DNA of 64,000 nucleotides from Eutreptiella sp. 'Long Island Sound 2002' (taxonomy: Eukaryota; Protista; Euglenida): positions 17,484,001 through 17,548,000 of the forward strand of contig OZ038378.1 of the NCBI GenBank assembly GCA_964036045.1. The letters are read 5' to 3'. A program made the translations under genes and the position numbers. The notes beneath the pieces are model-generated. The model had not been told where the DNA came from. It saw only the letters and a program-made list of their open reading frames with translations, and searched no databases. Numbering within the stretch: position 1 is the stretch's first letter; the number at the start of each line of letters is the position of its first letter. Positions 1-64,000 of this stretch are shown piece after piece.

Positions 1-1005
1 AGCGGATGGGGAAATGGGAAGACAACAACTGAGGACACAGCACTTCCCCTACCTGCATGGTTACGTCTCAGCAGTGCTGTGTGGCTGTGGAGGCTGGTGC
101 TTATCCCCTTTGCAGTGGGTGAGCGTCTGTGAATTGGATGTATGTCTCACTGATGTCGAAGTAGGTGTCGTCTACATGTGGTGAGATCAGGTCAGGGGGA
201 GTAGGGGAAGGGGGCACCTCTGTCAGGTGGGTCTCGTCTCCTCATTTCGGTATGGGTATTGGAATGCTGTTGTGGACAGCAATATTTTTGTCCTAAAAAA
301 AGAGCAAAGACTCTTGGGTGTTCCAAAGGAATAGTCATTGCTTTGATTCATGTGTAGATCTTGAGATCCTTGGTAAAGCAATGGTATAGTCAAAAGCCAT
401 GATCAACTGCATGTGCATGTGCCTTCTCTGCTGTGGTCATCACTATTTCATCCAGCAGTTCCATGAAGTTTTCAACAGGATCATTTGCAGAAATAGACGA
501 CGCCTATCATAAATATGTGTTTTTTCCTCGCTATCTTCGAAGAAACTTGTGTAGCTTTTCCTGTCATGTTTTCTTCGGCAAATGCAGGTACCCCCCCCCC
601 CCCGTGGCTTGATTTGTTCCGCCGGGTATCGAGACCTAATCAGCAAAGGAGCACCTCTCTTTCCTTTGTGTATGGATAGGCTGGTTTGGCTCCACAGAGG
701 CGTGTTCCGTTTGTGGTACCAAGGAGGCGTGGTTTGCAGTCACAGAGCCCCGGAGATCCACTGCGAGTTGAACAACACCATCCTGATTCCCAGACGGATG
801 CACAGCTGCGTGTGGCATGTGTACAACACCCAGCAGTTGTCCAAGACCCGCTTTGTCTCAGTCATGGATGCTCTATAAAATTCCGACGTGGTGCCAATAA
901 GCATGGGGGGCTGATGAATCTAATGTTCAGTAATACAACATGGCTTTTGTTACTCCCCCTCACCTTATCCGCACCCTTGTCTAAGGTAAGCCTTTGTCCA
1001 AGGTA

Positions 1006-1487
1006 CCCCCCCTTGAAATCTCCCCCCCTCTTGCAACCCCCCCCCCCCCCCCCGCGGGGGGGAGATCTTCACTTCACTTTGTTGCTAGGCAATATCTGTT
1101 GCGGTGGTTTATGTTCCCATCTGTCGCACACACGTTCTTGCTTGCTTTCCCTTTACTTCGAATCAGTCACCTGTGTGTATTCTGTGATATTCTCTCTCTA
1201 ACAGCGGTGTGCAGGGTGTCGTGCATTCTCGTTCCCAGAAATTCTTTATCGTTCCTTTGGACCCCCAATAGCATCCGTGTTACATGAATGACGTTGGCAG
1301 AGCATCAATGCAAAAGTCGCTTCACTTGCGTTCTGTTTGCTTGCATCAGTGGAGGGTGCCACAGTTTGCCTTGAAATACCCTTGCAATCCCCCCCCCCCC
1401 AGGGGGGGAGACCGTCACTTGGCGACCGTCTCCCCCCCCCCCCCGGGGAGACCGTCGCGCGCTACGGGGGGAGATTTTAAGGGGGGG
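1006..1487. mobile_element. Putative MITE with ~22-bp imperfect TIRs (TA-type flank)
   Basis: CCCCCCCTTGAAATCTCCCCCC at 1006-1027 is the reverse complement (1 mismatch) of GGGGGGAGATTTTAAGGGGGGG at 1466-1487. Flanks are TA (1004-1005) and TG (1488-1489). The internal motif TTGCAA-polyC-polyG-AGA..TCACTT occurs twice (~1031, ~1382) and again at ~13045 and ~13452. Confidence 0.45.
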
Positions 1488-1749
1488 TGTCTGAGGTGCA
1501 GTGGGCGTACACGCTACACAATTTTGACGTTTGGAACCATATACAATGTTGCAGCAAGACAAGTGGGTTTCGGGCTGAAATTGTGTGGAGATGGCGAGGG
1601 TACGGTGAGAGTTGTGGTGTGCATTAGTCCTCGGGACAGGCCTTTGCTCAGTAGAGTGGACACCCCAATGGGCGGGGGGCGGGTCGTGCCTGCCTTATTC
1701 ATGCCGTCCCCCCTCCCGTCACCTTCCCTTCCCTGTGGCTGAGAAAAGA

Positions 1750-4440
1750 CCTGACCCCAGGAGAAGACAATTATAAATGAATATTTGCAGTTTGTTGTAA
1801 CGTCGGATCACGCACCGGATGAAGGATGGGCATGCAAGTGTGTCAATGCTGCCCACACACAATGCAGTCTTGTCCAGGGCACATTGCGCTTCCGGACTGC
1901 ACGAATGTGGGACTGGCCGGAGGGGTAAGGATGGGACGAAGGGCAGCAGGGCAGGGGGCCGGTTGCGTCTGTGGTGCATCGCCATACAGTTTGATGAGCT
2001 CTGTGCGATGCCTTACAACCTGAGATACAGATAAGGCCTCCCAACGACCGACCGCAGTCCCCCCACAACAGTGCGCCCGTGAAGGGCACTGAATGCCTGG
2101 TGATGCCAATTTGTAGCTACAGATGATGCCTGATTTAGGGCAGAACGGAACCGAGGCATTGCAATCTTCCAATCATTGCCCCTGAAGGGTCACGATCTTG
2201 CCAACAGCACATCCCATCAAGGCGAGAGATAATAGCGGACATGAATCAGCCCTGTGGCCATGTGGCCATGTGTTGTTTGAAGCCCTAACCTGCGCATATG
2301 ATCCTGCTGACCCGGCCTCACCAACCTCCTCACAGCGGCATCCCCTGCCCCCTGTTCTCAGCCCCAACACATATGCAGTTACATGCCTCCGGGTGAACTG
2401 TTCCTGAGCTTGTCTTGCAGGGCTTTGTACAACCAAGGTCAGTCTTCTGGAGATTGCGTTCACACTGTTTTTCTGCCAGCCGCGCATGTCTAACACTTGA
2501 CGATAGGCTTGTAGTTGTATGCATGTTGTGTTGTGGGGGAATTTGAGCAGCACGCTTACCCAAGATGGAAGATTTCGTTGACCTCTCCCCTGCATTACAG
2601 CTGGATGAAAGAAGGGTATGATGGTTGATGTTCTTTTATGTGCCTGTGTTTCTTGAGAGCAGTTGGGAGTGTCTTGCTGCCCTTTTGTTGTGCTTTTCCT
2701 CCAGCCCCAACTGAAGCGCTGAGGGCAGTGGTTTTGGTGCTTGTGAACAATCGGGCGCCTTTGGCGCCCAGGCACCTTCGGCGCCCATGAGCTCCTTGGG
2801 CTGGTACCTTTGACAACTAACTGTTGGCCGGAGGCCCTGTGGGGGGGATTTGGCGTCCTAGGACCTGCGGAGTCGCCCCCCCCCCCCCCCCCTTGTGGAT
2901 TCACGATTTGTCAAGGTGACAATTCCCTCACCGTCACCCCTGAAGCACCTCTGCCACATGGAGGAATGTATTGCCCAAGGTTGCCATTTGCAACACAAGA
3001 AGAGAAAGTTTGCCCCAGGGCTATTATCCCCAAAACCTGCCCCCACAAAATGCTCCTTTAGAGACAACCCTGGAAAACCTTGGAAACCCTGAGACAAGGA
3101 GACCGTGTAGACGAGTGCCCCTTTGGGGAATCGGTCGAACTTGGGGAATTAGGTGGACTAGGGGGACCAAGCGAACGACACGGAAGGGTGGACATGCGAC
3201 AGCCCTGTCGTGGTCAGCAGTGGAAGTACCCCACGTGTAGGGGATGTGCTGGAACTCATTCCGATGTGTGGGCTGGCGACTAGGTCAGCTGCCCACCACA
3301 GAACATAGGGGTAGATCTGATGCAGGATGTCGGGCGCCACATGCAGGGTGTTGAGGGCCTAGCAGGCATGTCAAGGACGACCGCCCATTGCCCCGCCCCA
3401 TCCTTCTTGTGCCACTCCGCCCACGGCGACCGGAGCTGTGGCAGTAACCGCTGCGAAATAGGATCTATCACTAGCTTCGAATATTGTGTGCCCCGGAACT
3501 CAGGTGACTGATCCGCCTCAGTAAGACCGAGCAACTGCCTTAGCCTTGCTCGAAACGAATTTCCGTGAATGCGTCGGAAGAAAGGATTCCACCTTAAGAG
3601 CAGCTCCCGAGAGGTAGCGTCTGCGCGAAAGCCAAAAGTGGAAGAGACTGAGCTATGGCCACCGGGTAGTGGGTAATGATCAGTATCCCCGTGGCAGTCT
3701 TCACATCGGCAGTGACCGACGGCAAAACGCCATTGATAGTAAGTATAACTTGTAGCTCGCTCACAGCATAGAGCTCCCCCTCCAGTGTGAGCCAGCGCCA
3801 AGTGTCACACAGATGACTGGGCACCGCCCCCGTGGTGTCGCTGAGTGTTCTGATAGCTTCATGTAGTGCAGGCATAGGGACATCTGTCGTGTAGTCACAC
3901 AGTAGCGATTACAGACGCGGCTCAGTGCTGCGCTCCAAAAGGTGTAAGAACCGGCCAGGGAGGTCAGTGAGAGATGCAGGCAAAGGAGGCATGTTGGACT
4001 GAGACCAGAGACAACACGATCACGGGGATACTGCGCCGCAGGTAGTAGGGCAAGTGGTTAGACAATACCAACGTTGGGAGACATAGCAGATGACCCCACT
4101 GGCGGTGTTCCCCCCCTCTATTGTCGTGACCGCTGTCAGCAGTCTGGCCACCGCGCAAGGCGGGGATGCGGAGAGGAAGGTTCAGCCCCTAGTGGTGTCA
4201 GGCACATGCAAACGCCGGCGCGCAGCAAAGGTGTGCCACCCGGCCAGGCATCGACAAGGGCTGGTTAGCAGTAGGCGAAGAGAACCCCCTACACTCTAGT
4301 AGCAACGTAACCCCTGCCTTCTTGCACATCACCACATGGCCGGTACGTTTGAGAACCCGGGGGGTGCCCAAAAAAGTATGGATGTCTGAAGAAAGGGAAA
4401 GAAAGAACGTACTATGTGGCCAGTTTTGGGACTGCATTGG
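1750..4440 (-). mobile_element. Highly decayed non-LTR retrotransposon (APE + RT remnants)
   Basis: Minus-strand motifs in the expected order: KAGVTLLL...GRVAHL (APE-like, ~4330-4220), VRPIP (~3150), SQGFQGFPGLSLKEH (RT Q.GF motif, ~3095-3050), GQGMPL (RT QG.PL, ~2345), SYAQV (possible decayed YADD, ~2295). Many stops and frameshifts; boundaries approximate. Confidence 0.4.
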
Positions 4441-4854
4441 AGCCGAGGAAAAGCTCCCAATGCACGATCTTCACTTCGCAACCACACCGAAGCGTGGGAG
4501 TTCATCACCCCAACTCAAGGGGCCCCACCAAAGTGTGGGAGTCCATCGCACTTTGTGTTCCCCAAAGTTGGGAGAAATGGCCTTGTTGGCAACACGAAGG
4601 GAAGATTTTCAAGTTGTATTTTGTTTTCAGTGGTTGGCCCTTGAGGGAAACTCGCTGCGCGGGGCGCGTGGGACACCTTTTACACACCTTTTGTACCAGC
4701 GCATGTTGCTGTGTTGCAAAGGGGGGAGTAGGGGATGACAATCTGCTGCATTGTTGGTGTGCCTCCTATTGCACCGCTCATGTTTTCTGCAAACATGTTT
4801 GTGCAGTACATGCACACCACTGGTGACACCGACGCTGTTAGAGCGCGCATTGTT

Positions 4855-5550
4855 GGACCGCCCATGGTCCGGCACTTCCGGGCCAAAACCCAGCAAGGAG
4901 GGGGGGGGGGTCGGCGTAAAGGGTCCGGTCCCGGCGCCCCCCCCCCCCCCGTGCGCCAAGCTCCGCGGGGGTATCAACTTCCCCGGCCGCAGTCCACACC
5001 GCCAAAGATAGCTCAGGCAAACGGGGAGTGCGTAGTAACTCATGCGGAGAACACATGGACATAGGATCTCTCAACCCCGAAGCCAGGTGCAATGCCAATA
5101 TAGAAGCCGGTGCCCATGGGGGCAATGCAAGATCCATCACCTGACCCACCATTTCCTCTTCACGAATCAGCAGTGTAGACACCTCGAGCACTCGTGGTGC
5201 TTGCTCAGCAGGGATTTTGCGGACTTTAACATTAGCGGGAGAGCCCACGAGAAACTTTTGTTGCCGAAGGCGCCCTAAGGAAAATTTGCTTGACTTAGTA
5301 GAGGGTGAAATGAGTTTTCACCCCATGTGTCTATACTCAAAATACTTAGTTTTTTTTAGGAGAACCCCATAGTGGATGAAAACCAAATTGGACCAAATAT
5401 CAATACCACTGCTGTGCATAGGTTTGACAGAGATGAGCCATACCCTAGTGGGTAAAGCAGTGCCTCTGCAACGGTGAGGACCTGAGTTCAAACCCCAGTG
5501 CGGTCAATCTGCAGGACTGCAGGACCAGGGACACCATGGGAAAATTTTTG
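4855..5550. repeat. Dispersed repeat family shared with 31960-32340
   Basis: 5265-5550 aligns in the same orientation with 32050-32340 (AAGGCGCCCTAAGGAAA..TTGCTTGACTTAGTAGAGGGTGAAA...). 4860-4950 is the reverse complement of 31960-32047. Confidence 0.75.
5436..5506 (+). pseudogene. tRNA-derived segment (tRNA-Cys-like; SINE-head-like) inside a dispersed repeat
   Basis: A-box-like TAGTGGGTAAAGC, anticodon-loop-like CTGCAAC (GCA), B-box/T-arm CTGAGTTCAAACCCCAG. Acceptor stem is degenerate. A diverged second copy lies at ~32223-32293. Confidence 0.45.
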
Positions 5551-6215
5551 TTTTTGTTTCTTTTGCTTTTTTTTTTTGCTTTGACTTTGTCCCCTTTGTT
5601 GGGGATCTCTGAGAATGCAGGGGTGATGTAGCATTTCCGCCCACTTGTGGGCCCCACCAATTCTGATTTTGTTCCCCATGTCTTTGGGGATCCCCGAGAA
5701 TGAAGGGGTGATGTAGTTATGAGGCGGTCATCTTATGCCATATTTGTCAGGGTATGAAGCCTGCCCCCCCCCCCCTTTCTTGGCAGCCCCCCTTCCCCCC
5801 CCCCTTCCCCCCCCCAAACCAAGCCCCCCCCCCCCCGCCCTGAAAGTGGTCCGAGAGTGGGAGGGAGTCGGCGTATGGCCCGTTGCTACGGCCCCCCCGT
5901 GGCTTGGCGGGTTTTTGGTTGACGATGCCTTCTCCCCTCTTCCAACCAACTCTGCGGCTCGCGCCACGAAAGAGGTCCTGGATAAGTTGGTGGACGGGGA
6001 CTCTGTGCCCATTGACCTGCTGTCGCAGTTCGAGGCAGTGGTCTAGCTAGGGGCTGTTGAAAAGGAGGACACTCAGCTGTGTAAATTGCCCGAACAGCAT
6101 CGTCGGACGTGCGAAACCTTGCAAGCGACACAGGATGCGCTGCTTTCGGCGCGTCAAGATCTAGTGCATCAAAAGAAGTTGCACAGCAGTACCACGGAGC
6201 GTCTGCAGTCTCGCA

Positions 6216-7719
6216 TTGATGATCTTCAAGTCCAAGTTACCAAGTTGGTATAGACCCTGGATCGCAAACGTGCCACCGCGGAGGCGACGGGGGCTGTTGA
6301 CACACACATTCAACCGGCTGCGAAGACCCTGCTTTCTCTCGCTCGCAAACCCCCCCCCCCCCCCCCAAGGCACACAAGTGCCCGACGCCCTGCAGTCGGC
6401 TTTGGAGAAGCTGCGTCCTGCAAACTACCCACGGATTGACAACCATCATGCGGCGTGGTATCCGTCTCTGCCGGTTCTTTTGACGGCTTGGGTAGCGAGG
6501 GGGTCCCTGTCCTTCCAAGATTTGCAGCTCTTCTTTGCACAATTCGAGTCCACGCTTGATATGCCCCCGCCGAGTACGACTCCAGCACTAAGGCCTCCCC
6601 CGGAGTCCCCCATTGTGGTCCTCACGGGCACTGACGATCCAGTAATCCCAGCCTTGCCGCCCAAAGCAAGCGAGTCCGCGTTGACTGAGGCGGCAGTTTC
6701 TGTGAACCGTGAAGCGGGTCATGCCTCCGATGGCGTGCCTCCGGTACTGAATGGATTCCTCACCTCGCTCAATGCGGTGGAAGACAAGAAAGTGGGAGGT
6801 CTTGCACGAGCCTTTCACTTAGCCATGCAAGTGGCGGGATGCGATGTGCCCAACTTCCCACATGACTCGCTACGGCGACAGTGGGAACGCCTTCGAGCTT
6901 CTCTGCCCTTGAAGCCCACCGTCACTCAGGCGGTTGCAGACTTCGTCAAAGCCCATCCTCAAGATGACCCCTCCGTCCCGGCTGTCGACCATGGCCCGGC
7001 AGTACAGGCACAGAAAACCAATCAATCCACGGGTGGTCGGGGTTCTAGGGGGTGGGCGCACTGCGACCCGGCGCAGTTCCCTGTGGGATGCAATGTCCAG
7101 TGGACTCCTCTCTCTAACCCTCCATCTCAGCCCATGTGTGCGAGAGTGCTAGCCGGTTTTTCTGCGTTCCCATTTTCATGATAACCTTTGCACTGTTTTG
7201 GATGAGTATGTTCGAGCAAAAGTTTCCTTTGCTACCCTTGGGGTCCGCGAGGAGGCCCAGGCACTGGTGGAACAAGGGGGTTCAGTCACACGAGGTGGCT
7301 AGAGGGTGCAGTGGCAGAAGTCCTACCGACAGCCCTGGACCCCCTACACGGGTCGGGGGAAAGGCCGGTCAAATCATCGGGCTACCTCGGGCACGTCTGC
7401 CGCACCCACGCCCCGCGGGGGTGAGACGGTGGCGGCGCCTCCCGCCCCCGCCCCCAGGCACACAGAAAGTACGGAGGAAGGAGAACGACGCCGTGACAAG
7501 CGGTCCCGTTCGGAGACGCGAGAGCATTCCCGCTCCCCTTCACGAGAGCGCAGGTCCCGCCGGCACGGCGGGTCTCGTCGGTCCCGGTCTCGGTACCCGC
7601 CGTCGCGGTGGCCGCGACACGTCGATTCCTACTACGGTGCTCAATACCTGCACAACCCCATGACTTCCCCCACGCCCCCCCCCCCCTTCAGTACGGGGCG
7701 ACTTATGGGTACCTGCTAG
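6216..7719 (+). pseudogene. ORF1/gag-like region of element #1 (Pro-rich, then Arg/Ser-rich), frameshifted
   Basis: ORFs 6216-7181 and 7306-7719 (RSRSETREHSRSPSRERRSRR) lie directly upstream of the APE ORF on the same strand. No recognisable domain. Confidence 0.45.
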
Positions 7720-7846
7720 CACACAATGGTGCAGTCACTCCCACCCCCACGTACCAGTCACATCCCCCCACATTGGGCCAGAGTCTCCTCCCGTCACCGG
7801 GAAACGGACAAGCGACATATCCCAGCCCGGCAAACATGCCACAATT

Positions 7847-9277
7847 GTGACCTCAAGTACAATAGACCAATTTTTTAGGCCTCAAGAGCCTCCAGGTTCA
7901 CTGAAACCGGTGACTAATTGTGTGTTGCAATTACCCCTTGAAGCGGGAAATCAGCAGTGGGGGCATGTGCCGGACCGACATCAGTTAATAGGACACGTGG
8001 CACTCCCCCTCTCCTTGGTCTCGCTGATGCCGGCACCAGGGGCACTGACAAATGTTACTCTTGTTCGCGTGCGTTTTGGCTATACCGGTCTGCGTGCTCA
8101 ATGGAGTTCACACGGTGTGGTGTATCAACTTTTCGGCCAGGCAGTAGCGAGTCTACAAGACCGTTTTGCACGGGATAGGGTCTTCCCCTTGGAGGAAGGG
8201 AGTGTGTACTACCTCCCTTCAGAATTTTTTTCTCGAGCCCAGCTCAGCCTTGCGCCGGTTACCACGGGGTCCCTCACCCTCCTGTTAACGGTCCTTAACC
8301 CAGTTACCCTTCGGCGTCTCCTGCACAAGGTACGAGGCCCGGTCCACGGGTCTCTGCGCAATTTCCAGATGGCCCTGTCCTCCCTACAGGCACTAGAGAG
8401 TGACCCCCAGCCGAAAACCCAGGTTTCGGTGGCAATGCCAACTGGGTTTGACTTGCTCACACTGAATGTGGAACACACAGTCAAAACTAAAGTGATGGCT
8501 TTGAGGCAGTTGCTGCAATGGTCCGAATACCCGGCAGTGGTTCTTTTGCAGGAGACAGGGATATTGCCCCCCCGTTTCGTGTTTCACTGTCTGTGCTGCC
8601 ATACTTTCACGGTGGTCTCTTCTTCTTCCGCCGGTGTTGCCATCCTTTTTCGCCGAGATTCCCAGCTACACATCGGAGACTTCGTGCACCATCTAGAAGG
8701 CAGGGCCATAGTGTTAGAGCTTGTTCCCAAGGGCACACCGGTTCAAGTTGTCAACGCGTATATGTCCGCCGAAGGCACAGCTAAGGAATATCGTCCCTTA
8801 TTGCAGTGGTTGCGCGCTCACGTCGCCCCCGACTCACAGCTAGTTCTCATGGGAGGAGACTTCCAGTGCAACCCAGGGTGGTCGGCGGACTGTGTGTCCG
8901 TCAACACCGAGATTGCCCCGGTGTTGTCTGAGTTCGCTGCCGATATGACTCTGCTTCCGTTCACCCATGGCATGTCTGGGCGCACATGGGTAAGTGCGCA
9001 GAGTTTCGTAGGTGCATTGGACTTTTTCCTTAGCCGCCGTGTCCCTCCGGAGATTGGCACTGTTCGTGTTGAAAATGAATCTGTCTTCTCGTCGGACCCC
9101 TACCCGGTCCGACTTTGCTTGCACACTCTTCCAGCTTTGGTACCACCCGGAAACCCTGCCTCCAAAGCACGATTTAACTTGGGGACCAGTGTGTGCAAGT
9201 GGCAACAGGAGACCTTTGCAGATAGTTGCACTGGCCTCCGTTCACTCCCTCCGGCTACCACGCCGGAAGCATATTGA
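7847..9277 (+). pseudogene. APE-type endonuclease of element #1, with a ~200-aa unknown N-terminal extension
   Basis: LLTLNV, LLQETG, SAGVAILF, VVNAYM, MGGDFQ, ALDFFL, SSDPYPV match the exonuclease-endonuclease-phosphatase motif order. Confidence 0.9.
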
Positions 9278-9546
9278 CATTTCGTGAGTGTCCTGAGCAC
9301 AACAGCAGAGGCGGTTTTGGGACCACCGAGTACCCTAGATACTGTCCCTGGTGTGGTGTCTGCAGCGGCACGAGTCCTGCATGCCTTGCTCAAAGCACAC
9401 CGCCTCTGGTGGCTGGCCGCGCCCTTAGTCCATAAAGTGATTGCCGCCCGGAGAGCAGTTCGGCAGGCGTGGGACGTGGTAGGATTAAAGATTGAAGCTG
9501 GTTGGGGCGCACATAGCCAGCCAGTACGTGCCACTCCTGGCTCGAG

Positions 9547-10083
9547 TTGGATTGTTGCCATGCACGCAGTTTGCATTGCACGCTTCCTCCAGTGGCAGAT
9601 TTGCTCCATGTGCTGCATGACTACGTTTGGTTCCGTTTCCTTCGTCGAAAACGTGTGTGCTTAGTGGTGGACGATGTTCGGCATGCGTATTTGTCTGTAG
9701 TTCACGATACCCTGCGGTGTTTGTTGCGACTGGCCGGTGTTCTGCAGGTAGTCATGGATTTGCTACTACTGGCCACCACCAAGGCCATAGTTCACATGGG
9801 TGGATCCGGTGGGGTCACCGAGGCGCTTGCGCGCTTACTGGCCGGCGTGGCGCAAGGATGCCCGGCGTCGGCGATGGTGTTTTGTGTAGTGGCAGAAGTG
9901 CGCGCCTTCCTTGCACTCCTTCGAGTGCCTCCGTGTTGGGGACCCGGCGGGCCTTTCAACGGACTAGGGTATATGCATGACACCATGTGGTGCATAGATT
10001 CGGAGTATGACCTACCGCTGTTTGCGGACAATCTGCAGCGAGCGGGACTCAAGACAAACCTTTTTTCTTCCGTTCCTAAATAG
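9547..10083 (+). pseudogene. Reverse transcriptase core of element #1 (decayed)
   Basis: VDDVRHAYLSVVH (D..KAFD.V.H), GVAQGCPASAMVF, and YMHD in place of YxDD. The PG.DG and YRPI subdomains appear to be missing just upstream. Confidence 0.85.
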
Positions 10084-10964
10084 CTGTTAGTGATCGCCTC
10101 GTGTGAGGGCTTCCAAGTCAATTTTCATCCGCTGTTTGTGTACATGGGTGGGTCGCGCATGCCCGTACATCAAGGACCCGGGTACGTGCGTATAGTGGGC
10201 TGGCACCTATTCCCCCATGTCTACCACAAGGTAGACAAAGTTACTTTTCACTGCTAGCCGGCGTGTTTCAAGAGCGCTTGCCATGGTTTGGCTTCCCTCC
10301 AACTATCCGTGTCAGATGCATAGTGCAGTCGCCGGTGGGCAACAGCGCTGGCAAGCAGGAGTACGTCCTCCGACGTACAACTCCATGTTGGTAGCAGACC
10401 AAGCCGCGGCGTTAGTGCTGCGCGCGGTTACTGGATGGCATGCTCTCCCATCAGCCTAGTTTTTCCAGCCCCTTGCCTCCGGGTGGGTGGGGATTGAACC
10501 GGCCATAGTGGCGGTAATCAGTCAGCTCCTGCACACCTATTGGAAGCAGTAGCGCCACACTAATGTCATGGTGCGACGCAGCACACAGCATGGCCTGTAC
10601 GAAGCCATGCAGCGCTTCCACCCCGATATGCCTTGCGTACGCCGCGGCCTCTCCAGGCATTGCAGGGTTCACAACACAGATCACGGCAGATTCGTGCTCT
10701 ACATGCATTTGCTCGACCTTCGCATCAACCTACCCCCGGTCCACCCAGAACAAGGGGCGGACCATGTCATGTGCCGGCCGGTGCATCCTTGGCAAGCCGC
10801 TGCGATCCATGAGTGGATGGACGCGGGTTACTTCAGTTTGCGTGATGCGCATGCAGCCGGTTGGCCGCTGGCGCCGTGGCAGTGGGGCTTGGAGAACCTC
10901 TCTCCATGGCACGGGGTGTCAGTGCCTTTGCAACCGGATGTGCCCGTCTTGCGGTCCCTTGCCA

Positions 10965-11390
10965 TTGTGCTTTGTAACGGACGGTTCGTGGTTCCGCTCC
11001 CACTGTTGTGGAGGTGCTTTCGCGGTGGTTTGCTTGGACACCCTCACGTGGGTGGTCTACCCGGTGTATGTCACATGGACCACTCTTATGCGGTGGAAGT
11101 GTACACTTCCTGGGTACTGTGTCAGGTCAAACACACTTTGCTTGCCTCGGGTTCGGTGGCTTGCGCTACGGCACGGAAGCTTTACAGACTCCAAGTCTTT
11201 CATACAGGCACTATGCAGCCGTCGCCTAGAAGAGCTGGGCGCGGGGTTGGTCGATCTCTTGCTTGCAGACTGTGTCAGGCTTGCCGGTCAGTTCCCTCCA
11301 CCTCAGCATCTCTACTCTCATCAGCAGGGCACCTTTCTAGACTTGGTTTTAGATGATGTTGATCGGGAGGCCAAGGCACAGGCGCTGCGC
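10965..11390 (+). pseudogene. RNase H domain of element #1 (frameshifted)
   Basis: FVTDGSW, DHSYAVEV (alternate frame), FTDSKS, HLYSH, DDVDREAK give the D-E-D-H-D pattern of RNase HI. Confidence 0.8.
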
Positions 11391-14280
11391 CAACCTCATC
11401 CCGTACCAGCAAGTTGGTTACCTCGCGGGATTGCAAGTCCCGCAACCTGCTTTTTGCAGAAACGGGGTGCAGAGGCATGACGCTGGCACGGTGCAATACC
11501 GTCAGCTGCGCCAGCTTTATGCAAAGCAACAGGAAGTGCTATATGCCCCTGAGGTAGCGTCCTACGCGTACTATGCGACTCGTGTTGCGTCTGGTTCCCT
11601 TTCATGGGGAGACCACCTGCGCATGGTAACCTTTCGTCACGAGCTGGGGCCTGCAGTTGCCACTCGCTGTGCATTTTGTGATAACGTGGTGACCGTGTCA
11701 CACTTTCAAGAAACTCGTCGATACAGTCAATTGTGGTCTGCTGTACTATACACACAGATGGCTTCCGATCTTCGCCGCATAATACCAGCGTGGTCCGTCT
11801 CTCTGCCCACCTGCTGGGGTGTGCTAGTTCAGTGGGGAGGGACGTATCTAGGCATTACCACAGAATCCGCCCCAGTCTGTCCGGTACCGCACGTGTCTTG
11901 GATGACCCTGTCACTCATTGGCCTTATGCTCCCGGTGTTGGAGAAAGCGATGATACGTCATGGGGCCACGCCTCAGCAAGTGAGAAAGTTTTTGGTAGCT
12001 TTTGGGAAAGCTGTGTTGCGCATGTCCTGCACCGCCCACCCCCCTCAACTACGAAATGAGGCGGTTGGGCTAGGCCTGGTCACACCCTGGTGGCGTTTGA
12101 CTACCTGTATCCCGCTCGTGACTTCCCGGCCGCGGGACATTGGCACCTACAGCCGCCGGAGTCCTCCTCGGTGCCCCCGGCACTCCATTTGCACCTTTGG
12201 CACCACATCTCCGGTGTGTCTATCTACGTCCCAAAAAGACACATGGCACATCATGGGACCGGGGACGTGCTATACTAGTTTCACTCAAGATCACGTCTTG
12301 CGGAAAACGCTCAGTGGCCACGTTTCGTTCGGCAGCGGGCGTGCTTTTTTATGTAGTGGACCTCCCAAGGGCAGAAGCGGCCAGGGAACTTACACATTGT
12401 CATCGCTGGTTTGTTTTGCGATACAGGGCGGGTCCACACCGCTTTCTCGCCGGGTACACCCGCGGAGACTCTGCGCCTACACCGGCACGTGTCCGACAAT
12501 GGTGTCACATGTGGCGTTTCTACCTCCAAACTGGTGGACATGCAGTGCATTCGCACTACACGGATCTACGACTATGTATGTCGTTGGGTTGACAGCCATC
12601 TGCCCTGCATTTTGTGCTCTTGGTCGGATGCGCGTTTGGCCCTTGCCTGCATGCTGGACGTACCACGACCCTCCTAGAGATAGCGTTTAGAACACCCGCA
12701 CGGGACCCTCAAACACGACGTGTTGGCACGCACGGAACACACACGGCACACACAGAGGGGCTTCGGACACCCGTTGGGGAGCGTGACACTCCGGCACCGT
12801 GCAACGGCAGAAGGAGTTAAGACCTCCCGAGCATGTACACTAACTGGAGCGACGTCCGTCACCCAGGCAGCCCAACAGCCGAAAACCACAGATTTTCTCC
12901 GACGGAAAACTTGTGCCCGTTTTCTACCCCCACGACCAAACGGTGGTACCAAGGTGGGGAGGGTGGGTCCGAGCCATGCTCCAGCCCATACCATAGCAGG
13001 TGCGACTCCTGTAGACCCACCACCACCACCACCACCACCCCCGCATCCCCCCCCCCCCCCAAGGGGGGGAACGTCACTTTGACATTTCTTTTGGAAACGG
13101 TTGGTTGTAGTGTGCTCTCCTATTCTTTCTCCGCAAGTGCCCTTTGTCAGAGTTGATCCCGTCATTCAAACACAAATGTATGCCACAGGCACTCGTGTTT
13201 GGTGCCACTCTCGCCGCAAGGGTGTCCCGCCGTTAGCAACCATCATTGGTCCCTTACCCTCTAGACTTGAGTTCCTGCATATTCTATTCAAGGTTGTTTG
13301 GAGTCGCAAAAGGAAGTTTCACACAGTGCTTGTGGAATGGGCATGTGCACAGAAGTAACATGATGTTTCAATGCAATTCACTCTACCGGTGTTGTGCACG
13401 CACAACTACAATTTTGAAGTGTTACGGTTTTGAAGTGTTGCAGTTTGGTGGTGCAATCCCCCCCCCCCCCCCCAAGGGGGGAAACGCCACTTCATGACCC
13501 CCCCCCCCCGTTGAACTGAGTGTGGTGATGACCATGCGCCTGTGACACGGGGGCGTATGCGAGCCTAGTATCCGTTGCCTCATGGCCCGGGGGGGGGGGG
13601 GGGCGTCACGACATTGGGGAGGAGATTACACGGGGGGTGTAAGGTATGTGTGTATGTCTACATGGGATGCTTTAGCCTCAAGATTCAATAATCCAGCACG
13701 GATACTAGGGTACCTAGACTCCGAACGAGGGTGGTGGTTGCCCCAAGGGGCCATCTTAGGTATTTTCACCTTGGGAGGCGCCGGATAGGGCAAGACGGGC
13801 TATGTAAATAGATAAGACTATGTAAATACCATTTGTTGCCCATCTTAAACACGATGTTGCTGTGGCCAAAAATGGTGAAAAGGGTTGGTGAGTCAGGCGT
13901 TGTTCTTCGTTTTGTTGGTCGTTCCATCTTGCATGCATGTGCTATGCTCATGCAATTGTGAAAAGGGTACCCCAACCTTGGTATGACGGTGATACACGAC
14001 CGGAGTGCTCTCTAAGGGGCTTCAAATTGTTTATCCTCCTGTTAGACACCACAGTATGTTTCCATTGCTTGTGCAGTACACCCGGTCCTTGCTATAGCAG
14101 AGGTCACTAGACTCTCCTCATGTGGAAGTGCTCCGAGTATGCTTGGTGGGCAGATGGTACTTAGTTGACGATTGAACAAAAGGAAGCTTGCTTGTTGTTG
14201 AGGGTGTGATGCCCGGGGTGGCAACCGTCGCCCTTCATGGCATGTTCCATTTTGCATTATGTCTGATGGGAAGGGAAGGT

Positions 14281-14354
14281 ATCTTGCAGATGTGTCTAGC
14301 TAGCTAGACACATCTAGCTAGACACATATCTTGCAGATGTGTCTAGCTAGCTAG
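14281..14354. repeat. Perfect 28-bp palindrome within a 27-bp direct repeat
   Basis: AGATGTGTCTAGCTAGCTAGACACATCT (14288-14315) is self-complementary. ATCTTGCAGATGTGTCTAGCTAGCTAG occurs at 14281 and 14328. Confidence 0.9.
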
Positions 14355-14499
14355 GGTAGCTCAAGTGGCCTAATTTTGAGGGCATTTGGAAAGGGTGTGT
14401 CCGGGGCTCCTCGAGGGGGAATTTAGGCTGAAAGTAGCGTGCAGTGCAAGGATTCTCCATACGAGAGGCTGTTGGTGGATGTGATCCGTGGACCAACAT

Positions 14500-16450
14500 G
14501 GATCACGCACGGAGCCACACCTTTGGGTGTGGCTCCAATTTATGGTTTATGGAAGATGGCTAGATTAGAACTAACTCGCGACAACAATTTTCGATCACCT
14601 TTTTTGCATTCAATTCGATTGCATCGCTGGTATTTAGAGGGTGCCTCGCGTGCAATGCGGGCGCACGGTACGACTTTAGCCCGGTTGGTGTAGAATGGCG
14701 GTACCATGGAATGTTGCCCAAAAGCGGTCGTTGGAGCCTTAGCATCACAAACGGGTGGCCAATTGTTGTGTTTGGATGGAACTATCAATGTCGGGGTGTA
14801 AAAGTGGGCAGCAGGGCACCGTGTGCATTCGAAAATATTGCTGTGACTATGTTTTGCCTCCTTTGCTTTCCACAGGTCACATGGCACTGAATGCTGAATT
14901 TTTGGCGCCGGGCAGCACTGTCTTTTACCTGAGAGGCACCGGGTGCGCCTGCCCCTGTTGTGGGCCTCTTATCCTTCCCGGAGTGTGTCGCCATTAGCTA
15001 CGAGCGCAGACCATATGCAGCTTTACTGTGATTGCCCCGTGCAGCGGCTCACCTTCCCCATTGAACACATGGAGTCCCCCGCTTCTGAACGTTGTCTGTC
15101 CCCACCGCATACCGCCGCCGTCAGGTCCGGAGCGGTTGCAACTGAAGTTCAGGATTGTCTTGAGACTGAGAGCCTCAACGCTGTGCCGCAAGATGACACC
15201 AAACATTTTCAAGTTGCACTTATCATTTCACAAAACCCTTTGGGCCACCGCGTCCCTGTCTGAAAAAGTTGTGCAGTACATTGGTAAGTGACATGTCTAC
15301 TCAAGCACGCGATGCGCGCAGTGCGGTCGCGTGGTGCGTTGAGGCACCCTCTTAGCGGTGCTAAATCCGTGCATCACCATTGTGGGTCCACGTATTTGAA
15401 CACTGCAACCGTTTTTATAAGAAGAATTCATGGATGACTTGATCCTTTTTTTTTTTTTTGAAAAAAAAACCAATTTGTAGATTTGGTATTGCATTTTGCT
15501 TGCATCACTGCATCACCGGGTGTGCTTCCGACATATTTTTTACAAGATCAATTGGTTGCCTTTTGCCTGCATTGACACCATTTATTTCGGTCATGCAAAA
15601 TTTCAATGCGTTCCTTTCTGCCCACCATTTCTGTGTGTGCATTGCTCTCCATGGACCGCAACCCCATGGTCCTGGGTGCTTAATAGTACCGATTGTGGTC
15701 GGCTGGTCTGCAGATCAGCAGGTAGGTCATGGATGGGAGATTATGTGGGGCTGATCTGTGATCAACGGCTCAAAGTTGGACCCCACCGCCGACCACACCA
15801 AATCATGACCATCAGAAATTGAGTGTTCCCATTGAGAACAGCTACTAATCTGACATTTTGCTTTCAATGTAATCATCAGTATGCAGTTGCCACATTGCGC
15901 TGTGGTTCTCTGAGTGCCCTGCCCCATCGTCACATGTAGCCAATTTGTCAACACCACAAGAACAAGAAGAGACTTGACAAACATGATCTCCGTGTTTGGC
16001 AGCCAAGTGCAAGCATTACTGTGAATGGTTTTTCAAGTTGTCATCACGTGTTTTTGTGGGAGTGCACATATGCCTCGATTAAATTTCACCCGATTTCGTA
16101 GCAATAGTAGTGCTAGCAGTAACGTAGCACTTGCTGTGCATGGAAGCAATCTGCATGATGAGACCGCGTACTCATTTTCTCCAAGGGAGGTGCCAGGGAT
16201 GTGTGCAGTGTATATATCCCCAGTCCAGAAACGTGAGCCATCTGAAAGGCGGTTGTGGCGACATCTTAAATGGGGGCCCACTGTGTGGTTTTCCCGTTGC
16301 AGATGTGTGGCCAACCCAAAATGTGTAACCTTATGGCCCACTTTGCTGTTGCACTCTCTGCATATACTCTCGGGAGCTTGTGCTTGGTTGCTGGTTGCAC
16401 ATACGCCAACGAAACATTTTGTTGGTATTTGTGAAAATTTCATTGATTGT
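14500..16450 (-). mobile_element. Possible relic of a hAT-like DNA transposon
   Basis: CRECNSKVGHKVTHFGLATHLQRENH (~16360-16280) resembles a BED finger. ARIAREAPSKYQRCNRI (~14670-14620) loosely resembles the hAT dimerisation motif. Otherwise unreadable. Confidence 0.25.
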
Positions 16451-16901
16451 TCCACCAGATTCAATACATGGCGCCTGCATGATGCATGCTTGCTTCCACA
16501 TCTGCTTATTTCTGGCATTGTTTGCTCACCAAGAAGCAGTCCAAGGAGCCTGGCAAGATGCAAATCCCGCAGGTGTCCAATCCAATCCAACAGGGCAGGC
16601 TGTGTTTGATTTTGGCGGTCCATGCAACAGTCTGTGCGGTGCATCATGGAGGAGGAATTGATGGCGGTGAGGATGTGATGGTGATGGCGCAGGGCATCGG
16701 GGAAAGTGCGTTTCTTGAAGCCCACAGCGGTTGTACTGAGTAGGGCAGTGCGTGGAGGGGGAGGTGGGGGGGGGGGCTGGAGCCCAGCAGTAGATTAGAG
16801 GTGCAATGCCTCCCACGCCCTGCCATGTGCCAGTGACCAGGACCAGCACCGAACAGACCGACATTGTACAGAAAGCCAACACTGTTCTTGTTTGCTCTCA
16901 G

Positions 16902-17111
16902 GCGTCTGCAAGGGCAGTCCAAGTGGTTGGGTGGACAGTGAAGGAGACACCTGCGAGAATTACAAGGCCTTCAATTGGTGCACTGCATACGGGAAGTACG
17001 GATCCGAGTGGGACCATTCGTGGGGATCGTTTGCTGATTACAGGACTCAAGGCAAGGATGCCACAGAGGCCTGTTGTGAATGTGGTGGTGGGGATCATGG
17101 TGGCGGCAGTG
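16902..17111 (+). CDS. Host gene exon: Cys/Trp-rich extracellular module A1 (3' boundary uncertain)
   Basis: TTGCTCTCAG acceptor, phase 1. VCKGSPSGWVDSEGDTCENYKAFNWCTAYGKYGSEWDHSWGSFADYRTQGKDATEACCECGGG. Confidence 0.8.
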
Positions 17112-17753
17112 GTAGCTCCCTCTCGACTGCTATGCCCTGTTTGTGCGCATTGGGGCTGTTGGTTCAACAGGGCTGGGTGCGGGTGAGGTGCATGGGTTAT
17201 GGGGGGAAAAGGAAACGAAACGGGGGTCGCCACCTGCGATGTAAACCAGACTTGTTACTCTCAGTGAAATACACGTTGTCATGCGTTTGGACCCACGAAG
17301 GGCAGCGTTCAGGGCCCAGCAGCGGAAGGGCAGCGGAAGTAAACACAGTTGAGGCAAGGTCTATCATGACCGCCCAACCGCCCTGCGTTCGCTGCGAATT
17401 TTTGGACGCAACATCGACTGTTATTTTATCTGACTGTCAAGTGGACGGCACATCTTTGCCCCGGCTCCGGGTCGACCTCAAGAAACGGACTTGCGGCAGT
17501 AGACTACGGTCAGTGGGTGTCCTGGTGGGTTGGCAGTGCGCTGTAAGCTTCTTGTGTAAATCATCGAGGAGGTCGTTTGAGCTATCGGCCCTCTTTCACG
17601 TCGGAGTTGAGTACAGTGGTCAGTGACGCCAGCGGCAAGAGGATCAGCGCAAGAGCTCCCCTTCTGTTTGAGCGATTCACTTGATTGCCAACTTGAAGCC
17701 TTCTTCACCCTATTCCTCGCTTCTTCACCCACTCATTGTCTCACTTTCGGCAG

Positions 17754-17948
17754 CTCCGGTTTGTGAAGATAGTCCCTTCGATTGGCAAGACTCTCAAGGC
17801 CGCACCTGCACCGACTACGTGTCGGGGAATTTGTGCACCGCCGACGGGCAATACGGCAGTGCGTGGTCGCAGTATTGGGGCGTGTTTGCTGATTTCGCCG
17901 TGAACGGAGTCGCAGCCCCGGAAGCATGTTGTGGATGTGGAAAGGAAG
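17754..17948 (+). CDS. Host gene exon: Cys/Trp-rich module B1
   Basis: CAG|...|GTGCTG, 195 bp, phase 1-1. PVCEDSPFDWQDSQGRTCTDY...WGVFADFAVNGVAAPEACCGCGKE is homologous to module A. Confidence 0.85.
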
Positions 17949-18256
17949 GTGCTGCGGAGTGTTGCGGGAGGCCGTGTGTTGTTCATCGGAAGGGATGGGG
18001 GCTGCCGCCAGGGGAAGAACGAGGACAATATGGCCATGAGTTGAGGCGATAAGTTGAATCGCTGCACAAAATGGGGGGATGGTATTGGATGCAACAAGGG
18101 GCTGCTGTTTGTCTGCGTTCTTCCGTGTTTCCCCTTCAACACACACACACACACACACACACACCCGGCGACAGGGCAACAGAACTCTAGAACTCATGAT
18201 TTGGTCACATCATTGTTGAACCTCGCAGTTTGAGCATGATTTGAAAGAATTGGGCG

Positions 18257-18311
<55 letters not shown>

Positions 18312-18343
18312 TTGCACTTCTTCTGCCGTTTCGGCCTCCGCAG

Positions 18344-18664
18344 CCTGTGTCATTGACGTGATGCTTGTGGTGGACCGCTCGGGATCGATTGGTACGGCTG
18401 ATTGGCAAGAAATGGTCAAGTACATGAAGGATCGAGTGGGGCGGACCGAATTCACGGGCGGCAACGGCAACCGGTTGGGAATTGTAGCGTTCTCGACTTC
18501 TTCTGCAGTGGTGTGTGCCATGCAGCACGATGCGCAGGCGCTGTTGGCCTGCATCGATAGGATCGTGTACACCGGAGGCTGGACCAATACAGCGCAGGGT
18601 ATTTGGGATGCGGGAGCACAACTGCAGCGGTACTCCAGCAGCAGTAGAACGCGGTTGATTGAAG
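18344..18664 (+). CDS. Host gene exon: von Willebrand factor A domain, N-half (copy 1)
   Basis: CAG|...|GTGTGT, 321 bp, phase 1-1. MIDAS motif DVMLVVDRSGSI; YTGGWTNTAQGI. Confidence 0.9.
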
Positions 18665-18833
18665 GTGTGTGAGTGTGAGTGAGTGAGTGAGTGAGTGAGT
18701 GAGTGAGTGAGTGAGTGAGTGAGTCAGTCAGTCAGTCGGTCAGTGAGTGAGTGAGTGAATGAGTCAGTCAGTCAGTCAGTCAGTCAGTGAGTTAGTGAGT
18801 GACTGAATGAGTGAATGAGTGAGTAAGTGAGTG
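18665..18833. repeat. (GAGT)n/(CAGT)n tetranucleotide microsatellite; (CA)n at 18258-18309
   Basis: Directly visible on both sides of the vWA exon. Confidence 0.95.
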
Positions 18834-20977
18834 ATTTCTCATCCTGCGCTCATTTGCCGGTGCCCATGCCAGCAGCCAAGGGACATGCCCGCAGCAGCAG
18901 CTGGAGCCACTATTGCGACCTGCTGCCATGGCCACGATTGTTGTTCTGCCCCACACAAACAATAGGCCGAAGAAAAATAGCAGGCATATGCCTCCGGGTA
19001 AACCGGTTCCAGAAGCACCTGTTGGAGAGTTCCGCTCAGCAGGGGTCGGTGTTCCGGAGGCACTGTCCACACTTTCTGGCTTACTGTCCCACCAGCTACC
19101 CCTCAGCCTCATCATGTCCCCCCCATCCCCGGACCAAGGCCCACCCCAGGGCCTTGGTGGAACATATGTCCGCTGCAGCACACTGCCTAGGCCCCGTGGC
19201 AGGGCCTTGGTAGGACAAACGCAGACTGCAAAGCACTGCCGAGGCCCCACAGCAGGGCCTTTGTAGGGTGAACACCCACTGCACAACACTGTTGAGGCTC
19301 CGCAGCAGGGCCTTACCGGGAGAAACATCCAGTGCACGGGTGGTGAATCCCTGAAACAACTGGCAAAATGCCCGAGCATGCTGCACACAACTGATGGGTG
19401 ATTCTTGGGGATCCAGAACCCCCTGACTCTGACTCTGACTGAGAGTACAAAAAAATTGCAATTTTTCGAAACCGCAAGTATGCCAATGTACTATACTCGG
19501 GTTTACGACCCAAAAATCTACATGGGGTACAGCACAACGATTACTTTGGTTGAGATTTTCGGGCTACCTGCGTCTACAACCAGTCACGTAAACCCTGCAT
19601 CAGTGACAAACCCCAAAAGGCCTATGGACATTGTGGCTATGTTTGTTGTGCTATACCAAAAAAACGATAATCAGTGTGTGTGCGTGCGCGCGTGTGTGTG
19701 TGTTTGTGTGTGTGTTTGTGTGTGTGTTTGTGTGTGTGTTGTTTTTACGCTCTATTCTGAAAAAGCGTAACCCTAGTAACTTTTAGGTTTTTGCTGAAGG
19801 CTTCACAAGATGCGTTTGTTGTAAATCTGAGTACCAACAGAAATGTGAACCAGATTATGTGTTTCTCATTGTGAACATGAGAAAGCAAAACATAATTGAC
19901 CTGAGAACATTTTGCTACAGCCAGTGTAAACCTTTGTTGGCTCAAAACGTGAGAAGAATGAAACCTGGCTCCGGTATGGAAGGGATGCGTCGCCACATTT
20001 CATGCTCTTTCTTGGGATATGGCTCAGATCCGACAAGGGATATGTTGTTCAGGCCCTGGGCCCTACTTTAGGTTCGATTGAATGTGCCACTGCTGAGTGA
20101 TGTACATGCACCATGTACTGTACAAATGCCATGTGTGAAGGCGTATTTCTGTGATTCATTGTCAAGGTTTCCAATGCCTTTAAGGTTCCCTGATGGTACT
20201 TGTGGAAGGTGCTTGAACGATGGCCATTCCCACTGGGCTGTGTCACTGTCCAGGGAGAACCGGGAAAATGGTTGTGCCCATGAAAAGTGCAAAAAGACAA
20301 ATTGTATCAAGGAACGCAGTTTGATGGGGATGATGCGGCCTTAGATGCCCACAGGCCTGCCGTGGTAGTCTGCCTGATCGCTAACTCTGATTGGCACCAC
20401 GTTACATGGCACTTGTCGAATTTTTTTTGACCGTTTTGAATTGGTGGGCAATGCAAGAAGAAAGGGTACCTGTGGTGCATGCGTTGTGAAGGGTGTGCTT
20501 TCTCTTAAAACAAGCAAAGCAGACCCCCGCTAAGACAAGTTTGGGCGACGGTTCCAACTGAGGAGGATGCCTCCTCGCTCGGGATGGAAGAGGTGCTGAA
20601 TGAGGTGCTGTCAGCACGATAGCAGAGATCTCATGGCGAGATCAAGCGGATGCCAAGTGTGTGTTGTGAATCAAATATGCGGCATGCTTTACCTCCCTCA
20701 GTAACAATGGTAGTTGTTGGGTTGTTCTTGTACAAACTAAAAATATTATTTTTGCTTAGATTACAACAGCAAGAAAGCGTTGTTTTACTCCTTTTCTTGG
20801 TACATGAAAAACCGTACCAGGTTTTACAGTAAAAAAAAATTCCCCGGGCACACTTTTATTGGGGATTTGGATCAACAATGTCCCTACACAAAGTCAGCTA
20901 GTGCCCTTGACTCCCCAGTGTTCTGGGAAGCTGTGACATGCTGTGGCGCCAGCAAAACCTGTCATTGTCTGCCGCAG

Positions 20978-21288
20978 TGATCACCGATGGACAGTCGCAG
21001 ACGTTTGCTGGTGATACGGCGACGACGCTCCGAACCAGACAAGCTGCCGAGGACGAGAAGACAAAAGGCGTGATTGTCCTGGCGATTGGAGTGGGCCAAA
21101 AGGCGTGATTGTCCTGGCGATTGGAGTGGGCAATGGCCCCAATACCAATGAGCTGAGGGCGATGGCCAGTGAGCCCAAGGACAGCCATTGGACCCGACTG
21201 GGCAGCTTTGCATCCCTTCTGAGGCTGTCCAAGGCCCTCTCTGAATCATGTGTGCCTGAGATCCCGGATGGATCGAGTCGTACATGGG
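20978..21288 (+). CDS. Host gene exon: vWA C-half (copy 1) carrying a 35-bp tandem duplication and a premature stop
   Basis: VITDGQS...GVIVLAIGVG. CAAAAGGCGTGATTGTCCTGGCGATTGGAGTGGGC occurs twice (21062-21096, 21097-21131), giving an in-frame TGA at 21106-21108. The paralogous exon lacks the duplication. Confidence 0.8.
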
Positions 21289-22070
21289 GTACTGTGCCTC
21301 CCCCGTCATATGTGTGCCACGTTGCATCATGTTGGACGGTGCTGATCACAGGGGCGGACCGTCATTGTGAGCTCTTTGCTTTTGCGTCGGACCGCAAGTG
21401 GAGGTGGGGTCGCTGCAAAGCGCTCCAAAGACTCTGCACAGATGGTGGTGGGGCGTATTGGACGTCCGTTCCGGCCGCTCCCTCCTCCTTGACAGTCAAC
21501 AACGCCCTGCAACACCCGTAAACAACCCTCTGCAAACCAGTACAACGATGAACATTACCCAGAACTCCCTCAAGCAGGAGCATAACCCACAACAACCCTC
21601 ACAGCCCCGCAGCAGCCGTCTTTAGCCTCCACCACGCCTCAGCAACCGTCGCCGACCCGACCCAGCCGCCTCCAAGGTTACGACCCTGTACAGCAATCAG
21701 AAATCTTTGCACTGAAACCCAGACAAATGACGGCTTTTCCCGAGTCTCTCATGGTGCTGGTTCGGAAAAAGACTATTTTTGCTTTTTCTGACGTTTCGGT
21801 CCGTGGTACCCCCGTGCCATCCCTGGAGGGATTCAGGGTTCCGGTCCATGGAGTGTATGGGGGGGTCTGGCCAGGGGCCCGTGTCCCTCCTCCCCCCCCC
21901 ATCTGGCCATTGAAAATCCGTGGCCCCATTTTGATCGAAAGTGTCTTCATCACAGAGCAATGCCCGTGTTGTCCTGCTGATGTAACAGATGTACAGCCCC
22001 TTCTCTTGCAGAACCCTGAACCCTTGGGGGGTATGAGTTGTCCCTTCGCCACGTGATGCCTCATGTGCAG

Positions 22071-22358
22071 AGTGCCAGTCGCTGGACAGCCGCAGCACTG
22101 ATGATTGGTGCCGAAGGAGCTGCTATGACAACAACGAGCAGCTGAAGGACGTCTGCGATCCAGCCAGCGGACCTGCACAAGTGTGCCGCTGCCCTGTGGA
22201 CTGCAAAGTTGACGAGTGGACCGCTTGGACTGGGTGCTCTGTCACGTGCGGTCATGGAAATAGGACAAGGACGCGGGCCATCACAACAGCGGCTGCCGAC
22301 GGCGGGGCATCGTGTCCGGCCACTTCGGGATCACAGAGCTGCAATGCAGGGGCCTGTG
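22071..22358 (+). CDS. Host gene exon: small Cys module + thrombospondin type-1 (spondin-like) repeat (copy 1)
   Basis: CAG|...|GTATGA, 288 bp, phase 1-1. CPVDCKVDEWTAWTGCSVTCGHGNRTRTR (WxxWxxCSxTCG, RxR). Confidence 0.9.
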
Positions 22359-22457
22359 GTATGATTGTTGTGCCGGGGAGGGCACAGATGGGACGCTTGA
22401 CGCCCGGCGCCATGTGCACCTGATTGCGTGATCCTGGCTACTCTTGCCTGCCTCTGC

Positions 22458-23319
22458 ACACCACACCACACCACACCACACTACACCACACCACACCACA
22501 CCGCACCACACCACACCACACCACACCACACCACACCACACCACACCACACCACACCACACCACACCACACTACACCACACCACACCACACCACACCACA
22601 CCACACCACACCACACCACACCACACCACACCACACCACACCACACCACACCACACCACACCACACCACACCACACCACACCACACCACACCACACCACA
22701 CCACACCACACCACACCACACCACACCACACCACACCACACCACACCACACCACACCACACCACACCACACCACACCACACCACACCACACCACACCACA
22801 CCACACCACACCACACCACACCACACCACACCACACCACACCACACCACACCACACCACACCACACCACACCACACCACACCACACCACACCACACCACA
22901 CCACACCACACCACACCACACCACACCACACCACACCACACCACACCACACCACACCACACCACACCACACCACACCACACCACACCACACCACACCACA
23001 CCACACCACACCACACCACACCACACCACACCACACCACACCACACCACACCACACCACACCACACCACACCACACCACACCACACCACACCACACCACA
23101 CCACACCACATCATGCCATACCACACCACAATATACAACACCATGGTAGATCCTGCAAGGTTGCTCAAGTGGCAGCGACAAGCTGTTGGCACCATGTGAG
23201 GAAAAGCGAGGGCAGCTTGCTGGTGTGGCGTGGCGTGGTGCGGTGTGGTGTGCTGTGGTGTGGTGTGCTGTGGTGTGGTGTGGTGTGGTGTGGTGTGGCC
23301 TGTGGTGTGGTGTGGTGTG
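22458..23319. repeat. ~650-bp (CCACA)n array (22458-23110) followed by an inverted (TGTGG)n tract (23222-23319)
   Basis: Directly visible. It lies exactly between the two duplication units. Confidence 0.97.
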
Positions 23320-23763
23320 AAGCTGTTTGGCAGCATCTGCCCGTTCAGTTCCCAGCTCATGCATGGTTGTACTTTTACAGCTGCGAATCCCAGTCCAAGC
23401 CCCAGACTGTCTCCCGGAGGTGCGTGTCCCGTTTGCAGGGCAATAGGGCAGGCACAAGCAGGCTGTGTTTGATTTTGGTGATTCATGCGACGGTGCCCAT
23501 GCAATGCATCATGGAGGAGGAATTGATGGCGGTGAGGATGTGATGGTGATGGCGCAGGGCATCGGCCAAAGGGCGTTTCTTGAAGCCCTCAGCGGTTGTA
23601 CTGAGTAGGGCAGTGCGCGGAGGGGGGGGGGGGGGGGGCTGGAGCCCAGCAGTAGATTAGAGGTGCAATGCCTCCCACGCCCTGCCATGTGCCAGTGACC
23701 AGGACCGGCACCGAACAGACCGACATTGTACAGAAAGCCAACACTGTTCTTGTTTGCTCTCAG

Positions 23764-23973
23764 GCGTCTGCAAGGGCAGTCCAAGTGGTTGGGTGGACAG
23801 TGAAGGAGACACCTGCGAGAATTACAAGGCCCTCAATTGGTGCACTGCATACGGGAAGTACGGATCCGAGTGGGACCATTCGTGGGGATCGTTTGCTGAT
23901 TACAGGACTCAAGGCAAGGATGCCACAGAGGCCTGTTGTGAATGTGGTGGTGGGGATCATGGTGGCGGCAGTG
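23764..23973 (+). CDS. Host gene exon: Cys/Trp-rich module A2 (3' boundary uncertain)
   Basis: Near-identical to 16902-17111, with the same acceptor. Confidence 0.8.
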
Positions 23974-25032
23974 GTAGCTCCCTCTCGACTGCTATGCCCT
24001 GTTTGTGCGCATTGGGGCTGTTGGTTCAACAGGGCTGGGTGCGGGTGAGGTGCATGGGTTATGGGGGGAAAAGGAAACGAAACGGGGGTCGCCACCTGCG
24101 ATGTAAACCAGACTTGTTACTCTCAGTGAAATACACGTTGTCATGCGTTTGGACGCACGAACCGCCTCGCTTGGCTTATGCATACGGCTGGACCACTATT
24201 GGCCTCCACTCTCGTCACCCATTGCCCCCGCAGCCATGCTTGACGTTGCACCAGCATTGCTGCAATAATAGACACGTCTGAAGTGAGTCGCTCTTCTCTC
24301 GCTGTTCGCGGCCGCTTTTCGAGTTGGACCGCACGCCAGTAAACCGATACTGCCTTTTGTGGCCTGTCTAGAAGTATTGGACAAGGCTCTGTGACCTGTC
24401 GTCCCCCCCTTCTTCCAAGACGTACTCAGCCTATGACTCACCCCAGGAGCAGGAGGAAATATGCACCGAAACTCTTCATCCCGCAATACACACCTCAAAC
24501 CGCTGATCATTCAGAAGATCTTGAATCCCCTCCCCCACCCCCTCTTGGACGCTCGCTTTGGCCCAACCTCCCCCTGCCTCCGCGGGTGCTCGAATGCTGA
24601 GAGCAGTGGTATTGTGCAGACCCATGTAGATCTCTGACCTGGTGTAGCTTGCGGAATGGCGGGGAGGAGTAGGGGAAGCCGGGCTTCGGGGCGAAGAGAC
24701 GGCATGGCGCATGTTGTTTCAGCGCAGCATTGCTCGGCAGAGCAGAACAGTCACTTTCGGGCTGCTGCACCTCAGCTGAGCTTGAGCTTCGCGGTTTGTG
24801 CGACGATTGCATTGCCGCCCCACACACCCCACGCTTCTTCCGACACCCGATTTGACGCGACGAGAGCGTTGGATTAACAATTGGGAAGGAACGCTTGGGC
24901 TTTGTGGCCCACTTCCCTCTTTTCGCTTTGGTATTGGTGCACCTGCACCTCGATGTGCCGGACATTCCAATTGTGGCGCCTGAGACCGAGCTCGCCCACT
25001 CGTTCACCCACTCATTGTCTCACTTTCGGCAG

Positions 25033-25227
25033 CTCCGGTTTGTGAAGATAGTCCCTTCGATTGGCTTGACTCTCAAGGCCGCACCTGCACCGACTACGTG
25101 TCGGGAAATTTGTGCACCGCCGACGGGCAATACGGCAGTGCGTGGTCGCAGTATTGGGGCGTGTTTGCTGATTTCGCCGTGAACGGAGTCGCAGCCCCGG
25201 AAGCATGTTGTGGATGTGGGAAGGAAG
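25033..25227 (+). CDS. Host gene exon: Cys/Trp-rich module B2
   Basis: CAG|...|GTGCTG, 195 bp. Near-identical to 17754-17948 (Q>L at DWQD/DWLD). Confidence 0.85.
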
Positions 25228-26529
25228 GTGCTGTGGAGTGTTGCGGGAGGCCGTGTGTTGTTCGTCGGAAGGGATGGGGGCTGCCGCCAGGGGAAGACTG
25301 ATGGCCCCCATGCACGCCGTAGGCAAGTGTGGGCATGGCAGAAGGTGACGAAAATGCCAAGGCTTCTGGAACCAGGGGTCTACTCAAGAAGCACGAGTTA
25401 TTGTGCGCAGGAAAGTTTTGACATACGGTTGGAGGTAAACAAGAAGCCGCCGGATGTTGGCAGTCAACTGACGTTTTGTTGTCAGTCAGTTACCGGCAGT
25501 TGGCGTGCCAAATGTCATGGTACAGACAAGTTCTTTTGTTTGGGGAAGTCTTGTGAGGAACTCCATCGGACTCAGCCCCACGTGTGTGAGCCCGTTCAGC
25601 CCTGTGCAGTGCCCCGCATCACCTCCTGCGGTTTGCCTATCTACTCCACACTCCATTGCCAACCCCGTTACGGCTGTGGCGGATGCTGACAGCAGCCGGG
25701 GCCACAGGGACCACAGTAGTACGACAGCATTGGAGATTACAACAGAGAGCAAGGGCGACGTGGGCCGTGCCCAGGACGAGCTCATGTCTGAAGGCACCGC
25801 TCAGGCCTCCGGGACTGGGGAGCAGCGCTCGATGCAGACGGGCACTCCCCACAGAGTTCGATCGAGGATGACATTGTTCGGCCCAAAATGCAACGTGCAT
25901 TTTTTTTCCAAAACCAGACTCGGTGTTTTGAGCGCACGAAATCGGGGGCTCGAAAGTAAAGACAGCACCTGAATTGGCTGATCAATCGCGGGGCTGGCCC
26001 GGCCAAAATTGACAATCATCCAAAGACACCCCGAATCGAACCCCTTGTCATATGCCGTGCGCACATCCTGCCAAATCACCCCCGTGCACTGCGGCTGCCC
26101 ATGATCTAGCCACCACTTCGACATGATGTTTGGCGGTTGGCCTGTAACCACGAGTGATCTCCATTGCCTGACTTTGGTTGAGCACAAGCTCTGATGCATG
26201 TGTTGAGGACTGACTGCGGGAGCCGGGGGCCCAACGGGCAAATGGTGTGTGGGAACGCCCCACAGGGCACTTGTGCGCCTTTTTTGGCCATTTTGACGCC
26301 GAAATTCGAACATGGCGATTTCCAGGCCCTACCCGCAGTTTTTAGCGGATTTCCCGGCGGACCAAACCAAACCAAACCAAAAATCTAGATTCTGAGATGC
26401 ATATCCTACGGGCCTGGCCCCCTGCCATCTGCGTACCCGATTCACGGCAGCTTTACGTTTCCAGAAATCGGATCGGGGGTTGGGGGCCGTGAGGAGGGTG
26501 CGGGTGGGGGCCCAACGCGCTGCTGAGCA

Positions 26530-28300
26530 ATCAATGGATTGTGCCTCAACTCCTGAAATGTCTGCAGTGCAGATTGTGAGCGTGCCACTCAGGCCATTTT
26601 GTGTTGCTAAAACTTGGCCCCAAATTTCCGGTCTCTTTGGCAAACTGCGGTTTTGCTCTGAGGCAATCTTTCTGGTGTGGGTGCATTTGGGGTGCGGTGG
26701 GGGGTTGGCTGGGGCGGGTCAGGGTTCCAAACGACCCCATCCCCCGCCCATACCCACACCTTAATTGTCGTGCAGACGAGAATTGCAGACAGAACGTGGG
26801 TGCGATCGGGCCTGCATTAGCGCGTTGGTTTTGGTGTTGGTTTTCTTATGTTACCCGTGGCGCCGCATCGTCGAGTCTCGGGGCCTAAGACCAGGAGGGA
26901 CACAGAGCCATCCACGGCGTCTCCCCGCAACCGTCTCCGCCTGCGGAACTGCGCCGTCTCCTCGCACCGGCCTCTGTCTGCAGTGCCCCCCCCCGAGGCA
27001 TCGACTCACGTCGCGACCGCAGCAGAATCTGCGTGCGGCAGTACACCCCCTTCCCCCCCCCCCCCCTCTCTCTCGTGGCCTGGCACCCGTACAACAACCC
27101 CCAGGACGGTGGCTTGCAGGCGTGGCTGCCGGCATGCACTGCTGGAACGGCCCCTGGGCATCTACCAACTGCTGTCCGTAAACCAGCAGCCACAGTGAAT
27201 GGCCGACCCCCGTTTTGTGAGCGGCCCAGCGCGGTTGGTCGGCTGCTGCGACTGCTGCATTTTTCGGTAGTCAAGTGTAAAGCAGCCCGGACTTGTCTGA
27301 TTGGGGCCGGCCCTGGACCACAGGCACTGTTGGCAGGAGTATGCTCTGCGTCCCGATTCTGTGCTGCCTGCGTGCATGGTGCCCTGCCCCCTCGCGGTGT
27401 GTGGGTGTCTCCGCAGCCTGTGTCATTGATGTGATGCTTGTGGTGGACCGCTCGGGATCGATTGGTACGGCTGATTGGCAAGAAATGGTCAAGTACACGA
27501 AGGATCGAGTGGGGCGGACCGAATTCACGGACGGCAACGGCAACCGGTTGGGAATTGTAGCGTTCTCGACTTCTTCTGCAGTGGTGTGTGCCATGCAGCA
27601 CGATGCGCAGGCGCTGTTGGCCTGCATCGATAGGATCGTGTACACCGGAGGCTGGACCAATACAGCGCAGGGTATTTGGGATGCGGGAGCACAACTGCAG
27701 CGGTACTCCAGCAGCAGTAGAACGCGGTTGATTGAAGGTGTGTGAGTGTGAGTGAGTGAGTGAGTGAGTGAGTGTGTGTGGGGGGGGGGGGATCAATGGG
27801 CCCGTAGGTGGGCTGTGGCTGGAGCTGGTGCTTCGCTAATGCAGGCCCCACGTTTTGTCTACTAGTCTCTTCTGCACGACAATTAGGGTGTGGGTGTTGC
27901 AACCGAAGCAGTGCCACAAAAAAAAGGTTCGTGACACTGCTACACGGGCCCTGCGACGCCATTTTCTTGGTTTTGGGGGTGCCACGGGTCGTCCATTTGA
28001 CCCAACACGCTGCTTAGTAATCAATGGATTGTGCCTCAACCCCTGAAATCTCCGCAGTGTAGATTGGCAGCGTGCCACTCAGGCCATTGCCATTGCTTTG
28101 TGGCGAAAAATCCCCAGCCCCGGGGAGGGGGCGGGCAGAGGGGTGGATCACAGCTTTCAAAAAGTTTGTGTTGCTAGAAGCTGGCACCATATTTCCGGTC
28201 TCTTTGGCAAACTGCGGTTTTGCTCTGAGGCAATCTTTCTGGTGTGGGTGCATTTGGGGTGCGGTGGGGGTTGGCTGGGGCTGGCCAGGGTTCCAAACGA
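26530..28300. repeat. Two partial copies of a TIR-bearing repeat bracketing the vWA exon
   Basis: 26753-26822 is the reverse complement of 27834-27893. 26530-26730 aligns directly with 28021-28300. Confidence 0.7.
27417..27737 (+). CDS. Host gene exon: vWA N-half (copy 2)
   Basis: 321 bp, phase 1-1, DRSGS MIDAS motif. About 3 substitutions versus copy 1. Confidence 0.9.
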
Positions 28301-28704
28301 CCCTATCCCCCCCTTCGGGCGTCACTAAGGGCTGGTGCCCCTTGTGCGACTGCAACCGTAGACCACCTGCGATTGGTGGCCACCTACCATGGCTCCTGAG
28401 GAGGCCAGGGGTGAGATTTTGTCACCTGTGTTGATGGGTTGGTAGCACCAGGGGACCAGTGCAAACAGATCCTCTCTGCTGTGATGTCCCGTGGAGCCGT
28501 ACGTCATTCTCTTCCATTCCATTTGGAAGGACTGTCGCCTCCAGGAGCCGGCCAAATACTGCCGGCCATCCAAGCTTCATCAGGGGTCCAAGCACTCCGG
28601 GTGAGGTGTAAGGGGTAATCGCTATGGGGCGGACGGGAGGGGATCAGTCATTTCAGATGGCTGTTTTTGAAGATTGGTGTGTGTGTGTGTGCCGTGTAGT
28701 GTGC

Positions 28705-28731
28705 ACTTTCTGAGTGTCTATTTTTTTTTCG
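28705..28731 (+). other. Euglenid spliced-leader (SL) sequence relic in an intron
   Basis: ACTTTCTGAGTGTCTATTTTTTTTTCG is the 26-nt Euglena SL (ACTTTCTGAGTGTCTATTTTTTTTCG) with one extra T. It is followed by AAAGG, not by a GT donor. Confidence 0.9.
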
Positions 28732-29113
28732 AAAGGACCTTGCCTACCTTTTTGTTAATGGCCTGATGAAATTGTCTCGGTGACCAGTGCTCTGCCTTCG
28801 CCTGCTTTCGTCTTCACTGACGTTGTGCCCCGCGTTTGGTCCCCACTGGTTTTCCCGCACGAAGTGTGTGCCGTGTGGTGTTGTGAAGCCAACCCCCGGC
28901 CCATCACAGACGCCCCAATGCTCGCACTCTGCGTGACACTGTCCGTGGCCATAGCAGTGTGGTAACACATGCGCTCAAAGAACAATCAGCATGACCGTCC
29001 CAAGCAGCGGGGGTAGGGGTACCTCTTGGCTCTACGCATCAGCAGCAGTACTGCTGTAGTGGTTATGGAAGGATGTGACAGTTCCGAGATACAGCCCTTT
29101 GTTTGTGCTGCAG

Positions 29114-29389
29114 TGATCACCGATGGACAGTCGCAGACGTTTGCTGGTGATACGGCGACGACGCTCCAAACCAGACAAGCTGCCGAGGACGAGAAGACAA
29201 AAGGCGTGATTGTCCTGGCGATTGGAGTGGGCAATGGCCCCAATACCAATGAGCTGAGGGCGATGGCCAGTGAGCCCAAGGACAGCCATTGGACCCGACT
29301 GGGCAGCTTTGCATCCCTTCTGAGGCTGTCCAAGGCCCTCTCTGAATCATGTGTGCCTGAGATCCCGGATGGATCGAGTCGTACATGGG
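29114..29389 (+). CDS. Host gene exon: vWA C-half (copy 2, intact)
   Basis: CAG|TGATCACCGATGGA (VITDG) ... |GTACTG, 276 bp, phase 1-1. Confidence 0.9.
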
Positions 29390-30176
29390 GTACTGTGCCT
29401 CCCCCGTCATATGTGTGCCACGTTGCATCATGTTGGACGGTGCTGATCACAGGGGCGGACCGTCATTGTGAGCTCTTTGCTTTTGTTTTGCGTCGGACCG
29501 CAAGTGGAGGTGGGGTCGCTGCAAAGCGCTCCAAAGACTCTGCACAGATGGTGGTGGGGCGTATTGGACGTCCGTTCCGGCCGCTCCCTCCTCCTTGACA
29601 GTCAACAACGCCCTGCAACACCCGTAAACAACCCTCTGCAAACCAGTACAACGATGAACAATACCCAGAACTCCCTCAAGCAGGAGCATAACCCACAACA
29701 ACCCTCACAGCCCCGCAGCAGCCGTCTTTAGCCTCCACCACGCCTCAGCAACCGTCGCCGACCCGACCCAGCCGCCTCCAAGGTTACGACCCTGTACAGC
29801 AATCAGAAATCTTTGCACTGAAACCCAGACAAATGACGGCTTTTCCCGAGTCTCTCATGGTGCTGGTTCGGAAAAGGACTATTTTTGCTTTTTCTGACGT
29901 TTCGGTCCGTGGTACCCCCGTGCCATCCCTGGAGGGATTCAGGGTTCCGGTCCATGGAGTGTATGGGGGGGTCTGGCCAGGGGCCCGTGTCCCTCCTCCC
30001 CCCCCCATCTGGCCATTGAAAATCCGTGGCCCCATTTTGATCGAAAGTGTCTTCATCACAGAGCAATGCCCGTGTTGTCCTGCTGATGTAACAGATGTAC
30101 AGCCCCTTCTCTTGCAGAACCCTGAACCCTTGGGGGGTATGAGTTGTCCCTTCGCCACGTGATGCCTCATGTGCAG

Positions 30177-30464
30177 AGTGCCAGTCGCTGGACAGCCGCA
30201 GCACTGATGATTGGTGCCGAAGGAACTGCTATGACAACAACGAGCAGCTGAAGGACGTCTGCGATCCAGCCAGCGGACCTGCACAAGTGTGCCGCTGCCC
30301 TGTGGACTGCAAAGTTGACGAGTGGACCGCTTGGACTGGGTGCTCTGTCACGTGCGGTCATGGAAATAGGACAAGGACGCGGGCCATCACAACAGCGGCT
30401 GCCGACGGCGGGGCATCGTGTCCGGCCACTTCGGGATCACAGAGCTGCAATGCAGGGGCCTGTG
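30177..30464 (+). CDS. Host gene exon: Cys module + TSP1 (copy 2)
   Basis: 288 bp, phase 1-1, essentially identical to 22071-22358. Confidence 0.9.
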
Positions 30465-31299
30465 GTATGATTGTTGTGCCGGGGAGGGCACAGATGGGAC
30501 GCTTGACGCCCGGTGCCATGTGCACCTGATTGCGTGATCCTGGCTACTCTTGCCTGCCTCTGCTCATTCCAGCGGATGCATTGCCTGAGGAATCTCAGCC
30601 CTCGTCAGCCATTGTCACCCATGGTCTCGTGTTTTGCGGTAGCCTGTGGTGGAGTTGTGAGAGGGCGTTTTTTTGGTACAATTGCATTGTCCACTATCCG
30701 AAACTCTTTGTTGTGTGTGTTCCGTACGGTTGACCTGGTGGCGGAGGCCGAGCCGGTTGCTCAGCAGCCGAGGGCCTGCGGCGAACTAACGGCAGCTGAT
30801 GGCTCACCGACGATTGGTGGCCGCGGCACCGGTGCTCCGTTGAGGCAGCTGGAGGCCGGCACGGTTTGTTATTGGCATTGACGATGGTCTATGGTCGTCA
30901 GACGTGCCACCGTGCTGCCCTCATCAGCCTCCACAACAGACCACCAACACGCAAACGCCAAACGGCTACAACAAGGACAAAGGGTAGTTGCCCTTGCCGC
31001 ATCTCTCTGCAACTCTTTCTGTAACCCCTTCCCCCCACTTCCTCTTCACGAGAATACGCCCGGCAAACCCGAATGCCCCCACCACACCGGACACCACACT
31101 GGACATCTTTGGATCGGGAAGCTCGAGGCCAGCCCCCCCCCCCCCGAAAAACAACTCGGTCAATGCTCCCTAACGTTGACGACATGGATCACGCGCGCTG
31201 TCCTGTCAGGCCTGCAGCCCCTGCAGCCCATCAGCCCTCTGGCATTTGGCGAAATCTTGAGAAGGGCACGTGGACGAGCTGGGCCACTTGGACACTGTC

Positions 31300-31700
31300 G
31301 GGGCCCCCTAAAGTGCGGTGTCAGGGTTGTTGGCACTGTTGTGTCTACCACACGTTGTTTGGCCGTCACGATTCGCTCCCGCCGGATGTGCCCCCATGGG
31401 ACGCGTTGTGCGGATCCGGTGCCGCTGGTGGCCAACAAGAGGCGAAGTGGACTGGGAGCACTTCTCGTGGTGCATGGGGTATGTACGGGTGAGGGGAGGC
31501 CTATGGGCCATGCGGTGTCTACCAGGTGCGCTCGAGTGCACCCCTCCCGCTCGCCAACGCAAGAGAACATATACGGGACGGGCACGAACCCGGCACTCAC
31601 ATACCGAAAGACGGCAGCTATATGCCCTGAACCTCGCCCTGTGGCCCCTCCGGCCCCCAGACAGACGAAGAAGGGGTGGGGGAAAGAGTTGTTGAGACCG
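31300..31700 (+). mobile_element. Possible 3' fragment of a LINE (Zn-finger remnant)
   Basis: IRCRWWPTRGEVDWEHFSWC resembles the C-terminal C..C....EH..W.C motif of non-LTR ORF2. Isolated motif only. Confidence 0.25.
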
Positions 31701-31730
31701 GATTCCTGTGCCTTCTCCTGGCCTTCTGTG

Positions 31731-32495
31731 CATACCTGATGCTAGCGTCCGTTTTGATATGGGTACCCGTCCGTGTGCGTCCGTTTTGTTTTTGGGGAGC
31801 GTCCGTTTGCGTCCGTTTCAGTTTTGGGGTGCGTCCGTTTGCGTCCGTTTCAGATTTTGGGGGGCGAAATCAGAAATTGCCGGCAACAAAGAGTGTCGTG
31901 GGCTGGCATGATACCCCCGCCGATGGTTGAGCGGATAATAGGAAATGTAAGCACGAAAACAGGGGGGGCGCTGGGACCGGACCCTTTACGCCGACTCCCC
32001 CCGCCCCCTCCCTGCCGGGTTTTGGCTGGAAAGTGCCGGACCATGGGCGCCAAAGGCGCCCTAAGGAAATTTTGCTTGACTTAGTAGAGGGTGAAACAAT
32101 GGGTTTCCACCCCATGTGTCTATACTCAAAATCCTCAGGTTTTTGAGGAGAACCCAATAGTGGATGAAAACCAAATTGGACCAAATACGAATACCACCCC
32201 TGTGCAGTGGCATGTCAGACATGAGCCATACCCTAGTGGTAGAGCAGTGCCTCTGCAATTGAACGGTTCTGGGTTGCAACCCCAGTGGGATCAATCTGCA
32301 GGGCTGTAGGTAGGATCAGGGGCACCATGGGACAGTTTTGTTTTTGTGCAGAAGATGTGAGGGCACAGCCATGGTATGATTCGGGAGCGTCCGTTTGCGT
32401 CCGTTTTAGTTTTTGGGTGCGTCCGTTTGCGTCCGTTTCAGATTTTGGGGGGCATCCGCAACCGTCCGGAAAAACGGACGCTAGCATCAGGTATG
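31731..32495. mobile_element. Non-autonomous hAT-like element (765 bp) with perfect TIRs and 8-bp TSD
   Basis: TIR CATACCTGATGCTAGCGTCCGTTTT (31731-31755) and its exact reverse complement (32471-32495). TSD CTTCTGTG at 31723-31730 and 32496-32503. Subterminal GCGTCCGTTT arrays. Confidence 0.9.
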
Positions 32496-32554
32496 CTTCT
32501 GTGCGCAACACTACGCGTACGCACTGTGCATGCGCCTGTCACATGTATCTTCAG

Positions 32555-35500
32555 GACCCCCATCTGTTTCCCCATCAGTATCTGCCTCACTGTCGCCATC
32601 AGCTTCCGTGTCAGATTCTGCATCCCCATCCCCATCCTCATTCCCTTCACCGTCACCGTCACCGTCACCGTCCGCATCGCCATCCACATCTGCCATTGCC
32701 TCACCAGTCGCGTCTGTGTCACATTCTGCATCTGTGTCGCCATCATCGTTGCCATCTGCATCCACATCGCCATCATTCACGCCTCTCGCATCAGCGTCTC
32801 CATCGCCGTTCCCATCGCCCAGCCCATCACTGTCTGCATCCGCATCAATATCACTCTTCCCGGAATCCCCCTCAACCCCATCCCCATCATCATACCCACC
32901 ATCATCCTCTCCGTCATCATCCCCCGAGCGTATGCCAGACATTCCGGATGTTTGTGCTGATGACACGGGGATGATTCAGCAGTTTGCTTATTCGTCACTC
33001 GATCAGTGCATGACGAAATGTGATGGCAGTGAAGAGTGCATAGCTGTAGCACATGGGCAGGGTATATGCCAGTTACTGCATACCCTGGTCTACGTGTCGG
33101 GTAATTGCTCTAACATTTACATCATCAGAATCACATTTGTTCCTTCACCGTCACCGTCACCGTCCGCATCACCATCCACATCTACCATCCCCTCGCCAGT
33201 CGCTTCTGCATCGCAATCCGCATCTGTGTCGCCATCATCGTTGCCATCTGCATCCGCATCCGCATCCCCATCCCCATCCTCATTCCCTTCATCGTCACCG
33301 TCACCGTCACCGTCCGCATCGCCATCCACATCTGCCATTGCCTCACCAGCCGCGTCTGTGTCACATTCTGCATCTGTGTCGCCATCATCGTTGCCATCTG
33401 CATCCACATCGCCATCATTCACGCCGCTCGCATCAGCGTCTCCATCGCCGTTCCCATCGCCCAGCCCATCACTGTCCGCATCCGCATCAATATCACTCTT
33501 CCCGGAATCCCCATCCCCATCATCATACCCACCATCATCCTCTCCGTCATCATCCCCCGAGCGTATGCCAGACATTCCGGATGTTTGTGCTGATGACACG
33601 GGGATGATTCAGCAGTTTGCTTATTCGTCACTCGATCAGTGCATGACGAAATGTGATGGCAGTGAAGAGTGCATAGCTGTAGCACATGGGCAGGGTATAT
33701 GCCAGTTACTACATACCCTGGTCTACGTGTCGGGTAATTGCTCTAACATTTACATCATCAGAATCACATTTGTTCCTTCACCGTCACCGTCACCGTCCGC
33801 ATCACCATCCACATCTACCATCCCCTCGCCAGTCGCTTCTGCATCGCAATCCGCATCTGTGTCGCCATCATCGTTGCCATCTGCATCCGCATCCCCATCC
33901 CCATCCTCATTCCCTTCATCGTCACCGTCACCGTCACCGTCCGCATCGCCATCCACATCTGCCATTGCCTCACCAGTCGCGTCTGTGTCACATTCTGCAT
34001 CTGTGTCGCCATCATCGTTGCCATCTGCATCCACATCGCCATCATTCACGCCTCTCGCATCAGCGTCTCCATCGCCGTTCCCATCGCCCAGCCCATCACT
34101 GTCTGCATCCGCATCAATATCACTCTTCCCGGAATCCCCCTCAACCCCATCCCCATCATCATACCCACCATCATCCTCTCCGTCATCATCCCCCGAGCGT
34201 ATGCCAGACATTCCGGATGTTTGTGCTGATGACACGGGGATGATTCAGCAGTTTGCTTATGCGTCACTCGATCAGTGCATGACGAAATGTGATGGCAGTG
34301 AAGAGTGCATAGCTGTAGCACATGGGCAGGGTATATGCCAGTTACTACATACCCTGGTCTACGTGTCGGGTAATTGCTCTAACATTTACATCATCAGAAT
34401 CACATTTGTTCCTTCACCGTCACCGTCACCGTCCGCATCACCATCCACATCTACCATCCCCTCGCCAGTCGCTTCTGCATCGCAATCCGCATCTGTGTCG
34501 CCATCATCGTTGCCATCTGCATCCGCATCCCCATCCCCATCCTCATTCCCTTCATCGTCACCGTCACGGTCACCGTCACCGTCACCGTCCGCATCGCCAT
34601 CCACATCTGCCATTGCCTCACCAGTCGCGTCTGTGTCACATTCTGCATCTGTGTCGCCATCATCGTTGCCATCTGCATCCACATCGCCATCATTCACGCC
34701 GCTCGCATCAGCGTCTCCATCGCCGTTCCCATCGCCCAGCCCATCACTGTCTGCATCCGCATCAATATCACTCTTCCCGGAATCCCCCTCAACCCCATCC
34801 CCATCATCATACCCACCATCATCCTCTCCGTCATCATCCCCCGAGCGTATGCCAGACATTCCGGATGTTTGTGCTGATGACACGGGGATGATTCAGCAGT
34901 TTGCTTATTCGTCACTCGATCAGTGCATGACGAAATGTGATGGCAGTGAAGAGTGCATAGCTGTAGCACATGGGCAGGGTATATGCCAGTTACTACATAC
35001 CCTGGTCTACGTGTCGGGTAATTGCTCTAACATTTACATCATCAGAATCACATTTGTTCCTTCACCGTCACCGTCACCGTCCGCATCACCATCCACATCT
35101 ACCATCCCCTCGCCAGTCGCTTCTGCATCGCAATCCGCATCTGTGTCGCCATCATCGTTGCCATCTGCATCCGCATCCCCATCCCCATCCTCATTCCCTT
35201 CATCGTCACCGTCACCGTCACCGTCCGCATCGCCATCCACATCTGCCATTGCCTCACCAGTCGCGTCTGTGTCACATTCTGCATCTGTGTCGCCATCATC
35301 GTTGCCATCTGCATCCACATCGCCATCATTCACGCCGCTCGCATCAGCGTCTCCATCGCCGTTCCCATCGCCCAGCCCATCACTGCCCGCATCCGCATCA
35401 ATATCACTCTTCCCGGAATCCCCCTCAACCCCATCCCCATCATCATACCCACCATCATCCTCTCCGTCATCATCCCCCGAGCGTATGCCAGACATTCCGG

Positions 35501-35700
35501 ATGTTTGTGCTGATGACACGGGGATGATTCAGCAGTTTGCTCATGCGTCACTCGATCAGTGCATGACGAAATGTGATGGCAGTGAAGAGTGCATAGCTGT
35601 AGCACATGGGCAGGGTATATGCCAGTTACTGCATACCCTGGTCTACGTGTCGGGTAATTGCTCTAACATTTACATCATCAGAATCACATTTGTTCCTTCA
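32555..35700 (+). repeat. Five coding repeats of 633-648 bp (Ser/Pro linker + PAN/apple-like Cys module)
   Basis: ERMPDIPDVCADDTG...SLDQCMTKCDGSEECIAVAHGQGICQL begins at 32926, 33559, 34195, 34843 and 35479. Confidence 0.95.
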
Positions 35701-38700
35701 CCGTCACCGTCACCGTCCCCATCCCCATCCACATCCACGCCCTCATTAGCCTCTGTGTCAGCATCGCCGTCAGCTTCTGAAGGCTCATCAGCATCGCCAC
35801 CATCATCCCCACGAACCTCCGCTGGTGTCTCAGAACCTCTATTCGCATCTCCTTCGGGTTCTGCATCCACGTCAGCATCGCCATCGGAATCTCCATCCTC
35901 CTCCCCTGCTGTTTCAGGATTGCCATCACCATCGCCATCAGCTTCCGCCGCTGTTTCAGTATCCCCATCCGCATCCCCGTCAGCTTCTGCTGCGTACTCA
36001 GCATCCCCATCACCATCTCCAGTCGCCTCTATCTCAGCATCGCCATTCTCATCTCCGTCAGCTTCAGCTTCCTCATCAGCATCGCCCTCGGAATCTCCAT
36101 CATCCTCCGCTGCTGTTTCAGGATCGCCGTCACCCGTGCCATGGCTATCATCCTCTGCTACCTCATCAGCATCCCCATTTCCATCTCTGACTAAATCGCC
36201 CTCGCCTGCTGTTTCAGCCTCCGCTGCTGCCTCAACATCCGTGTCTCCATCCCCATCGGCCTCTGCTGCTGTCTCCGGATTCCCATCCCCATCCCAGGCA
36301 GCCTCAGCTGCTGCCTCAGCATCCTTGTCTCCATCCCCATCAGCCTCCGCTGCGTTCTCGGCATCCCCATCCCAATCGCCCTCAGAGTCCCTGTCTCCAT
36401 CCCCATCGGCCTCAGCTGATGTCTCAGCCTCCTTATACCCATCCCCATCGGCCTCAGCTGCTGTCTCGGCATCACTATCCCCATCACCATCACTATCGGC
36501 CGCAGCTGCGCACTCACCATCCTTAACTTCATCCCCATCAGCTTCAGCTGCTGCCTCAGTATCCCTGTCTCCATCCCCATCAGCCTCTGCTGCCTACTCC
36601 GGATCGCCATCCCCATCGCCATCAGCCTCCGCTGCTGCCTCAACATCCGTGTCTCCATCCCCATTGGCCCCAGCTGCTGTCTCAGCATCCCCATCCCCAT
36701 CCCCATCCCCATCAGCCTCAGCTGCCGCCTCAGCATACGTGTCTCCATCCCCATCAGCCTCCGCTGCGTTTTCAGCATCCCCATCCCCATCAGCCTCAGC
36801 GTCCCTGTCTCCATCCCCATCGGCCACAGCTGCTATCTCAGCCTATTTATCCGCACCCCCATCAGCCTCTGCTGCTGCGTCCGCATCCCCGTCTCCTTTC
36901 GTATCGGCCCCAGCTGCGCACTCACCATCCCTGTCTTCATCTCCATCAGCTGCCTCAGCATCCATGTCTCCATCCCCATCAGCCTCTGCTGCCTACTCCG
37001 GATCGCCATCCCCATCGCCATCAGCCTCTGCTGCTTCCTCAACATTCGTGTCTCCATCCCCATCAGCCTCCGCTGCTGTCTCAGCATCCCCAACCCCATC
37101 AGCCTCAGCATCCTTTTCTCCATCCCCATCGGCCTCTGCTGCTGTCTCGGGATTTCCATCCCCATCCCAGGCAGCCCCAGCTGCTGCCTCAACATCCTTG
37201 TCTCCATCCCCATCAGCCTCCGCTGCGTTTTCAGCATCCCCATCCCCATCGCCCTCAGAGTCCCTGTCTCCATCCCCATCGGCCTCAGCTGCTGTCTCAG
37301 CCTCCTTATCCGCATCCCCATCAGCCTCTGCTGCTGCGTCTGCATCCCCATCCCCATTCGTATTGGCCCCAGCTGCGCACTCACCATCCTTAACTTCATC
37401 CCCATCAGCTTTTGCTGCTGCCTCAGTATCCCTGTCTCCATCCCCATCAGCCTCTGCTGCCTACTCCGGATCGCCATCCCCATCGCCATCAGCCTCCGCT
37501 GCTGCCTCAACATCCGTGTCTCCATCCCCATTGGCCCCAGCTGCTGTCTCAGCATCCCCATCCCCATCCCCATCCCCATCAGCCTCAGCTGCCGCCTCAG
37601 CATACGTGTCTCCATCCCCATCAGCCTCCGCTGCGTTTTCAGCATCCCCATCCCCATCAGCCTCAGCGTCCCTGTCTCCATCCCCATCGGCCACAGCTGC
37701 TATCTCAGCCTACTTATCCGCACCCCCATCAGCCTCTGCTGCTGCGTCCGCATCCCCGTCTCCTTTCGTATCGGCCCCAGCTGCGCACTCACCATCCCTG
37801 TCTTCATCTCCATCAGCTGCCTCAGCATCCATGTCTCCATCCCCATCAGCCTCTGCTGCCTACTCCGGATCGCCATCCCCATCGCCATCAGCCTCTGCTG
37901 CTTCCTCAACATTCGTGTCTCCATCCCCATCAGCCTCCGCTGCTGTCTCAGCATCCCCAACCCCATCAGCCTCAGCATCCTTTTCTCCATCCCCATCGGC
38001 CTCTGCTGCTGTCTCGGGATTTCCATCCCCATCCCAGGCAGCCCCAGCTGCTGCCTCAACATCCTTGTCTCCATCCCCATCAGCCTCCGCTGCGTTTTCA
38101 GCATCCCCATCCCCATCGCCCTCAGAGTCCCTGTCTCCATCCCCATCGGCCTCAGCTGCTGTCTCAGCCTCCTTATCCGCATCCCCATCAGCCTCTGCTG
38201 CTGCGTCTGCATCCCCATCCCCATTCGTATTGGCCCCAGCTGCGCACTCACCATCCTTAACTTCATCCCCATCAGCTTCAGCTGCTGCCTCAGTATCCCT
38301 GTCTCCATCCCCATCAGCCTCTGCTGCCTACTCCGGATCGCCATCCCCATCGCCATCAGCCTCCGCTGCTGCCTCAACATCCGTGTCTCCATCCCCATTG
38401 GCCCCAGCTGCTGTCTCAGCATCCCCATCCCCATCCCCATCCCCATCAGCCTCAGCTGCCGCCTCAGCATACGTGTCTCCATCCCCATCAGCCTCCGCTG
38501 CGTTTTCAGCATCCCCATCCCCATCAGCCTCAGCGTCCCTGTCTCCATCCCCATCGGCCACAGCTGCTATCTCAGCCTATTTATCCGCATCCCCATCAGC
38601 CTCTGCTGCTGCGTCCGCATCCCCGTCTCCTTTCGTATCGGCCCCAGCTGCGCACTCACCATCCCTGTCTTCATCTCCATCAGCTGCCTCAGCATCCATG

Positions 38701-41700
38701 TCTCCATCCCCATCAGCCTCTGCTGCCTACTCCGGATTGCCATCCCCATCGCCATCAGCCTCTGCTGCTTCCTCAACATTCGTGTCTCCATCCCCATCAG
38801 CCTCCGCTGCTGTCTCAGCATCCCCAACCCCATCAGCCTCAGCATCCTTTTCTCCATCCCCATCGGCCTCTGCTGCTGTCTCGGGATTTCCATCCCCATC
38901 CCAGGCAGCCCCAGCTGCTGCCTCAACATCCTTGTCTCCATCCCCATCAGCCTCCGCTGCGTTTTCAGCATCCCCATCCCCATCGCCCTCAGAGTCCCTG
39001 TCTCCATCCCCATCGGCCTCAGCTGCTGTCTCAGCCTCCTTATCCGCATCCCCATCAGCCTCTGCTGCTGCGTCTGCATCCCCATCCCCATTCGTATTGG
39101 CCCCAGCTGCGCACTCACCATCCTTAACTTCATCCCCATCAGCTTCAGCTGCTGCCTCAGTATCCCTGTCTCCATCCCCATCAGCCTCTGCTGCCTACTC
39201 CGGATCGCCATCCCCATCGCCATCAGCCTCCGCTGCTGCCTCAACATCCGTGTCTCCATCCCCATTGGCCCCAGCTGCTGTCTCAGCATCCCCATCCCCA
39301 TCCCCATCCCCATCAGCCTCAGCTGCCGCCTCAGCATACGTGTCTCCATCCCCATCAGCCTCCGCTGCGTTTTCAGCATCCCCATCCCCATCAGCCTCAG
39401 CGTCCCTGTCTCCATCCCCATCGGCCACAGCTGCTATCTCAGCCTACTTATCCGCATCCCCATCAGCCTCTGCTGCTGCGTCCGCATCCCCGTCTCCTTT
39501 CGTATCGGCCCCAGCTGCGCACTCACCATCCCTGTCTTCATCTCCATCAGCTGCCTCAGCATCCATGTCTCCATCCCCATCAGCCTCTGCTGCCTACTCC
39601 GGATCGCCATCCCCATCGCCATCAGCCTCTGCTGCTTCCTCAACATTCGTGTCTCCATCCCCATCAGCCTCCGCTGCTGTCTCAGCATCCCCAACCCCAT
39701 CAGCCTCAGCATCCTTTTCTCCATCCCCATCGGCCTCTGCTGCTGTCTCGGGATTTCCATCCCCATCCCAGGCAGCCCCAGCTGCTGCCTCAACATCCTT
39801 GTCTCCATCCCCATCAGCCTCCGCTGCGTTTTCAGCATCCCCATCCCCATCGCCCTCAGAGTCCCTGTCTCCATCCCCATCGGCCTCAGCTGCTGTCTCA
39901 GCCTCCTTATCCGCATCCCCATCAGCCTCTGCTGCTGCGTCTGCATCCCCATCCCCATTCGTATTGGCCCCAGCTGCGCACTCACCATCCTTAACTTCAT
40001 CCCCATCAGCTTCAGCTGCTGCCTCAGTATCCCTGTCTCCATCCCCATCAGCCTCTGCTGCCTACTCCGGATCGCCATCCCCATCGCCATCAGCCTCCGC
40101 TGCTGCCTCAACATCCGTGTCTCCATCCCCATTGGCCCCAGCTGCTGTCTCAGCATCCCCATCCCCATCCCCATCCCCATCAGCCTCAGCTGCCGCCTCA
40201 GCATACGTGTCTCCATCCCCATCAGCCTCCGCTGCATTTTCAGCATCCCCATCCCCATCAGCCTCAGCGTCCCTGTCTCCATCCCCATCGGCCACAGCTG
40301 CTATCTCAGCCTACTTATCCGCATCCCCATCAGCCTCTGCTGCTGCGTCCGCATCCCCGTCTCCTTTCGTATCGGCCCCAGCTGCGCACTCACCATCCCT
40401 GTCTTCATCTCCATCAGCTGCCTCAGCATCCATGTCTCCATCCCCATCAGCCTCTGCTGCCTACTCCGGATCGCCATCCCCATCGCCATCAGCCTCTGCT
40501 GCTTCCTCAACATTCGTGTCTCCATCCCCATCAGCCTCCGCTGCTGTCTCAGCATCCCCAACCCCATCAGCCTCAGCATCCTTTTCTCCATCCCCATCGG
40601 CCTCTGCTGCTGTCTCGGGATTTCCATCCCCATCCCAGGCAGCCCCAGCTGCTGCCTCAACATCCTTGTCTCCATCCCCATCAGCCTCCGCTGCGTTTTC
40701 AGCATCCCCATCCCCATCGCCCTCAGAGTCCCTGTCTCCATCCCCATCGGCCTCAGCTGCTGTCTCAGCCTCCTTATCCGCATCCCCATCAGCCTCTGCT
40801 GCTGCGTCTGCATCCCCATCCCCGTTCGTATTGGCCCCAGCTGCGCACTCACCATCCTTATTTTCATCCCCATCAGCTTTTGCTGCTGCCTCAGCATCCC
40901 TGTCTCCATCCCCATCAGCCTCTGCTGCCTACTCCGGATCGCCATCCCCATCGCCATCAGCCTCCGCTGCTTCCTCAACATCCGTGTCTCCATCCCCATC
41001 AGCCCCAGCTGCTGCCTCAGCATCCCCAGCGCCATCAGCCCCAGCTGCTGCCTCAGCATACGTGTCTCCATCCCCATCGGCCTCCGCTGTGTTTTCAGCA
41101 TCCCCATCCCAATCGCCCTCAGAGTCCCTGTCTCCATCCCCATCGGCCTCTGCTGCTGTCTCAGCCTCCTTATCCGCATCCCCATCAGCCTCTGCTGCTG
41201 CGTCTGCATCCCCATCCCCATTCGTATCGGCCCCAGCTGCCCACTCACCATCCTTATCTTCATCCCCATCAGCTTTAGCTGCTGCCTCAACATCCCTGTC
41301 TCCATCCCCATCAGCCTCTGCTGCCTACTCCGGATCGCCATCCCCATCGCCATCAGCCTCCGCTGCCTCAACATCCGTGTCTCCATCGCCATCAGCCTCC
41401 GCTGCTTTTTCAGGATCCCCATCCCCATCAGCCTCAGCATCCTTTTCTCCATCCCCATCGGCCTCTGCTGCTGTGTTGGGATTCCCATCCCCATCCCAGG
41501 CAGCCTCAGCTGCTGCCTCAACATCCTTGTCTCCATCCCCATCAGCCTCTGCTGCTTCCTCAACATCCGTGTCTCCATCCCCATCAGCCTCCGCTGCGTA
41601 TTCAGCATCCCCATCCCCTTCAGCCTCAGAGTCCTTCTCTCCATCCCCATCAGCCCCAGCTGCTGCCTCAGCATCCGTGTCTCCATCCCCATCAGCCTCC

Positions 41701-42945
41701 GCTGTGTATTCAGCATCCCCATCCCCTTCAGCCTCAGAGTCCTTTTCTCCATCCCCATCAGCCCCAGCTGCTGCCTCAGCATCTGTGTCTCCATCCCCAT
41801 CAGCCTCCGCTGTGTATTCAGCATCCCCATCCCCTTCAGCCTCAGAGTCCTCATCTCCATCCCCATCAGCTTCAGCTGCTGCCTCAGCATCCGTGTCTCC
41901 ATCCCCATCAGCCTCTGCTGCCTACTCCGGATCGCCATCCCCATCCCCATCAGCCTCCGCTGCTGTCTCAGTATCCCTATCGCCATCCCCATCGGCCTCC
42001 GCTGCGTACTCAGCATCCGTGTCTCCATCCCCATCGGCCTCTGTTGCGTACTCAGCATCCTCATCTCCATCCCCATCCCCATCTCCATCCCCATTCCCAT
42101 CCCCATCAGCGTCTGCTGCTGTCTCAGCATCGGCATCCCCATCCGCATCGCCTTCAGCTGCTTTCTCAGCATCGCCACCGCCGTCCCCATCACTCTCAGC
42201 TGTTGTTTCAGTATCCCCCTTGCCATCCCCATCATACGCTTCGCTTCCCGTCCTCCTCCCGTTCCCGCATCTTGCATCCCTATCCCCATCTCCATCCCCA
42301 TCGGTGGCAGCCTCTGCTGTCTCCTCGGCATCCCATTCCCCATCTGCATCTCCATCACCATCTGCTTCATTACTCCATTGGTTCTCAGCCCGCACATCAC
42401 TGTCCACATCACCATCCGCCGCTGCCTCAGCATCTTCATCTCCGTCGCCTTCGCCGTCCGCCTCGCCATCCCCATTCGCTTCCACTCGGTCGTCTCCCTT
42501 CGCTAACACGTCGCCGTCACCATTCCCCTCCCCTTCCCTTCCCAGCCCCACTGCCACCGCCACAGTGGTTCCCACCGCCACCCCCTCACCCAGCACCACC
42601 CCGACGCCCACTCACACTCCGACACCCTCTGTCAGCCAAACCCCAACGTCCTCTCCCACCTGCAGCCCCACGGGTACCCCTACTCGAAGCGTGACGCTGA
42701 CTCAGACGCCTACAGCATCAGCCACGCGCACCGAGACCCGCACGGCTACCACCACTGTGACCCCCTCGCGCACCAGCACAGCCACCACCTCCTTAACCCC
42801 CACCGGAACTATGACGTCGACTCAGGGGGACATCCACGTGACATACACGGGGGCGAACGAAACCTTCCAAACGCTGTATGAAGTGGGCCTGACGGACTGT
42901 GAATGGAGCTACCACATCATCAACACATACCACAACGCACGGCAG
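32555..42945 (+). CDS. Host gene giant exon (10,391 bp, ~3,460 codons): 5 PAN/apple-like modules + Ser/Pro/Ala/Thr mucin-like stalk
   Basis: Open frame within ORF 32530-43137. TCTTCAG|GA acceptor (phase 1, matching the TSP1 exon) and CAG|GTGCAT donor (phase 0, matching the next exon). Confidence 0.85.
36545..40900 (+). repeat. About five coding repeats of 867 bp (289 aa, Ser/Pro/Ala)
   Basis: Shadow ORFs recur at 36594, 37461, 38328, 39195 and 40062 (period 867); units are near-identical. Confidence 0.95.
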
Positions 42946-44052
42946 GTGCATGTTCGCATGCCAACCCAAACCCACTCTCCCGCTCCATACAAAGCCCTCC
43001 CGCTGTCACAATCTACACCCCCCTTCTCGCTCACAGCACCCTCCCCTTCCCTCCTGCTTACAGCCGCCATGGGGATCATTTTTGAGGGATGTATGTTGGG
43101 GTACCCACCTCTCACCCTTGGGGACCCTAGCGGCTGACCGGCCGACCCACCTACCCCCCCCCCCTCTCCAGACCCCCAAAAGTTTTCGCACCCTTTTGGG
43201 GGCTCAATATTCGAACAGGCCACCCCCCTTGGCGTGGGGATCCTTCAACACACTGCCGCACCAGGGGGCAGTGGGCAGTGCTAATCCCCTTATTCATTGC
43301 CTCGCTACAGGGGGCAGGGGGCAGTGGGACTCCGCCATTGCACCGCCTCATTGCAGGGGGCCGTGGGCAGTGGGGACCACACTGCCTCAATGCAAGGAGC
43401 AGTGGGTAGTGCACGTACTATCTCGCCTTGTCTCAGGTGCAGCAGGTGTGCAGAAGGGAACTGTACTTTGGACATGGCATTGGGAGCAAGCGGAGGTAAA
43501 AGATTTGGCCCGGAATGCCATTTTGCACACCATCCCATTTGTCTCATGCTACAGACGCTCCAACGCCTTTCCCGCGTTCGAGCACACATCCCCCCCCCCC
43601 CCAAGTTTCGTATTCGGAGGTGGGGAGGCTCCACCCCGCTTTCTGAATGTGGGGGGGAGCGGAGGCAGGGATGCGGTGCAACGGGGGGGGGGCGAGCGGT
43701 TAGGAAGGCAGCTGGAGAAGGTTTGCAAAATGGGTATAAGCAGTTGAAGTGCTGTTGGAGCACGAGAGAGCGGCTTGTCGAAGGGTCGAAGACTCGGCCC
43801 ATGAGGCACGACGCCATTCGTGGAGAAGCAGAGCACCCCATGCGCTGCCGCACTGCCCGGGGCACTCCTATTGAGAACCGCTCACACACGACGCTGGAGT
43901 CCTCTGGGGGTACAGCCATCTGCCGTGTACGCAACGCAGCATGACATTCAACATGTGCACGGGTGCGTGAGGGTGGGTGGGCCATCAATTGTGGTGCTTA
44001 GGGGAGGCATTCAGTGACGCCCCCCAACTTCCCATTCTTCCCGGTCCTTCAG

Positions 44053-44482
44053 GTGAGCGTGATCGCTAACCACAGCATCATGGAGGTGCGGTACAACGGC
44101 ACCCTTCAAGGCCCCCAAGTGCTGCAGCCTGTCCAGTCTGTGACCGTTTGCCTCAAGCTGACCTCCCCCCCGGGCCCCTCAGCAGAGCGCATCCCGGTGC
44201 AGCTGAACGTGTCTGCAGTGGTCCCGCTGGGGGGGCCGGACCCCAATCCGGGGGGCACGGTCATCATCCACAGCACACAGGTCGTGGTCTTTGTACTGCC
44301 CGAGCCCATCATCACAAGTCAAGGCCCGCGCCTTGGGGACTTCATGAATTGTGAGCTAGTGCATAATCAGAACAGGGCGTTTGAGGTGTGCCTGGGTGCA
44401 AACACGCTCTGCCCGGATCCGTGGGCATCACTGCGAGAGCACAGACAAGGGCATTTCTGTGGGAATGATTGCTTGTGCTATG
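44053..44482 (+). CDS. Host gene exon: beta-rich (Ig-like?) module + Cys-rich segment
   Basis: CCTTCAG|GTG...TATG|GTAAGC, phase 0-1. VSVIANHSIMEVRYNGTLQG...CGNDCLCY. Confidence 0.8.
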
Positions 44483-45973
44483 GTAAGCCCCCCCCCCCCC
44501 CAAAAAAAAACAGTTAGACCCCAAAATCTACACCCCACTGAGCCACCTACAAGCAAACGGAACATGAACAAATCCAGCGTACAGTTTCAGCACTATTGCA
44601 GCAGACAATTGAAGAGACAAGGGAGTTTGGTCTGCTTCCTGCCATGGGAAACACCGGCAGAGGGGTGGGCTACAGCAGCCGAAGAAGATGCTGCATTAGC
44701 TCCATCAGCTCCTGTGACACACACATTCTCAAAGTGTTCATCGGGATCAAACTTATAGTTGGGCAGAGAGCGGAGGCTGACAACCTCACCATGACCCCAG
44801 GCACCACTCTCTACATCGTCTCCATCAATGCCTGACCCACCGTCTTGTTCCTCAGAAGATGCCTCAGTAGGTTCATCAGAAAGGTCATCAAGTCCAGGGT
44901 GTACCTCTTGCAGTCCAAAATTAGATTCAGAATCTGAATGTTCCACGCAGGTAACGCGTGTAGCGGCGCCCATTGAGGGGCGTGCCCTCTTCTCACGAGC
45001 TGACCAGTCCACATCGCAGTGGCCGTCTAAGTGGCAGGGCAATCGTCAGGTGCACCATGTCATATCGCCATCATGCAGAACTGATTGGGTTTGGCACGTG
45101 GTTTTACCCCCTGCGCCCCCTGGGAATGCCATGCCCGCCGTGGGCACATCTCGGTATTTCGTGGCTTTGTCCCTGCCCTTGTAAGGGGCCCCCAAATCCC
45201 CAGGGGGCGGGGGGACCACTGGCCTGTTTGGCCCCCCGCCCCCTCCCGGCCTCCCTCGCCGCATTTGTCGACATGTCAGCCCATGTAGTGCAATTCTGTC
45301 ACTGCGTATGACCGGACTACCCCCCTCAGTGGGGGCACCTCCAACCCAATATCGAGGCGTTCTATCGTGAGACGTCTTCTCTTAATGGACGCCTCTCTCT
45401 TCCTGCAGTCTCCAGATGAGACCACCTGTCCCCTTTTCTTGTTGGTGCGGTGGTGTCCACATGGGACTGTCTGTGGGCTGCAAGCCGAAACCAGGCCAAC
45501 AATGAAAAAGCATGGGCCCCCAGTTTTGGACGCAATCAGAAAGCAGGCCCCCTGCGTACAGTGTCTGTTTCCTTTGGTATGCACTCATCCCCTGCAAACG
45601 TTGATTGAAAGAGGCTGCATGGGAATAAATGTGAATGACTGGGGACCAATGAGCATCGATGGAGATCCACGCATCCTCTGCAGCCACCCCCCCCACACCA
45701 CCTGGTGTTCGTGGCTGCGTGGCACCCAACACCCGCGCTCCCAAATCCGGTGGTGCCTGTGGCTGTGCGAGGTGTAAATAGTGGTAAGGGCAAAAGCTGT
45801 AACTGCACATGAACTTGGACAGATGCAGTGCTGTGGATGCATGTGGGTGTGATGTAAAATGATCTGGGTGCACGCATGATGCACGGCCTTCATGACCAAG
45901 TGGTTTACTTAGGACACAACGCCTTCAATTACATCATCGCTGCACAGCCCCTCGCACCTGTTGCTCCCGACAG

Positions 45974-46151
45974 CTGCCTCTCCCATACGCCAGGGAACAA
46001 TAGTCATCGAGGGGGAGCTTACCCCACAGCTCTTTGTGGGAGTGCAGTGGGCCTCTTCGCCGGACTGCGGCTGCATTATCCAAGGCACCACGTCCCAGTA
46101 CATCATGACCATCCAGTCCGCGTACTGGCAGTTCCACACCCAGCTGGAGAT
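45974..46151 (+). CDS. Host gene exon: CUB-like domain, part 1
   Basis: CCGACAG|CT acceptor, phase 1. GTIVIEG...PDCGCIIQGTTSQYIMTIQSAYWQFHTQLE. 3' boundary ambiguous. Confidence 0.7.
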
Positions 46152-46399
46152 GTATGCCTTCCTTGTTAGTGGTTTCTGTGCATGTGTATGTGCGCTCGCG
46201 CTTGTGCTGTGGTGGGTCCTTTTTTTTTTCTCGCCGGTGTTGTATGCGCCGTTCGCGTGTGTTTCTCTTGTGTATTATGTTCTCTTGTCGTGTCTGGTCG
46301 GTCCGAGTGTAGTTGTGGTGTCACGTGCTTCGTTTGTCACTGCCGTTTGCGTTCTGAGTCTGTGTATGTTTTTGTTCGTTGTCCGTATTCTGTGGTGTG

Positions 46400-46506
46400 T
46401 GCGTGTGTGCCTGCGCATGTCTGTGTGCATGCGTGCACGCGTGCGTGCGTGCATGCATGTGTGTAGTGTTGTGGCTTTGGTTGTCTTCGCCGTGTGTGTT
46501 GTGTGT

Positions 46507-46538
<32 letters not shown>

Positions 46539-46688
46539 TGGGTGTGGGTGTGGGTGTGGGTGTGAGTGTGAGTGTGGGTGTGGGTGTGGGTGTGGGTGTG
46601 GGTGTGGGTGTGGGTGTGGGTGTGGGTGTGGGTGTGGGTGTGGGTGTGGGTGTGTGTGTGTGTGTGTGTATGTGTGTGTGTGTGTGTG
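46400..46688. repeat. (GT)n/(GGTGTG)n microsatellite
   Basis: Directly visible in the intron between the CUB-like parts. Confidence 0.95.
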
Positions 46689-46689
46689 A

Positions 46690-46810
46690 ATATGATGGCG
46701 GCTCAACAGGCATCACATTGCTGCGTTTTGTTGACAGTTTGCCTAATGTTGCCCAGTTGGCTTGTGCATCAAACAATCCTCAGTCCCAGCATTTTTACCT
46801 CGTGACTTCC
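46690..46810 (+). CDS. Host gene exon: CUB-like domain, part 2 (no AG acceptor; both ends uncertain)
   Basis: [13 protein letters not shown] continues QLE(M/I) to give the CUB-like LEIYDG...LL.RF motif. Confidence 0.55.
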
Positions 46811-47232
46811 GGTTGTCGGGGTTGTGGGTCGGAAAAGGATGATTTGTTCAGTATCTTGGACAGAGGAGGATAATCAGTACCTGAGACCGCAATGGGCACT
46901 AACGGTGAGATTTTTGCGCCACGGCGCCCTTTCTTTACATTCTGTTTTGTATGCGCCGCCGGGTGGTGGGTGGGTGGATGCCCTTTGCACCTGTCCCCGC
47001 GGCTGAGCAAAGGCCTGGGCCCTGCTCACTCCACTGGTGCTCCACTGGATGCTTCCCACTCCTTCACATCCGCCGTGCACAGTCTTGTCCTCCTCCACGA
47101 GAACGGGTGCGGGCAAGAGGAGGGGCTGCTGACCGTGGGAGCAGTGCTGCCTCCGCGGCCGGGCCGCCCTCACCCGAAGACGTCGACTCAGACTCAAGAG
47201 TCCGGAAGTTTGCAACGCCGTCTTGTGTCCAG

Positions 47233-47336
47233 GCACATCGCTCTGTTGGTGTTCAAGTGCCATGCGGACGAGGACTTTCTTCTGGAGAACGCCCCTTTCA
47301 ACCAAAACACTACTGGAGGCTACTTCAAAGGCACCG
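47233..47336 (+). CDS. Host gene exon: CUB-like domain, part 3
   Basis: GTCCAG|G CAC: HIALLVFKCHAD...GGYFKGT, resembling the CUB L.V.F.SD...GF.A.Y end. Donor G|GTGGAG, phase 1. Confidence 0.5.
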
Positions 47337-47563
47337 GTGGAGCCTCTCGGCCCAATCTGCGCCTAGAGGCCCCGTCCACCCAACCACGCGTTGGTTGCAC
47401 ATGGGGGGACATTGGGGGGGTCTGGGGGGAAAGCAGAGGCGAAGTATGCGGCGCATGCGGATGTGGGGCTAGCATGGTAACCCACGCTGCACCACATGTG
47501 CGTGGGCCGAGCGGTGTGGCACCGCTGTGCCACGGGCCAGGCAAGACCCCCTTGGCGCGGCAG

Positions 47564-47624
47564 TCACAGGACACTGCTCATGCCGGTGGCCGAACGACAA
47601 CGCCTGGGAGGACGACTGCTGCAG
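47564..47624 (+). CDS. Candidate small Cys-rich host exon (no GT donor in the required phase)
   Basis: GGCAG|TC phase-1 acceptor; VTGHCSCRWPNDNAWEDDCC. Would join 56531 in phase 2 at AG|GA. Confidence 0.35.
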
Positions 47625-47849
47625 GACCCTAGGCCACAGCGCCCGACCGGCTAACGTAGGAACACGCCTGCGACACGCACTGGACCCTGCGGACCCATAC
47701 TGTTGTCCCTCATTGCTGTGCCCCCCCCCCCCTCGGGGAAGGCGCTTTAGGCGCTATCAAGACCCCCCCCCCCCACCACCACACGCACATCTGTTAGCCG
47801 ACGCTTGCTCCGCTAGGTAGTGCCCTGTCTCCTCTGAGATGGCGTGTCA

Positions 47850-50800
47850 ACCTTAGGCGTCCTAAGGGGAAGGGGTGTACAAACGCAAGCACGGACCGCT
47901 GTGCCCCCCCCCCCCCCCTCTGAGCACGCCAGCTGGCGATCCAGCGGTGCCAGCCCTCCCCACCTCCTCTCTTGCACGTTAGTCGGCGATCTGGCAGTGC
48001 CCCACCCTCCCCCTTCTCTCGCCCCCCCCCCCCCCTGCCGCACCAGTCCTAAGAAAGTTATGCAGGATCCCACGGGCCCAGGCACCTATCCCAGACCCCC
48101 CTACAGGTTCCTGGAGCACCTCGTGTCCCGCAGGGCGACGCTCCGTACTACCGGGCTGGTCAAGGCACGGAGATCCTCCGACGTATGACTATGGCAGGAT
48201 GCCTGCAGCTTGATCTCCGCCTGAGGCAGGCTGCCCATCGCGCGGGCTCCCGTCGTTCAGTCTCCCCTCTCAGGGCGACACCCCCGCAGCCGCACCTGTA
48301 GCTCTCTCCCCACAGTCTCCAGGCCTCCGGCTGCAGCCGTAGTAGCTAATGTCACCGCGGATGCCTTCCGCGCCCTCTCGCTGGCGGATCGCCTGGCCTC
48401 CCTCACTCCCAGAGACAACTTCCCTTGTACCTTGGTACCTTGGGAGCTGCCTGGAACCTGCTGGCACGGCAACTGCTGTTGTCGCTTCATCATCATCCTT
48501 TTGGCGTCCTCCGTTTGCCTCATGTGGGTTGTTGCCACTGACTCGCTGCCGCACCTGGACATGGAGTCACTGCGGAATCATGCCGGTGAGACCGCCCAGA
48601 TCACCTACAACATGGCGATCGACTCCCTGGTGGTGTACCACGCTCAGGCCACCCCCGCCCAAATAACGGACCTGCACTCTGAGGCATCTTTGTTTGTGGC
48701 CCGCTATGGTGATTGGGCGCTCGGGACCCTGACTCAGGACGAGTTCTTGATGGTCCTTTCTGGCGAACATGAGCTCAAGTCCCCCGTGATGCGCCTTCCA
48801 GTGGTCTTTTGGCTGCTCCATTGGGCGGCCAAGCAAGCGGGTTCTGCACTGGCCTACCGTGATCTCCTCTCCTCAGACCCCCCGACACGTGTCCCCACAA
48901 ACAGTGTCCTCTCCTCGGCCCAGTGGGTCAAGGAACTGCGCTCTCATGGCCGTGATGGCAGTAGCAAACTGGCCCACCCAGGACTGCTGATGCGCCTGTA
49001 TGCCTCCAAGGAATGTTGGTGCAGAGAAGCAGCGGAGGACTCAACTGAGGACCTGTGGCTGCTGCAGCTACGATCCCTGATGTCGGTAGACGCACTCACT
49101 GCCGTCCCAAAAACCAAAACCGAAGAGCACGCGCAGCCGCTGCGCACACTGGCCCGTGCGCACCAGCTTGGATCCAAGGCGTATGGGAACATCAATGGTG
49201 TCCGCACGACGGCTACGCTGGTTGGGGCGGCCAAGTTGCTGTGGCTCACCCGCCACTCATACCGACAGCCGATGCTGCGTGCCGACCTGACCCGCTTTGT
49301 CGAGATTACAGAGGAGAAGTTCGAAAACAACAACCTGCAGGACCTCAAAACCAAGTCACCAGAGTCCATCGTCAAGGTGATGGAGCGGCTTGGCACCCAG
49401 GACATCCCGTACGGCGACGTGGCATGCAAGCTGGCGATGCATGACGCCGTCTCTAACAAGGCGTCTCAGAACCTATTGTTCGTCTCCTCGGAGAGCTCCT
49501 TCCGCCACGCCTTGGTACAGAACTTCCGTGGAATGGAGACCAAGGCTGGCGTCACCCAAGTCACCCAGGCGCTGCTGAAGGAGCTCAAAGGCCGGGCGTC
49601 CGACGACACGTTTGACTGGGTTCTTCGCCGCGGCTCCACCCCGTTTCAGCCGGCGGCACCTCCATAGGCCCCATCCCTGTCCCCAGCGCCACACCGTCTG
49701 GTTACCTTAGGGCTACAGGTCCCCTTTCTCGCTCCAACAGCCAAGCCTGCCGCCGCTCAGCCGCGCACCGCGCCTCTTGGTCGCCGCCTCCTGATGCTTC
49801 GCGACCTGGACTCCGTCGGGGAGGCACATCTCATGGCCGCCAGCGTACAGCTCGCTCACCTGCTGCTCAGGCCCATCACCCTCACCCCGCACATAATACG
49901 GCGCCGAGTCGGCATCGCCTCCGTTGACGAGTCCGTGTGGGCCTCCCTCTTCTCCTCGAGCCCCGAACGCACGTACCTCGACACCAGCTCCGTTCCCCCT
50001 CGCTGGTGAGTCACCATCGCAAACACGCAACGCCATGGCTCCCCCGTCGCCCTGACCAGTGATGCATGCGACACCTCGGTCATGGCTCCATCAGCCCCCC
50101 GCCCCCCGCCCCCGGCCAAAGACAAGGCCCCGAAGGGTGGTAAGCGTGCCCACTCACGGGAGCTCCCCGACGCCCGATGCCCCCTTCCAGCTCAATGGGA
50201 CCCGACTAAAGACATGATGATGGTATCCCGGCCAGGACAGTGGTCCCCGGCCGTACTAGCATCCCGGCCCTAGACCCTGCCCCCGACTGACGCCAACGGG
50301 GCGCATGGTGTGGAGACGGCAACCTTTGATGGCGTGGCCCGCCGTTGACTTCACTTGCCGCGTGTCCTCCCGTGCACCGTGCTGCCTTTCGAACCCTGAT
50401 CCGCATCACCTTCAATGTAGCCGCATCCCTTTGCCTCCGTGAGGCGACCATGCTCCTCCTCCCATCCCTTCACACTTTCCTCTCCTCCCTCCCACAGGAT
50501 GGGTCATGCCCCCCTCAGCCAGCGGGACCTTGGTCTACATGCTCGGTTTGTAGGTCCCTCTTCATACCCCCCACCCACACCGACCCACCCCAGTGCCCGC
50601 ACTGCACTTCGCTTGGTGGGCTTGCCCTCCTCACCCCGCCCCCGGCATACCACTTCAGGCAGAGGCGCAACTCAGAGTGAATGCACAAGCGTGCTTACAC
50701 CTGCTCGTCCGGCACCCCTTGCTGATTTACCCGCCCTCCTGACACGTCCTCACCGCCTTACATCTATGGCTTTCCGGCGTGTCAGTCCTACTGCGCCACC

Positions 50801-53800
50801 TTCGCGCACGGTCTGAACCGCTCGTTTCGCCCCCCCTCTTTGCCCCCTCGGGAGAGCAGTTTTGGTTCTAGGACATGGCCCGGCCGCTCCTAGCAGCCCC
50901 CCAGGCCTCCTAGGCTATGTGCGGCACGGCCCAAAGTGGCACCTTGTCGGCGTGGCCCCGTCCCCATGCATTTTTGTCATCTCCCCCCACTGCCCTGATT
51001 GTGGTCTTCCGAGCGACCAGTAGCGGTCGTACACGCCCTCCCCCAGCAAGCGCTTTTTTGTGGCTGGTTTTGCGTGTGACATAGCCGGCACCCACGTCCC
51101 GCACGCCGTCCCTGTTTCACTGACGGGCGGCGACCGGACGTGCTTCTCTTCCTCGGTACTCCCTGTCCTTGCAGCCCCCCACACGGCGGTCACACGGTGG
51201 CTTGCTGACCCGCCCCCCCCTCTCCTGTGCCCACCCTCGTGTACTGTAACAATTTGGGAGGTTTCGACATCAAGAGTGTCGACTTTGAGCACGGCCTCAG
51301 CACCGCCTCCTGTCCCTGGACATTGGCTACGGCCTCTTCAAGGAGACTTGGGACAACCAAGCAATCCGCCACTGCATCCCCCGTCAATATGGGTTCGTTG
51401 TCAGCCGCACCCATGGCTCAGGCACGGGCTTCGTCATATTGTGGGCTTGGGCGATTGTGAAGGGGCCCTCGGCTCCATTTGTTGTGATGGACTGTGTTGA
51501 TTGGCTGGCCGTGGTCATAGAGACCGACCGGTATGGTGTGTTGCTCCTGGTCTCAGTGCACCTCCGCCCCCACTACAGCTTTGTAGAGAAGAAGGCAGTC
51601 CTGCTGGCCATCAGCCGTCTCATCAAGCTCATCCGCCCGCAAGCCACCATTATGGGTGGAGACTTCAATAGTGCAGCTATCGGTGACACCTTCCCCCTTT
51701 TTTACGCTGTGCGCAGCCCCGACCTCTTTCGGGGCTTCCATCTCATCCACCCCCCTGGCACGCTCACCAACTAGACAATGGTCGACGGTATCCAGCGATG
51801 CACGAGCATTGACCACATTTTGACTTCTGCCCACACCCCCCCTGCCACGCCTCCCTCCTCCCATTCCCCACCACCCACATGGGCTTGATGGTTACCATTG
51901 ATGTCCACGGCGGCGCCTCCCATTCTGCTAACTGGAAGCGCTTTCGGTGGCGCCTTCTGGACGCCCCGACAGCCCGTCTGTTGCCCACCCTGGTTGGCGC
52001 TCTGTGGGCATGGTTGACCTTGTGCCCCTCCCCCCTGACCCGTACACTCGTCCCATGTGGCACTACGCGTCTGTGTTGGTGCTGCGACCCCCCACCTCCG
52101 ATGTCATCATCAGCCGTCTCCAGTCCCTCTCGCCCCCCCTCGACCACGACAGGCTACAGGGAATGTCCCGAATACTCCGCGACACCGCCGAGGCCCGAGG
52201 TCGCGTCAGACCGGCCGTCATGCTCACCAAGGTCTCAGTCACGGGCGCCACCCGCAGTGCGCTCCGCCTCCCCACACAACTCCTCAAACCCCTCTCCCGC
52301 ATCGCTCCCAACCCCATAGCCCCTCCCCACGCCGGAGGACCGTCGGTCAGAAATAGCCACACAGGCGGCCGCGTATGTCCAAAACAGGCACTTGTTCTTG
52401 GACGACAAGTGGCTCCAGGACCACACAAACCCGCAGTGTTGGATCCTGTTCTTTAACTCGACTTTTGACCTCCCCGTCAACATTCTGCTGCAATTCTTTC
52501 GGCAGGGCCTCCTCCCCCATGAACGTGCAGACGGCGCGGCCTTCTGCGTCCGCGTCTCCACGGAGCCGGTCCTTTCTGACCGCCTAAGCCGGTCCTTTCT
52601 GACCACCTCATGGTCCCTTCCATCACCCGTCCAGCTTCCTCGGCGACAACTGTAGACAACACCCCTCGTCGCCTCCTGCAACCGGCTGGGTTTGGGCTGT
52701 GCGCAGGGGTTCTAGAGTCACGCAGACAGGCGTGGGTGGGCGTGCCGTCCTTGTCGGCCATGCAGGTACAATACAGGCTCTACAAGGGCAAAACCCCAGA
52801 TGATAGAAAGAAACCCCCCAACCTCATGGCGTCATATCGCCCAGTAGTGGCTGAGAGCCTTGACACTGGGTCCGAGGCTCACTTAGCAAAGACCAAGCCG
52901 GACCGTACCCTTGAGGCCTCCGCCCTATACCCCCTTGAGTACTTCGCGTACCGCAGTGAGCTGCGAGCAGCGGAACCGGCGCTCGCCAGCAGGGCCGCGT
53001 GCACGTCCTCGCCGGAGGTCTTTAGAACAGTTGCCCGCTGCGGGTGGGATGAGTAAGATGCATACCTCCGCCAGCAACGAGACCTCATTTCCCCCATGAA
53101 CAAACGACTCTTCCCCATGTGGGACTATGGTCCATGGGCCCGTGGGTTTTACTCCCAGCTCCGCAACACAGTAGTTTCGGCGGACGGGCTCACCGAGGGC
53201 TACACCCCCTATGAAGGGTACTCACAGGGCAATCGATTCTCAGCCAATGGGTACCAAGGCACGTCAGTGCTCGCCTCCTCCGCACTCCCGTTTCCACGCC
53301 GCATCTTCGTTCCCCCTTGGCCCTCCCCTACGTCCATCCCCGTTAACCGAGTGCGTTACACCGATGACCGTGCCTTCTTTGAGCCCACGATCCCCTTGGT
53401 CTCAGAGCTGGCTAGCACATGCGTGCAGGCCACACTGCACACAAATGGCGTGCCCAATATGGATAAGCTCGAGTTCTCGTACATCATACCGGATGGCAAC
53501 GGCCGGCCGAAGTTGGTCGCCGTAGATATCCCCCGCTTTACGACTCGCACGTTTGCCCCCCCCCCCCCCCCTCATTGTGGGTGTTCCCATCTTTCATGAC
53601 CTAAAACCCTCGGCCAAACTGGCCGACCTCCTAGCTACGTTCCGCTCAATGTACCATTCATTACATGGGAAAGACGTGGCCCCCCTCCTAACCGTTCGGT
53701 CCTTTGTGGCCTTCGCGTTGTCCCGTTGGGACTACGTGTTTTCTGCGGTCCTCGCACCCGGGAATGGCTGCATGAGCTGCAGGTTTACACTCACAAAGCG

Positions 53801-55600
53801 TACAGAAATGCTTTTGCTCTGCCCCCCTGGACCAGTGTGTCGTTCCTTCACTTGCCCCTCCATGCAGGAGGGGTTGCATGCCCCTCCCTCCCAGTCCGCA
53901 ACCTCTCCCTCATGATTCAGTCTTACGTGGAGGCCTCTCTTAGCCGTAACCCGCTGTCGCGGGCTGCAGTGACGTACCTCGTGAACCCCCCAACCCCCTT
54001 TTCCGAGGATCACGAGTTGCATAATCGACTGGCCTCCCTTCGCGCACGCGTGCACACCCACCCCTTCCCACATATACACGACGCCACGATCCACTGCGAC
54101 ACACGTCAAGCCCATCCCCTCCCCGATGTCCCGTGGGTCGTCACCGACGGCGCGTTAACCGCCAGGGCCCCGGGTGGCGGCATCGTCCTCTGTCACCCGC
54201 GCCTTGGCGTGCTGCGCACATACCACTTTGGTTTCCTTGTGGTTCAAGCCACGTCTACGGACACCGAGTGGATCCCCAAGCTCGTAGCTCGATACATCCT
54301 GCGAGCTTGGACTGGTCATGCTTTTTTCTTGGCGGATGCCACGGCGTCACTGCACTGTGCGTTCACCAGAGCCCCCCCCCCCCCCTGACCCTCACCAACC
54401 ACCTTTTCTTCCAGGAGGTGTCAGCCTCTGTGGGGTTCCACGAGTATTGGCTGCAGGCCCAACACAACACTAGCCACACACATCTGGCCGCCGCCCTCCA
54501 GCGCGAAGCGCACCACCTGGCGTCCGATGGCGCTACCGGCGCTAAGCCCTTCACAGCCCCCCTCCTTCCCCTACTGAGTCGAGCAGTTGTGGCCACTGGC
54601 GAGGGGCGCCTGCTCTTCAACACCAGACTGAGCGTGGCACATTGGCATGATACGTCCCTTGTTCATGCGGCGTCCCTTGAGGCCTCTTGGGACACAACGC
54701 GCTGGTCCGCTGGCGATTTCACCTCCCTACTACTAGACTCAGCGCTCCCCCGTGCCCCGTTAGTCACAGCCCTACGCCTCTGGGCCGTATTGTTCCCCCC
54801 CCCCCCCCCCCACTACACCTGCGATTTTTGCGACGCCCACGTCGACTCCCCGTGGGCCCACGTGCCCCATTCTTGCCCTGTGTTCCTGCTGCGCTCACAT
54901 CGGGCGTTCGTCTGCCTCCTGACGACTTTGCCCAAGCAGGCGGGATCGTACTTGCCCGACAGTACGTCGATAGTTCAACTGGCGGCCAGTGTAGCGGTAG
55001 CCTTGGCTCTGGAGACTGATGCACAGGTTCTCAGCCCCCTCCAGCCCCACCGAGCAACAGTGTACTCGCCCTTGGGGCTGGTACGCGACCATGCACAACA
55101 AGCCTCGCGCGACCATGTGCGCGTGATACTAGAAACGATGGTCGACCCCACCCGTGACCTGTACGCCCTACTGTTGGTCCTTGACACGCTTGCGTTCCCC
55201 ACCCGGCCCCACCCCTCCTTCAATCCTCATGTTTTTGTTTTAACTACACGAGTCGTGCTGCCCCTGTCGGTGGCGTTCTTGGCCCGCTGGGTGACGTGCC
55301 ACCCTTAGGCCTGGTGCATGGTGGCTGGGGGCCTGCTCCCCATGCGCATGCCCCCCCCCCCTCCGCCCGGTGGGGCCCCCCTGGTCACGTTCTTGGTCCG
55401 CCGTGAACTCGGCGTCCCGTCCACAGCTCATCTGCTGCGCGCCCGTTCAGGCCGCGTGATCGTCCTTACCTCCACACCCCAAGTGCACGCGTTGTTGCAG
55501 CTGGTTCCTGGACCCATGAACTCTATGACAATCCGGGACCACGTCTTGTTATGGGACAACTCAGTTGTTCACACACTGCCTGGACAAGACCGCTTCCAAT
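47850..55600 (+). mobile_element. Decayed non-LTR retrotransposon #2 (long ORF1 + APE-RT-RNase H-CCHC), intronic, sense orientation
   Basis: APE: YCNNLGG, LVSVHL, MGGDFN, SIDHIL (51230-51830). RT: YRPVV, GYSQGNRFSA, RYTDD (52760-53520). RNase H: VVTDGA, TDTEW, FLADA (54120-54520). CDFC...HVPHSC (54820-54876). Ends approximate. Confidence 0.85.
48432..49667 (+). pseudogene. ORF1-like helical protein of element #2 (frame continues through stops to ~50330)
   Basis: 411-aa open segment with strong coding character. ORFs 47844, 49794 and 50082 share its frame. No recognisable domain. Confidence 0.55.
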
Positions 55601-56001
55601 GATGCGCCCGCGCCCGACATGCCATGTTCTTGCTAGGGAAGGCAGGGAAGTGTTGTTGAGCTTGTCCGTAGCCTGTCCTACCCACCCAGCCTGCTGCCCC
55701 TCACCTCACCACTTGCACATTTCCCGAGGCCCTGCACTGCACCATGACGCCGTGATGGCACGACCGCACTAGGAGGCGTGTGCCCCGCTCTTCAGCCGGG
55801 TGGCTGCAGGGCGGGTGAGGTGCGCCTGAGCTTGGCTTCCCCATAGAGGCAACCCGTGGGCCCATAAGGCCCTCTTCAGACTGGGAAGGACAGCCCAAAG
55901 CCCAAAGCCCAACACACGCACGTCAACATGACTAAAGCCTACCCCCCGCCCCCCGTGTCCAATGAATGTCGTGTCTAACGAACACTTCCGTTCGGACCGT
56001 A

Positions 56002-56436
56002 CCGGGGGGGGGGGGAATTCCGCGGGGGGAATTTTCCGCGGGGAAAATTCCGTATTTCAACTCGGTGCGGAATTTTCCCCTCATTTCTCGAGGGGAGGTG
56101 CGGAATTTTCCCCATGCGGAATTTTGCCTGTGTAAGCCACCGTAGGACCCGTTTGGATTTTTTTCTTGGCGTGATCATGCTGAATAAGGGGGCTAATGTG
56201 TGCTGGTGTCTCATCAGCAGCAAGGCGCAAGCTTGTGGGTATGCTCTGCAATATTGTTTTGTTGTATTGTGTGTCTTTTGGGGATCGCCATCCCAGGATC
56301 CCCTTTGTTTGCAATGCACTCAAGATTTGGGAGGTGCGGAATTTTCCCCTTGATTTTTTGGGACAGGTGCGGAATATTCCCCGTGCGGAATTTTCCCCTG
56401 CGGAAAAAACCCCGTACAGAATTCCCCCCCCCCCGG
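56002..56436. mobile_element. MITE with TA target duplication (Tc1/mariner-type flank)
   Basis: TIR CC-G(n)-AATTC (56002-56020) and GAATT-C(n)-GG (56419-56436). TA at 56000-56001 and 56437-56438. Multiple internal GTGCGGAATTTTCCCC motifs. Confidence 0.8.
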
Positions 56437-56530
56437 TATTTTTTGAAGTCTTTATTCTTCGCTGGCCACGGGGTTGGGGGGGAGGTACAACTGCTGCAGC
56501 CGAATGAGTTTCTGCTGCTGCTGCTGTCAG

Positions 56531-56755
56531 ATCCGCGGACGTCACGTTCCTTCTGCCCGAAGAGCCCACGCGCTCCGTCGTGAAGCAGCGGATCTGCATG
56601 ATCCAAGTCAATCTGGGCCCTGACGGCACCGACGCAGTCTTCGATATCAACGCTCTGACGATCTCCGGGAAGATGCGGGTCCAGAACCAGGCGCTGGTCC
56701 CATTATCGGACTATGAAGTGTCCATCGGTGGGTGGACCCACTGGACAGAGATGAG
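56531..56755 (+). CDS. Host gene exon (beta-rich, REJ/Ig-like region)
   Basis: TGTCAG|A...AG|GTGAGC, 225 bp, phase 2-2. SADVTFLLPEEPTRSVVKQRICMIQVNLGPDGTDAVFDINALTISGKMRV...WTHWTEMR. Confidence 0.75.
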
Positions 56756-57034
56756 GTGAGCCCTATCCCCCCCCGCCCCCCTGCGCCCCGCGACCAAATA
56801 ACAGTCGCCCGCACGCGTGGTTGTGCTGAGCTGCGTCAAGGAGGGGCGAGTTCGTCAATAGAGCCGCCCAAAACTGGAAAACTGGGGAAAATGCTGGTGG
56901 TTGGGGCGGGGGAGGGGCTTTCGAGCCCATGTATGCGCTTGAAAGAGGGTTCCGAGGTGGCAGGTCGTTCCAGCTTAACTGCTTCCGTTGGCCATCCGCA
57001 GTGTATCAACCGTTTTGTAACTGCCAGATTTTGT

Positions 57035-58220
57035 CCTGACAGACTACTCCTACAGACTGCTCTGACGGATTGCTCTGATAGACGGCTCCGACGCACTGCT
57101 CTGACCTGGTGCTCTGACAGTCTGCTCCAACAGTCTGCGAAACTATGCTGTGACAGACTGCTCCAACGGATTGCTCCGACAGACTGCTCACACTGCTCCA
57201 GTCGGGTGCTCCGACACAGTGTGACCATCTTTGCAATCCCTTTTCGGACCCCCCTTCAGTGTTCCGCCCTGTGAAGCGCACTTATGTTGGAGCCCCCCAA
57301 CGCCGGGACCGGGAAAGAGGGCCCCCATGACAGAGCGTAGAAGTCTCCCCCTGAACTCAAGGCAGATTCATAACTCCCCTCCGCCCCCTTATGTCCACTC
57401 ACTGGAGTCCCAGTAGGGCCGGGGGATGGGGGGGGGCTGGAATGGGACTCGAACGACCCCCCCACACCCTTGCCCGGCCCTGACCCCTATTCCCCACGCC
57501 CTGTGAGCCAGAGTGCCTGGCCGAGGGCTCAGTTGACCGGACCACCAATCAGCCACTGTGAAATCCGGCGGCGACTTTTGACTTTTGACTTTGGGTCAGA
57601 GCGAGTCTCTCATGGCGCCCGCTGCGGTACTGAATCGCACCAGTGCAGGCTCCTCCTCATGTCAGGTACTCCGTCTGGGGCTACTACTCGTCGGACAGCA
57701 AAAAGAAGTTCCGCCTCAGCCAAGACACAAACTCCACGGTGCACATGATCACCGTCCCGGCGCAGGTGTGTTCTGCAGGGGCTCGAGGGTGAGTCATGGA
57801 GCTCTTCGCATCTTCTCGTGAATGGTGGTGCGCAGCGGTGCGACCGGAGTGTGTCGCTATTGCAGCGCGCCGCAGTCTGCCGCGCTGCGCTGCGCTGACA
57901 TGACTGTGTTCCCATCTGCAATGCCCGGGGGCTGGGGCATGCGCATGTCCTGTGAGTCAGGGCAAACCCCCGCCCCTCGGGTTGGGGGGGGGGGGGTGTT
58001 GGGTTGACTGAGGGCCAGTGGAACGGTGTATATGATGCGTTGGCGGTGGTGTGCGGTCGCATCACCGCCAATGTGGGCCAGCGGGTCAAGTGCCTGCGAT
58101 CGTCCCTCCAACTGATCGCTCCGACGCACTGCTCTGACCCAGTGCCCCAACAAACGACTCCGACCGACTGCTCAGAGGGACTGCTCTGACAGACGACTCC
58201 GAAACTATGCTGCGACAGCG
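57035..58220. repeat. Two patches of a degenerate ~12-13-bp minisatellite (GACAGACTGCTCC-like)
   Basis: Patches at 57035-57225 and 58105-58220, in consecutive introns. Confidence 0.7.
57666..57765 (+). CDS. Host gene exon (REJ-like region)
   Basis: CATGTCAG|G...CAG|GTGTGT, phase 2-0. YSVWGYYSSDSKKKFRLSQDTNSTVHMITVPAQ. Confidence 0.75.
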
Positions 58221-58894
58221 GCCTGTTCCCGGCGGCGCGGCGCTCCAACTGCCCCCCATGCGCCCAGTCTGCTGTGGGCCTGGGGCTACCTGAAGTTCCA
58301 TCACCCACAGACTGAGGGTTGACACATCCGTGCGTTGCCCCCCCCCCCCCCCCACCCCCCTGGAGCTGCGTGGAGTGTGATTACCTCTGGCACGTAGTGT
58401 GCGTGCGTGTGTGCGTGCGTTGAGAATTTTGTGTTTCGGCCTTGCCCCCACCTTATGACGTTGTCCGCGTGTGTGTGTGCGTGCGCGTGGATCAAACTGT
58501 CGATGTCTATTCTGAATGGAATGCCATTTGAGGTGTCATTTGACATGTCCCCATGCACCCAATGAATGTGGCAATACGACGCAATGCAGTTGCATCATCC
58601 ATTCCTCCTTCAGATCACACAGCACCTCGCAACTATGATGTGCTGCATTCCAACAAAAAGTGCAAAATACACAGCTCGTGTGCCACGGGTCTTAGTGGGG
58701 TGAGGGCAGGGGAGGCCATGGGGTGCAATTGGCGGTTGTACCGTGACAGGTTGAGTGGAAGGCAGTGGGGGCAGAGCACAGGCAGTGCCCAAGGGCGCGT
58801 TGTGTTGCGTTGTGTTGCTTTGCGTTGTGTTGTGCACTATTGTGCTCTCCAATGCCGCGTGGTTTCGTGCACATCATCGCGGCCGCATGCGCAG

Positions 58895-59131
58895 GGTACT
58901 GGCGAGAATCTTGTGCTTCTGGTGCGTGCCACCGATCTGTTGGACTATCCCCACGTGGACTGCACCTCCTGTGCTGTTGCTCCCACGATGCAAACCGTGT
59001 CTGACGCTGATATGGCCTCACGTATTCACGACATCCTGGGCAGCCCTATCGCCTCGGTGCAGCAGCTGTTGAACTTGCTCACAATCACCGCCAAAGCTTC
59101 CATCCCCAAGTCTACCTCCGACTTGTTTTTG
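58895..59131 (+). CDS. Host gene exon: REJ-like C-terminal strand + helical segment
   Basis: GCGCAG|GGT...TTG|GTATGG, 237 bp, phase 0-0. GTGENLVLLVRATDLL...SVQQLLNLLTITAK. Confidence 0.75.
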
Positions 59132-61379
59132 GTATGGCCTGCGACCCTGAGATCCGCGCGGATGGTGCGCATGAGCGCACGTTACATGAACACGCACGGC
59201 ACAAACAAAACGCACGGCACACACACTAGAACACGGGCACCACAGGACTTGGCACACAGCAGCACACACAACACAAGTGCACACCTGCACAGACACGCAG
59301 CAACCCCCCCCGTCCACCTTCTGCTGCAGCTCAGCCCCTCTGTGGCCTGTCCCACTGCCGTGGGGGGGAAAGGGGGCATCTGTGAACGCGCAGGGGGAGG
59401 GAGATCGGCGTCTCTCTGCCCTGACCTTACCCCTTTGTGCGCCGTTGGCTGCAGCTGCAGCGCCTCTTCCCCCCTGGAGGCAGCACTCGGCGCCGTGGCC
59501 GCTTTCCCCTCCCCCTGACCTGCGGGCCTCGCATAGGGGGGGCAGGGCGTGTGCTGGACTCGCAGCAGCGAGCGTGAGATCGAAGTGAACACATCACACA
59601 GGGGGAGGGGGGGAGATGCAGGCCTCCTCCCTGACCCTCACCCCCTCCCGAACCTGGTTCCCCCTTGAGGGGGAACAGCCCGGAGTGAAGTCCTCAAACG
59701 GGGAGCCCCTCAGCAGCCCAGAAAGCAAAAGAGCAACAACGCACCACATTCACCCCAGAACAACCCCAACAAACACCAGTGACTGGTCAGTTTGTAGATT
59801 TGGAGACATGTGCAAAAGTGCCCCGGTGCCCAACTGCAAATGGGACAACCCAACAGCCACAATGGGAGGCAGGGAACGACATGCTGCCGCCCTGCGCCGC
59901 ACACCAGCAGCGGTGAGCGTGCCAGCAGAAAAAGAAAGAGCCTGAAATTGGGAGTCACGCAAGCAGCAAAGCAACTGGGCACAGAGCCGCCCCACACACG
60001 GCAGTGAGACGAGCCCCAACAGGACACACAACGATACACAAGGGAACCATGAGGTGCGAGCACTGCAGCAACCACTGAATGTGGCGCACGCCGAGCGAGC
60101 CATCAGCAACCCCCCCCCCCCCCTCTACAAGGTGCCCACGTCCTCCACAAAGGCGGCGGCTGCGCCCCGCGCGCCGGGAGGTGCCCGCCAGGGGGGTGGC
60201 AACACGGCCGTGACCAGCCAACCGCGCACGGGACAGTCCATGTCGTACGGAGATGTGAAATCCTCGTATGGGGGGGCAGGCGGGTGGGACAGGAGTGGGT
60301 GCGCGACAGGGGCACCCAGGAGCGCCAACAGACAGGGCAGACCCCCCGTCCACAGGATGTGAAACACATTTTGCAGCATGTGGAGATCCGTGTATGAAGC
60401 CCACGGGCAAAAGGGCAGCCAAACGTGCGCCAAAGTAGAATGGTGCTGCAAAACCACCTGCCAAACCCCCTGCACACCGTAGGAAGCCTAACTCAGGAAA
60501 ACCATAACAACACGGAAATGAAAAAGAATCAACATGGGCAGTGCATTTGCCCCTCCCAGCCAAGTCAGGCCAGATGTGTGAGAAATCCAGTAAAAAAAAT
60601 TCGTTGATTTTATGGGTGCGTCGTTTCAAAAGGTATCAGCAACTAGGAATAGTGTGGCAGGAAAATGTTCTCGCAACGCGGGGTCTCAGGGCAATGTGGA
60701 GCTTGCAAAGTGCACCAGATACCCTCAGGTTCCAATGCTCCCCTTAGCAACACCGTATTGTTTCGATTACCCATCAGTGTATGCTGTGCCCCCTCCCTGT
60801 ACCACAGCATGTTGTGCCACCGATGGCATCACAATGGTGTGCATTCTTTCCATAGCCACTGTCACCTGCAAATGTGTACCCTCCGTGGCAATTTGGCACG
60901 TGCCCTACTAAGCATTAAATGCTGCAGAGGAGCAACACAGACGTACAGAACGCGGGAGCCACACCAGGAGCGACAAGGGCAAGCACAGCAGACAAGGAGG
61001 AGGGGCACAGCGAGGCAGGAGAGGCAACCACAATAGCGGGAACAGGGAACCAGAATGGAGGGTATGGGAGAGCGTGCGCATGGGAGGCAGCGACAACAAA
61101 GGGGATGGTCTGGCCAGCCAGCCCCGTCGCTACCGGGTACCATGGTAACCCCGGCTCAACCGGCATCAGGTGGGGGGTGTCTCCCGCAGCCCAGATGGGC
61201 TGTTTGCACAACAGGAGCAGGAGCCCATCAGGGGCAGACCAGCCGTGAGGGGGAAAAGGACATATGGTGGACGGCCGGGACAGCGCATGGAGGAACAGGG
61301 CACCTGGGCCTCACGCACACAGAAACACAGCGAGGCAGGCTACAGACGGCCTGTGGACAAAGGCGCGTGGACAGCAAAA

Positions 61380-61760
61380 ACAGTCGAACGACCCCATCAA
61401 CAACCAGCACATCCTCAATAGGCCAACTATTGGGCGCTGCTGACGCACAAACGGCACACCATGCCACATTCAGCACAGCCCCAACACACCAACTACTGGG
61501 CTCCGCGAACGCGGAAACGACACCAGCAAGAGCACCGGCCGCAGCGGCCGACAGAAAGCTGCAACATGATGCAACATGCGAAGGGAAGAACGGGTGACTG
61601 CCCAAGGCCCCGTGAAGGAACAACAACCAGACGGAATGTCACACAGGGGGGTGGCCCACCCCCTGTGAGACCAGCCCCATATGCGAAGAGACGAACGGGT
61701 GACTGTCCAGGGCCCCATAAAGGAACAACAACCAGATGGAATGTCACGCGGGGGGGGGGG
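61380..61760 (+). repeat. Interspersed repeat with an internally duplicated ~75-bp unit
   Basis: GCGAAG..ACGGGTGACTG.CCA.GGCCCC.T.AAGGAACAACAACCAGA.GGAATGTCAC occurs at ~61577 and ~61683. Confidence 0.7.
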
Positions 61761-62005
61761 GGGGGCACCCACAAGCCCCCAACTTGTCGCAGCAGGCCTA
61801 AGCCCATCAGGCTCTCCACCCTCCCGCCGTCGCAGGGGTGGTCCCTGGTCCACCGCCCCCCCCCCCCCCCCCCGCAGTGGGCACGCGCCATCAGCCGCGC
61901 ACAGTGTTTCGCCCGCTCCGGCGATGGGGGCCACCCACTTGCCGAGCACCCCCTGCCGCTGTGGGCATGGCCTTGTTTGCGGTCGGGGTCCTCGCACGGG
62001 TCCAT

Positions 62006-63650
62006 GGTAAAACTTTTTTGTAAAAATTTTTACTAAGTGTCAAAATTTAGTAAAAAAATGTTTATTTACTAAGTTTTTTCTCTGCGGGTGGGTTTTTCAC
62101 GAAGTAAATTACTTAGTAGAAAAAGAAAAAACTTTCTTACTAAGTAAAAAGCTTACCAATAAAATAAGTTTTTTCCACTTCTGACTGCCACTACTCATTT
62201 TGTCCCCCGCCCTGAAGCGTTGGGGACCCCCCAGGCGGCAGGGATTATGTAGCCACCCAGCCCACTTGAGGGCCACTTCTGCTTTTGTCCCCCGCTCTGA
62301 AGTGTTGCGGACCCCCCAAGCGGCAGGGTTATGTAGCCACCCGGCCCCCTTGTGAACCATCTATGATTTTGTCCCCCGCTCTGATTTGGGCAATTTCCAT
62401 TGGGTGCTCTGCTTGTTGTTGATTGCCCCAGCTCGCGAGTACATGTGCTCTAAGCTTGACCCCCTGTGTGACCGGCCACACATTGTTGCAGCCAACTGGG
62501 AGGAGTTGGCTATTGTGGATTTGATTGCTGGGCGAGAGGGCATTCAACCACAGCAGCGGAAGAAGTGGGCAAAGGTTTTGGATGCTTTCGGTGCCCTTGC
62601 ATTTGCAATTGCACCCTTGCATTCCACCTTCATCCGGCAGATTGATGGTGTTAGTTGCCATCCGGCATGTCTCTTGACATTGCATTGTGCCTTGTCTCGA
62701 CGCATTGTCAAGGGCATCTTGCAAATGCCACTGGATAGATTGTTTATTGCGTGAAATGGCTGAAGCTACTCCAAGTTGGCCTCCACCCCCAGGACCCGAG
62801 CACTGCATTGAGAGGTGGCTCGGATGTACACCAGACCCGGATATGTGGACCCCGTTGACACATGCTTTTCTTGCGATGGCACACCCCACATAGCCTGCCA
62901 CAAATGTAAGGTTCTTCAATGTACTTTGCATTGTGTCAATCGGAGATATTTGTTGGATTGCGCCAATTGTGGGCGGCCAACCTCGCTGCTATTGCTATTG
63001 CTTCTACGGTTGTTGTTGCTTCTGCTCTTAACACCCGTCCCGGTGTGTGGATCTGTCGCAAGTGGTATGCGGTGCCTCCTCAATATCCCCAAAATACTGA
63101 TGGTCATCTGAGAAATGACCAAGACTTTTGCACCAAGCTGCAAGGGGAATTGAAAAAGGCTCTGTTTGGGATGTGCACCAATAATCCCATAGAGGGAAAC
63201 CGAGCCATATAGATACCAAGGCCGACTTGATTTTCAAGCGTGTCTCTGTAACTACTTGTAAGTAGTTGGCACAGATGTTGCTAGGCTCAGGACTCTTTTC
63301 TTGAGCCTGATTTTGTTTCTAGTGCCCAATCCCAATTGTGTTTTGTTATGTTGGCCCAGTGCCAACTAATTGGTGTGCATGATGGTTTGGCCTGGGTGGG
63401 CGCCACTAACTCAAGTGGCCGGGGATCGACCCGGGGGCTTTGTGCCCTTAAACAAAAGTACCACCTTCTATCGAAATGTTGACTACCTTGGTTAAAACGG
63501 CCGGTGGTGGGGTGGTAAAACTTAGTAGAAACGAGGTGAAACCTAGTAAACAAAAAAATAAAAATAAAACTTCTTCCTAAGTTTCACCACGTTTCTACTA
63601 ATTTTACCAAATTTTGCTAAGTTTTACCTCGTCTGATGCTAAGTTTTACC
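62006..63650. repeat. Two AT-rich foldback units (62006-62157, 63514-63608) with ~85-bp tandem repeats (62198-62385) between them
   Basis: GGTAAAACTTAGTAGAAACGAGGTGAAAC pairs with GTTTCACCACGTTTCTACTAATTTTACC. Both units share TACTAAG/CTTAGTA motifs. The tandem unit TTTTGTCCCCGC.CTGAAG...TTATGTAGCCACCC occurs about 2.3 times. Confidence 0.75.
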
Positions 63651-64000
63651 AAATACCCTCCTCCCGCGCCGAGGACTTGCACTGCCGCTTGGGTGGGGTC
63701 CGCCAGTCCCCTGCCAGCGGGAGTGGGCCCTCTTCTAGACCATACATACTCTGACGGGGGTGTGCGTGACAGATGCGGGCCCTCCACCGCTGGTCGTGCT
63801 AGATGCAGCCACCCCCGCAGCGCCCTTGCCGTAGTCTTTGCCTACGCCGCACCAATGCAGTGCCCCTCGTGCGCATGCTGGTTGCAGTGCTCCGAGCCGC
63901 TGCCTGCATGCTACACACGGCGGAGACTGGTGCTTGTGGTAGAGCACCACACCCGGCCACACCTTGGTATCGCCTCCTAGCTCAGCCCCAGGCTCGCTGG

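What the first reader, a model, noticed from the sequence alone, without database searches (positions are those of the whole stretch)
28685..28881. Intronic spliced-leader relic bracketed by a direct repeat: candidate retro-inserted trans-spliced RNA
Seen: the euglenid SL (plus one T) at 28705-28731 is followed by AAAGGACC rather than a GT donor. It is flanked by an 18-bp direct repeat with 1 mismatch, GTGTGTGCCGTGT(A/G)GTGT, at 28685-28702 and 28864-28881. The paralogous intron of unit 1 has no such sequence. Established: the SL is added to mRNA by trans-splicing and is genomically encoded only in SL RNA genes, where GT follows it; SL relics mark mRNA retroposition in dinoflagellates. Inference: a ~160-nt SL-capped RNA 5' end was reverse-transcribed and inserted with a TSD, plausibly by LINE machinery like that in this window. 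No poly(A) is present, so this would be a 3'-truncated or non-polyadenylated insertion. I am not aware of this being well described in euglenids.
Basis: partly seen in the sequence, partly recalled or inferred. Interest (0 to 1): 0.78.

Follow-up and report, generated by a model that had tools for sequence, protein, structure and literature searches.

The report
Spliced-leader-capped mini retrocopy in Euglena
A 161-base piece in this Euglena-type gene was copied back from an RNA made when the cell's spliced leader was joined to the last 132 bases of a jumping gene; a sister locus without it shows it was inserted.

Summary
Observation confirmed; interpretation supported and sharpened.

- **What is there.** The spliced leader (SL, with 9 Ts instead of 8) lies at 28705-28731, followed by AAAGGACC. 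An 18-bp direct repeat flanks it.
- **Proof of insertion.** A 96-97% identical sister locus on contig C6 lacks window 28703-28863. Both repeat copies align to the same 18 bases there, so this is an empty site with one target copy. That means a 161-bp insertion with an 18-bp target-site duplication.
- **Parent found.** The 132-nt body (28732-28863) is not a host mRNA. It is the 3' end of a ~6-kb retroelement that ends in a (GT)n tail and inserts into GT repeats. About 180 genomic copies carry ...CCTGTCTCAG|AAAGGACC, a splice acceptor exactly at the junction. 47 copies carry SL|AAAGGACC. All 30 sampled SL copies are short: (GT)n, a variably 5'-truncated SL, ~130 nt, then (GT)n.
- **Not an SL-RNA gene.** There is no GT donor, and the flanks differ from the 1044 canonical SL-RNA genes.
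- **Still open.** The parent has 337-bp terminal direct repeats, a zinc-knuckle ORF1 and a hammerhead-like core at the SL junction. These are Penelope-like traits, but its class is unproven because I could not fetch the middle 2.9 kb.

Earlier notes of this scan reported SL-headed elements elsewhere in this genome. I found no paper describing this in euglenids.

The parts
28685..28702 (.). Left copy of the 18-bp target-site duplication (GTGTGTGCCGTGTAGTGT), at the end of a (GT)7 run
   Evidence: In one search query 1-403 (window 28300-28702) ends here and aligns to C6:5948287-5948684.
28703..28704 (+). Two bases (GC) between the duplication and SL base A1. The C matches the base before the SL in canonical SL-RNA genes (...GGTACAC|TTTCTGAG) and in most other SL relics. 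The origin of the G is unknown (untemplated or cap-related).
   Evidence: the origin is inference.
28705..28731 (+). Complete euglenid spliced leader, 27 nt, with a T9 run instead of T8
   Evidence: T-run lengths of 7, 8 and 9 occur among the 47 sister copies.
28732..28863 (+). 132-nt body, identical to the last 132 nt of the terminal repeat of a ~6-kb (GT)n-tailed retroelement. In parent copies it is preceded by the acceptor ...CCTGTCTCAG.
   Evidence: At least 40 copies at 100% identity; contexts shown; counts.
28731..28769 (+). Hammerhead-like core in permuted (type II) order. It comprises GAAA (28731-28734, the G being the last SL base), the near-palindrome AGGACCT (28734-28740), T at 28741, GCC (28742-44) paired with GGC (28760-62), and CTGATGA (28763-28769). 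No partner strand for helix II is present in this subfamily.
   Evidence: Alignment of 15 subfamily representatives; helix I pairing of 2-6 bp across five sequence forms. No Rfam hammerhead hit at E<=10 or E<=5. Cleavage is untested.
28782..28851 (+). 3' domain closed by the helix GACCAGTG (28782-28789) / CACTGGTT (28844-28851). It is a candidate recognition structure for the element's reverse transcriptase.
   Evidence: The helix is kept in both the MFE and centroid folds. Sister subfamilies keep it through compensatory changes: GATCAG/CTGATC and GACCAGGG/CCCTGGTT. Its function is inferred.
28864..28881 (.). Right copy of the target-site duplication (GTGTGTGCCGTGTGGTGT). Its leading GTGTGT also stands where the element's (GT)n tail would be.
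   Evidence: In one search query 565-1001 starts here and aligns to C6:5947868-5948304, overlapping the other piece by 18 bp.
29113..29325 (+). Downstream host exon encoding the C-terminal half of a von Willebrand A domain. The insertion lies about 250 bp upstream of its AG acceptor, in the same orientation as the gene.
   Evidence: Pfam VWA hit, E 1.7e-7, profile positions 109-170; the sequence ...tgctgcag|TGATCACC is visible. The upstream exon was not identified, so 'intronic' is likely but not proven.

Best explanation
Window 28703-28863 is a retrocopy of a short RNA that was dead on arrival.

**The parent element.** It is a young retroelement of about 6.0 kb. Its parts, in order, are: a gag-like ORF with several CCHC zinc knuckles, a second coding part with a very divergent RT-like domain, a 337-bp terminal direct repeat, and a (GT)n tail. 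It inserts into GT/CA microsatellites. The terminal repeat contains a polypyrimidine tract and an AG acceptor 132 nt before the tail.

**How the template RNA arose.** The host trans-splicing machinery joined the SL to that acceptor. This gave an RNA of SL + 132 nt + (GU)n that still carries the element's 3' end.

**How it inserted.** The element's reverse transcriptase copied this RNA by target-primed reverse transcription. Priming was at a nick inside a short (GT)7 run, where the target's AC strand can pair with the (GU)n tail. Copying ran to the capped 5' end. The second-strand nick was 18 bp downstream, which produced the 18-bp duplication.

**Shown:** the SL/body junction sits exactly at splice sites on both partners; parents with the acceptor exist; the copy number; the variable 5' truncation of the SL; the GT flanks; the empty site with a single target copy.

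**Inferred:**
- That the template was the short RNA spliced at the 3' repeat. The alternative is internal priming on a longer SL-mRNA spliced at the 5' repeat, where the 132 nt are also followed by GTGTGTG.
- Pairing of the tail with the target.
- The class of the enzyme.
For: 1. **Empty site.** Window 28300-28702 aligns to C6:5948287-5948684 (96%) and window 28864-29300 aligns to C6:5947868-5948304 (97%). The two pieces overlap by exactly 18 bp in C6.
2. **Parent acceptor.** 180 copies carry CCTGTCTCAG|AAAGGACCTTGCC, against 47 copies carrying SL|AAAGGACCTTGCC. Both contexts are shown side by side.
3. **Short copies.** All 30 sampled SL copies end about 130 nt after the junction in (GT)n. Their SL starts at varied positions (ACTTTC, CTTTC, TTTC, TTC, TC...) fused to upstream GT repeats. 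This is the pattern expected for reverse transcription reaching an RNA 5' end and joining by microhomology.
4. **Youth.** The window body is 132/132 identical to at least 40 copies, while the flanks differ by 3-4% from the C6 sister.
5. **Parent anatomy.**
   - Junction pairs lie 6007-6026 bp apart.
   - The two ends share a 337-bp repeat at 99.4% identity.
   - 5'-truncated copies exist.
   - ORF1 holds CX2CX4HX4C knuckles.
   - The C-terminal domain has 345 relatives.
6. **Canonical SL-RNA genes look different.** They have a conserved upstream region and GGTATATAC after the SL.
Against: - No RNA data were available, so neither the SL-132-(GU)n RNA nor use of the acceptor was observed directly.
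The single target copy rests on BLAST coordinates alone.
- Reverse transcriptase identity is not established. There was no Pfam hit, no PDB sequence hit, a poor model (pLDDT 52.7) and no fold match. The position of the second aspartate of RT motif C is N, T or S in this family.
- The opposite history is possible: loss from C6 by recombination between the 18-bp repeats. It is only moderately disfavoured by the zero divergence of the insert.
Confidence: 0.85

Rival explanations
1. Same retrocopy, but the template was the element's long SL-capped mRNA, spliced at the acceptor of the 5' terminal repeat. Reverse transcription would start internally at the short GUGUGUG that follows the 132 nt there, not at the 3' end of a short RNA.
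For: In 5' repeats the 132 nt are followed by GTGTGTG and then GTCTGCTG.... A Penelope-like element initiates reverse transcription at internal RNA sites in vitro (PMC11167929).
Against: In that study the initiation site was not homologous to the target. Only 3.5 GU repeats are available here. None of the 30 sampled SL copies of the main subfamily reads through into ORF1; one copy of a sister subfamily (L079) continues past the GT stretch into unidentified sequence.
Confidence: 0.15
2. A chimera made by template switching. The reverse transcriptase copied the element's 3' end and then jumped onto SL RNA or another SL-capped RNA, as in U6-L1 chimeric pseudogenes.
For: Non-LTR reverse transcriptases do switch templates (own knowledge). 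The tandem and partial-tandem structures of this family fit such jumps.
Against: The junction is identical in 47 copies and in several diverged subfamilies (349 copies with SL + CGAAAGG). On one partner it lies exactly at the AG acceptor and on the other exactly at the SL donor. Random switches would scatter, and a jump onto the SL RNA would start copying at its 3' end and so carry over its intron part, which is absent here.
Confidence: 0.04
3. A variant or decayed SL-RNA gene, or a DNA-level fusion such as an element inserted into an SL-RNA gene (as SLACS/CZAR do in trypanosomatids) and later dispersed.
For: The complete SL is present, and a CUUUUUGU stretch at 28748-28755 vaguely resembles an Sm site.
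Against: There is no GT donor. The conserved SL-gene upstream sequence (...CGAAGACGTTATGCC...GAGGTAC) is absent, as is the intron part seen in the canonical SL-RNA genes sampled; 1044 copies genome-wide share their continuation. Sister copies have SLs truncated at varied 5' positions. The fold is not unusually stable (z = -1.27). No Rfam family matched.
Confidence: 0.01
4. The flanking 18-bp repeat is just GT-rich background, and the piece arrived by some DNA rearrangement rather than by insertion with a duplication.
For: The region is GT-rich, and sister copies sit in pure (GT)n where no duplication can be scored.
Against: The repeat includes the non-microsatellite part GCCGTGTRGTGT and occurs only twice in 64 kb. 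Both copies map to one 18-bp stretch of the C6 sister locus.
Confidence: 0.02

Closest known systems
SL-relic retrogenes of dinoflagellates (Slamovits and Keeling 2008; Symbiodinium survey PMC5585692, read)
   Same: A trans-spliced leader, normally added only to RNA, is found written into genomic DNA at the 5' end of a retrocopy. It marks reverse transcription of a processed RNA.
   Different: Here the RNA is not a protein-coding host mRNA but the 3' terminal 132 nt of a retroelement. There is no poly(A), and the tail and target are (GT)n. The copy has no prospect of expression. The host is a euglenid, for which my searches of the held library found no report.
SINEs and other non-autonomous elements that share the 3' tail of a partner LINE
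   Same: A short (~160 nt) element whose 3' end is identical to that of an autonomous element, and which is evidently mobilised by that element's machinery.
   Different: The head is the spliced leader, not a tRNA, 7SL or 5S promoter. The copies carry neither a promoter nor an acceptor, so each new copy probably has to be made afresh from a parent transcript.
Penelope-like elements of the Naiad/Chlamys type, and retrozymes derived from PLE pseudo-LTRs (PMC8557442; bioRxiv 10.64898/2026.07.22.740005; PMC4209133, listed)
   Same: Shared traits are terminal direct repeats from partial tandems, 5' truncation and an insertion bias for (CA)n/(GT)n microsatellites. One Chlamys type also has an upstream zf-CCHC ORF. 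A hammerhead core lies in the terminal repeat, and short non-autonomous derivatives of that repeat exist.
   Different: PLE-type RT and a GIY-YIG nuclease were not shown here. The hammerhead order is permuted and lacks one helix-II strand. The derivative is headed by an SL. That paper mentions neither euglenids nor trans-splicing (0 occurrences each).
SL-associated retrotransposons of trypanosomatids (SLACS, CZAR, CRE)
   Same: Both link a retroelement with the spliced leader in a euglenozoan.
   Different: Those elements insert into SL-RNA genes at the DNA level (own knowledge). Here the SL was spliced onto the element's RNA, and the copies lie far from SL-RNA genes.

Membership tests
SL-relic-bearing retrocopy | Genomic SL not followed by the SL-RNA donor and intron | tested here: met
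   AAAGGACC follows the SL. Canonical genes continue GGTATATAC.
SL-relic-bearing retrocopy | Parent locus in which the same sequence follows an AG trans-splice acceptor | tested here: met
   180 exact ...CCTGTCTCAG|AAAGGACCTTGCC junctions.
SL-relic-bearing retrocopy | Insertion signature: target-site duplication and an empty site | tested here: met
   18-bp duplication. The C6 sister locus lacks 28703-28863, and its two alignment pieces overlap by 18 bp.
SL-relic-bearing retrocopy | Poly(A) tail and a protein-coding mRNA body (classical processed retrogene) | tested here: not met
   There is no poly(A). The body is a non-coding retroelement 3' end that finishes in (GT)n.
SINE (tail-sharing non-autonomous retroposon) | 3' end shared with an autonomous partner | tested here: met
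   132/132 identity with the 3' end of the ~6-kb element.
SINE (tail-sharing non-autonomous retroposon) | Internal promoter head (tRNA, 7SL or 5S) allowing self-propagation | tested here: not met
   The head is the 27-nt SL. No Rfam family was found in the window or in the region at E<=10.
Penelope-like element (parent) | Pseudo-LTRs from partial tandem arrangement | tested here: met
   337-bp repeat at both ends, 99.4-99.7% identical, about 6.0 kb apart.
Penelope-like element (parent) | TERT-like/PLE reverse transcriptase | tested here: inconclusive
   Motif-like strings by eye: ELDCKxQFxxI, IPMGGxFSAQxADL, QFRD[NTS]IL. No Pfam hit, no PDB hit and no fold hit. ESM Atlas neighbours carry HTH_animal + RVT_1 at scores of 0.92-0.94, which is a lead only.
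Penelope-like element (parent) | GIY-YIG endonuclease | not testable with these tools
Penelope-like element (parent) | Hammerhead ribozyme in the terminal repeat | tested here: inconclusive
   GAAA and CUGAYGA are conserved across most subfamily representatives, with a few degraded copies. Helix I forms in five different sequence versions. No Rfam hammerhead hit. Helix III has no loop, and the 5' strand of helix II is absent in this subfamily.
Penelope-like element (parent) | Microsatellite insertion bias | tested here: met
   Nearly all sampled copies are flanked by (GT)n on both sides. (CA)n bias is reported for Chlamys PLEs (PMC8557442).
SL-RNA gene | GT donor, conserved upstream region and intron part | tested here: not met

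The most novel reading that the evidence does not exclude
Trans-splicing inside the terminal repeat may be a programmed step of this element family rather than a by-product. The SL would cap the RNA, supply the last G of the GAAA core and, in some branches, provide the missing helix-II strand of a split hammerhead. The result would be a minimal template for the element's reverse transcriptase. That would be a class of SL-dependent non-autonomous retroelements (349 SL + CGAAAGG junctions genome-wide) with no described counterpart.
Probability: 0.2. Interest if true: 0.85.

Novelty: new variant of a known kind. Interest (0 to 1): 0.6.

Why it matters
This locus gives clean, locus-level proof that SL-capped RNAs are reverse-transcribed back into a euglenid genome: an empty site, a target-site duplication and parent loci with the acceptor. 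In the papers I could search, this was documented only for dinoflagellates.

It also shows one way a retroelement can spawn short non-autonomous copies. The host's own trans-splicing cuts out an RNA consisting of the leader plus the element's 3' end.

About 3400 of the 4471 SL copies in this 2.28-Gb genome lie outside canonical SL-RNA genes. SL relics could therefore serve as a genome-wide marker of retroposition and help explain genome expansion in Euglena. For annotation, a genomic SL must not be read as an SL-RNA gene or as a sign of cDNA contamination.

Tried and rejected
- **Rfam.** There were no hits at gathering thresholds on the whole window. Permissive scans of 28600-28950 and of four loci gave only chance hits in GT repeats, so no known RNA family, SL RNA or hammerhead model applies.
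- **Unit 1 as empty site.** The paralogous intron does not align, so it cannot serve.
- **The window's own LINE as source.** Neither blastn nor tblastn found this family in the window outside the insertion itself.
- **Classifying the parent's enzyme.**
  - Pfam gave only weak zinc knuckles for ORF1 and nothing for the C-terminal domain or for ten relatives.
  - A 16-sequence profile found nothing in the PDB.
  - The AlphaFold model was poor (pLDDT 52.7), and Foldseek gave nothing below E 0.65.
  - ESM Atlas gave only leads.
- **Fetching full-length copies.** I did not try to get those letters by another route.
- **The search of earlier findings by sequence.** Blank.
- **Whole-RNA fold.** It is not unusually stable (z = -1.27).
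- **RNAalifold covariation.** The term was near zero (-0.05). Support for the 3' helix therefore rests on two compensatory changes found by a targeted script.

Full report
**1. Observation**

The euglenid spliced-leader core occurs once in the 64-kb window, at 28707-28728. None is expected by chance. Read directly, the full leader ACTTTCTGAGTGTCTA-T9-CG spans 28705-28731 and is followed by AAAGGACC. The 18-mer GTGTGTGCCGTGT(A/G)GTGT occurs only at 28685-28702 and 28864-28881, with 0.02 expected. No Rfam family reaches threshold anywhere in the window.

**2. The body is a dispersed repeat with two kinds of left neighbour**

The window is G000:C1:17484001-17548000 of a 2.28-Gb assembly. The 132 nt at 28732-28863 match at least 40 places at 100% identity, from 658 first-look candidates. 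Reading 30 of them shows two contexts.

- Most copies are preceded by ...GTCACTCCTGTCTCAG, a pyrimidine tract and an AG, directly before AAAGGACC.
- A minority are preceded by the SL.

Exact-junction counts are 180 for the acceptor form and 47 for the SL form. The SL therefore ends at its donor, and the body begins at an acceptor.

**3. The empty site**

Searching window 28300-29300 against the genome found a sister locus on C6.

- Query 1-403 (window 28300-28702) aligns to C6:5948287-5948684 at 96%.
- Query 565-1001 (window 28864-29300) aligns to C6:5947868-5948304 at 97%.

The missing query part is exactly 28703-28863. The two pieces overlap by 18 bases in C6 (5948287-5948304), so both copies of the direct repeat map to one stretch there. 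This is what an unoccupied target looks like.

The insert is 132/132 identical to the family's commonest sequence, while the flanks differ by 3-4% from C6. That favours gain on C1 over loss on C6.

**4. Sister copies**

All 30 sampled SL-junction loci have the same build: (GT)n, then an SL whose 5' end varies, then about 127-141 nt of body, then (GT)n.

- The SL starts at varied positions: ACTTTC, CTTTC, TTTC, TTC, TC and shorter. Each is fused to GT repeats.
- Several diverged subfamilies share the junction. Their tails end ...CCCGCACGAA...CCCCTTCACCAA or ...TTACCCGCACGAA.
- Genome-wide, 349 SL copies continue CGAAAGG.
- No sampled copy of the main subfamily runs on into coding sequence.
- In the window copy the right-hand duplication itself begins GTGTGTG. 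No separate tail is visible, which fits priming by pairing of the RNA's (GU)n tail with the AC strand of a nick inside the (GT)7 run.

**5. The parent element**

- Acceptor junctions come in pairs 6007-6026 bp apart.
- The two ends share a 337-bp direct repeat at 99.4-99.7% identity.
- The 5' copy of the repeat is preceded by (GT)n. It is followed by GTGTGTG, about 130 nt, and an ORF starting MADPPIICRRCHKGGHHASAC. That ORF has four or five CCHC knuckles and a coiled-coil-like stretch, and is still open after 514 codons. Pfam gives only weak zinc-knuckle hits.
- Other copies are 5'-truncated at various points.
- The last 255 codons before the 3' untranslated part have 345 relatives in the 1.84-billion-protein library, all of them short fragments. 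Neither these 255 codons nor ten of the relatives give a Pfam hit, and a 16-sequence profile gives no PDB hit.
- The relatives show strings resembling RT motifs A, B and C: ELDCKxQFxxI, IPMGGxFSAQxADL and QFRD[N/T/S]IL. The second aspartate of motif C is not conserved.
- A model was too poor to use. ESM Atlas neighbours carry HTH_animal and RVT_1 in rotifers, which is a lead only.

The parent is therefore a retroelement with pseudo-LTR-like ends, a gag-like ORF1 and a microsatellite target. These traits match Chlamys-type Penelope-like elements as described in PMC8557442.

**6. RNA features of the body**

*Hammerhead-like core.* Across diverged subfamilies the junction region keeps GAAAGG, a loopless near-palindrome (AGGACCU, AGGCGCCU, AGGUGCCU), one unpaired base, a helix and CUGAYGA, apart from a few degraded copies. 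The helix is GCC/GGC, GCCA/UGGC, UUGG/CCAA or GCGCGG/CCGUGC. These are the hammerhead cores in permuted order, with covariation in helix I.

Several points count against a working ribozyme in this copy:
- No Rfam hammerhead model matches.
- Helix III cannot form within one molecule.
- In this subfamily nothing pairs with the strand after CUGAUGA.

In two other branches (L027 and the second unit in L062) that strand contains CACUCAG, which is complementary to the SL's CUGAGUG. This agrees with earlier notes of this scan. Cleavage would remove the SL, and the genomic copies keep it, so their templates were uncut.

*3' domain.* The rest of the body is closed by the helix GACCAGUG/CACUGGUU. Sister subfamilies keep it through compensatory changes. 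It is a plausible recognition structure for the enzyme.

**7. Rivals**

- **SL-RNA gene.** Excluded. The 1044 canonical genes have a conserved upstream region and GGTATATAC after the SL, and they cluster near contig ends.
- **Template-switch chimeras.** These would not give one exact splice-site junction in hundreds of copies.
- **Chance GT-rich repeats.** Excluded by the empty site.
- **Which RNA was the template.** This stays open. It was either the short RNA spliced at the 3' repeat or a long SL-mRNA primed internally, as a PLE does in vitro (PMC11167929).

**8. Context and novelty**

The SL core occurs 4471 times, so roughly 3400 copies are not canonical SL-RNA genes. A sample shows several other SL-headed repeat families, and one locus has three nested SLs.

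Earlier notes of this scan reported related features elsewhere in this genome: SL-headed LINEs, Penelope-like elements with permuted hammerheads at SL junctions, and abundant short SL-headed elements. Those were AI leads. I re-tested only the parts named above.

In the held literature I found SL relics as retroposition marks for dinoflagellates (PMC5585692) and pLTR-derived retrozymes for animals. I found nothing for euglenids. The chromosome-level E. gracilis paper does not mention the spliced leader at all. I rate this a new variant of a known kind.

**9. Host context**

The insertion lies about 250 bp upstream of the acceptor of an exon encoding the C-terminal half of a VWA domain. It has the same orientation as the gene. 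I did not identify the upstream exon, so 'intronic' is likely but not proven.

Noticed in passing
G000 contig ends, e.g. C1:0.05-0.46 Mb, C9:0.02-0.65 Mb, C3:164.0-164.7 Mb, C4:178.5-179.4 Mb: 1044 canonical SL-RNA genes (SL + GGTATATAC) lie in loose arrays with 5-40 kb spacing near contig ends. The classic description is of short tandem SL/5S repeats. What fills the spacers was not examined.
   Followed up: no
Loci L012-L030 (G000:C1): Several other repeat families begin with the SL: L014/L015/L017/L029 (SL + GTGTCTTTTTGTCCATGC, with C- or G-rich upstream DNA), L012/L020, L021/L024 and L025/L028. About 3400 of the 4471 genomic SL cores are not canonical SL-RNA genes.
   Followed up: partly
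L013 (G000:C1 around 1042751, minus strand): A full SL is followed by two further partial SLs in tandem before the body. This suggests repeated rounds of trans-splicing and retroposition, as reported for dinoflagellate genes.
   Followed up: no
L075 (G000:C10 around 2190820) and L087-L089 (G000:C14:28664342-28664885): In L075 two different SL-headed mini-elements lie head to tail, the second having landed in the GT tail of the first. L087-L089 hold three SL-132 units in tandem with a 258-bp period. The tails of this family seem to attract further insertions or to duplicate.
   Followed up: no
L047:2367-3131:- and relatives P0001-P0150: The C-terminal domain of the parent element belongs to a family of 345 detectable relatives with no Pfam or PDB match. 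It has RT-like motifs A and B, but D-N/T/S where RT motif C has D-D, followed by an invariant CxC...C...C cluster. This is either a very divergent or a non-canonical polymerase domain.
   Followed up: partly
L027 and L062 (second unit), after CTGACGAG: In these branches the strand after the hammerhead core contains CACTCAG, complementary to CUGAGUG of the spliced leader. The SL could therefore supply helix II there. The subfamily in this window lacks the match.
   Followed up: partly
window 20970-21594 vs 29106-29700; G000:C6:5947868-5948684: The host is a gene with repeated VWA-domain units. Their exons are 93% alike within the window, while the introns do not align. A 96-97% identical copy of the whole region, intron included, lies on contig C6, so it is a recent large duplication or a homeologous chromosome.
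   Followed up: partly
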